Assembly: GCA_964016885.1 (NCBI GenBank)
Contig: OZ024743.1
Location: 44,268,001-44,332,000, forward strand
DNA length: 64,000 nt
Source: Eledone cirrhosa
Lineage: Eukaryota
Reading direction: 5' to 3'
Of this stretch, positions 1 through 64,000 are shown piece by piece. Under the pieces are notes generated by a model that was given only the letters and a program-made list of their open reading frames with translations, ran no database searches and was not told the origin of the DNA. A program made the position numbers and the translations under genes. Within the stretch, counting starts at the first letter, position 1, and the number at the start of each line of letters is the position of its first letter.

Positions 1-34
<34 letters not shown>

Positions 35-333
35 TCTATACACACACATACATATACATATATATATATATCCATACATACACAAACATACACATACATA
101 CACAGACCTATACATAAATATACACATATATATACAGACATATAACGCACATATACACACACATATACATACACACACACATATATATATATATTTATAT
201 ATATATATATATATATATACATATATATACATATACTCACATATATATATATATATACACACACGCGCATACACACATACACACACCCACACACAAAATA
301 TATATACACACATATATACATATATATACATAC

Positions 334-384
<51 letters not shown>

Positions 385-539
385 TATATACATATATATA
401 TACATATATACATACATACATACATATACACACATATATATACATATACACACACAAATACACACACATACACACATATATACATATACATACACACATA
501 CACATACATATACACATATATATGCACACACATATACAC

Positions 540-1242
540 ACATCGAAACTAGTCCAAGATTCCTGTCTGGCCCTCTGGAGAATAGAGGAAATGTGTTTCC
601 TTGAAAACTCGCATGACTCTAAAACCCGGTCCGCCTGTGTGGTTACATACAGACTAGCTGACACTCACTGTAAAGTGTCTAGTGAAAAGCTGAGTACATG
701 TACATATGTATACATGTGTGTATTTATATGCATACTAATACTTCCGTATACATATGTAGATGTACACTTTAACTTAATTGTTTAAGCGTCAGTCATACAA
801 AAGTGAGTTAGAAGCGAAACGAAATTTAATTTCGTTTCGTTATTTGTTTTTATCGTTTCCGCTGAACCGGTGCGTACAATGACTCACGTTCTATTCAAAT
901 TAGTCTACCCACTACTAATTTTCATAGAAAAAGCATATAACGATATGTGCTTTTACAATTCTCCAGAGAAGCCGGAAGATGGGTAAATATTGCTGATGAG
1001 ATGTAATAACATCGAAACTAGTCCAATATTCCTGTCTGGCCCTCTGGAGAATAGAGGAAATGTGTTTCCTTGAAAACTCGTATGACTCTAAAACCCGGTC
1101 CGCCTGTGTGGTTACATACAGAGTAGCTGACACTCACTGTAAAGTGTCTAGTGAAAAGCTGAGTACATGTACATATGTATACATGTGTGTATTTATATGC
1201 ATACTAATACTTCCGTATACATATGTAGATGTACACTTTAAC

Positions 1243-1248
<6 letters not shown>
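540..1248 (+). mobile_element. Non-coding HHR-bearing retroelement (retrozyme-like), about 1.5 units of a 469-nt monomer
   Basis: 541-779 is repeated almost identically at 1010-1248 (offset 469). Intact hammerhead at 986-1030. No credible ORF. Flanked by (CA/TA)n. Confidence 0.8.
986..1030 (+). ncRNA. Type I hammerhead ribozyme (minimal, palindromic loop 3)
   Basis: Stem I AATATTG(986-992)/CAATATT(1024-1030); core CTGATGA 993-999; stem II GATGT-AATA-ACATC; GAAA 1014-1017; loop CTAG; GTC cleavage site after 1023. Distal pairing TCTCCAGAG(960-968)/CTCTGGAGA extends stem I. Confidence 0.9.
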
Positions 1249-1299
<51 letters not shown>

Positions 1300-1381
1300 C
1301 ATACATACATACATATACACAAACACATACATACATATACCTACATAAATATACACACATAAAACACATATACACACAAAC

Positions 1382-1486
<105 letters not shown>

Positions 1487-1703
1487 TACACATATACACA
1501 TATACAAACAAATATATACACATACAAGTAAATAGGTACTCAATAAATATACGCATATACACAGGCACATAAAGACACCTCTACAGGCAGAAAATGTAGA
1601 TACGAAAGAGGTACTCACATGACCATAGTGGCCGTATTTCAGGTTGAGGAGGGGTGGGGTAGGGTGGGGAGGAGGTATAGGGGCCAATAGGGGGAGGTCG
1701 TTT

Positions 1704-2046
1704 TTAGCCATCGGGCTTTAACACTGGCTTAAAGTGTTTGAATGTTGCAAATTTCTTGTGCATGCAGTTCGGGCCGTGTTCAGAGAGTTTGTTCAGTAGC
1801 GGGCCCTTGGCGAATAAAATTTCGTAGCTCTCTGAAATACAAAGGTCGCAGCCCTTGTGTCCTCCGTTGTAAGAGCGCGCTTTCTGGAGTATTTTCCAAT
1901 TAAGCGTGAAGGGGGTGGAGTTCCTTTTGAGGTCCCAAACGTAGGAGGCGAGTGTTGTTTGATTTGATTTATCCGGTCTTCTGAAGGAGTGGGTATGGGC
2001 ATACCAACGGGTCTTAAAGTTGTTGGAGGTCATGCCGAAGTAAGTT
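1704..2046 (-). pseudogene. Penelope-like element GIY-YIG endonuclease, C-terminal part (5'-truncated)
   Basis: Translation (K)[51 protein letters not shown]. Same family type as ORF 11770-12171. Confidence 0.85.
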
Positions 2047-2168
2047 TTGTATATATATGTGTATATATATATGTGTATATTTATGTATAGGTCTGTGTAT
2101 GTATGTGTATGTTTGTGTATGTATGGATATATATATATATATATATGTATATGTATGTGTGTGTATAG

Positions 2169-2211
<43 letters not shown>

Positions 2212-2401
2212 TGTATATATATGTATATATATATATATATGTATATATATGTATATATATATATATATGTATATGTGTGTATATGTGTGTGTATAGATAT
2301 TTATACATATGTATACTCGTGTTTGTATGTATGCGTGTGAGTGTATTTATTTGTGTATATATGTGTGTGTGTGTGTATGTATGTGTATGTGTGTGTGTAT
2401 C

Positions 2402-2476
<75 letters not shown>

Positions 2477-2525
2477 TTGTGTGTGTGTGTGTATGTGTGT
2501 ATATATATATATATATATATGTATG

Positions 2526-2582
<57 letters not shown>

Positions 2583-3411
2583 ATGTATATGTGTATATGT
2601 ATTATATATGTATGTATGTATGTATGTATGTGTGTATGTATGTGTGTGTACATGAATATATTTTTATATATATTTATATATTTTTTTATATATGTGTGTG
2701 TGTTTTTATGTGTGTATATGTGTTTGTGTGTGTGTTTATGGTTGCGCGTAAGTGTGTGAGTGAGTATGTGTGTTTTTTTGTTTTTCTGTTTTTCTGTTTT
2801 TTTGTTTTTTTGTGAATGTGTCTGTTGATTTTTGGCATATTGTTGATTAGTTTAAGAGAAGTTCGAAGATAATAGTAAGATATGCACTCAGTATTTTGAA
2901 TCTGTCTGCAGAATTCTCTAGACCTTTGTCACTTAGTAGAACCTTAATGACTTTAGCTTTTAAAGAATCTCCCTTTTCTTTAATTCTATCGAGCATGACT
3001 GACCCCCCACTGATTTTATAGACATCTGTTAGCTTAAGAGAAACTTATTGACAAGGAATGGTATGCCATCCGGAACCTGTTTATAGAATTCTGTCTGCCT
3101 TTGTTACTCTAAAAACATAAATAAATATAAATAAAAATAAAAATTAACTATAGCTTTGTAGAATTAGCTTTTAATGAATTCCCTTTTCTATCAACCAATG
3201 ACCTGCACCCATCCCACTCCCCACCCTCTCCTACCACTTGTAGAGACCTATAAATACCATATTTATTTTTTGATACCCAGATTCCTGATGATTTCTAATG
3301 AATGAAACAGTTCTAGTCCTGTAGAATCTCATCTATATTAAAACTGTTATACTCTGCTATGTATTGAGTACCTTACTTACTGTGGTTACCTCCGATTCAA
3401 CCCGGAATAAC

Positions 3412-3412
<1 letters not shown>
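2047..3412 (+). mobile_element. Inverted copy of a PLE 3' UTR/pseudo-LTR with internal microsatellite-like tract and terminal HHR
   Basis: 2047-2200 is the reverse complement of about 1-135 (e.g. tatccatacatacacaaacatacacatacatacacagacctatacataa). It joins directly to the truncated GIY-YIG ORF, ends at a HHR plus tail and runs into (TA)n. Confidence 0.65.
3279..3329 (+). ncRNA. Type I hammerhead ribozyme in PLE pseudo-LTR
   Basis: Stem I AGATTC/GAATCT; CTGATGA 3285-3291; stem II TTC-TAAT-GAA; GAAA 3304-3307; stem III ACAG/CTGT; GTA cleavage after 3323. Confidence 0.85.
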
Positions 3413-3446
<34 letters not shown>

Positions 3447-3458
3447 TATATATATATA

Positions 3459-4109
3459 CTAGCCGAATTACCCACGCCTTTCTGCGTTTCACACATTTTT
3501 TTTTGTTACAAAATGATAATTGATTTTAAATCAGTGGTATAATTTATGGGGAAAAACTGTGCATTTCAATATTGCTCAATGTAAAATGTAATGCATGAAA
3601 AATTGGAAAATATTATTTTTGTAATGTAATCAAAATTACATTATAATGTAATCACAATGACATTATTAAAACTTATTCTTATTTTGTTTATTGTAAATAA
3701 TTTTTTTTTCAAAATATCAATCCAAAACTTGATTCTTTCATTTTTGCGTAAAGCTTTATTTCAAATTAGAAATTCAAGTTCCGCTACTCGAGTTATGGGC
3801 TTCTAAAATGTTCACTATAAGGCTATAAGGGATTTAACCCCCATTAGGATGTCTTAATATTATTGAAATTTGCTGAAATTTTGTGAATATGCATCATTTC
3901 GTGTCTTTTTCCTACGGTTTAAGTTTCATATAAATCGAAGGGACAAAATTTTCAGCAGGGGTTTGAGACCCCATAAAACCCTTTGATTAAAATGAAATAT
4001 ACTTATCCAAGTACCCTGGGCAATGTACTTTCCGAATATATGATTATGGGGGGTCTATCTCCAAAAGCATAAGAGGAGTTAGTGATCAAACAAACAGACA
4101 GGAATTACA

Positions 4110-4120
<11 letters not shown>
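3459..4120 (-). mobile_element. Non-autonomous Helitron-like element
   Basis: Minus strand starts TATATATAAAG..GTCTGTTTGTTTG and ends with GC-rich GCAGAAAGGCGTGGGTAATTCGGCTAG followed by T, the 3' CTAG layout typical of non-autonomous Helitrons. Confidence 0.55.
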
Positions 4121-4182
<62 letters not shown>

Positions 4183-5307
4183 TGGAATATGCGGGGAATT
4201 CGTTGGTACAGGAAGATAAATATGATAAAAGGGACAAGAATGAATTCACTGGTGTTCGATGTTCTTTTAGTAATTCGAATCTTTAAAATAAGGCTTTATT
4301 GATATTAGTTCTGGTAAATGCTTGTTAATTTCCTAGGAGAACTTTAAGTCCTTGTTAAATATCTGGAGAACTATCTCGCATTCGGTGCGATTTTCAATCT
4401 GGTCTTATGTGTTGTGTTGAAGATGTATACATACATATAGAGAGAGAAGGGCTTAGGGAGTCTGAGAGTGGAGCAGTGTATGAAGATATGTACAGATAAA
4501 AGGGTGTAATAAAAATAAAAATTCAAAGAATTCATAAATAAAAGTAAAAATGTTAAGAATTAGTAAATAAAAATGATAGTTTTTTGGTCATGTTTTGATG
4601 ATTATGTAAATGAAAATTGAGTGAGAATGATATTTCGGTTTTGTTGTGATAGTCTGATAGATACGATCTAAGTTGAACAAGCAATGAATATTAGAGTAAT
4701 TTACAAATGAGGAAGATTTATTTTATGATTTGTGAGGTTGATGACGCCTTATTGCAGAGGATTTACGACCAAAAGAATATGAATAAGGCCAACAGAAAGT
4801 GGGGTAGAGATTGGATTATAAATACAAATGGCAAGAGAGATTGATTTATGTATCGATTTATATAAACATGAAGGCAGCTTTGTAGTCGGTGACATTTGAA
4901 CTCAGGATGCCAGAAGGTGGAATACATGCTGCATATATTTTTTGCTAATATATAATGGATTTAGAATTAAATGTTCCAATAAAATGATATATTATGTAAG
5001 CATCACATATGAAGATAGACATAAAGCCTGAAGAATTATTTGATATTTAAAACAGGAAATAAGAAGTAAAATTAATAACTTTAAAGTAAAATGGAAACAA
5101 TATTTGTGATCTCATGATGTAAAGAATCTATTTGTGTTCAGTGAATGATATCCCACCCACCTTTGAAATAAGATATTACGCAATGTAGAAATGTGTAGAA
5201 ATGTGTTTGCATTGACATAACTGTCCTTGTTCAATGTCTTGTCTGTTAAATATGTGTGCCTGTGGTGAATGAAATATGAATATCTATTATGCACAAAAAT
5301 ATGTATG

Positions 5308-5338
<31 letters not shown>

Positions 5339-5404
5339 GTGTGTGTGCGCGCGTGTGTGTGTGTATGCGTATATGTGGATGTGTGTGAGTGTGTGTGTGT
5401 GGGG

Positions 5405-5549
<145 letters not shown>

Positions 5550-6743
5550 TGCAGTTCGGTGTGAATAAATGCCTGAAAATGAGTTATGTAAATTATTTTA
5601 ATTCAGTAGTCATGTGAAAAATAACAGCACGAATTGAATACACCATTACAATAAACATTCAGAATTTAGACAAGCAAAGGGGTCGTGCCTGATATATCTT
5701 TTTTAAAACCAAATCAGGTTGTGCAAAAGCATTCTTACCACCTTTCAACAGAATATAAAATAATAATAATAACCTTTGTTGCTTGTTCCTAGAGTAATGG
5801 TATGTCGTTTTACAGTATATAATGGTAAGTATATATAGGAGGAATTTCTCCCACCAGAATGGGCACTCCAACCAATTGTAAACATATAGTCCTAAGTATG
5901 AAATAATATTTTATCTTTCATAGTGACAACACTTTCGGAGAAGTTCTTGTCAGGGAATGATGTGTGGCATCGTGTTGAAACTAATGCAACGTCGTGGAAG
6001 TATTTGATTCGTACAAAACATAAACAAACTATTATTTTAACTTTAGATTTAATGTTTATTTGTTGTTATCAACATTTACGTAACACTGTTAGCGAACTGA
6101 ATATTGTAATTGTCTTCCATATCGGAAAATTTGACACCAAAATGTATATGACAAATCTAAAATAAGTTTAACACTTTTGTATTTTTAATGGGTAAACTTC
6201 TCTTCCATGTCATATCAATATAACTCATTTACTTTTTATTTTAGACTGGTGTCAGATAGGATCCAAAAGCCAACCTTCCGATATATCATTAAATGTTACG
6301 TTTTGGAATACCAATGTTGATTATGGTTCACTCTCAGCTTCCTGACAAAAATAGCAGCATCGGCAGTAGATTCAACATGATTCTGTAGTGCGTTTCTGCT
6401 CAATTACAAATACACTTCATCTTCTTGTTATAAACCCTTAATGTTTATTATAACAGAGCCGTTTTTCATAACTCACACAAACACACACAAATAGGGGCTC
6501 ACCGTACCGAGTTATTAGGTGCTGCTTGCAAGCCTACTCGGTTGATCCAGCACCTAGTCTCCCTATCACACGCTGTATCCTCCCTTGTGGAGTGTGATCG
6601 ACTAACATTTCTTTTCATTAACTCAATACTTCCTTTCGTCGACCTAATATTTATGTAATTAATTAGTAGACAATTGTGTTGAATGTTGAGAACTATCGCA
6701 ATTGTCTTTGTAATTTCGAGAACTATCGCAATTGTCTTTGTAA

Positions 6744-6785
6744 TATCGAGCCCTATCCAGACTAAAATCTGGATAGGGCTCGATA
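6744..6785. repeat. Perfect 18-bp inverted repeat, preceded by a 30-bp tandem duplication
   Basis: TATCGAGCCCTATCCAGA-ctaaaa-TCTGGATAGGGCTCGATA; gagaactatcgcaattgtctttgtaat occurs twice at 6688-6744. Confidence 0.9.
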
Positions 6786-6828
6786 AGGATAATATAAATA
6801 TAAATATATATAAAGACCGTAGAGAAAA

Positions 6829-6953
6829 TATTTATTACAATAACAGATTGAAGTTTAAGCAAAGAATCGTTTCTTTCACCCTTAAGAAGATCCCGTAATG
6901 GGTGAAAGCAGTGATTCTTTGCTTACACTTTCATCTGTTTTTTAATAAATAAA
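6829..6953. mobile_element. Fold-back PLE pseudo-LTR remnant (family D)
   Basis: Imperfect inverted arms (aagcaaagaatc..ctttcaccc / gggtgaaag..gattctttgctt). Homologous to 39255-39330 (agaagatctcgttaagggtgaaagcagcgatt), a degenerate HHR-like core. Confidence 0.5.
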
Positions 6954-7155
6954 TATATATATATATATATATATAGATAGATAGATATAGACATTAACAC
7001 CTCTAATATCTAACACTGCCGGCACTAGTATTGAGCACCTTCTGCATACGCTATTTGGCAAATAACTACATATATCACATATCCCTCTTTTTTTCTCTCT
7101 CTCGATACGTAAATACTCTCTCTCTCTCTTTATATATATATATTTATATATATAT

Positions 7156-7244
<89 letters not shown>

Positions 7245-7860
7245 ACACAGTGTAAAATCCCTTCTACGAGGATACACACCTGAGAAAAACATTTTCTATC
7301 AAACTGACCTCCCCAACAGCGAAAACCTATCATTTTATTGAAACATCTCAATAGGTTGCGAGATATGTATTCATTTTGTGAATGTGAACGAATACGAACA
7401 GGATATTGGAATGAAATATAATACATGATTTTTTTTAAAGATAATAATATTGCTGAATTAAATCATATTACATAGAAATAAACTGTTTCATTAGTGAATA
7501 GAAATACATATTTGCAATACAAGTAAAATGTATCTTTGCTTGTATAAGGAGCTTTTCTGGAAGGAAATGTGGATAGAACAGAAAAGATATCTTTCGAAAA
7601 CACTCCTTTTTCTCGTGTGTATCAATGGTAGTTTACGAGGGATTTGTATTATTGTAACGAAACGTATAGAAAGAATGTAGCAAAACAGTTGCAGGCAATA
7701 TTCGGGTGTGTAATTGTATGAAAAAGCGAGAGAAATATTTACAATATTTTACCTCCTTAAAGTTAAAAACATGCCTGTGTGTACATGCGTGCATATCTCA
7801 ACACACAAGCGCATACACACACACTCATACACACACGTACACACACACACATATACACAC

Positions 7861-7896
<36 letters not shown>

Positions 7897-8038
7897 GTAG
7901 AGAGATTGGGTGTTTTAGTGGATACGTGGTTTACTGTGGAATGTACCAATATCAATACTCAGTACTATAGCACAATGTATATATTCAGACCAAAACGAGG
8001 TTTCACAACGAGGTTTATCATAACTGAGCCTAATCAAT

Positions 8039-8072
<34 letters not shown>

Positions 8073-8075
<3 letters not shown>

Positions 8076-9242
8076 TGGCGGATTGGGTCTAAAAATAGTG
8101 GTTGCCAGGAGATGAAGGGGGGCCCACTTACATATAGAATGTTATCATTTAATTTTTATAATGAATAAATAACATTTTCGAAAAATACATAGGTGGAAAC
8201 AAAACAGTGCAATCAAATTTTTGCGGAAAATATCTTACATTCTCCAATAAGAAATATATATTTTGCGAAATCCAGAGACTTTCAATAATGACCAGAAGTC
8301 GGCCCTAAATAGTACTAATAGCTCTAGGAAAGCCATGAACGACACCACATTTTTTAACTTTGATTTTGAAAGTAGGTTTATAATTATCACTTTTCAATAT
8401 ACTTTCGTAGCTGTCTCGGTGGCCTAGTTGGAGGAAGCATAGACGGTGGTGATCCTGATCTGAAGTTCCATCCTGGTCGGGAGTACGGGTTATCTGTAAA
8501 CCTTTTCAGTTTTTTTTCTATGGGTTGTAAAATATAAACTGAAAAAAGTTATATGTACCTCTTGATCAGGATTGAACCCACAGCCAGGATCTCCATCGCC
8601 TCTACTACCTACCGCTAGGCAACAGAGACATCTACGAAAATGTTACGAAAATTCAGACTTATAAAACTACTTTCAAACTTTTCAAAACAAAGTGTTGTGG
8701 TGTCGTTCATGTCTTTTTTAATGTTATGACTCCTACTTAAGGTCGACTTCTAAATCATTTGGGTGTTCCATAAATTACATTCTCGTTTTGCTTGACATCT
8801 ATCTAGACTATATTTTAACCTGTAATCCATGTTTCATTTCTGTTGCACCTCATTTCTCCCCCCCCCCCTATCTCTTTCTCTCTCTCTCTCACTCTCTCTC
8901 TCACTCTCTTTTTATCTCTGTGATATTTGAATCTACTATGATTTGGACTAACCTTATTCCTATATATATGTTTTGCATGTCAGTTAGATTCAAACTTACA
9001 ATGAGTGGCATTATATATATACACTGTGGCGGAATGATTCTAAAAATATTGGTTGCTAGGAGAAGGGGTCCTACCTACATATAGATGGCTATCATTTAAT
9101 TTTTATAATGAATAAATAACATTTTCAAAACATATATGTGGAAACAAAACAGAGCAATCGAATTTTTGCGAAAAAATATCTTACCTTCTCCAATAAAAAG
9201 CATTATGTATTTTACGATATACAGAGACTTTCAATAATGACC
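8073..9242 (+). mobile_element. Two direct copies (8073-8293, 9022-9242) of a ~220-bp DNA-transposon-like terminus
   Basis: Starts CAGTGGCGGA / CTGTGGCGGA (hAT-like terminus); shared blocks such as tatcatttaatttttataatgaataaataacatttt and cagagactttcaataatgacc. Confidence 0.55.
8294..8751. repeat. Degenerate ~460-bp palindrome (MITE-like) containing tRNA-like heads in both arms
   Basis: Matching arm blocks agaagtcg/cgacttct, catgaacgacaccaca/tgtggtgtcgttcatg, tttgaaagtag/ctactttcaaa, ttttcagttt/aaactgaaaa. Confidence 0.75.
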
Positions 9243-9404
9243 TTTGGACTTTCACACTCACTCTCTCTATATATATATGTGCGTGTGTGTGTGTGTCTAT
9301 ACCTATATATAGGCAGTCAAGAAGGCACTAACCACCTAAGCCGAAAAACAAGTCAAGCTAAACAGGTCAGACAAAATAAATAAAGCCATACATATATATA
9401 TATG

Positions 9405-9966
9405 GTGGCTGCCAACTCGTTTTCGAGTACGGCCACTACTTTACATCCGTGTAGGAGAACCCCCTACCTATGCGCTGAACGAGTGTAACTTTTTAGTCCA
9501 ACCAGCGACTTGAAAACTCTGGTACAAACAGTACACTTGTGACAATTATTGACACATACTGCTTGGCCCATGGTACCATGTGACGACAAGTGCAGAGAGA
9601 TCTCCAGATATAAAGCAATGCCTGTGCTGTGAAGTTTTTATAGTGGGCAAAGGCACTGCACATAGCCAGTCCCACTCTCTTAACCAAGATGATATTTACC
9701 AAAAAGAACAAGTCAACATCACTGGATACCATCAGGGTTGCAGGTGTTATATCAGAGTTTTCCTTCTCCTAGAATTCTGCCTTGACTAAGGCTAAGGGGT
9801 CATCTCTCCCGGTGATTTTGGATGGCCATTGACTCTTAAGAGCTACATTCACCTTTGACAGGTTTTGTTTTTAGTCCTGCAGGATGTCCAAACTCACCCT
9901 CCTCACCAAGAAAGCTTGGTGGGGTTGCCAGTTTAGTCGCCAACGACCCGACATGACACAGGCTGT
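9405..9966 (-). mobile_element. RTE (BovB-like) LINE 5' UTR fragment
   Basis: Minus strand contains CTAGGAGAAGGAAAACTCTGAT, which I recall from RTE-BovB-type 5' UTRs. Relatively GC-rich block between microsatellites. Confidence 0.45.
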
Positions 9967-10086
9967 ACATACATGTGTGTATGTATGTATGTATGTATGT
10001 ATGTATGTATGTATGTATGCATGTATGTATGTATGTATGTATGTATGTATGTATGTATGTATGTACAACATATATATATATATATA

Positions 10087-10149
<63 letters not shown>

Positions 10150-10177
10150 TTACATATACACATATATATAACCAACT

Positions 10178-10254
<77 letters not shown>

Positions 10255-10705
10255 GCCCTCAACCACGAACTGATTTGACAGATATATTTAACCCATTGGT
10301 ACCAAACATGATTTGGTCAGTTGTTTCTCTGTATGCGTAAGTGTGTTAAATATATATATATATATATATATATATGCCTGTGTGTGAGTGTCTATATATG
10401 TATGTATGCTTTATTAGAATGTACAACCACTGATTCCAGCTATTTGCACTATCGAATATTTTGGTTTCTATTAATTCCCTGGGGAACTGGTTGAACAAAT
10501 GCCTTGCTTAATTGTTTTATTTTTTTTTTTTTTATTTATTCTTTCTCTTAGACTTCTGGTATTTTTTTAAAGCAAAGCTTCTAACATACTACAGAATATA
10601 TAATAACATTCGATTCGTTTGCAATTATGCAAGCCTCATTTTTCACGCAATGTCAGTAGAATGAGCCCCTTAATTGCATAATTGTAAACGAGAGCCCTTT
10701 CCATT

Positions 10706-10830
10706 CTGAGTTCAAATCCCGCCCGCCAAGCTTAACTTTGCCTTTCATCCTTACGAGGTCGATAAAATAAACTACCAGTAATGCACAGGTGCGTTTGATG
10801 GCCTTGTGCCAAAAGTAGAAATAATTATTA
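10706..10830 (+). mobile_element. tRNA-derived SINE (family 1), 5'-truncated
   Basis: B-box GAGTTCAAATCCC followed by aactttgcctttcatcctt..ggtcgataaaataaa..accagtaatg..ggccttgtgccaaaagtagaaa and an (ATT) tail. Confidence 0.85.
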
Positions 10831-10879
10831 ATATTCGAAAAAGTCAGTTTCAGCCATTATATGTATATATATATATATA

Positions 10880-13520
10880 AGTATTTAAGTTTCCGTTGAA
10901 AATTGAAAAGGTCATAGGAGTGAAGTGTGCTCTATGTAAGTACCAGAGCAAAATTTTATGTATAATAAACAATACAATATAACTACAGTGCTGATGTTTG
11001 TGATTTAGTCGGCCTATTCCTCCTACACACACTTAAAGAAAAATTCCCTAACCATATTTTGGGGTTTTATCGCGACGATAATCTAATACTTTCCCATACC
11101 ACCATAGGCCATAACTTAGATAGATTAAGTAAAGACTTAATAAAAACCTTTGCTAGTTTTAATCTTAAAATTACTATTGACACTAACCTTTCCAATGTTA
11201 ACTTTCTAGATATAAACCTAGATTTGCCTACTGCTTCTTATAAACCGTACCATAAACCTGATGAAAATTTAAAATACATAAATAAAGGCTCTTGCCATCC
11301 TCCTATAGTTTTTAAAAGCCTAATCCCTAATATTAGTCGTAGGATCTCCACCCTCTCTTCCTCAGAAGCTATTTTCAATAAGGCATCCCCTTACTATAAT
11401 AAAGCCCTTCAAAATAGCCGTTTTAGCGAACCGATTAAGTACATACCCAACAATACTAACTCTGTTAAACATAATAATGGGAAAAGAAAAATAATCTGGT
11501 TCACACCCACCTAATCTCTAGCAGTTAAAACTAATGTAGGCCAAACATTCCTCGAGCTCTTAGATAAACATTTCCCTAGAATACATAGATACTATAAGAT
11601 CTTCAATAGAAACTATGTCAAAATTAGCTACTCCTGTGGTCCCCCTATTAAATCTTATATCATCAATAAGAAATCACCTAGAGAACATCAAAATTGCTCC
11701 TGTAGAGTCAAAAGTGAATGCCCATTACAAGCCAAATGCAACACCAAAGCCATTGTATATGCGGCTAAAATGACAACCATTAGCAACAACCAACCAGCCA
11801 CCAGTGAGAGATATGTGGGTATGACACAAGACAAATTCAAAACGCGTTATTACTCACATGTCGCATCTTTCCGACATCCAGAAAAAAGATTCACAACAGC
11901 TCTGGCTAGCAGAATATGGGATTTGAAAGACCAAGGTATCCAATATAAATTGGATTGCTCAATCTTGAACCAATCTAAAGAATATGCAAGAGGAACAAGA
12001 AGATGCACACTCTGCATAAGTGAAAAATATTGGATTTTACAAAACGTTAAATCACCAAAAACCTGCCTAAATACAAAAACGGAAATGTTCACCAGTTGCC
12101 CACACATGAAATCACACTTGCTTTGTAGCTCATATAAACTTAACTCACTTTCAGATACTTATCCGCCATAATCTCTTATTCTTCACTTTCCTTAAATTAT
12201 TCTCTTTACAGACTTCTTTTTCTTATTTACTTTCATTTTTAACTTTATTTTTAATTTTATTTTTTTACTTCACATCCACCAGTACCCCCCACCCCTACTC
12301 TTCAATTCACTTACCTAATAACTTCACGTTCCACATGTTACTCCCCCATTTTCTTTCAATCCCTGAATTACTTGTCACTTGCGTTTTCCACTCCAGATAT
12401 ATTCTGTTGTTTCGTAGCAGTTTTTATATTAGTACTCATTTATTCATAAGGCTGTTTATACTCTGTATCTATATTTCTGAATGTTTTTATGTGTGTATAC
12501 GTTCTGTATATGTATACGAGTGCCTCTGTATGTGTGCGTGCGTGCGTGTATATATACGTGTGTGTATGTGTGTTTTTATATCTATGTTTTTACATCTGTT
12601 TTTTACATTCTTATTTTTACGTGCGTGCGTAAGCGGGTGAATGTACGTGAATGTGTGTGTATGTGTGTATGTGTGTATGCGTGTATGTGTGTATGCGTAT
12701 GTATGGCTTTTGTATGTGTGTGTATATTATAGTCGCGTACGTACGTGTGATTAGATATACATGGGGCGAAATATATACACATATATATATATATATACGT
12801 GCCTCGTGTGTATGTATGTACGCATACATGCGCTTTTGTCTGTACGTATTTGTGTGTATAAATATTTTTATGGATATATGTTATTTATAGATATATGTGT
12901 TATTACGTGCGTCCCTATGTTTGTTTTCTTTTCTCTAGTGTTAATTGATTACTTTCTCTTTCATTTAACATTTTTTCTCATTCTCATATATTGTTTCATT
13001 TTTATACATATATCGAGAATGACAGTTCTTTTCACTAAGTGACCGCGCGTATGTGTGTGTTTATACGCGTGTTTTCATACTCGTATGTGTATTTAATACC
13101 TGTATCTAGATGCGTGTCAACTATATGATCATCTTCTCTTTCAACTCATATTATATCCGTATTTGTGGTCACATATACACAAATATACTTGCCCTCATAT
13201 ATATACTTACGCACACATTTGCACCATACACATGCATTTTTACATACACACATATGTACATTTGTGAGTGTATATACATACATATATACATACCTAACTA
13301 TATTTCCTTATATTTTTTGTATATTTTTCTATATTTTTTAATATATCTCTTGCATTACTTTTATTTATATATTTTTCGCATTTCTTGATGAGACTTTCCA
13401 AATATTTCACTATGTTTTATATTACCTTGTCCGACGAACGAATAAGGACGTTTTTTTCGTATTCGTCTTATTCGGGAAACCTCTGATAATGAGTATTTTA
13501 TTGTTTATTATACATTATAT
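10880..13520 (+). mobile_element. 5'-truncated Penelope-like element with inverted 5' tail, long microsatellite-like 3' UTR and degenerate terminal HHR
   Basis: 10959-10977 is the reverse complement of the 3' terminus (about 13495-13514). RT+EN at 10981-12171. CCGACGA-long stem-GAAA at 13431-13479. Flanked by (TA)n. Confidence 0.8.
10981..12171 (+). pseudogene. PLE reverse transcriptase C-half (YRDD type) fused to GIY-YIG endonuclease
   Basis: ADVCDLVGLFLL..GFYRDDNL..VNFLDINLDL..YKPYHKP..SCHPP..KRKIIWFTP, single TAA at 11512, then same frame KHFP..KIFNRNYVKISYSC..CSCRVKSECPL..IVY..YVGMT..FKTRYYSH..CTLCISEK. Confidence 0.9.
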
Positions 13521-13533
13521 ATATATATATATA

Positions 13534-13744
13534 TAACGAAGGAAATGTGGTAAGGAACCAGATGAACCATAACGCACCAAAGTACGTATTTAGGGTAGTA
13601 GAGTGGGTAATAGGAACGAGTAGGACCCCGACGGCTGAGCTCAAGCCGTTTCGACGGCTAATTCTGGACTAAAATGGACTATTTTTGTCCAGAATTAGCC
13701 GTCGAAACGGCTTGAGCTCAGCCGTCGGGGTCCTGCTCGTTCTT
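13534..13744. mobile_element. Fold-back PLE terminal fragment (family A)
   Basis: Arms gaacgagtaggaccccgacggctgagctcaagccgtttcgacggctaattctggac / reverse complement, plus an ~80-bp unpaired tail; inserted in (TA)n. Other copies at 19504, 28613, 34856, 49876. Confidence 0.75.
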
Positions 13745-13754
13745 ATATATATAT

Positions 13755-13849
<95 letters not shown>

Positions 13850-14311
13850 AAGATTTACACAGAGTATGTAATTAAAACTGCACCAACGTGTGTAGAAATA
13901 GAAACTTTTTAATATATAAACATGAAAACATGCCCCGACATATGAATTTCGATATGAATTGAAAAGTGATAAATAAATAATAAGGAAATACATATGTTAT
14001 GGACTATACACATTACATTGACCAGGAAGAATGAATAATGTATTTTACTCGCGCTACATCGTCCTTTAAGGATGTTTTTTTTTTTTTAGGTGAATACGTA
14101 ATATTTTATTTGTTTCTGATATGCAGCATTTAAATGGAGCATAACATAAATATTAGTAATATATAATGTATCGTAGTTTATGTGTATGTGTGTATACTAT
14201 ATATACATATATATGTATATATACATATATATATATGTATATATGCATATATATATATTTATTATTAAAACATATCTATATATACATATATATAATTATA
14301 TACATATATAT

Positions 14312-14408
<97 letters not shown>

Positions 14409-15020
14409 GGGAGATATGTGTGCACTCGTAAATAACAGTTTCTATGTACAATTTATTAAAACCACATTCTACAGTTTTGCTAGACTTTTTTTTATTATAT
14501 TTCCTACTTTATTTATTCATATTTGCTACTGCGTTCTTGGGGTGTTATTTAGAACACAACCGTTCTTGAATCCATAAGTTTATTAACTTTTCAGTATACT
14601 ATGGAGAATAAAAATGATAGTATTTCATGAGCTTTAAAAGGGGTCGAAGATAATCATGTAAATACTAGAAAAAAAATACTGGACGCATTAGTTTAAAATT
14701 ACTCCATCCGTTAACTCTAGCATGTTTATAACTAATTTTCTCGTATGGTTTCTACGTGTATTAAATTTTAGTTTATATTTTGATGTCAGTATGGTACCAT
14801 CATTTTTATCTTTCATGTTTTGTGGTATATCAAACAGAACTACAGTGCTATCAAATATGTTTTCTTGTGTAATATTGGTGCATGTAGAATATCATAAAAA
14901 TAAATAAACAGAAAATAAACAAGAACATTCCCGGTCATCATCATACACTCGTTGGGAAGGTACGTAGGTTTCTTGGGTGTGCTTTTATTACATTATCAAA
15001 TATTGATGGAAGACAGGCAA

Positions 15021-16789
<1,769 letters not shown>

Positions 16790-17445
16790 CGTGGAAGGCA
16801 GCCGGCACTATACCGTCAGGAAAGCGGGTCGAGGTCGAAAGGGACCACGGCGGATCCGTAGCGACATTTGTGTGGCTAGCAGATCCGGAAGCCAAGCCTT
16901 AGGAAACCCGGGATGCGCCGGCTATCATTGTCCAGCTGCGTGCCAGTAAAGAAGGAGGGTAAGGCATGGAGCCAGGCACCACTGTCAGGCACCACTGTAG
17001 GCGTGTGAGGCCGCGGTAAAATATGCAAGGTGGTGCTGGTCGAGCTGGCGCGCTAGCCTGCCTGAGGCCATGTTGCACTGGATGACATCTCAAATATATT
17101 TGGTGGACTTGAAGTCAGGAGCGGGAAAAGGAGGAGGCAGGTCTGCTGGACTAAGTCCGAGCCGGTTCCACGTCTCGCAGGCGGCCTCACGTTCCTCGAT
17201 CACAGTGGGTTCCCTTGTGTTTAGGAGAACCATTCTTGACGAGGCCGCGGTATGAGATTCCCGACGAAAGAAACGCCGGCAAAGCCAGCGAGATCGGGGA
17301 TCAGAGGTCAAGGCCATCATATCTAATAAGTAAGGGTCTTGTTGCCATCCAATGTCGGCAAACCTGACGTTGCATACCTCCTCAGCTGCCGTTCGGATAC
17401 AAGTGTCGAGATTAAACTCCTCCATGTAGTGAATAATATCAACCA
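16790..17445 (-). pseudogene. CRE-clade non-LTR retrotransposon fragment (RT thumb to zinc knuckle)
   Basis: With frameshifts: IRTAAEEVCNVRFADIGWQQ/LLIRYDGLDL*SPISLALPAFLSS..HAYSGA(W)[35 protein letters not shown]. Matches CRE WxQATLPxxxGGLGL and SGAWLxALP motifs. Confidence 0.8.
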
Positions 17446-18247
17446 TGATTTGTGGTGAGATTTAGCTTATTTCTTTTGTAATGTTAATGTGTCTTATGTT
17501 TTGTTTATCATGTCTGAGTTGCGTTGTTTTAATTTATTAAGTGCTTATTGAGCAAGGTGCGTGTTGTGTGCTGAAATTGTTTTATTTCAGTTTGTGCTAG
17601 TGAATTAATAATGTCTTGCGTCAGATGACAGCTGCTCTTACTGCATGTTTGTGCGTGCGTTTGGCTATTATATCTGATTGGACTGCTTGTAAATGTGTAG
17701 TGCAATTCTGATGCACATTTGTTTGTTTACTCGATCTGCAGATGAAAGTTAAATTGTGCAAATTGATATATATGTAAAATGTAGATCCAATGAAGCATAG
17801 GACGTAAATCGTTTTCTCACATGTATCGCAGTTGTGTATTTGCGAAACCCAATATTAATTATCTAGTACTTATATAACGAAAGGAATCTAATGGAGCCTA
17901 CAAGATTCTAGTAAATATATTAACATTTGGAAACAAATTGGAAATATACTAGAATTAAATTATCCTGCGTGAAAACAAATTCCTCGTATATTTCCCACAT
18001 GTATATTACATTGTTTTATGTGAAAGTAAAATTTGTTTCTTAAGAATAGTGTGAATATAGATAATTTATATAAACAATGTTATTTGCATGAATGTGCACA
18101 TTTGTTACACACGCCCCCCCCCCACACACACACACATATATATATATATATAATTATACTAAATGAGTACTTATAACCTCTAGTTGGATTACCTTAAACG
18201 ATACTTAAACTTACATACACACACACACACATATACATATATATATT

Positions 18248-18285
<38 letters not shown>

Positions 18286-18427
18286 CGTGTATGCATGTAT
18301 GTATATATTCGTCCCAAGCCAACAATTGTTTCTCTCATTTGCATTCTGTGCATACTTTCTCCTATGGACTGAGTGCTGTTGCCCTTGGATATTTCTACCA
18401 AACTTTTACTACAGTATTTAGACACAC

Positions 18428-18471
<44 letters not shown>

Positions 18472-18488
18472 ACACACACACACACACA

Positions 18489-18766
<278 letters not shown>

Positions 18767-18821
18767 CTTTCACTCGTGTAGGACACCTCGGTTATTTTTC
18801 ATTTTGTAAAAAACACCTCAC

Positions 18822-18884
<63 letters not shown>

Positions 18885-18890
<6 letters not shown>

Positions 18891-19345
18891 TGGTTTCAGC
18901 AAGGGTCCAGGCAAGTGCTGAGAAATGCAGACTAATTTTCCACGCGGAATAGACACTTGGGAGCTGTTCGAAAGTTTATCTAAAAAAAAATTGGGGAAGA
19001 AACGGAAGTCAGATGTCAACTTGCTAGTAGCAATAACAAAAGTTCAATATTAGCTGCAAGGATATAGAACACAGCAGAGACCAAAACAATCGCAACAACA
19101 CCTCATTGTTATATATATAATGGCTGACTTAATACACCCATGCTATTTCTCCAAAATTCTTTTTTCGGTTTCTTCTCACATCCTCTAACTTTGTATAGCT
19201 TCTTGTCTTGTCATTATATCTTCTGATGACGGCATAACGTTCGGAACCTCAACACTGTTATCCTACTAGACGAATCATTAAACTAATGTATATCTTCTTC
19301 GTACCGTATCCGGTAGCCTTGTTATTTTCCGTTTACTTTTCGTAC
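18885..19345 (+). mobile_element. Probable PLE 3' end (decayed endonuclease tail plus degenerate HHR)
   Basis: CTGATGA-CGG..TCG-GAAC at 19223-19247; weak GIY-YIG C-terminal-like translation (WELFESL); bounded by microsatellites. Confidence 0.35.
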
Positions 19346-19360
19346 AACACACACACACGT

Positions 19361-19462
<102 letters not shown>

Positions 19463-19474
19463 ACACACACACAC

Positions 19475-19503
<29 letters not shown>

Positions 19504-19506
<3 letters not shown>

Positions 19507-19647
19507 CAAAGATGGTGTGGTAAGATACCAGGTGGACCATAGCACAACAGAGTACTCAATATTTAGGGTAGTAGATCGGGTAATAGGAAAGGTGTTAGGA
19601 CCCCGACAGCTGAGCTACGGCTGTTTCGACAGCAAGATCCGAACTCA
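19504..19647 (-). mobile_element. Diverged family A PLE terminal fragment
   Basis: tgtggtaag..accata..tagggtagtaga..gggtaatagga..aggaccccgacagctgagct..ctgtttcgac aligns to 13534-13660. Confidence 0.7.
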
Positions 19648-19689
<42 letters not shown>

Positions 19690-20781
19690 TTCCTAAAAAC
19701 GTTTGGAGCAGTTTGTAGATTAGAATATGTTTTTATGAATATAGTTATACGAAACGGAAAATATTATTGTAACCATAGTCTAAATGATAGCTTGGAAAAT
19801 CTAGCCAACAGCCAGTAAAAGGAATCGAACTCTGGGCCTTTTAAACTTCCGCTGAATTCTCTAGGCCATTCAACTAAATAACCTCTGACAACGAATCTTG
19901 TCTAAAATAGAAGGTTAACCATACAGCTTCGATGTCAGCAACATTTCGGAAACAATTACAGCGTTGGGTAGATTTAAATTTCTTGAAAAATGTAGAAAGC
20001 TTAAATGCAGAAAATAACTGTAACCACACTCGATTTCTATAAATAATTGCTTAGAAATGGTCTGTATGTTTGTGTGTGCGTATGTGTCTTTATGCATGAT
20101 AGAGTGAAAGTGAAGTTGTACAAATCCAGTATTTAACTCGTGACTTTTAGCATTATGCAAGTAGGCTCAAAATATTTCTAAAATATTTTTAAATTATTTG
20201 CATTTTATTCTAATATTTAATATTGTAACATTATGTATTCCCATTGTGGACTCAAATTCATATCTATGTACATTTTTAGAATATTTAAATATTCAAAATT
20301 TAAATATTTAAATTAACTAATCCGCTCAGTGCTATATAGATATTGAAAAATACCTAGAGGGTCCATAGGATGTTCCACAACAAACTTTAACACACAAAAG
20401 TACATGATATTTCTTGATAGTATTAGAAAATATTGAAATATTGAAATATATTTTGAAGACTGTGCGTTTATATTTCTATTACCTTATTATTTTTCTTTAT
20501 TATTTGACAGTTTTCAATCATGGGAGCGCGGCCATATTTAAGCACCACCTTGAATAGATTTCCTTGATCATTTTTCCTTGATCATTCATATATTTTAATC
20601 ATTTATTTTATGGGACATAAACAATTAGTGAAAATGAATGCAAACAACGACACACACATACAAGCATACTCCCACACACACACACTCGCACAAGCACACA
20701 GACACACGCACACATTCGTAAAACAACAACCACACATACACACATTTAGGCACACACACACACACATATATATATATATAA

Positions 20782-20885
20782 AGGCGCATGGCTTAGTGGT
20801 AAGAGCATTGGGCTTGCAATCGGGTATGGGATGTTTCCTTGAGCAAGACACTTTATTTCACGTTGCTCCAGTTTACTTAGCTGTA
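20782..20885 (+). mobile_element. tRNA-derived SINE (family 2); second copy on minus at about 31375-31450
   Basis: A-box-like ggcgcatggcttagtggtaagagc followed by tccttgagcaagacactttatttcacgttgctcca. Confidence 0.7.
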
Positions 20886-20976
20886 TTCTGGGGTCCCTAT
20901 CATTAGATCACCCAAGACACCTCCAACGATATATACCCTGGAAGAGGCCAGCTAAACCTGCATAGTTGTGAGCTGT

Positions 20977-21067
<91 letters not shown>

Positions 21068-22692
21068 ATGTATTAATATATCTATTTATTTACACGATGG
21101 GCTTCCCCACAGTTTTCGTCTATAAAATATTTTCCACGGGTTTTGCTCAAACCCCTTTTCCATGCTTCAGTTTATTAGCTAATGTTACCTCTTACCATAC
21201 CGATCAATATATTATTGGAGCAGCTTGAAGACATATATTTCTACAATTTCAAATATTTGGGAAATAAATCGGAAATGTTTCTACTAAATATATGTACCAC
21301 CAACGTTCTTTATGAAAGTAAAATACAAGAATCTCTCTTTACGTCTCAAAATTAAGCGACTTTTGGTGCAACTCATATCGAATTGATTATGTTTTAGAAA
21401 AAAATATTTTCGACAAGTCACTACTTCTCCTTTCTGGTGAGAATTTACACGTATTTTATATTATATTTACTAGATAGTATTTCAGACTATTGAATTCTTG
21501 ACGTCAAGTTCATTGAATGTATTTAAGTTTTGGTGTCTGCATACGTAAACACACATACAAACTGTGGAAATTGCGTTTACATAAATTAATGGTTTCTGTA
21601 AGAGAAGCTTTGGAGTGCATGTTGATTAGCGATATGTGGATATGTTTCTAGATAAGTATAATATTTAACAATTTATTTCTAAGATATAATTGCATAAAGG
21701 ATTTACAGGATTGAGTGTAACTGAGTAACTTTGGAGAAAATATCATTTGAAAGGAAAATTACAGAGCTAGAACCAAGGTCATTTCATTGTGACTGGAAAG
21801 CGAACGTTTAGATACATGAGATATGAAATGCATTATGCCAACGTGTGTACGTTTGTCTTTAGTGACTTTTAAAGAGTTACAAGGATATATATATAAATAT
21901 ATAGAGAACAACTCATGAAGTATTATTATGGCTGATAAATAACTTATATATATTAGAGCACTGGTTTAGCTATCTAAAGTGTCAATATTTTGATTCATAC
22001 CATAAGTGAGATCCATACACAATATGTTTATGTTATATAAAGATGGAAATGCCCCTGTTGTTAGTATATTAATTTGTAAAAGTGAAAGAGAAAGTGAACT
22101 GTCTTCGAGCATTTCAAGATTCTGCATTCAACAGCAGCAACGCTGTCGTTAAGATACCGATGTATATCGAGCTATTTTGTGAAATCGTATTCATATATAT
22201 TGCAAGCTCGCCAGAATAATATGAATAAACGATGACACTAACATAGTGGGATTCAGAATAACAGTATATATAAATATATATATGATAAATTTATGTACGG
22301 TGAACATGCATTCACTGATGATATGAATATGTTACGCCGTGATCCTACCACCGCTGCTTCGGTATCGGTCTAAAAGCAACGTATATATATATATGTGTGT
22401 GTAATCGAAAGTTACCAAAGTGTAACTACCAAGGACAAATATGACCGACGCTAAAATACATGTATTTCCTGCTCCTAAGCCGAAATCCGAAACAGATGTG
22501 ACTATGGAATGACCATAGCTTAAAATCACTCATAGCAAGAGAAAAAATATATATATAAAGTTAAAGGCTTCATTATTAAATTCTTTACTTTTTTAAAAAC
22601 CCCAGACGGGCCCCATTGGGTGAAACGTATGTAAGAGTTTATATAAATGTATTTTAACGGCTTGCTTCTCTTTCTTCAACTTCTTCGATTAC

Positions 22693-22748
<56 letters not shown>

Positions 22749-23666
22749 GGGGGGGGTATGTGTGTATGTATGTGTGTGTGTGTATGTGTTTATGTGCGTG
22801 TGTGCATTAAATTTCGTAATATTCAGTCGAAATATATGATGAAACATATAAAGAGAAAAGAGTAACCGAGTAAATATGTGCCTAACTTTAGACATATTTA
22901 GAATATAGCCATGTAGAAATACAAAATATCCCTGTATATAGCATAGATTATATACACCTATACTGATGAAAGTCGAACTACATTTGAAAAGCAATATGCG
23001 TAGTTTGTGAATAAAAAAATTCAAGGGGTGTCGCTGGCCGTGGTGATCGCTGCCAAACATGTTTTGTAATGTATTGTCTTATTGGCTAATCAAACAAGGA
23101 GATTAATTGTTCCTCAAAAGCATCCGCCATTTTATTTGCACATTTATTTATCGTTTCGCTTTCGAATCTTCCTCCTGTATTTCGTCGTTTATCATCAAAA
23201 TATTGTTCTCGTTTTGGTAAGTTATATTGTTAATTTATATATGATTTTTTAAATTTATATTAACAATTTTTTTTCAGTTCGTTATAACATGCTTATAATA
23301 TTGATTGTATCATATTTACTTGTATATTTGTCTGTATTAATGTTCGTTTTATGTTAGATTATTTTATTATTATTATGTTAGACTATTTGTATGTAATATT
23401 TAATTTTTATTAATTCAACTATAACAATTATTATGTAAAACATATTTATTTAATATTGATTGTTATTATGTAAAACATATTTATTTAATATTGATTGTTT
23501 TTGTAGTTGTTTCAGACTTTTAAAAGTCTGAAAATATTTTTATACATCTTACAATAATATTTATAAGATCATTTATAAAATAACAATTATATAATCTAAT
23601 TACATTACAACGATAATTTATTATTAATATATATCATGTTTAACTAGAGTTATTACAAGCGTTGCC

Positions 23667-24140
23667 TTAAAAAAATATTAAACAAGACCGGAAAAATGCG
23701 CAAGCTCAAAAGAGCCACAGAATGTTATAGTAAACCTTCAAAAGTGTGGGACTAGAGTTGTTGTTCAAACATATGGTAATCATTATCTTTGGTTCACTCT
23801 GTGGCATCCTTTTATAAAAAAGAGACGCATAACGAACTCAAGACGACACGGTAATTATTTAAGTGAATTTATAATATAGAATTCGGTTTAAGTGCATTTC
23901 TTATTAATCATTACTAAACATCTAATATGAGATATTGAACATTAGTTTAAATAATTATCGTGTCGTTTTGAGTTCGTTATGAGTCTCCCTTATATAAAAG
24001 GATGCCACAGAGTGTACGATAGATAATGATTACAATATTTTTGAGCAACAACTCTAGTCCCACACTTTTGAAGGTGTCTCATAACATTCTGTGGCTCTTT
24101 TGAGCTTGCGTATTTTTCAGGTCTAGTTAAATATGTTTAA
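23667..24140. mobile_element. MITE with ~195-bp terminal inverted repeats
   Basis: Arms 23667-23862 and about 23946-24140 (gcaagctcaaaagagccacagaatgttat / ataacattctgtggctcttttgagcttgc; ccttcaaaagtgtgggactagagttgttg / caacaactctagtcccacacttttgaagg); TTAA at both ends. Confidence 0.85.
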
Positions 24141-24375
24141 CATATTTCAGTTTACAGGAAAGTACGTATATTTGGCATGTTTTCATTTATATATATACTA
24201 AACATTTGCAAATATCTTAACACATTTTTGCTGTCCCGTTTACTTTTGTTCTATGTATATACAGATGTAAATTCATACACGCACACATAAACAACACACA
24301 CACACACACTCACACACACACACAAACACACTCACACACACATATATAGACATATATATAGACATAGATATATAC

Positions 24376-24504
24376 AGGTAATATCCGTAGTGGTAGAGCA
24401 CTCAGTCCAGTGGTACGGTTGTCTCGTATAACCATGACCAGTACGAGCTGAAGATCAGCTAAGGTGAAACAATTGTTCTCGGTGAACTAACAGTTGTGTT
24501 ACCA

Positions 24505-24507
<3 letters not shown>
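24376..24507 (+). mobile_element. PLE pseudo-LTR fragment (family B) with HHR and inverted tail piece
   Basis: CGAG-CTGAAGA(24448-24454)-..-GAAA-CAATTG-TT-CTCG. Homologous to 39481-39570 and 58126-58278. Confidence 0.75.
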
Positions 24508-24549
<42 letters not shown>

Positions 24550-24551
<2 letters not shown>

Positions 24552-24784
24552 AGGAAGTGTAAGGTGAAGTTACTGTTGGTTCACCCAGGTGAGCACTGGA
24601 TGTTTAGGTTCACGTCAGTAGCGAGGTGTAGAACTAAACGGAGTGTAATATGATAATACAAGGACGATTTGTTAAGCCTTTATTACGTTTATTTATTGGT
24701 GACGCGCGCTTCACTATTGATCAGCGCAAGGTTCGATATGTGTCGATCTGGCCCGACTCTGGAATCAAAAGCTCGTCGGACCTC
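24550..24784 (-). mobile_element. PLE-like terminal fragment with degenerate long-stem-II HHR
   Basis: Minus strand GGT-CCGACGA-gcttttgat...atcaatagt-GAAG-CGCGCG-TC-ACC-AATAAA, running into (TA)n. Confidence 0.5.
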
Positions 24785-24795
24785 ATATATATGTA

Positions 24796-24984
24796 AATAA
24801 TTGTTTCTTTTGGCACAAGGCCAGCAATTATTCCAGTGCATTACTGGTACTTTACTTTATCGACCCCATAAGGATGAAAAGCAAAGTTAACCTCGACGGC
24901 ATTTGAACTCAGACCGTAAACGGACGTAACTATGTTAGAAAGCATGGCGTCCAACCCTCTACCGCTACTGCCAATTCACCGGCC
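24796..24984 (-). mobile_element. tRNA-derived SINE (family 1)
   Basis: Reverse complement of the 49247-49440 sequence type. Confidence 0.85.
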
Positions 24985-25734
24985 CCCAATATATATCTAA
25001 ATAATGGTATGCCATTGTAGCATAAACGATAGCATAGGAATCGATCGAAGATAGTTTTGTTTTAATGCCTGAAGTGAGATTATAGTACGGTTTCTATGTT
25101 ATATACAGAGAAATATAACATGATCAAAAGATATACCAAACATTACCATTGATTTATTATTTTTTTAATCTTTATTTTTCTGCAGATATAGTGTAGGTGG
25201 GATCGCGTTTTCCGACGTCAGAGAAATATGGTTGCTATATCTACATTGGTTCATTAAGTGTGTTATTACATACTGATGTTATAATGAAATCAAATAAAAT
25301 GCTGGCAGTTATTTGTTACTTAATCTCCAGAGTTATTGTATAAGACGCCATAATATATGAGGTCACATGTTACGGTAAATTAATTTACTCACTATATTCA
25401 AGTTCCAACTGGAAATATGTACGAAACTTAAGATAAGAGCAACACTTCAATCGCCATATATATTTTAAAATGTATTGTGTTATATTGATCATATAGCGTG
25501 AATTATTAAGTTATTTTCTTTTTTCTGAACAATAGTGTTTAATTATAGTGGAGATAGAAATATGTTTGAAACGTTTTTACTAGTCCACATAAAACGTATG
25601 AATAAAGGAGGCGGACTTGGTTGCATTCGAAACATTTGAAATGGACTTATCCCAACTCAAATGTCAGTAATGATAATAACAACAACATAATGGTAATAAA
25701 GATAATAACAACAACAAACAACAACAACAATAAT

Positions 25735-26590
25735 TTCTTTATTGATGACCAGGGCCGAGGATAGAGGACAATACGAAGACTGAGACAGTTAGGATTTACA
25801 TAATATCATGTAAAAATGAAGGAAAAATACAATTAACAAAAAATATAAACAACAGAATTCCCAGTAGTAGATGATACAACTCAGTTAGAACCCCCACAAA
25901 TCTTAACCCTTTAGCATTTAAACCAGCCATATCTGGCCAGAATTCTCTCACCGTTTTCTATTTAAACTGGCTGTAACTGGCCGCTTATACTGATATTAAT
26001 AAACTGTTCTCAAAATAAATAACATTAAAATCTCACAGATTCGATATACAATAGCATATATAGAGTAATATAAATGCTAAGGGGCTAAACCACCCTCATC
26101 TCCAAGACCTCACTTGGAAAGTGCCCCTCTCTCCTTTAATCTTTCTAGCTTACAACACGCCAGAATCACCCACATTTTCACAATTGAACTGGGAGGAAGC
26201 ACCTCTCTCTCCACGATCACCTTTCTTTCCAAATGGAACTTGTAAGATTTATAAAGCTTGGTCGAAATGAAAAATCTCTGTCTTCAGTCCTTTCAACTTT
26301 GTCCACCAAACAGCATCTTTCGCTGCAGCTACCAGACAGAAGAAACATGTCTGCTCTTCCCGGCCATAAGAGAGCAGCAGAGAGATATTCATGATGGTTT
26401 GAGTCGCTAGCCGGATCCCTCCTACACGCGATAAATCAGTTCGACATTACACAAGTTCACATTACACGGGAACTGAACGTGTGCATGCAGAACGATTTCG
26501 TCTGTCAGCTCGCACCTCGAACAGCTCCATCTGACAGCATTACCATGCTTGTAGATTTCATCTTGAAAAGTGTTCCTCGGTAAAACTGCC
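25735..26590 (-). mobile_element. L1/Tx1-like LINE 3' end
   Basis: Minus translation SCSRCELTDEIVLHAHVQ (zinc knuckle) and FFCLVAAAKDAVWWTKLKGLKT; 3' AATAAAG then (TTG/TTA) repeats. Confidence 0.55.
25903..26088. mobile_element. piggyBac-like MITE nested in the L1/Tx1 3' UTR
   Basis: TTAA-CCCTTTAGCATTTA ... TAAATGCTAAGGGG-CTAA termini. Confidence 0.75.
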
Positions 26591-27229
26591 ATGCTTCTAG
26601 AGTTTATCTTGAGCAGTGTTCCTCGTTAGCACTACCATGCCTGTAGGTTTTATCTTGAGCATTGTTCATTGCCAAGCGAGAGAGATCTGGAAATTGTCCA
26701 TAGTCTGCTTCTCGACCGTTCAGCCAACAACAATAATAATACTGATTTCTTTATCAAATACAAAAGGGTTTACGCAGAGAGAAACATTGTTACGGCACAG
26801 GGTGTGTGTAAATCTGTGTGTGTGTGGGGGGGGGGGGGGGGGTTGTGTCGGTGTGTGGGTTTTGAGTGCAAACAAATTTTAACATTGTTAAAAAAGAAAG
26901 ATAACAATACACATTTTAAAATGAGGTTCCTCATTAGTAAGGAGACGTTTTGGCCTCAATCATGGGAAGAAATCATGAAGGAAAGGGTGCCCTGATCTCT
27001 AGGATACGTGACCTGCCCTGTTGTTCTCTATAGGCTCACAATCAGAGCGAGCCCATTCACTAGTGCCATACACGCCTCTCTAACGCATCATTCAATAAAT
27101 CGCTTTCATAGCAGAAATTTCCACTCGGTTCGTCACCTAGACACAGTTTTTGTTCATTCACTGTACAATGAACTGCTTCGACTTCCATAGACGTCACCGG
27201 AGTACCAAAATCACCTGAGCCGAACTCAC

Positions 27230-28506
27230 CCCATCCCTACCCTCCGAATCTGGGTTGACATCGTCATCAAACCGGCGGACCTGTGGTACAGCGATCTCAA
27301 CAAGAGGCGCTACGTCAGCTAAGCAAACTCCCATTCTAGCACACCATAAACCCGGCCCTACTCTCGAATATCAACAACGGGTTTCTTCAAGCAGTCAGCA
27401 ACAAGAGGCCTCCTCACTTCTACACTCCACCGATACTAACCTCATCGTCCGCACAACCCACACCTCCACAATCTGCTTCCTCCCCAAATTTATAAACCCG
27501 ACACCATAAACCGCCCCATCGTCTCTGTCTACTACTGCCTCACATAATTCATCGCCGCCTCACTCTCCTCCCACATCTCTGAAACAAACCATGCCCTCTG
27601 CCTCTTCGATTCATTTGTCGTTCCACACGGGCTACCCACCCTTCTTTTTACACTCGACATCAAATCCCTCTACACTGTCAACCCACACACCGAAGGCTTC
27701 CCTGCCCTCTAAGACATTCTCGACCTCCGTACCTGGCCCCCACACAACCAAATCTCCGTCCACTCCATCCACTTCGCTAAGCTGGTCCTTACTCTCAATT
27801 GCTTTTCCTTCTCGGGTGAGGTTGAGGAACAGATAACCATGGTGGCCATGGGAACAAGAATAGGCCCCGACTACGACTGTATCGACGCCGCCTAACTCAC
27901 TCATGAACAGCTCAACTTCTTCCTCTCCTTCTTCTACTCCTTCAATCCCGTCATTGATCTCCACTTCCGCCCAGTTCCGCGATATCTCTATTTATATCGA
28001 TCAATCCCTTCGTTCTTTCATCACCTCCGACTTTTTCAAATTCACCGACTCCAACTCCTGATTCGATTTCACATCCTCCCACATCATACACCAGCAATCC
28101 ACCCCCTACTCCCAAATATTCGCTTCCGCCGCCGTTGCACCCAGAGATATGACGATTATGTCCAACCTAAATATGTTTGTTTATTCGATGAGGGTAACCC
28201 CAGCACCGGTCGAAACCGCCCTCGCCCTTGACCTTGTGGACGATCGCACCACAACTACTGCTCCCACCAACACCCGGTACACAACAAAAAATAACAAAAT
28301 GGTGTAGGACAGAACAAAGGAGAGACACACAATAGGAAATCCGTCACTGAGGATGCCACAGAATGTGTGACGAAACAGCTCTCACACTATATAAACCACC
28401 ATCCGGTTATTGGACCAACCAACCAGAAATTTATAATAAATTGAATTGAAAACCAGCCCGTGCGCATGTTTTTATTGGTGGCATGACTCTCCGAAAGTAT
28501 AACAAT
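27230..28506 (+). pseudogene. Decayed Penelope-like element RT with HHR-bearing 3' terminus
   Basis: Frameshifted motifs DIVIKPAD, ICFLPKF, RPIVS, FTLDIKSLYT, LVLTLNCFSFSGE, VAMGTRIGPDY; CTGAGGA 28347-28353 ..GAAACAGCT; ends in (TA)n. Confidence 0.8.
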
Positions 28507-28532
28507 ATATATATATTAAGAACAAAAGGAAA

Positions 28533-28584
<52 letters not shown>

Positions 28585-28612
28585 TTTATATATATATATG
28601 TATATATATATA

Positions 28613-28676
28613 TAGGAACGAGTAGGATCCCGACGGCTGAGCTCAAGCCGTTTCGACGGCTAATTCTGGAGTCCAG
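28613..28676 (-). mobile_element. Family A PLE terminal fragment (short arm only)
   Basis: taggaacgagtaggatcccgacggctgagctcaagccgtttcgacggctaattctgga, nearly identical to 13611-13668. Confidence 0.8.
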
Positions 28677-28894
28677 TTAAAATTTAAAATTTAAAAGTTA
28701 AAACTTAAAAAAAATTTGAATTATATATTTATAGCAAATGTTATAGATATGATTTAGAGAAATCAATATATTAAAACCAAGAGGATAATATTGTTATGGA
28801 AATAAGTAGAAATATTATAAGTGTAATTATAATCTATATATAGTTCTAAATGTTGAAATCAGGCGATGTCTACAAGAATTAAATAAATTCGTTC

Positions 28895-29420
28895 TTAGAT
28901 TAATAGAGTTCTTACATTTAAGTATGAAAAAATTTCCTCAACACACCATTTGCAGAATCTAGATAAAGCTGTGTTTCGGTACGCGGGTGCTTTCGAAACT
29001 ATTTCGAAACTAGTTAATGAATAGTCCATATTTTTGCATTTTAAGTTCCATATCAGGCTTGAAAGAGAAGTTGAAGATTGTTTATCAAATCTTCGGAAAG
29101 AGCATTTGTGATTATTCCAGCGACTTTTAAATTCTGTAGAAGTTGCACCTGCATAGTTAAATATATTATCACTGGTTTTTACTGTACATTTATAGACCAC
29201 GTCCTTATCTAAACACTTATTTTGTAAAGGACAGTTTAATTTAATTCTACAGTTACATTTTGCGGAGTTGTTGTTATTCAGAACGGTACTATTATGTTGG
29301 ATATTGTTAGAGATATTACTGCTATTTTGGTTATTTTCGTTAGGGTTTAAATTTCTATTATTGATTCTATTTATATGTTGTGCTATGTTCATAGTAATAG
29401 AGTAGGATACCACTATGAAC
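28895..29420 (-). pseudogene. PLE GIY-YIG endonuclease domain (5'-truncated)
   Basis: VSYSITMNIAQHI..CNCRIKLNCPLQNKCLDKDVVYKCTV..YAGATSTEFKSRWNNHKCSFR..TSLSSLIWNLK..CKWCVEE. Confidence 0.9.
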
Positions 29421-29479
29421 ATAGCACAAAATATAAATATAAACACAAAATATAAATATGAACATAGCACAAAATATAA

Positions 29480-29617
29480 ATATGAAGTAAGTGACATAGT
29501 CACTACTTTAAAATGATAGCGAAAGGTCTTCAAAATGTTTTTAATTAAACATACGGTATATTACCAAATGTACTATACGTACATTCATGTATACATCGCT
29601 ATTTCAGAGCACCAATC

Positions 29618-29621
<4 letters not shown>
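29480..29621 (+). mobile_element. Inverted PLE terminus (family F); related copy at 50513-50688
   Basis: Reverse complement of 29487-29590 aligns to 50513-50620; both end gctatttcagagcaccaat(c/t)ctaatatata. The junction with the GIY-YIG has repeated cacaaaatataaatat. Confidence 0.6.
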
Positions 29622-29700
<79 letters not shown>

Positions 29701-30612
29701 TATAGTTATATATACAATATATACAACTATAAACAGGAAAGGACAGTAACTCATTACTACCTTATTACCTGTAAGAAAAATATCTCAATGTAAATACATC
29801 AGATGCAGGAATATAAATTACACAATAATCAAAACTATGTTCAAATCATTTTATTGCTGACAATCGTTCTTCCAAAGTTTCGTTTGGAATCATCGGAGCA
29901 CTAGCAAAGTTTGGACATATAATTAACTTCCTATTCAACTGAACAATCATATAGATACATGGATATTAATGTTGTCATCAACAGTTTCGTATTTACAGAG
30001 TGGGATGGATGTGACATAGATTACAAGAGAATTGTATAATAATTAAAGAGGCACGGAGTGGAATGCATGCGATAGAGATTACAAGTATAATAATTAAAGA
30101 GGCATTAAGGTATAAAGTTACTCGTAAAAGGAGGACCCTAGCAGTACATATGCAGCGTATAGAGAGTGCAAATGCGTTAGGCATATACAGGACAGGTAGG
30201 TAGGAAACAAGCAATGGTACTAGGCATATATAATTACTGTATGGCAAAGGTATCACATAAAATAACATAGGTTTACAAGCATATCATGCAGGCAAAGATG
30301 TTTGTGTATTAAAATTATGAGTTTATGGTGGATGTAGTGTGATAATTGTTTCTGTCTGTAATGTTCAAATGTGCATGTGTTGAGAGTATTAATATTCTTG
30401 TTATCTTTTCCATTACATCGGGTATATCTTATTTTAGTGAATGTTTTTCACTAGATACAGCTATGGATTGTATATTGGTCCTATTATACTGTTATCCAGG
30501 GTTCGAGTTGTTCTTGAGTGATTTTCTAACTATTTAATTTCCGGAAGTGAGTTTGAGATCTATATTAAGGGGAGCTAATGTGAAATGGGAGGTAATTAGC
30601 GATTAATTTGTA

Positions 30613-30874
30613 TACAGCTCCAATTAGTTAAATTCCTTGTGCTAATATACATTATATTGTGTTACAAGTTTTATATAATGCTATTTATTTCTATTTAATT
30701 TTATATAATGCTATTTATTTCTATTTAATTTTATATAATGCTATTTATTTCTATTTAATTTTAAATACAATCTATTTTCCTATCATACGTTAAAGGTCTC
30801 ATTATATTGTTATCTATCCCTTACTGAATAAAATATAAGTAAGCTATAGAAAAAAGAACTAATTGGAGCTGTAA
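30613..30874. repeat. Small inverted-repeat-bounded element with internal 30-bp tandem repeat
   Basis: acagctccaattagtt ... aactaattggagctgt; ttttatataatgctatttatttctatttaa x3 at about 30669-30758. Confidence 0.7.
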
Positions 30875-31714
30875 ACAACTATACATTTTTTCTATTTTTT
30901 TCTATCATAAACAAATTTATTACCAGTAAGAAATATAATTCAATGTAAAGTATCAGATGCATTGCAGAGCAGAAATACAAATTATAAAACAATCAAATGT
31001 TTGTTTAATGCATTTAATTGCTGACGATACTTTCTTCCAGACAACTGTCTGGAATTATTTTGTATATATTGATATAGTTATATATACCTTCGGAGTTACC
31101 TGTTTAGTCCAATCTTCAGATTGGTACTCGATGCTTGGCAAAGTAGAGTATATACATTGTAATGAGTTGCTGAGCGCTTGCCGTTGTGACAACAAATAGG
31201 TAATTTAGCCGTCGGGTGGTAACGTATTACAATATAAATATCCCTCTGATTGACAAGTTCCCAGAATTCATTCGCTTGCCGAGTGGAGTGGATCTCGTCA
31301 AATCGGACCAAGGAAACGATGTTTCCATTGGTCTTTCCTTTGCTGATACTATCTACCGGTCGGAACTCGTTGCAAAAGGAGCAACGTGAAATAAATTGTC
31401 TTGCTCAAGGATTGCGAATCCAAAACTCTAATCATTAAGCCATGTGACTTCACAATATACATATGTATATATGTATATATATATGATATGTATTTATATA
31501 TATATATATATATATACATATATATGTATGTGTGTGTGCGCATGTGTGTGTGTGTATGTGTGTGTGTGTAAATGTGTGTGTGTATTGTGAGAGATTTTGT
31601 GACAGACACACTAAAAAGCTGTATAATTATAGCATAGATTCATAAATATGGCTATGTTGAGAGTGTTGTAAATGATGAGAAGGAAAATCGACGCGGCAGG
31701 ATACCCATCAGAAT

Positions 31715-32290
31715 TATAACCGGTTACCCTCGAACGTGGCAATGGCAAGCAACCCAATGGAATAAATTTTCCAAATGGGAAAATCCTTAATTTGGGAAAC
31801 GACTAGTTCTCCGCCACCAACATTGTCACTTCGGCGACAACCTGGGATCCGCAGCCCTGGGACCAGATCGACCGCTTCCTTTTTCTACCGGTCTCCGTCG
31901 CGACCTCTGGCACGTTTGTTCCCCGTTCTACTGATTTCCTCCATAAAGTCGGAAAAACGCCAGCCCACGCGAAGAGTTAGCTTTCCGGGTTGGGGTGGCT
32001 GTTGCAGCTGGTGTGTCTGGCCATTCTCTGCGGTAACGCTTTTGCTGTATTGTCCGCGGCGCGCGGCTGAGGTACTGTTGAGACTGGTGTGTAGCGTCTG
32101 TGATACCCCTCTTTCTTTTTGTCTGTTGTTTGATCCTCCTTTCCTTTTCTCGTTTCTATTTTCGATTTTTTCCCTTTTCTATTCCTTTTAAAGGAGTGTT
32201 ATATTCTTATTAGATACTGCTCAATTATCTTTATATGATTTCAATGTCTTTTCATAATATCGAAAGATTCTGTATATTGAATAAATAAAT
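31715..32290 (+). pseudogene. CRE-clade LINE 3' end (restriction-like endonuclease domain and 3' UTR)
   Basis: Frameshifted PVTLERGNGKQPNGI..MGKSLIWETT..RFLFLPVSVATSG..WLLQLVCLAILCGNAFAVL, matching DGKRPDG / WDxT / QRxSxAIxRGNA; pyrimidine-rich UTR and AATAAA. Confidence 0.75.
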
Positions 32291-33039
32291 GTCTACATAC
32301 TCATGTTCTGTTTTACTTCATTTCATAAAATTATTTACACTAGTCACGCGCCAATATACATTAGAACTGAAGTTTAATTACTTATATATACATATATATA
32401 TTAATTATATATATAATGTATACAGCTTCAGGTTCTTAATATTTCAGCGTTAAGCTCTAATATTAATTCTCTTTGAAAATAAATATATTTAACAATATAT
32501 TTGCTATAACATATGTTACGTTTCATAACACCTGCAGGAATAGTAATGACCTGAAGGTTATTCTTCCAATCTAACCCTAAAGAAACAAATTATATTATAG
32601 TTTGATATTTCTCCCAGCTAGAGCTGACAGTTTTCCAAATTGGAATAAAAGAAAATAAGCAGAGACTTTTATTAAACTGTAAACAAGTAACTATATAAAT
32701 CATGTCATATATATTCTTCCATAAGATATCACTTTCAAAAGAAAGGCGGTAATCCTCGTAAGATTTCCAATCTCTGTATTGCTAATAAATTCTTGGTTAA
32801 CCTCATCCTAAAATGTTCTCACTTTCTAGGAAGACTTGAGCATGAATCACAATGTTGTCTCGGCATGAGCAACAGAAAAGTCCGTGTTTTCCTGATTGTA
32901 TCAGAATGAACTCTGGCTCCAACTCAAATCCCGCCTTCTGCAAGATGTGACCGGCAATATAAGTAAATAAGTATTTCCATAAGTATTGTACATAATAAAG
33001 AGAATGAATATAAAGGGAAAACAATAACATTTTGAAAAA

Positions 33040-33460
33040 AACGGCAAGAGGAAAGGAAGAAGATACTCCAAAACTTTGACTAGGCGATGTACCTCAGCTG
33101 CCTCCTACAGACAAGATGGCAAAAAGCCCTGCCAAAGAGAATAGCTACAATAACTGTATCAGCCACTCCACCTAAATACAATCCATACACACGAGAAGAA
33201 ATACGGTAGGCCGAGGAGCCAGGTCACCGAGGTTCTCGACGAGGATCTGCACCAAACGGTTGAAGTCGGTTAAGTCCCAGTATATGGGTATCCTCCGCTC
33301 CTCTGTGTAACCGGTGGCACGGCAAAGTCTTGTGGAAGACATGACAGGTTTCGAGTCAGGGAATGTGCCGCAGCACATGACATCTCATAAATTCCTATTA
33401 TCTTCAGAGGCAAAGCAAACTCGATCCACATGCGAAGGGAAGCTGGCCATATCAAAGGAG
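33040..33460 (-). pseudogene. CRE-clade LINE endonuclease remnant
   Basis: DVMCCGTF..YWDL..LVENLGDLAP..FL parallels the CRE WDATCxDT..KY..VETxGxLGP motif and the copies at 31715 and 43105. Confidence 0.55.
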
Positions 33461-34058
33461 ATGGTATTAGTAAAGGAAAGAACGTAGGAAATGTAGTTTC
33501 ACTGATTCGATCCGTTTATCGACCCTTTCCTATAGATTCTAGGTTTATAGTGAACTGCATATCAATTATGGGTTTAGATTCTAACATTTCTTAATTTATA
33601 TTTTGAAGAAATGATCTGAAATATCCGTTGGCAGCTGCGTTCTTTTAAAATCAATAAATAATATAAATTAATTAACAAATTAACACTATTGAATGCAAAA
33701 TATTACATCACATATTTCTGTAATAATAAACTTTTATTTTAAAACAATGCTTCTTACAACATTGACATGTTATTACCTTGGACAACGTATAATACTTGAA
33801 GATGAAGTAGCTTATATGCAGCAAATATGGATTTCCATTAGACGAGTAGGCAACTCTGTTAATGTTTATATAACTTATAATTCTAACAATATTTATTAGT
33901 ATGATGTAATAAATGATATGCATTGTTGATATAAACTAGTGTAATTCGGGAAGATATTATCTATTCCAGGTGGGAATAGGTGAAGCTTATGTAGTTTATA
34001 ATTTTGTTGCGAATATATAATTTCTACACATACACACACATATATATGTGGATATATG

Positions 34059-34150
<92 letters not shown>

Positions 34151-34185
34151 CTATATATATATGCATATATATATATTTATATACA

Positions 34186-34220
<35 letters not shown>

Positions 34221-34662
34221 GTACGAGGTTGACGACTGAGTACTCAAAACCGAAGTAGAGTTTTAATATTCATTTATACTAAGACTAAAAGGTGAGTCAT
34301 GGTAATCTGGAGTGTCACTTGTTTATCAAAGGGTCATCAAGAACAGTTCCATCAGAAAGCGGCAGGGAGACACTATGCAGACGAGTGCTATCAGCTCGAA
34401 ATACGTATAGGCAGTTACCGCTCGCTGCTTCCGTTGGAATCCGCTAGACGACGCTGGCCATCAGTGTTTCAATATTCCTAGCTGGCCTTTCAAAATGTTT
34501 ATTTGTTAAACGTACCGTATAATCATACGTACCGTATATCATACGAAATTCACACACACTCAAATATACACACACACATCTACACACCAACACAAGTGCA
34601 CACACATACACACACACATACTCACACGCACAGATATATATATATATATGTGTGTGTGTGTA

Positions 34663-34808
34663 TGGAAGAGGAAGACCGAGGTTAACATATGTTGATGCAC
34701 TAAGGACAGACACTGGTCTGTTGGAGACGCAGGACATGGCAGCGATAATGACGGACAGAGACCGCTGGAGAGAACCCGTCCATGGATCTCGGGAATTTTA
34801 CCCGCCCT

Positions 34809-34811
<3 letters not shown>
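34663..34811 (+). mobile_element. RTE-type LINE extreme 3' end
   Basis: Translation GRGRPRLTYVDALRTDTGL..MTDRDRWRE. Confidence 0.7.
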
Positions 34812-34855
<44 letters not shown>

Positions 34856-34858
<3 letters not shown>

Positions 34859-35050
34859 CGAAGGAATTGTGGTAAGGAACCAGATGAACCATAACACACC
34901 AGAGTACACAATACTTAGGGTAGTAGAGTGGGTAATAAGAAAAAAGTATGACCCCGACGGCAAAACTCAAGCCGTTTCGACGGCTATCTTTGTCCAGAAA
35001 TAGCCGTCGAAACGGCTTGAGCTCTGCCGTCGGGGTCATACTTTTTCCTA
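34856..35050. mobile_element. Fold-back PLE terminal fragment (family A)
   Basis: gtatgaccccgacggca..ctcaagccgtttcgacggcta / tagccgtcgaaacggcttgag..tgccgtcggggtcatac, plus left tail; in (TA)n. Confidence 0.8.
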
Positions 35051-35162
35051 TATATATATATAAGTAGAAGGGATATTTAATTTGTTGGAAATTCAACAAA
35101 TAAAAATATCGACAGTTTCAATGATATTAAATAAATGGAAACTATATTTATAAAACCATATT

Positions 35163-35224
35163 TATTCTAGTAAATATATTTCAAGGGTACCAAAAACTTT
35201 GGTACGCTTTCATCAGATAAAATA
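35163..35224 (-). ncRNA. Type I hammerhead-like motif
   Basis: Minus: TATTTTAT-CTGATGA-AAGCGTACCAAA gtt TTTGGTACCCTT-GAAA-TATA-TT..TAGAATA. Stem I register is imperfect. Confidence 0.6.
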
Positions 35225-36130
35225 CAAAGTGTGTTTTATAAATTTTGACATAGCCATGGAATGTTTAGATATATTAGTAGGAGAGAAAGAAAGAAAAAAG
35301 AAAAAGGAAACAGAAAAGAGAAGACCACATTTATACGTTAATTTGGAGAAAAAATGTGAATATTTACCTATATTATGTATATATTTATATGGAGAACTAT
35401 ATGGAGAATGATGTTTATAAGTATTTATCATATTGTAGTGGGTTAAATATATAAATATCTATATATATTTTAATAATAGCATATGTATTATTATTAAAGA
35501 TATAATTTGCAATTATTAGTTGTTTATAATATGAGTTACGAGGGAAGTTCATGTTGTGTTTTATGCAGATAAATAAATAAATAAATAAATTGGTAGTTCA
35601 AGTTTTAGGTGCTTGTTTATAATATGAGTTACGACGGCGTTGATTTTGTATTTTATGTATATAAATAGGTCGTTAAAATTATGAATTTATATATTTGAAT
35701 ATCTTGTTCGACTTTGAGAATGTTTTAAATTAACGGAGTTAGGTATATAATAATGTAATAAGTTTCCGAAAAAAATAATTTTAATATATATATATATATT
35801 TATTTATATATATATATATGTGTGTATAGATATTTATATATATTTATGTATATCTATATAATTTTAATTTTAATTTTTTAATTCTCTAATTCTTACATTA
35901 TATTTTTCCAATGACACCCTCTAAAGCTATTTTTAAACGTAGATTAATAACCATTAAATGTATCCTATTCAAGACGATTTTTAAACATTCATATTTCTTT
36001 CGACTAAATAATTAATTAATCTCACACTAACTCTTAAAACAAATGTATCGATTAACAAACAAAATTGGAGTTATATTTCCTTTCTCAATCATATAAACTT
36101 ATTACATTTGGTGGATTATATACCTAACAA

Positions 36131-36320
36131 TTGGTGGATTGGCAGTATTGGTAGAGAGTCGGACACCATGCTTTGAAGCATAGAGTTACGTCCCTATATG
36201 ATCTGAGTTCAAATCCCGCCAAGGTTAACTTTGCCTTTCATCCTTACGGGGTCGATAAAATAAAGTACCAGTAATGTACTGGATAATTGCTGACCTTGTG
36301 CCAAAAATAGAAACAATTAT
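36131..36320 (+). mobile_element. tRNA-derived SINE (family 1) with 14-bp target-site duplication
   Basis: Full-length copy; ATTATATACCTAAC at 36115-36128 and 36319-36332. Confidence 0.9.
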
Positions 36321-36925
36321 TATATACCTAACTCCGTTAATTTAAAACATTCTCAAAGCCGAACAAGATATTCAAATATATAAATTCATAATTTTAACTC
36401 ATATTATAAACAACTAATAATTACAAATTATCTTTTTAATAATAATACTTATGCTGTTATTAAAATATAGATATTTGTATATTTTACCCACTACAATATT
36501 ATAATAAGATAAATACTTACAAACATAATTCTCCATATAAATATATACATTATATAGGTAAATATTCAAATTCTGTTCCCCCCAAATTAACGTATAATGT
36601 GGTCTTCTTTTTCTTTTTTCCTTTTTCTGCTTTCTTTCTTTCTCTCCTACTAATATATGTAAACTTTCCATAGCGTTTAAAATAACGATTTTTCAATCAT
36701 ATAACTCCACCTCATTTACATATTCATTTGCATATTCATCCTAACAATTTTGAAAAATCCGTTCTTTAAATTCACTATCTAAGGAAAATTCAACTGATAA
36801 GGTATGTTTCCTTGACTATGTCAAAATTTATAAAACACACTTTGTATTTTATCTGATGAAAGCGTACCATACAATACAATAAATATGGTTTTATAAATAT
36901 AGTTTCCATTTATTTAATATCATTG

Positions 36926-36956
<31 letters not shown>

Positions 36957-37377
36957 ATATATACACATACATAATAAATGAAAGACAGTTACTTTAATCC
37001 ATTCTAATTTATTTTATTATAAGTATTTCTAAGATGCAAGGCTTATGTATAACATAATCCATACCATATTCTCTGAAGATAAAATCCACGGGAGATGTAG
37101 AAATCATTTGATATGCAGGCACTCAGACGAGCTGTTCAGATACGTAGCCGGCAAGCATATGAGATAAAGAAAACAACTTGAACATAGAAGATATATTAGT
37201 GGGAGAAATATTCCAGTTGGTATTGATCTATTTGAACTGGCAAGTGTATGATGATAAACGTTTGGTAAAAGAAAATCAAACAACAACAACATTTGACCGT
37301 TAGTCTATTTATTTATAAGTCAAGTTAAATTAAATTTGATACTATACTAAAAAATATATTCGAAGATGCTAAAGTAA

Positions 37378-37558
37378 TAATTGTTTCTACATTTGGCACA
37401 GGGCCAGCAATTATCGCAGTGCATTACTGTTACTTTATTTTATCGACCCCGTAAGGATGAAAGGCAGAGTTAACCTCGACGGGATTTGAACTCAGAAAGG
37501 CAAAAGCCGTAACTCTATGCGTCAAAGCATGGCGTCCGACCCTGTACCGATACTGCCA
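37378..37558 (-). mobile_element. tRNA-derived SINE (family 1)
   Basis: Reverse complement of family consensus; atgctaaagtaataat flanks both sides as a likely TSD. Confidence 0.85.
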
Positions 37559-38189
37559 TGCTAAAGTAATAATGTAGCTATATAATAGAGAAGACATTAT
37601 AAATTACTAATTTCAAAACAATCTATCTTACTTTATATATACAATTTAATTTAGTAGATATTATGAGAGCACAAAATATATTTATCAGTTGGCATTGCTG
37701 TATTAATAACTGGTTAGATTATCATTATGGGATTATTGAATTGGTTAAAAATATGTATTTGTTCTAGCCTAATTAGTTAAAAGGAAAAATGTATGTATTA
37801 TAGCCTATTATGTCAATCTATATTAAAATTAATTCCCTTATATACTAACTAAAGTTAAAATAATGTAAAAGTTATGATGAAAAAATATTATAATACTTAT
37901 CTGTTATATTTAGCTTATGAACGATTTGAAAATGATATAACTGGTGGTTATTTATTAGCAGCATCGCCTTCCCAATATGTCTTTGTGTGTATGTATGTGT
38001 TTGTATTCGTGTGTGTGTGTGCAAACATTTATGTGTGTATTTCATACGTTTATACGTACATGAATACATATGTGCATATATACATACCAACTTACACTTA
38101 CACACATACATATATTCATACACAACCGTTATATTATTATATATTACTTGATTTATTATGTGTGTTGCTTAATTCATTCCATTATATTA

Positions 38190-38420
38190 TGGATTGCTGG
38201 CCTTGTGCCTAAAAGTAGAAACAATTATATTATGGATTGGAAGTATCAGTAGAGAGTCGGACGCCATGCTTTCCAGCATAGTTACGTCCCTTTACGGTTT
38301 GAGTTCAAATTCCGCCGAGGTTAACTTTGCCTTTCATCCTTACGGGGTCGATAAAATAAAGTATCAGTAATGTACTGAGTATTTGCTGGCCTTGTGCCAA
38401 AAGTAGAAACAATTATATTA
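38190..38420 (+). mobile_element. tRNA-derived SINE (family 1) preceded by a duplicate of its own 3' end
   Basis: ttgctggccttgtgcc..aaaagtagaaacaattatattat at about 38194-38233 and again at about 38383-38421. Confidence 0.85.
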
Positions 38421-38836
38421 TAGCTCTAAATTTACTGTGACTCGATAATGTACTCAGCATGGTATCACTTGATAATTTATTCAGTATGAAGCGTTATTTG
38501 TCAGACACAATTATAATATTAATCATTGCTTCTTTTACATTGTTTCTAAAGTTAAATTAAAACGTTTCAGGTCCTTATTTTACATTTTTACATAAACAGC
38601 AGCGTTAAACATTCGGTGTTCCTGGTAAATAATGGTGTACATAAAATATTAATTTTAAAATAGTATTTTTGTCTGTAAGTGGCTAAGTCGTTACAAAGTT
38701 GGTATATATATTCTGGGACTGTAAACTGACATTTGAAATGCTATCCAGGTCAACTTCGCCTTTGAAACCTTTCGAGGTCGATGATTAATATGTCAGTACA
38801 CTACTGGTTATTCAACCTCAGCTCCCTCTCTCCTAC

Positions 38837-38915
<79 letters not shown>

Positions 38916-38920
38916 CTCTC

Positions 38921-39004
<84 letters not shown>

Positions 39005-39378
39005 ACTATGAAGCCGAGAATCATTCGGTTTCCTAAATAGAATATTAGTCTATGACTTCAATTATACCATAAACGTGGTTTTGTCTATGCTTGTAATTGT
39101 TCTCTCGTCTACATAACGACGTATTATCTTCGCTTTTTTGCGTTCCTTGCCAGGGAACGTCTTCACGAACCAAAGTATCGTCTTCCTGTTTTCCTTCGGT
39201 GGCAACTTTTTTTTCGAAAAATAAACTTTTGCGTTCACAGATTGAATTTTTAGTTTCAGAAGATCTCGTTAAGGGTGAAAGCAGCGATTATCCTCTTAAA
39301 CTTTAATCTGTTATTTTAATAAATAAATAAATAAATAAATATATATATATATATAGATATATAAATATATATATATAT

Positions 39379-39613
39379 ATAGAAGTGGTAACACAACAGT
39401 TAGTTCACAATTCCGAGAACAATTGTTTCACCTTAGCGGATCTTCAACTCGTACTAGTCCTTGTTATACGGAGCTGTTCCGTATAACCATGGCCAGTACG
39501 AGCTGATGATCCGCTAAGGTGAAACAATTGTTCTCGGAATGGTGAACTAACTGTTGTGTTACCACTTCTATCTAAGTCGTCCACTACTGATATTACCTTC
39601 CAGTGTTCTACCC

Positions 39614-39614
<1 letters not shown>
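39379..39614. mobile_element. Fold-back PLE terminal fragment (family B)
   Basis: Arms 39379-39472 and 39478-39571 (tagaagtggtaacacaacagttagttcac / gtgaactaactgttgtgttaccacttcta), plus right tail running into (CT)n(TA)n. Confidence 0.85.
39499..39536 (+). ncRNA. Minimal type I hammerhead ribozyme
   Basis: CGAG-CTGATGA(39503-39509)-TCCGCTAAGGT-GAAA-CAATTG-TT-CTCG; palindromic loop 3; very short stem II. Confidence 0.75.
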
Positions 39615-39689
<75 letters not shown>

Positions 39690-39939
39690 TTGAAAAAAAG
39701 GAAACGAAGGTAGTTCTAAACAATTATTTGATTTAATTTTATAATATTAAAATATTATGAGTTGGTAGATCTAGTAAGTTCTTTGTTAACTTCGGTGGGA
39801 AATTTTTTAAAGATTCCTGGTTAACTTTCCTGGAGCACTTTCTCGCATTCGTCGGTGGCGATTGTCAAACTGAGATACACACATATATATATATATATAT
39901 ATATATTCATATATGTTTGTGTGTGTATATATATGCATA

Positions 39940-41061
39940 AATTCCATAGAACTTTTCACAAAGTATACAGTTAATATTCAATTCTTTATCAATTTAGAAT
40001 CTTTTCTCAAAGGCACATATACATACACCTCTTTAAAATATACCCATCTACCTTACTTTAAAGGGCATTATACACTCTATAATACTCGTTTTCTCATTAC
40101 CCTCATTCTATCTTCTCGTAAAACAATAACATTTGTTTTTGACATTTTGAGTATTCATCCGCAATCATTATTATTTTTTCTCTCTATCATAAATCTTTTT
40201 AATCTCAATTTCATCCTTAATTTATTATTATTATTTTTTTCTCCCCATCAACGAACTCATTATTAATACATATGAATTCAATATACAAACTTTAACTTCA
40301 CATTATTTTTCTCAAATCCTTCTACACATAAACTTTTTTTCTCTTTGCTAATTTTGAAATTCCCACAATACATACATTTCTTCTTTTGACGTTAGAATAT
40401 TCACCCACAATTATTATTTTTTTCTCTCTATCTTCATACATAATTTCCCTTCGTTAATTTTCAAATTCCTTTAATTTATACATTATCTTCCAACGGTTCC
40501 CAACCTCTCTATATTAAAACATTATATCTTTTTCTCAGTTATAAAAACTATCTCTTTCTCTCTATCACCCATCTCTCCCTTTCCACCTTCACTCTCATCT
40601 CCTCCCCTTTTTTTTCATCCTTTCCACCCCCCCCCCCTCCCTAAATAAAATATTTTTTCCTCGCACATATCCTCCCTTCGTTAATTTTCAAAATTTTTAA
40701 TTTATACAGTATCTTCCAACGGTTTTCAACCCCTCTATATAAAATATATCTCCTCTCAGTTATAAAAACTATCTCTTTCTCTCTATCACCCATCTCTCCC
40801 TCACACCTCCTTCCCTTTTCATCCTTTTCTCCCCCCCCCCTCTCTAAATAAAATATTTTTCCCAATATCACACATCAATCTAAAACCACTTTTCATATGT
40901 TGATTTAAAACTGCACTATCAACAAGTGTTTTTTAGCCTTCATATCATGTTCTCCTATTTTATCTGATGAAAACGCAAATATTATTGTTTGATGATGTTT
41001 GTTTTTGAAATGCGCATAATAAAATATATGGAACTCCTTTAACCATCTTTTGATCTTATAT

Positions 41062-41062
<1 letters not shown>
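39940..41062 (+). mobile_element. Probable PLE 3' UTR/pseudo-LTR with internal ~230-bp duplication
   Basis: Pyrimidine-rich like the 12172-12340 UTR; about 40447-40660 is repeated at about 40674-40862; terminal HHR; (TA)n flanks. Confidence 0.55.
40956..41026 (+). ncRNA. Type I hammerhead ribozyme with long stem II
   Basis: Stem I TATTTTAT/ATAAAATA; CTGATGA 40964-40970; stem II GCAAATATTATT/GATGATGTTTGT (G-U rich); GAAA 41007-41010; palindromic TGCGCA; TA cleavage after 41018. Confidence 0.8.
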
Positions 41063-41092
<30 letters not shown>

Positions 41093-41146
41093 ATGTATGT
41101 GTGTGTGTGTGTATATATATATATATGTGTGTGTGTGTGTATGTGA

Positions 41147-41517
<371 letters not shown>

Positions 41518-41715
41518 CTGTGTGTGTATATACTATACCAAACACTTTCAACTTATTTACGAAACCATTTTAATGTTATCTTTTCTTTGTAATGCTTCTT
41601 GAATAATCTATTGCCTTTCTTCCTAAAGAAATCTTTCGGGATATCCCTCACACCCTTCCGACTAGCCGTCACCTTTGTAGAAAAGTATCTTTCACTATCA
41701 CTAATGATGTGTATA

Positions 41716-41749
<34 letters not shown>

Positions 41750-43104
41750 AAATATAAATATATATTAAAATCAGTATATAGTCTACGTGCTTATAAAACA
41801 TAATCGGAGCCTAGTAGATCTGAAAATTCAATCGGATTTCCTGGTCGGAATTTCATATAACTTTTTTTTTACTTTTATGTTCTATCGATTTATTGAGACA
41901 AGAGATTTCAACTTCATTGCTCCGATAATAATGTTTAAAAAATAAGTCAGTATGTTAAAAGGTTTCTTCGCAATATATTTATTTGTTTATTGTCTGTGGT
42001 TGGCAGACTACAAGAACAAAGATGGCAGCTGTCCTTCATTCTATTTTTAAAATATTGTTTACATTCACAGTGTCCTTGTAATTCCTGGGTGACTTTATAT
42101 ACTTGTTTCTTATTTTGCTTCCAATACATGAAACTTCGATCAATATAATTTGATATGGAATATTCCTTACCTAGATATTCCATAATGTATTAGCATTTTT
42201 GTTTTTTCATGAAGCATATTTTTGTATAGTTTATGACAAGGATACCTCTCAAAGGAGAATGAAACATTTTTTCTATTGAATATATATATATATGATCTCA
42301 TTTTGCTAGGCGGAGACATATCTGTGTGCTTAAAGTGTTTAACTAGTAGTGATGTGTTTTCGGGTCCATTATCACTGCGTACATGTTTGGCAAATGTATT
42401 TTACTGTATTCCTCGAGCTAACCAATGATTTGTGATCAAAAATGAGAAGGGAATACTATGTGAAATCCCCTGTATATGTGCCCATTCGTGTGGGTGTGTG
42501 AGCGTTTGATTCTTTGATCGCTTAAGTAATACAAAGATATGAAAAGTAAGTACGAAAGCGGTACTGCAGCATGATAGAAGACTTCTCACTAAAACCAATT
42601 GAAGAGTAAGTGCCATAGGATACTCGGCTGTAACGCAAATAATCGAGGACAACGATATCATTTCAATTAACCGTTTACTTCATTTCATGTCACCGAAGTA
42701 TATAATGTCTCGAAGGAAGGACGGGATTTATGACTTCTACATTATGCTCCCCTAAACTAATCAGGATGTCAGATTCGCTTAGAAAGATGAGAACAAGCAG
42801 ACAAATGAATAGTTCCTCTTATTTGAGAAACAATATCCTGGTATTAACAAATTTAGTTTTTTAAAGAAAGGAGCCCATCTTTGGATCGGACTAATAAGCA
42901 TTTCTCCCATTGATCTTTATGTTTATCATACGATAGGTCGTTTGCAATTCCTTGAACTCAGGACGCAGAGCCAAATTACATGAAATCATAAAACATTCCA
43001 GTCAACTCTTTAACAATTCCACTAAACAAATACCTTTGGTTGAAATATAATGTTTTAACGCAGCTTCAATATAAATATAATTTATTCTTAATTTGGAGTT
43101 AAAT

Positions 43105-43705
43105 TCCTTATCTCAGATGCCACATGCTGTGACACGTCCTCATCATTAAATTTAGTCGCATCGGCCACAAACCCCCGCACGGTGGCTCGCAATGAACAGG
43201 ACGACAAACAAATACCGGGGCTTGTCCGGTCGCTTCCTTTTCGCACTAGTCGCCGTCGAGACCTCAGACGTCCTCCGACCCCGTACTGATGCGCTCCTCC
43301 GTAAAATCGAAAAGTTAGCAGCCCGTCTGTGATGTAGGACGACGATGGGAGGTGGTTGTTACAGCGGGTGACACTGGCCATTTTAGACGGAAATTCATTT
43401 CCAGTTTTGTCTGTGAGGCACATCCATAACACCGCCCCGCCCTAGGCCCAGTGCGAGGCAATCTCTCTCCTACCACTATTTTCTCCTGTGTCCCAACAGT
43501 CCTTGTTTTTCCCTCCTTTTCCTCTCATAGCACTTATAGTCCGTTCCTCTACTTTCCCATACAGCCAGGTGTGCCCTTCTTTACCCCTTTTTTCTCATTA
43601 CTTAATTTGGTTCTATCTTTATTTTTCATATTTGTGTAATTATGAATGTCAGCCAACTTTGTAAGGAAATCACATGTATTGAAAATAAACTTGTAAATTG
43701 AACTT
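43105..43705 (+). pseudogene. CRE-clade LINE 3' end (restriction-like endonuclease domain and 3' UTR)
   Basis: DATCCDTSSSLNLVASATNP..YRGLSGRFLFALVAVETSDVL..WLLQRVTLAILDGNSFPVL across frameshifts; pyrimidine-rich UTR and AATAAA. Confidence 0.8.
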
Positions 43706-44992
43706 ATACACGAGTATGTTTGCTTCAGCCATATAATACTAAAGGTTGTGCTCAGTAATAACTAGAAATAGCGGTTTCTAATTGAGGCACACAGCCAACA
43801 ATTTAAAGGAGTGGAGAAAAGTCAAATATATCATGGCACTATATTTATAGATCCTAGATAAATGAAAGGCGATGTTTGCCCCGCTGGGATTTGAACTAAG
43901 AACATAAACAACCGGAATAAATAGAAGCAAGCCATTTTTGTCTAATACATTCAGGATACTGCCAGCCCATCGCCCAGCGGTGAAAGTCAAATATATCGTC
44001 TCCAATACCTTGAAAAAAAGATGTTTTCGATCTTTTGCTGGGATAATATCTTTGACAATGAAAGGATACTTTTTGGTTCGTGAATACGACCAATTCTATG
44101 GATACGTGTTATCATATATCCTGAGTTCGATTCTCGATTATACGTTTTGTCCGTGAGCATGGCACGTTGTTCCAGCCCACTGATTCAAATGACCAGCTAT
44201 ATAACACATTGTGTCACGTTGGCTGAGTATCACAGAGAATGAAGCTAAGCGTTCCGTGTTGTGGAATACTCAGTCACATTTATTTTAATTTCCCCAATCC
44301 ATTGTTCTGTTACTCCAACATCTAAAACGTCGGTTGTACAATCCAAGATTATTATACTTACAATGTTAAACCATACACTGAGGTCTTTAGAGGCGCAATT
44401 TAATTTACTTTCATGAAATATTTGGTCATTATGTAAATAAATTTAATATGAAATTCCACAATTTTTAAATTGAACATATAGATTCCTGAACTTCCTTTGG
44501 TTTTCCTTCAATAAATTTAATGCATTAACTGAAAGAGATATTTCTGTGTTGCATCATGTTATACCAATTAACAGGTCCGGAAAATGATCAGTTTCATTGA
44601 TAATTATTCCTTTAATTAATTCCGTATATGAAAAGAAAATAGAATAACTAATTCTGAATTTTTCAGCGTTGCTGCAGCCTAAACTTTTAAATTATTTCAA
44701 TACAGAAAGTGATAATTAAATATTAGCACATGGTGTATTTCGGTTTCATTGTTAAGAAGAAATCATTCATCACCGACGTGATCAGTATAATTTCAGTATA
44801 ACTCAGTTTTTGTGTATTATTTCTCTTTACTATATGATATACTAGACGTGATCAGTATAATTTCAGCATAACTCAGCATTTGCATATTATTTCTCTTTAC
44901 TATATGATATATTACCTCTTACCGTATATATTTTTACATTAGAAGTTAGGATGAGAGTTATAATTATATTAATTTCTGTGCTGGTTTCAAAT

Positions 44993-45220
44993 GTGGTGGT
45001 ACATGGTCTAATGATAGTGGCGTTGGACTTACGATAATAATGTCGTGGGTTCGATTCCTGGGTTGCTCCAGTAATGAGTACCATCAATAGTTGGGGGGCT
45101 AAGCCCTGTGATGGACTAGCGTCCTGCCCAGGGGGTAGTCTTGTACTCTCAGTTGCTTCACACCATGAAATCGGGATAACCACCGGCCAAATGAGCCTTC
45201 TGGCTTAAGACAGACTTTAG
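44993..45220 (+). mobile_element. tRNA-derived SINE with V-domain-like core
   Basis: A-box-like tggtctaatgat, B-box GGTTCGATTCC, then ccctgtgatggactagcgtcctgcccagggg and tail ..atgagcc..gacttta. Confidence 0.65.
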
Positions 45221-45359
45221 TCTGGTTTCAAGTAATAATTTGGAAATGACTGATAAATTATACGAAAAGTCTAACTAGTGAATCAATGTAAAAGTGGTTG
45301 AAAACCCCATACACACGTGAGCGTGACATAACACGTTGGAATTATGGGTACTATCCATC

Positions 45360-45480
45360 TGACGGGCTCCCACTGTGTTCCCGGCAAGTAAAGTCACTTT
45401 CTCAAAATGGCACGAATTTGAATCGAACCCAGGTACTCGAGGTTTCGAAGCAAATATTTTAATCAGTCCACCATGCCTGC
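45360..45480 (-). mobile_element. tRNA-derived SINE (family 3); related pieces near 21095-21150 and 55283-55430
   Basis: Minus strand gcaggcatggtggactgattaa..gggttcgattc; shared gggcttcc/gggctccc..cag tail blocks. Confidence 0.5.
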
Positions 45481-46127
45481 TTAAATAAACAGGATACGTT
45501 TCTATGAGAAGTCATATACAATACTATGGACTAAAGACATTAAATTCAATTTAGATTCATTTATTTGCACACAGCTAATCATACAATACTTCGAGTGATG
45601 AATGAGATTAGTAAGTTGCTTATACTTTATATAAAGATATCATCTCTTCAATAATAACTCATAGAAACATATATCACCAATATAATAAACCCGTCGCATA
45701 AGAGTAAATTCAGTAATATTTGTCAGAGTTCAATTAATGTGATATTATATAAAATGTTTATGACTTTAGAGCATCGAGATCAATGTGATTTCAAATACGT
45801 CACAATCTAAAAGCAAACTATGCATTCCAGTATTTTACGAAGAAATGTATACCTCTGCCAATGCATACTTATGAAGAAACTTTAACAAGACTGGATAACT
45901 CATACGGAGCATCAACTCATATTTTAAATCAACGATCCTTATTAATGATTGTGTTAATTATCTGGGCCGCATGACAGAATACATAATCAATGTGAGCTTT
46001 TTGAAGCAAAATTTGCGGGTTTATGCCGTTTAATCACCCCTTATAATGTAGTGATACGGCGTACCTGAATCGGATATGTATTGCCAGTATTAGCATTTGT
46101 GTATATATGGTAGGTGAATGTTTATGG

Positions 46128-46204
<77 letters not shown>

Positions 46205-46221
46205 CTGAGTTTTTCGAATAT

Positions 46222-46414
46222 TAATAATTGTTTCTAATTTTGCCACAAGGTCAGGAATTATTCCAGTGTATTACTGGTGCTTTATTTTATCGACCCCTTA
46301 AGGATGCATGGTAAAGTTAACCTCGGCGATTTGAACTCAGACCATAAAGGGCCGTAACTCTTTGCTGCAAAGCATGGCATCAGACCCTCTACCAACACTA
46401 CCAATCAACCACCC
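46222..46414 (-). mobile_element. tRNA-derived SINE (family 1)
   Basis: Reverse complement of family consensus. Confidence 0.85.
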
Positions 46415-46549
46415 TAATAATAATAATAATAAACGATTCGTTTGTAATTATGTAAACAGCCACTTTAAAGCCAGGTCAGTAGAATGACCCGATCAATCTT
46501 GCTCTTGTGTTGGTATGTACACAGAATATTATTATTAATATTCGAAAAA

Positions 46550-47090
46550 CACAGATTACATGGCAATTGCAATCGTTTAAAATGAAAAGGGACATATGTT
46601 TGGTATTCTAAGTATAACTATGATGTCTCCCAGTATAACTATCCAGTGTAGATGTTGACTCCGATAGCGTCAGGCTATAGCTCAGACACAGTCATACACG
46701 TCCCAATGCACAATAATATCTGATTCAAGTGTCTGAGAAGCACGATGAATGTGCCATTCTTCAATTCAAGGTTGTATGACAGCATACCAGGTTGTTCTAG
46801 ACTGTTCATTAATTCAACGGGATCAGAACATCTTCGTCCTCGCCGACAAATTTATCGATAGATTTTTAGATCTGGCTACCTCTAAGGATCATTTGTGAGA
46901 GCCGTATGTTTATGGCATACACTGTGATGTTTTGGGGGCATGAATTATTCTTTCAAACAATCCCCTCACCGTTGGAATAGTGCATTTCGAAATTGGGGAT
47001 CACTCCATTAATTAAGTTTTCAACTCTGTCTACAACCATACAAAATTATGAACGATCAAAACATCCTTCAGTTTGCTTTTCTATAAATTT
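46550..47090 (-). pseudogene. Helitron PIF1-type helicase fragment
   Basis: Frameshifted LFERIIHAPK..KSID..PVELMNSLEQPGMLSYNLELKNGTFIVLLRHLN..CIGT..VILRIP..PFHFKRLQLP, matching the Helitron YPxEFLNSL..LLRNL..CNGTR..FKRxQFP region. Confidence 0.8.
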
Positions 47091-47339
47091 AAACGGTCAG
47101 GAGTGATTATCTGTAAATCTGAGGGTCCCCACCTTTCCTGCCTCTGTTGTTGTTACTAAAAAATATCCTAGGCTGGAAAATCCAAGGGTCCCCCTTGCGC
47201 CGTTTTCGGAAAAGGCAATTTCTAGCATGTCATCCGACTGTCTGAATCGGCTCAGAAGAAATGTAGGAGCTATGATCCACTGGAAGTAGGGTGTGACCAC
47301 TGAGGATGATATCAGCTCAACTGAGCTCCTTAAAAGTCT

Positions 47340-47720
47340 GCTGACTAACGATCTTGAGGATGTGCTTCAGATGAGACAAATGCGCTTGTACGGCTATGTT
47401 GAGTGAAGTGAGGGCTGGACCAGCAAAGTGATGAATGCCGGTAGAGGAGGCAGTAGAGGCCCATAAACATCAAAAAAGACTTGGATGGAAAAGGTCCGTT
47501 GGGATCAAACTTGACTTGGCCTGGCCCAAGTGAAACCGGTGAACCGAACCACACGGTGCAGGACGCTAAGGAGCGTTGTCAGTTAGAGCCCACCCCTACT
47601 TAGGATTTATTGTGCCCTGCACAATCAAAAACCGGATGATGATGATGATGATGATGATGACGACGACGGTGATGATGCCGACGATGATAAAAATAATGAT
47701 GATGATAATGATGATCATGA
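47340..47720 (+). mobile_element. RTE-type LINE 3' end with (GAT)n tail
   Basis: EDVLQMRQMRLYGYVE (RxRWxGHV motif) followed by 3' UTR and a GAT repeat from 47635. Confidence 0.55.
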
Positions 47721-49246
47721 AGATGGTGGTTCTGGTGGTGGTGGAATGAATCCATCGTTACCATCATCATATCTATGATGTAGTTGCTTGTATACATACA
47801 TATATGTATATATGTGTACCTGCCTCTTTGTGGTTGTGCTTCGTATTCATATTCACGTGTGCGTTATTATTTATGTGAATGGAATGAATATAGCTTCACT
47901 GTATGTGTGTTAGAGTCAATGTAAAGGGGTTTAAATGTAGAAAGACAACAATACCAATAAGATAATAATGAAAATTTAATAGAAATTAATAAAGGAAGAT
48001 TTAGGAATGAATGGACTAAACATAAAATATTCAGCTAACATACGGCATATTGAGGGTTCGTTTTTAAGATACGTGGAAGTAAATCTTAAAGCAGTAAACA
48101 ATATGATAGCTCGTATATAATGTAAGAAAAACAGCTAATACATGTTTAATGTAACCAATGCGAATATAGTTCTGTGGTAAATTAGTTTTAAAATTAGATT
48201 CAAATGGAAATAATTAGATGCATTCAAGATGCAGAGAGTATTAATGAAAAAACGACAATAATACTGAAGAAAAATCTATTTTGTTATCAGGAATAGCATA
48301 TGATTTTAAATATGTATGAGAAAGCAAGCCGAGGGCTACAGCTTATTAATCAAGAAGAGACTGGAGTAAAGTTTCTACTGCCAGAGGAATGACACAAAAG
48401 TGAATATAGAAAGCCATGAATAACCTGCATAGCAATTGATATTGTAGAACACTGATATGATATTAAATGATCACAAAGACAACAATATATCTAGATTATA
48501 GCGCTGGTTTATGATCTTAGCCGGAATAGAATCGGTTATGGGTATAGTTAATTTAATGAAAATATAGATAACAAATTTATTGCAACAGAAGAAAAGTTAA
48601 TTTGAAAGAGTGCAAACATAAAATCTGAAATAAATATGCAGAAAAACTTCTTATCAATACCACATGTAAATAATATACCCACAGAAAAAAAAGAAACAAC
48701 ATACAATAGAAATAACTGCTGTCATCAATACGTAATGCTAAATATATTGCCTGCATTATTAGATGAATACTGAATTTATCATTAGATCAGAAAATATTTT
48801 TAAAGTCAATTCGTATTATATTTGGCTGCACTTACAGGTAGTTTATGCCACTTGCCTCATCATGAACGCAGTGAACTAATGTTTGTAGCATAGAAAACAT
48901 GTAACCAAGGAAGTTATTGTTCACCAAAATCATAAAAATCGAAGCATTATGTTTCTAGTCTTTTATTATACTCGTTACAATTTAACATTGCTATCTCATA
49001 TTAAATTACTTAGTTTAGAGATTTGCTTTGAATTATATTATACTTGAAATATTTTATGTAATTTCTAAGCACCGAAATACAAAGGAAGTTACGGAATTAT
49101 TACCAGACAAGAGATATCAATAGTCAAGCCAGACAAGAATTAATTAATTTCTTTCTTCATGACAAAACAAACATCGTGTAATTCTAACTATTATTTAAAG
49201 TATTTTGGTGTCTATAATGTACATGTATATTATTATATAAATTAAT

Positions 49247-49440
49247 AGCGGTGGATTGGCAGTATCGGTAGAGGGTCGGACGCCATGCTTTGCAGCAAAG
49301 AGTTACGGCGCTTTTATGGTCTGAGTTCAAATCCCGCCGAGGTTAACTTTGCCTTTCATCCTTCCGGGGTCGATAAAAGAAAGTACCAGTAATGTACTGG
49401 CTAATTACTGGCCTTGTGCCAAAAGTAGAAACAATTATTA
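49247..49440 (+). mobile_element. tRNA-derived SINE (family 1), full length
   Basis: ggtggattggcagtatcggtagag (A-box-like), GAGTTCAAATCCC (B-box), conserved core and ATT tail. Confidence 0.9.
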
Positions 49441-49875
49441 TATAAATTAACATGTTTATATAATCAATACAAGATTTAATGGAAGCGGTGCTAAATGTTA
49501 TGTAATCAGACATATTCTTATATGTAGACATGTAAAGATATCTTATCTACGCATTTCTCCGTGTATATGTATTATTACTGGAGACATGGTTATATGATGA
49601 AACAATTGGAAATATCTATAAGAAACGAATTTATAAATATTTTACTCATGAAATCGACATTCACATATATTCTGCCCTTATTCACCTGCTATGTATAGCA
49701 GCCAAACACTTCAAACCACAGCACAGCATCTTAATACAGGATAGTATGTATATACTAGAAGTAGATGAACTTTGTGAAAATAAAATGAGTTGAACATGGC
49801 TGGAATGCCTTTTAAATATGCCAACACATTTAGACTTCGCAAGGTGCATCACGAATATATATATATATATATATA

Positions 49876-50039
49876 TAGGTACGAGTAGGACCCCGACGGC
49901 TGAGCTCAAGCCGTTTCGACGCGGCTTGAGCTCAGCCGTCGGGGTCCTACTCGTTCCTATTACCCACTCTACTACCCTAAGTATTGAGTACTTTGGTGCG
50001 TTATGGTCCATCTGGTTCCTTACCACATTTCCTTCATTA
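49876..50039. mobile_element. Fold-back PLE terminal fragment (family A)
   Basis: acgagtaggaccccgacggctgagctcaagccg / cggcttgagctcagccgtcggggtcctactcgt, plus right tail; in (TA)n. Confidence 0.85.
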
Positions 50040-50051
50040 TATATATATATA

Positions 50052-50481
50052 TTCCGTTTATCGTTTTCGGTGCACCCGGCCGATTAACCCACTCGATATG
50101 CAAATTGGGCTACTCAGCCGTTAATATGCATAAGGTAAGTATATACGTTCAGCAATCTGGCAGGAAGGTATACGTTGCTGACGATAGCTAATAAGTTTGA
50201 AACTAGTACAGCGTTCCTTTGTCAGTGTTGAACAAACGAGCAACGATGGTTGCTAGACACTACGGCTTAATACAGGATGTTTGTTTACAAACACGCCGAG
50301 CATTATAATAAATGTTCAGTGAATCCATACGTACATATATATATATATGTGTGCATGTATGTATATATATATATACATACTACTGTACGTCTGTATACAC
50401 ATATGTATGTACGTGTACATACTTATATTTAAGTAACAGCCGTTCTAAGAGTGGGAAATGAAATTTCGTTTCATTTTTTCC

Positions 50482-50487
<6 letters not shown>
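50052..50487 (+). mobile_element. Unit-length (426-nt) HHR retroelement monomer, circularly permuted relative to 540-1248
   Basis: TTCCGTTTAT at both ends (50052 and 50478); central HHR; blockwise homology to 540-1248; (TA)n on both sides. Confidence 0.75.
50172..50214 (+). ncRNA. Type I hammerhead ribozyme (minimal, palindromic loop 3)
   Basis: Stem I ACGTTG/CAGCGT; CTGACGA 50178-50184; stem II AGC-TAATAA-GTT; GAAA 50199-50202; CTAG; GTA cleavage after 50208; distal pairing TGGCAGGAAGG/CCTTTGTCA. Confidence 0.85.
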
Positions 50488-50518
<31 letters not shown>

Positions 50519-50698
50519 TGTATATATAGTGTATTTTGCAATACACTGTATGCTTAATTAAAAGCATTTCGAAGACCTTACGCTATTGCTTTAGAGAAGT
50601 GACAGTCTCACTTACTTTAAATTTTCAGCATATATACACTGTATATACATTCATATATATATTGCTATTTCAGAGCACCAATTCTAATATATATATAT

Positions 50699-50760
<62 letters not shown>

Positions 50761-50769
50761 ATAATAATA

Positions 50770-52517
50770 AATATAAAGACTAAAATCCAAAGAGGGCTCG
50801 GCAACATCACCACGGAGCCTAACACAACCAGTTTCCCAATATACCAAATAGACCGCCACCACCTGCCACCACCTGCCAATCTCGAACTAGAAGAAAAACT
50901 CTCGAGTCTAAAACAGTCCGTATTTAACATCTTACGGAAACAGGAAGATAGGCCCAAAACTCTCCAGGACGCAATAACTCGCTCTGAAGAACCTGTCGAA
51001 AAGGGAACTCATCCACTTACCATCCGACAAAGGGAAAGAGTTTTGTGTCATCTCTCAAGACACATACAACAATCTGGCGTTTGAACATTTAAGCGACAAC
51101 AAACTGTATACAGAGGTCCCGGACATAACTGCAGCCCAGATCGAAAAACAGGCCAACTCCATCTGGTTTGACATCTGTAGCAGTCGACAACTCCCAAATA
51201 AATTTAAGTCCAATTACATCACTAGAAATAGCAGATTGCCCACTTTCTATTACCTCATCAAGACCCACAAGAATAGTGCTAAGACACAAATAAGACCCAT
51301 CGTCTCTAGCATACAAGGGCCCCTATACAAATTTTCCTGGCTCCTCTCCCAAGTTCTTAAGCCTTTACTCTCCACCTTTCCCGGCCATGTCAGTAACTCC
51401 GACGAGGTTATACGTAGACTACACCAACTCCAGCCAGAACAACTTAAACTCAATAGAGACGCCTTTAGCCTCGACGTTGTCTCCTTCTATACTACAGTCC
51501 CCGCTCATCCAGCTGTCGATTTATTGACGGACTGCGTGATCGCCGAAGACGTCCACTGCTACGGCCTCCAACTGACGGATATACAACAGCATTTGTCCTT
51601 CACGGTGGACAACACATACTTCACCTTCACCACCACACATACAGACAGACAGACAGCAGGATTACCCATGGGATCCAGCTTATCACTTTCATGAACCAGC
51701 TGGAATGCCGAGCCCTCAACACCTGCCATTCCTGTACCTTCTTCACCCGATATGTAGATGACATACTAATCCTTACATTATCCTGCGAGGAAGCGAATAA
51801 AACATACATAGCATTCTCCAGCATGGAGGCCAATATAATTTTCGGCATAGAACACCCCGAAGAGCGTGGATCCCTATCCCTATTAGACTTCCAACTCAGA
51901 GTAATAGAGAAAGGCGACATCCACACATGCTTCTATAAAAAAGTCGCCATCAGGGACTAGTTCATCCATTTCAGGTCGGCCTTCCCACTCGGCGCCAAGT
52001 TCGGATACATAAGGAACGAACTGACACGTATCCGGAACAAATGCACCGACGCAAGAGACCGAGACACACACACAGCACACTTCCTGGAAGTACTTAAACT
52101 AAACGGATTCCCGATGTCCACTGTGAAGCGTGCCAGAAACAACAGAAGACACCACACCCAAAGGACTAACACCTGCTTCCTGAAGCTCCCACACTTCAGT
52201 GATGAAACCACAACGGCCAACCCCAAGGCCATCAGACGAGTGGGACTAGATATCCAGCTAGCCCACTCAGGACCTTCTCTACGCCGACAGTTAGCCAAGA
52301 GAAATTCCACCAGAAAATACAGCCGCTTCACGCTGGCCAACTGATGTAAAAACATCAACAAAAACATAATAGTTAGGATAGAAGCTAAGGAAAGAAACCT
52401 CGGCAATCCTATAATTAAAGAAGCATTAATTATAGACAAAACGCAACCACAAATCAATAATAGATTAGAACTCAACACCAAATTGTTAACATGATAGAAC
52501 ATCTAGCCCGCACGTAT

Positions 52518-52568
<51 letters not shown>

Positions 52569-52925
52569 TAGACATACATGTCAAAACCCTTTAAAGGGAG
52601 ACATCTCTTTAACCACTTGACTTGCCCTAACCTTCACTCTTTGACATTAGAAGCAGAATAGAATTTTATACTTCTTCCGGTCAGCATGACTTAGCAACCC
52701 ACCTCGGACACTGGATTAACCTCTTTACTTTCCTCAGACGAAGAGATATTATCTCGAAATATCAGGATATATGAATAAGTTGAGGTAAAAGATTTATTGT
52801 CAGCGCTATCTTTTACATTTATATTCTATCTCCAAACCTGCATAGTTTTGGGCTTCTAACTTCTAACTTCTAACGTTTATACCTCACTATACAATGCAAC
52901 AAGAAAACTACCAATTCCTTCTCTC
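50770..52925 (+). pseudogene. Decayed Penelope-like element (RT nearly complete, GIY-YIG mostly deleted) with 3' UTR
   Basis: SDKGKEFCVI, LPTFYYLIKTHK, IRPIVSSIQGP, FSLDVVSFYTTVP, GLPMGS, FTRYVDDIL, EHPE..LSLLD, NGFP, IIKEALII..PQIN; degenerate HHR TCCT-CAGACGA-AGAGATattATCTC-GAAA-TATC-AGGA at 52731-52767. Confidence 0.9.
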
Positions 52926-53289
52926 ATATATATATATACTAGGATCAGAATTAAGAGTATTCCGCAGTTCACAGTAATAATAATAATATTAGCTCAAAGA
53001 AGAATAGAGAATTTTCTTCCGAGCTCAGATACAAATATATTACACAAATAGAAGTGTGTTACACAATGAAATGTGTGTAAAGGATTATTACAAGTGATTT
53101 TTACCGTTACTGTATAGAAAACAATATCTACAGGTTTAGCAATTAAATCGAAAAAAAACCTAAGTCAGAATCAAATCACTGAAGTAGAGTTTTAAATTAC
53201 TAACCTGATAACTATAAGTTTGCTGATACGAATTAAGTTCGTTTCGCCGGTACGGTGATTAGCAGATATGGTGTGGGCTATTGCAACAG

Positions 53290-55200
53290 TAACAGATTCC
53301 CTTATGTTACAAATGTACGCTATGGATAGATGCATAGATTCCAACAGAATATTAAAGTTAAAACTATCTGGATGTATCCAGAATATATACAGTGGCAGTT
53401 GTTGGATTATATTGTTATGGTGAAGCTTGATGTTCCTGACTTTTGGTCGGTCAGAGACCTTCGTAGATCTCAGTGCTATACGGACGATTGCTTATTTCGT
53501 GCATGGCTTAAATTTGTGTGTAAGTCAAATTTAATATGTACCCACGTAGCTATTCCCAAAAGATTGAATATTTCACGTTTGAAGAAGGATGTATCCAGAA
53601 TATATACAGTGGAAGTTGTTGGATTATATTGTTATGGGGAAGTTTGATGTTCCTGACTTTTGGTCAGTCAGAGACCTTCGGAGATCTCAGTGGTATACGG
53701 ACGATTGCTTATTTCGTGCATGGCTTTGTGTGTAAGTCAAATTTAATATGTACCCACGTAGCTATTCCCAAAAGATTGAATATTTCACGTTTGAAGAAGG
53801 AAGTTGTTCTGGAAGTGTACAAGAAAGCCACTAAACATCTCGATTGTGAAAACAACTACCCGTCTTTTAAAAAGTCACTTTATGGTGTTAGTGCTGAGAT
53901 ATTCGACTAAAGAGAATGATAAGGAGATAAAACAGATTTTCCTGGAGAAGATAAAGATTTTGTATAGTCTTCTTAATGAAAATAATGTTGCAAACAATGG
54001 CTGGCAGCTGACCTGCATGCTTTGTGACATAAAGGTTGCATGTTGAGAACATTGGAGAAGTTTGAATGCCCTGTACATGTGAGTAGAGATATGTCTAAAC
54101 CCCAAAATGTCAGGATTAGAGTGAAGCAGGCAGATATTCCTGCTCCTACACTCTTTGTTTGTTAATTCGTAATGCTATTTCAAATAACGTGTGAGGACTG
54201 TAGTAATGATGATTGTCCACTATCTAACAACTGGAATTGTCTTCACCCAGACGTTTTAAGGCAAAGACAAAATTATTTTTGACATTGATGATGGATTTGC
54301 TGTATGCCAATGATTGTGCGGTTGTGACTCAAACGGAAGAGGATATGCAACATCTGATGGATGCTTTCAAGATGGCTGGATATGTCTTGGCTTTGACGAT
54401 GAATCTCAAGAAGGCCGTGGTGAGCCTGCCATCACCGCCTGGATATCAGTATAGACAGCGTAATATTTATGCAGAAAAAAAGCATTGTATGCCTTGAAAG
54501 CACCGCGAACGGCTCTTACAACTTGGATGGTGAAAAGAATCTAAGGATTCAGAAAGCAAGTCATACTTTTGGCAAGAATATTGTAAAGGCTGGATTGAAG
54601 TGATCATGTGGTGTGCATGAATGACAGCAGGTTGTCCATGAGGCTCTTATATGAAGAACTGGCCAGTGCAAAGCAACCACTTCACAGGCCCAGGGAGAGA
54701 AATAAGGAATATCTTAACGTGTTACTTATGCCCGTTAACTTCGATATTGCAACATGTATAACGTATGCCACTGACAGAAGTAAATGGGGAAAGATGATGC
54801 AGCAAGGAATTTGTTTTCGGGTCATCGAGGTTACAACATACGGCATTTGAAAGAGATGTCAGAAAGTGTCTTGCTGTCAAATTATTACAACAAACCGGTG
54901 ATGTCAATCATTTGACATGTGGATTCTGTAACAGATTCTGATTTAAAAAGACTGGTAAGAAAGTTCATCTTCGCTGTCATGAATGTAGAGCTCCTGTCAA
55001 TTGCTAAATTGCCATGGCTGAAATCGCAACTTACACATGAAATATCTGTGGCAAAACAGTGTGGGTCAGTTGGCAGACTAAAAAGGCACATTATAGTTCA
55101 TTATGTGCCTCAATAAGCCAATAATGTTATGCTGAGAGCATTGCACACATGACAACACACGGTAAGTCTATTGCAGATCTAAAATGACATATTCATACGA
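53290..55200 (+). pseudogene. Decayed RTE (BovB-like) LINE with internal ~218-bp tandem duplication
   Basis: APE tail WMYP..WQLLDYIV..CYTDD..PKRLNISRLK (duplicated 53370-53801); RT VKQADIPAPTLF and DLLYANDCA..TEEDMQHLMDAF; HVVCMNDSRL..LLYEEL..RPRER. Confidence 0.85.
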
Positions 55201-55724
55201 AAGATTTACATAACCAAATCTGATGTTGTGTTAGATTTATTCGATCACGGGCTGTACATTTTAATGAAAAGTACAATTGTTTGGATGAGCTTCCAGGCAG
55301 TTCCTGTTCAACTAATTTCATTCACACAGTATCGTGCGACTACAGACTTTAATAGAGATTATTGCTTACGATCCTACGCTGTTGGATTGGATCCCTGACT
55401 TTCTTATTGCAGAGCGAATATCTTAACCATTTAGTATATATAACATAATAGTGTATTATATATATAATTAACAATGATTTAAATTAAATCATTTAATTGT
55501 TTTACGAGCGTTTCATCAGATGGAATATTACATTGCTGTTAGAATAAGTTCATTAGAATCTAGTAAAACGACAATATTTAATAAAAAAAAAAAAACAAAT
55601 AATGAAATATTACGTGCTAATGACGAAATAGGGGATGAATATTTATGACGGATAAAAACCCCAACATTTTGGCAAATCACACACACTCACAAATATATTT
55701 ATATTCCAGGCCTGGAACAATGAC

Positions 55725-57625
55725 GTGCCAGCTTTGTATGGGCTTCGAAAAGACCATAAAACGAGCAGTGACCCTGTCACGGGACCACCAACACGGCCAA
55801 TCCGTGGAGCTAACATTGGTAGTAACTGCAGACTGTCCTACTTCCTCTCCCTGATCATATGCCCCACCATTGAAATGTCCCCAGATGTATGTGACAGCAC
55901 GGAGGATCTCCTCAGCAGAATCGGCGAGAGTAACCGATCTAGGGACCTAACAAACTGCATAATAGGTAGTATGGATGACGGGTCCCTGTATTCATTTATC
56001 GACGTGGATTTTGCTGTGGAGAAATGCGTAGAAATGATCAGTGAGGGCAATGTTGAATTCCGTGGGATTGATACCAGTGAGCTGGGACTCATACTTAAAC
56101 TTACCTATAGTAATAATTATCTAGACACATATGACCTTAGCAACTTGTGCCCTACAAGACCAGCAAGAGGCAGACCACCTACCATTACCTCAATGGCTAA
56201 GAAAACCCACACAGATAGATGGAACGGGTGGACCAGAGCCATACGGACCCCCGAAAACCACGATGAACTAAAGAAAATGATTGCACATGCGGTGGGGGCC
56301 AGCATAAAATTAACCCATAAGGAACATATGTTCAAATGTAATGGAAAAACATATGCCCAAGAGGAGGGAGCAGCCATTGGTGTTAGAATTGCAGGCGACA
56401 TAGCTAACTTATTCATGGTATGGTGGGACAGTAGACTTAAACTTAAACTTAAAGAACAATTAGAAGACCCCTTAACCCTAATAATGTACTCCCGCTACGT
56501 TGATGATATAAACATTGTAGTTAAAACACCCCCACTAGAGAACAGTCAGGAATTAGAGAAAAACACCATGGAAAGCATCCAGCAAACAGCTAACTCCATC
56601 CACCAGAGTATTAGAGTTACTATAGACTACCCAAGCAAACACCCCAACCATCGATTACCTGTACTAGACACAGAGCTCTGGTTAGATACCATTAATAACA
56701 AAAAACAAATCCTCCATTCCCATGATGCCAAACCCATGACTTCCAAATATCTGATCCACCGAAACTCAGCTGTTTCGGACCATACCAAAATCAACATACT
56801 GATTGCGGATTTGGTACGGGTGATGAGAAACGTGTCCCGCATGTGCAACCCCGAAGAACTAGAGAGACACATACAACACTTCATCCACCGTATGCAGTTC
56901 TCTGGTTACAATCAGAGTGATAAAATCAGAGTGTATAGAGGAGCCAGAACCAAATGGGAAAAAATGGTAAATAATGACACAAATGGTACCTGCCCCATGT
57001 ATAGGAGTAAATTTTGGAATATAATAGAAAGAACTAGGAATAAGGCTTATAGAATAAAGTCATGGTATGATAGCAATAAATACCAGAGTGTAATGTTCAT
57101 CGATACAACCCCTAGAGGTGAATTCGCTTACAAATTTAGAAGGGCCCAAGATAAACATAAACTCAATATTAACATAGTAGAAATACCAGGTACCTCCATA
57201 AAAACACTTATTAGCAAGACATGCCCTTTTCAAAGACCTCTCTGTATAGATAAGAAATGTATAATCTGTAAATTAAGCCCCCATATTAACTGTAAAACTA
57301 GAAATGTAGTATATAGCATAAGATATACTGAAGGACAATGTAGAGATAAAAATATAGTGTACATATGTGAGACAGCTCGTATTATAGGGAAACGGATAAA
57401 TTAACACTGGCGAGACCTTCAAGATAGTAAAGAGTCATCTGTACTCTACCAACATGCTAAAATAGAACATAAGGGTAAATTAGAGAACATAGAAATAAAA
57501 ATAGAATCTACACACAGAAAAGACGCAATGTTTAGACAAATCACAGAGGCAATAAACATAAATGAATTACAACCAAAATTAAATAGAAAACATGAGTGGA
57601 ACAGCAACATCACAACTTACAATTA
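55725..57625 (+). pseudogene. Penelope-like element RT + GIY-YIG ORF, 5'-truncated, 559 open codons then one TAA
   Basis: LYGLRKDHK, PTRPI, IGSMDDGSLY, QEEGAAIG, YSRYVDDI, LPVLD, SGY, Cys linker CIDKKCIIC..CKTRNVVY..VYICETAR; after TAA 57402 the frame continues HWRDL..SVLYQH..EH..RQITEAINI..LNRKHEW. Confidence 0.92.
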
Positions 57626-57739
57626 AGGACAAAATGAAAACACACACGCAGATAGAACAAACAACCAACCAGTAACATGTAAATAAACAAATAAATAAAC
57701 GAATATAAACACACACAGACACCCGGATGTAACACATGC

Positions 57740-58010
57740 GCAAACTAAGCACACAACAGACACACAAAAACAAGATGGCGTAGGACGGAACAAAGAAGAG
57801 GCACACAAAAACAAAGAAAAGATCCCGCAGTCTCTGAAGAGGCCACATAATGTGTGACGAAAGAACTTTGACAATATATAAACACTCATCTGGTTGTGGA
57901 ACCAACCAACCAACCGGAAATTTATAAATGTATTATAATAAATTGAAGTGAAAGCAACTGGTGCGTGTGCTTCTTATTGGCAACATGACCCTCCCAAAGT
58001 ATAACAATAT
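57740..58010 (+). mobile_element. PLE pseudo-LTR with HHR (family E), homologous to 28280-28506
   Basis: CTGAAGA 57834-57840, stem CACA-TAA-TGTG, GAAA 57859-57862; both copies end aaagtataacaatatata. Confidence 0.8.
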
Positions 58011-58015
58011 ATATA

Positions 58016-58278
<263 letters not shown>

Positions 58279-58554
58279 TATATATATAACTTATGTGAAA
58301 TAACAGTAAAATGCACAAATTTTGTAACCTGTGCATCCGGAATTTCTTTAAATGTTGCTAAAGAAAAGATATTGCCATTTGATTGACCTTGGTCCGCAAC
58401 TTGCTAGAAATACTTGCCATATACATTTGCAAACGCATGTTGCCATCGTATATTGAATAAGTTGTCCAAGCTACAAAGCAGCTGAAATAGTTGTGGCAAT
58501 TGTCAAAGATAAATATGAGCATTGCTTTATATTACCTTTATTTCATTTCTAGGT

Positions 58555-58777
58555 AATAGTGGTTGTTGGGTTAATTAGGACAGGGGCATGGTTGCTTCAG
58601 TAAATAGACGACCTGTAATCCCTGACCGAAAAATCTCGGATTAAACAATATCGTATGCATAGGATTTGGTGGTAGCCCGCTCTCTACCTATATCCTAGCC
58701 CGCTCTCTACCTATAACGTAGCTCGCTCTCCGCCTATAGCGTAGTCCTACTACGTCTCAATTAACCCAACCACTATT
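58555..58777. mobile_element. MITE with short TIRs and internal ~23-bp tandem repeat
   Basis: aatagtggttg(ttg)ggttaatt ... aattaacccaaccactatt; tagcccgctctctacctata x3 (third degenerate) at about 58673-58740. Confidence 0.7.
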
Positions 58778-59279
58778 TCTTAAAATGAATTTTTTTTTAT
58801 ATTTAGTTAAAACAAACGATATCTAATAAAATTTAATTGTAGCAACAACATTTTATATGAAGATTCATGAAATAAATACATGTCAAAGCTAAAAATAAAG
58901 CTGTCATTGCCAGAGCAATGTATTGTATTATATTGGAAATAGTTTATTGATTTTGTTGTTGTATAATAGATAAGAGTAACTTAGAATCGAAAGTTATTGA
59001 AAAATTTTTGATATATGACTTCTTACCTTGGCTCTCAAGCTGCTAAGTTGAGGAAAAAAAACTTTAATATATCGTATTTCTCTATACTATTTGCATAACA
59101 ATCCATATAAAGTGGTTAATGATTTTTCTTGTAGAATCATAGCTGTTACGAAAGCATCGATATGTTTCTCTTAGGGGAAATTCTGACAATCTCATTTTGC
59201 TACAACAAATAACAATAGCATATCTATGCCTTAAGTAAATTGTCCTGATATATATATATATAATGTCATATCATGGCTT

Positions 59280-60312
59280 GGCTTTACGAAAGAAGACTAT
59301 GTAGAGTGATCGAGTGCAGTAAATCTCGTGGCCGATCAAACCATGCAGGACGGGCAGATACGGCTCGTCAGAGTTTGATGACGTGGTGTTGTGGTCCTTG
59401 CTCCTGCACCTTGTGACCGACCATGATGGTGGCTCGGCGGGTGCTTTTGAAGGAGAAAACAGCATGGTGGATTATGTAACGCCAAGCGTTACGATCCTCA
59501 GCTCCGCTGAACCACCGACTATTGTTGGTGTGACACAGGCATCAAGGGATTTATTTCAAACAACCCTCCTTGAATCACTTACTTGGGTCCTCTTGTCGCA
59601 ATATGTCGGGCCACCATGCACCTCCTGTAAGGGTTTGTAGTAGCCCATGATGTCTCTGGTGTCTGGGAGCAGCTGAGTTCTCTCACCAAGTTTTGTCCAT
59701 CATTTGTTCTAGATATCTCGAAGTTTGTTCCGCAGGTTGCAGCATACGAGACGGAATGCAGCTTTCTTCACTTCACCAGCAATTCTTGAATGTACTTGTT
59801 TTTTCGGTTAAACCACTCTTTGTTTTTTTTCTTGCAACTGAAATTGAAGATTTCTACAGATGTCTGCAGGATGACAGTTTTCCGATGTTTCCAAAGTATT
59901 TTATGAAGGGGATCTATGGGAACTCTTTCATCTTCAAGCCTCAACTGAAGGGCTGCCTGGAATTTAGCTTTCAAATTAATTGATTGGAAACAACATTTTC
60001 CTGAAAGCCCCTCCATTTTTGATTTGGTATTAAAGTGGATCTTGAATTTTATATCAAATAATAATAATATTCGGTTCATTCTTAAGCAAACCGCCTCGTT
60101 ACGCTATGTTCTTTTAATACCAGCCCCATACTTTGGTTCCGGAAATGACTTCAAGAAACAGTCAACATGTTTCTGGGTTATTCTATCATCCGGTGTAATG
60201 CATTTTGAATTCTGTCTTCTGAGAAGATAAGGTAACATTCACTTGATGTTCTGCATGTCAAATGAACGCGTCAGACTTTTATTTCTGGCTCATAATGTTA
60301 TCTTTGGCCACT
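59280..60312 (-). pseudogene. Decayed RTE-type LINE fragment (endonuclease end and linker)
   Basis: KKKNKEWFNRKNKYIQELLVK resembles the RTE KHxDWFDENxxxIxxLLxxK linker; multiple stops. Confidence 0.55.
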
Positions 60313-61010
60313 GTATACATACATACATACATACATACATACATACATACATACATACATACATACATACATACAATGGCGACCGTTATGGTCAGTGTCC
60401 GATAATCGACGTGTGTAATTACGGCTTACATGAAGGCAACATACCTTATATTGGAAAAAGTTGAGCTACATTAAGCAGTAAGATTACATACAATACCTCT
60501 ACATAAGTGTTTGAACTGTAAGTGTGTTGTAAAACACCTATTTATATGAACGATACATACACTTATGATATATTAAGAATAAATACACTTTAACATGTAA
60601 ATGCAACGTTGTTATATTACATTTGTAAAGAAATATGCAAGTAATATGCAAGTAACGTTTTCGATTCAGAAACAAAAACATAAGTGTTTGAAACGTGAAT
60701 ATGTTGTAGAACACCTATTTATATGAATGATACATAAACTTTAACATATAAATACAGCGTTGTTATATTATATTACATTCATAAAGAAATATACTAAGTA
60801 ACGTTTTTTTTTGTTGCTCTCGATTCTAACGATTCAAGAACAACGTTTAAAACACAGTTGTAGAATTAAAAACTAACTTAAAATAAGTATTACCCAAGCT
60901 GCGAATAACTTTAAATTTGATTCTGACAGAACTTTGTCGAAACTTTTAAAGAAGTTCATCGACTATTTTGAAAAATAAATACAAAATATTAGTGAATAGA
61001 CGAACTCATC

Positions 61011-64000
61011 ATGGCAAAATGTACAAGTCTCCTGCGACAAAATCGCAACTACAACCGTTGTATACAGTGGAGCTACGAGCTTAACAAAGAATTATATGAA
61101 GCATACCAACAATCTGAACCCCAAAAGTTCGGTTTTATGCAAAGGCTAAACACTTTATGGAACTCCAAACACCCAGAATTAGACTTTTCTCCAAAGCATT
61201 TAAATGAACAGGCAAAACGTATCATTAGATGTAAATTGATACATCTAACGGAATTGAGTGATAGTACAAATACAGCCCTTGTAGACAACCACCCCACCTT
61301 CGCTGACAGACAAGAGAATGGCCAGCTAAATCTAATAGTGAACAGCTCACCAACAATTTTGCTGAAATCCATCCCACTTTCACTGAAGAACAGCAAGAAT
61401 GGTCAGCTAACTCTAGTAGTAATTGTCACCAAATCAACAACGAGGCTGAAATTCATGACTCTACTGTACAAACAGAACACCAAAAACTTGTGGACACCTT
61501 ACAAGTGATATGGGACTATATGTTTCAAGAGATACACAGCCTTAATGTGAGTGACAGACCATACAACACTAGAATCAGTAAAGAACCCACTAAATTGGAA
61601 TTGGAAGTGGTGAACGAAATAGTTGACAATTATCTGAAGGCTATACGATCTAAAGGTGTAGAAACGACCTTTGAAACGCTTAATATTGTGTTATATGTTT
61701 GAGCTGTCACATTGCTATCATATAACAAACATCTAAAGCCACGCAATCAAGATACAAATAAAAAGCCTGAACCAGCGTGGGTGCGAAATTTAAAAAGCAA
61801 AATGTTGTCCCTGAGACGAAGTATCTCACACATCGCAGTCGTTATGAAATCCAACATAGAGAGCAACTTCACACGACACCAGGAAGAACTAAAACAAAAG
61901 TTAGAGAGACGATTTGGAGATACAAAATTTAAAACTTTAAACTCCAAATCACACCAGTTGAAACAACAACTCATAGCTACAACAGAAAGACTAAAATATA
62001 AGTCAACAGCACATAAACGACAAGTGCTAAATAGATTGTTTGCCAGAGATCCTAAATCAGTTTATCGCAGCTTCGGTGGCAAAAAATCAATCTCTGTAAA
62101 TGACACCCCTTCAAAAGAACGGGTTGAGAACTACTGGAGATCTGTATGGGAAACGGATGATGGATTCAACAGACAAACTAATTGGCTGAAAGAACTGGAA
62201 CAGGTCTACTGCCAACATGTCCAGACAAAACAGTATGACATAGATGGGTGAATACTGGAAACAGCTCTACAGAAAATGTCGTATAGGAAATCACCAGGCT
62301 CAGATCTCATTACAGGATACTGGTTGAAGAATTTCACTTTCTATCGGCAAGATCTCATACGGCTGTTTACAGAAATCATTAAAGGCACACAAGAACTGCC
62401 CAGATGGTTATCAACTGCCACTACTCTCCTGATTCCCCAAAACAACCAAACCATCCTTGCTAAAAGTTAGCGCCCAATAGCCTGCCAAAACATCATATAT
62501 AAATTATATACTGGGTGCTTAACCTGTTCTTACAGGATCTCTATGCTATCAACAACATCATAACACATGAGCAAGCTGGTGGAAAGAGGGAGGTGTGTGT
62601 TGCATAGATCACCTACTAACTAATAAAATGATTCAAGAAAAAACAACAAAGAATCACAGAAACATGACTGAAGTGTGGCTGAACTATCAAAAAGCATTTG
62701 ATAGTGTACCTCATGGGTGGATTGTTAAGGCTTTACAGTTAGCAAAAGTCCAACAAGCACTGGTAGCTGCTGTTGAACGTCTGACCAAAAACTGGTACAC
62801 CAATTTGATCTTTAGACGTGAGAAGGAGCAAGTTAAGACTGATAAGATACATTACCAGAAGGGCATCTTTCAGGGTGAGAGCTTGTCAGTGCTACTCTTG
62901 GTTCTCTCACTAAATCCACTATTTTACCTACTCAGGAAACAAGGTTGACAAAGAAGTGAGTCCAGAAGTATCTCCCATCTTTTCTTTGTTGATGACCTGA
63001 AGTTGTATGGGCCAAATATCAATGACATCAAGAAACAATTGAACACAATTTTCAACAGACATCAAAATGAAATTTGGTGAGTCCAAGTGTACATATTTGG
63101 CAGTAAAACGTGGAAGAGCCGTGCCCTCCTCTAGAAATCTAGAGATGAACGGCCTGACAATACAACCTCTACAGTCAGGTGACAACTACAGATATCTTGG
63201 ACAGGATGAGAATGTCAGATATGATGGACCCATAAATAAGGAGAGAACCAGAACTGAATACCTCAGAAGAGTAAAGAAAATATGGTCATCAGAACTGCCA
63301 GGGTATAACAAATACATTGCCCACAATACTTATGCTGTGCCAATTGTAACGCCAAAATTTGGCCTGCTGAACTGGTCTTGCAAGGACTAAGTGAGATGGA
63401 TGTTAGAACTCGCAAACTTCTCAGTGTTTCTGGGAACTTTAACATCACTGGTGATGTGGATAGGCTATACTTCTCACGCAAGGAAGGTGGGCGGGGTCTA
63501 AAGTCCATATTAACATCATATGAGACTCGGATAGTAACTCTGAAGCAACATATTTAACAGAGGAGAAATGTTGGTAACCATCTTGCCAGGTTTATGAGCA
63601 TGAAAAAAAAAACATTATTAGAATAGCCACTGATCTGGAGGAGAGATATGGAATAAAGCCTGATATAAATCTCTCACCCAGAGAAATCGGAAGATCCTAT
63701 TCAATGTTCAAACACGATGAAAAAATTTACCAATTTACAGAAAAAGTTATGCATGGATAATTGAGACGTAAAACACAGACCATAGGGAGGATAAACCACT
63801 CAAAAAGCCTGGCATGGAGTTCTGACAAGTTTATGACATCACACCTATGCAATACAGGAACAAGAACTCCCTACCAAATATCTGCTGCACAAAAGAGGAG
63901 GGCCATCAGCTGACAATAAATGTAGACTTTGTAAAACAAAGATCGAGGATGTAAGCCACATTGTTGCCAGCTGCGAAAAAATGTCATCTCGCTACTACCT
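61011..64000 (+). pseudogene. R4/Dong-clade (RLE) non-LTR retrotransposon ORF, disrupted, running off the window
   Basis: N-term WSYELNKELY..GFMQRL..W..P..LNEQAKRI; KSPGSDLITGYWLK; RPIACQNIIYK; YQKAFDSVPH; GIFQGESLS; SHLFFVDDLKLY; MKFGESKC; YRYLG; DRLYFSRKEGGRGL; CRLCKTKIEDVSHIVASC zinc knuckle. Several stops and frameshifts. Confidence 0.9.

Follow-up and report, generated by a model that had tools for sequence, protein, structure and literature searches.

The 436-base element at 50052–50487 of the window, the 64,000-nucleotide stretch of an animal genome (3.0-Gb assembly) analysed here, belongs to a known class, the metazoan non-LTR retrozymes. Our analyses indicate with good confidence that it is a 5′-truncated copy of a non-coding hammerhead tandem repeat whose insertions end at two sites by (TA)n, and that a Penelope-like reverse transcriptase (RT)-endonuclease is the likely inserting enzyme. 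The identity of the mobiliser of animal retrozymes, and the question of whether their circles act as templates, have so far rested on co-occurrence and on pLTR likeness. Here the insertion junctions themselves show the signature of Penelope, and the sites concerned are conserved in two retrozyme families about 70% alike.

The element consists of one 426-nt unit plus 10 nt. As the initial annotation had described, it begins and ends with the 10-mer TTCCGTTTAT, which occurs exactly in the window only at 50052 and 50478 (period 426), lies between (TA)n tracts, (TA)7 on the left and about (TA)15 on the right, and carries an internal hammerhead. The 10-bp repeat is a short overshoot of which three letters are common to the target. 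A target-site duplication, raised in the same annotation as a competing explanation of the repeat, is ruled out, as the repeat is internal unit sequence that occurs at the unit junctions of tandem arrays. The ends of the element are unit overlaps, LTR structure is absent, and no ORF of 150 aa is present between them. Against the family-2 column majority, the copy deviates at 6 of 302 scored positions, and all six deviations also occur in other insertions. With a single ribozyme it would not release a monomer by double cleavage and is thus probably a dead end, an otherwise ordinary family member.

Features of the retrozyme insertion and of its relative in the window
Feature	Positions	Strand	Description	Basis
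Non-LTR retrozyme insertion	50052..50487	+	1.02 units of 426-nt family 2; single arm; 5′-truncated, 3′ end at site B, one ribozyme only	
(TA)n target, left half	50038..50051	.		sequence
5′ truncation point	50052..50061	+	10 nt beyond one full unit, giving the apparent terminal repeat	
ATGCAAAT, candidate promoter element	50098..50105	+	111 nt before the cut; putative function	
Type I hammerhead motif	50164..50220	+	predicted cut between 50208 and 50209	sequence, fold, covariation
TA-rich self-complementary block	50328..50425	+	internal to the unit	
Site A, upstream fixed 3′ end	50420..50435 (ends about 50424–50431)	+	loop of small hairpin	45/103 ends, fold
"Tail" between sites A and B	50432..50487	+	about 56 nt; carries hairpin about 50453–50481	
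Site B, downstream fixed 3′ end	50478..50487	+	final TAT common to the (TA)n target	43/103 ends
(TA)n target, right half	50488..50515	.		sequence
Related family-1 insertion	540..1248	+	1.51 units of 469 nt; 3′ end at site A	

The hammerhead motif comprises a stem I with an internal loop, the core CTGACGA (50178–50184), stem II (50185–50198), GAAA (50199–50202) and a palindromic stem III of 2 bp. An Rfam search of the window at gathering threshold gave zero matches. The core is intact in 84 of the 103 family-2 ribozyme copies examined. Stem II of family 2 is closed by U-U instead of G-C. At 50196 the window copy carries a G-U pair that is in the minority, T being found there in 7 of the 103 ribozyme copies. 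Animal type I ribozymes usually have a short palindromic stem III, and they are thought to require a dimer (PMC4209133). When five ribozymes from four subfamilies were aligned, 6 of 19 pairs had changed on both sides and 91.6% of cells paired, compared to 39–51% when the alignment was slid, the rows being few and related; the stem changes noted initially as covariation-like are consistent with this pattern.

Rotated to the cleavage site, the 426-nt unit aligns with the 469-nt unit at 555–1023, with 288 identities in 414 aligned pairs. The score of 236 compares with 17.8 ± 13.5 for shuffles (0 of 500 as high, z about 16) and with −11 for the unrotated alignment, the cleavage register being the best rotation. 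After removal of the ribozyme and the TA-rich block, z is about 10 with 0 of 1000 shuffles as high, values that are slightly optimistic because the bounds were taken from the alignment. Thus, the homology of the element to 540–1248 in rotated order, proposed in the initial annotation, extends beyond the hammerhead and low-complexity parts, and the diverged family of 426–469-nt hammerhead units that it envisaged is evident both from this alignment and from dispersed genomic copies. Indeed, the exact ribozyme pattern of these related families has 19,619 matches in the genome and its reversed control 0, and the family-2 unit recurs as dispersed copies at 93–97% identity (40 scored of 2031 first-look candidates). 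The units are short and low in GC, with one type I hammerhead each, and copies range from fragments and monomers to tandem arrays of about 32 units, spread over many contigs. Insertions of family 1 differ from one another by about 1% and are very young, while those of family 2, at about 3.7%, are older.

Several further features of these families were observed. Positions 18–28 of the family-1 unit (window 572–582), just past stem I, show recurrent and differing substitutions at many loci and constitute a hotspot. Insertions L052–L056, L128–L129, L383–L384 and L386–L387 have the same ends at regular spacing and are segmental duplications of the surrounding DNA. Sequence sets from two other organisms contain pieces 90–99% alike over most of the unit, with some contigs spanning the unit junction, indicating that the family is common to related organisms. 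Of two further sequence runs, one had no match to the unit and the other short weak pieces, results with no bearing on expression.

We mapped insertion ends in unit coordinates, with position 1 being the first base after the cut. Insertions were sampled with queries neutral for the 3′ end and with a positional list; for family 1 several queries were used, one of which favoured site A. The window copy and the 30 loci of the first family-2 search are excluded from the pool, as are insertions interrupted by the edge of a locus, segments shorter than 0.09 unit and duplicates, recognised by an identical pair of ends. The pool holds 74 family-2 insertions (36 head-to-head, 31 single and 7 complex) and 82 family-1 insertions (50 head-to-head, 31 single and 1 complex), the complex ones being uncounted for ends. 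BLAST blurs insertion ends into (TA)n.

The 3′ ends fall at two fixed sites. In family 2, 88 of 103 ends are located at site A (positions 212–228, 45 ends) or site B (272–283, 43 ends), with 15 elsewhere; these windows were set after inspecting the data and cover 7% of the unit. In family 1 the corresponding count is 124 of 131, with 58 ends at site A (220–233), 66 at site B (292–302) and 7 elsewhere, the windows again being set after inspection. The sites are homologous across the families, family-2 position 223 corresponding to 230 at site A and 279 to 299 at site B. In each family a small hairpin has site A in its loop (the similar family-1 hairpin is at 773–786), and between A and B there is a longer hairpin, the structure of which is kept in family 1 (fold z −1.9 here and −3.45 in family 1). 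Insertion into (TA)n, as first proposed, is seen at 73 of the 88 family-2 A or B ends, compared to 3 of the 15 other ends, and at 104 of 124 in family 1.

The two sites are also strictly paired. In head-to-head insertions both 3′ ends face outward, and one arm ends at A and the other at B in 26 of 36 cases in family 2 and 43 of 50 in family 1. No A+A or B+B pair was found in either pool, the remaining 10 family-2 pairs and the rest of the family-1 pairs each having an end elsewhere, so that A+B accounts for 69 of 69 classifiable pairs. The sole B+B pair, L010, comes from a set selected for site B and lies outside the pool. In the positional sample, which is part of the pool and covers the first 19.6 Mb of one contig, 26 of 31 ends are at A or B and 6 of 8 pairs are A+B.

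The 5′ ends are scattered. Their distribution is uniform in family 2 (KS P=0.59) and non-uniform in family 1 (KS P=0.005), the latter probably reflecting query bias. 5′ ends do not accumulate within 8 nt of the cut (5 of 88 against 3.3 expected in family 2; 3 of 124 against 4.2 in family 1), indicating that reverse transcription crosses the cut site without pausing and that the template is not a cleaved linear monomer. Arms longer than one unit make up 54 of 88 in family 2 and 91 of 124 in family 1, counts in which short arms are under-represented as the query region was required. Among arms of 0.75–1.35 units, those within −10 to +15 nt of one unit number 4 of 39 in family 2 (4.0 expected) and 1 of 37 in family 1 (3.4 expected). 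Exact unit length, which the initial annotation had read as the footprint of a circle, therefore occurs at the chance rate, and the permuted order of the two window copies is explained by their ends: 50052–50487 ends at B (50487) and 540–1248 at A (1248), each with a random 5′ truncation, and so they differ in phase. The suggestion that copies start at many TA-rich points gives way to two fixed homologous sites. Fixed linear ends, named initially as a finding that would count against the circular reading, are present at the 3′ side only, the 5′ ends being scattered. What stands of the proposed circular or multimeric template is that it is longer than one cleaved monomer; unit length and permutation do not mark it as a circle.

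Long arrays also occur. One (L325–L326; G000:C1, about 5.738–5.753 Mb) has about 32 units in one arm and 0.7 unit in the other and keeps A+B ends, showing that a dispersed insertion can become a small satellite. L091 and L237 are arrays of 14–15 units, and the repeating, higher-order variant patterns in the long arrays indicate DNA-level amplification.

The junctions match those made by Penelope-like elements. Penelope-like insertions show partial tandems, an inverted truncated arm, a 30–40-bp tail often at one end only and a (TA)n bias (Craig 2021, PMC8557442). A purified Penelope-like protein, predicted to be a dimer, cut and extended both strands of AT-rich DNA; RT began at either of two internal positions within a stem-loop, and the stretch separating these is the tail (Frangieh 2024, PMC11167929). 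The same study reports that, in vitro, RT starts without target homology and at the same site for both strands, that uncut RNA is the main substrate and that ribozyme mutants have no effect on insertion. In this genome, the Penelope-like family with an endonuclease-like ORF at 28895–29560 (−) of the window has a hammerhead-like core, after which come two alternative ends, about 90 nt apart, that run into (TA)n. Four of its head-to-head pairs (L364, L365, L366 and L376), identified by eye among 20 loci, each combine a short end with a tail. A second Penelope-like family, at 10969–12171, likewise has a hammerhead-like core and two alternative ends into (TA)n. A longer copy of the 28895–29560 ORF resembles RT and GIY-YIG clusters in a protein atlas, with nothing relevant in Pfam or the PDB. 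The two-end signature and the A+B head-to-head arms thus fit the Penelope-like agent named in the initial annotation.

An autonomous Penelope-like element carries an ORF with RT and a GIY-YIG endonuclease, while the retrozyme is non-coding. No likeness to the retrozyme was seen in 30 Penelope-like loci of one family, no in-line ORF lay upstream of any arm in 244 loci, and a pattern search for a partner element was swamped by retrozyme matches. Pfam searches with six window ORFs gave a weak RVT_1 match for one only; the L180 ORF gave nothing relevant, and no solved structure was matched. As no partner resembling the retrozyme was found among the few Penelope-like families covered, the agent is deduced from the junction signature.

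The window contains other elements with comparable ends. A separate short non-coding family (49878–50037, 13534–13750, 34857–35055, 19516–19630 and 28612–28661; also L347, L362 and L367) lies head-to-head in (TA)n. One of its arms is short and the other has a tail of about 78 nt, which is the two-end signature, and these copies have no ribozyme match. The hairpin element at 49878–50037 was considered as a possible 3′ terminus for the Penelope-like family at 28895, an assignment that we dropped since that family has its own ends. At least four more hammerhead-like families are present (3285 (+), 41327 (−), 24448 (+), 39503 (+), 28347 (+), 57834 (+), 35216 (−) and 40964 (+)), each ending just before (TA)n; 24448 and 39503 look like the short-end and tail forms of one family, and 57834 lies after the RT ORF at 55656–57404. 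Penelope-like or RT-like ORFs are located at 1704–2000 (−), 10969–12171 (+), 28895–29560 (−), 50760–52500 (+) and 55656–57404 (+); stops or frame changes interrupt some of them. In the first three, a cysteine-rich linker is encoded together with an endonuclease-like domain at the C terminus. The protein at 11515 has 66,460 first-look candidates in the genome. Two ORF pieces at 60996–62251 resemble the N-terminal part of another retroelement.

The nature of the template can be addressed with sequence variants. If the template is a circle, its variants should appear in all units of both arms; if it is a linear multimer, variants should be shared by the arms in one unit only. Our tally covers 49 family-1 insertions with two arms and counts variants that no more than two insertions carry, at positions with at least threefold coverage. 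Both arms share rare variants: eight were present in every unit of both arms (five of these private to the insertion), two in the same unit only (L231 and L249, in the 3′-most unit) and four in mismatched units (one of which, in L095, is probably an alignment artefact). A further seven were found in several units of one arm and 111 in a single unit. In family 2 there were three every-unit variants and one partial, with L059 and L162 among the sharing insertions. In L380 a commoner variant is common to unit 5 of both arms, which fits a linear model or exchange between arms. Under circle and linear models alike, the two arms are from one RNA or one locus.

These patterns lead us to lean towards a monomeric, and likely circular, template. 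Its main competitor, which we regard as less probable and yet a substantial contender, is Penelope-type insertion from an uncleaved linear multimeric transcript of tandem source arrays, with circles, if any, as by-products. The long arrays described above exist, DNA-level amplification can homogenise their units, and homogenised arrays such as L091 and L237 could supply uniform linear templates. The two variants common to both arms in one unit only are as this model predicts, ribozyme mutants left insertion unaffected in vitro, where uncut RNA served as the main substrate (PMC11167929), and the short stem III and U-U closing pair suggest, by our reading of PMC4209133, slow cleavage. However, in-register sharing of unit-specific variants (two) does not exceed out-of-register sharing (four), and sharing throughout an insertion (eight) is commoner than either. 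No source unit with the L231 variant was present among the 40 best matches, although it may be missing from the assembly, and the compensatory change in the ribozyme also weighs against this model.

Mobilisation by a LINE, with inversions arising by ordinary twin priming, appears improbable. Such an agent was left open by Cervera 2020 (PMC7229834), and 5′ truncations and inversions accompany target-primed insertion in general, but the retrozyme brings no 3′ tail of poly(A) or simple repeat with it, its second arm begins at a fixed site and not where the first arm stopped, and A+B pairing is strict. A still smaller chance attaches to spread at the DNA level with no RNA step, as a satellite or a rolling-circle DNA element (Helitron-like, or by reinsertion of circular DNA); the higher-order variant patterns in arrays would suit it, whereas the fixed 3′ ends, random 5′ truncation, head-to-head inversions and (TA)n junctions are as in the Penelope-like elements of this genome, and the covarying ribozyme points to an RNA stage. 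Least credible is the first reading of 50052–50487, as exactly one lap of a circle begun at any of many TA-rich points: the 1.02 units of this copy, like L030 (1.05) and L148 (0.99), agree with it, but it is refuted at the present sample size by the chance frequency of unit-length arms, the majority of arms exceeding one unit and the two fixed start sites.

On the preferred reading, target-primed reverse transcription by a Penelope-like enzyme, (TA)n would be nicked on both strands and the RNA bound at its hairpin-bearing tail. One strand would be primed at A and the other at B, both internal starts, on one RNA or on RNAs of one locus, and copying would continue until the enzyme drops off, producing random 5′ truncation. 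Survival of one arm only would yield a copy such as 50052–50487. With lesser weight, the template would be a self-cleaved and religated monomeric circle rather than an uncleaved linear multimer, and the long arrays would have been partly expanded afterwards at the DNA level. In a more specific version, which we offer tentatively and hold to be possible rather than probable, a dimeric Penelope-type enzyme grips one ribozyme-made circle at the conserved hairpin, primes both cut (TA)n strands on either side of the hairpin and copies round the circle on both, and has done so in thousands of young insertions. If true, this concerted reaction would provide evidence at the genome level that retrotransposition uses the circles of animal retrozymes as templates, and a single mechanism would then explain partial tandems, inverted arms and the Penelope tail. 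The strict pairing of start sites on opposite arms constrains the mechanism of Penelope-like enzymes. The in vitro assay already available could readily take as its substrate a 430–470-nt non-coding RNA such as this, whose starts are mapped and whose target is known.

Upstream of the ribozyme lies ATGCAAAT, which we take to be the octamer of snRNA promoters. It is conserved in 140 of 172 family-2, 90 of 103 family-1 and 12 of 12 and 13 of 15 subfamily copies, 111 nt from the cut in family 2 and 131 nt in family 1 and the subfamilies; the scored unit of the family-1 copy in the window has a variant at this position. As a single 8-mer kept between families 70% alike, it is weak evidence, and a lead, that the sequence may be a promoter element. 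Newt satellite 2 (PMC2220036) is likewise a hammerhead-bearing tandem repeat, and its internal snRNA-type promoter may have a counterpart in ATGCAAAT.

Compared with Penelope-like elements (PMC11167929, PMC8557442), the retrozyme has the same two alternative 3′ ends, one-end tail, inverted 5′-truncated arm, partial tandems, AT-rich or (TA)n target and ribozyme upstream of the start sites. It differs in that it has no ORF, its tails are 56 and about 70 nt rather than the reported 30–40 nt, and its start sites lie 220–300 nt after the cut and share a few bases with the target (TAT at site B). The strict A+B pairing also differs from the in vitro reaction of Frangieh 2024, in which both strands used the start sites alike. 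Non-autonomous Chlamys elements such as MRC1 (PMC8557442) are similarly non-coding Penelope-like passengers with head-to-tail multicopy insertions. However, MRC1-type elements resemble the 3′ end of their partner, in a clade without canonical hammerheads, whereas here a ribozyme is present and there is no partner likeness in the loci examined.

Cervera 2020 (PMC7229834) described non-LTR retrozymes and their circles and considered Penelope-like elements as candidates for mobilising them, and Li 2026 (10.64898/2026.07.22.740005) reported the co-occurrence of retrozymes with Penelope-like elements and their pLTR likeness; a circle as the template for copying beyond unit length was proposed in 2014. 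In the text covered, the 2020 and 2026 studies describe neither two fixed RT start sites nor head-to-head A+B arms, and the words "tail", "junction" and "initiation" are absent from the text of the latter. We found no work mapping retrozyme insertion ends to Penelope-type start sites in the literature covered, which consists largely of main texts outside subscription journals. The family reported here has no pLTR homolog in the loci examined. Several of its traits are those of the metazoan non-LTR retrozymes (Cervera and de la Pena 2020, PMC7229834; Li, Clavereau and Pollet 2026, 10.64898/2026.07.22.740005): both have low-GC tandem units of a few hundred nucleotides with one type I hammerhead each, both lack an ORF and LTRs and, presumably here as well, PBS/PPT, and both range from monomers to multimers and co-occur with Penelope-like elements. 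The units of 426–469 nt are slightly above the 170–400 nt given in 2020 (PMC7229834) and fall inside the 51–972 bp given in 2026 (10.64898/2026.07.22.740005).
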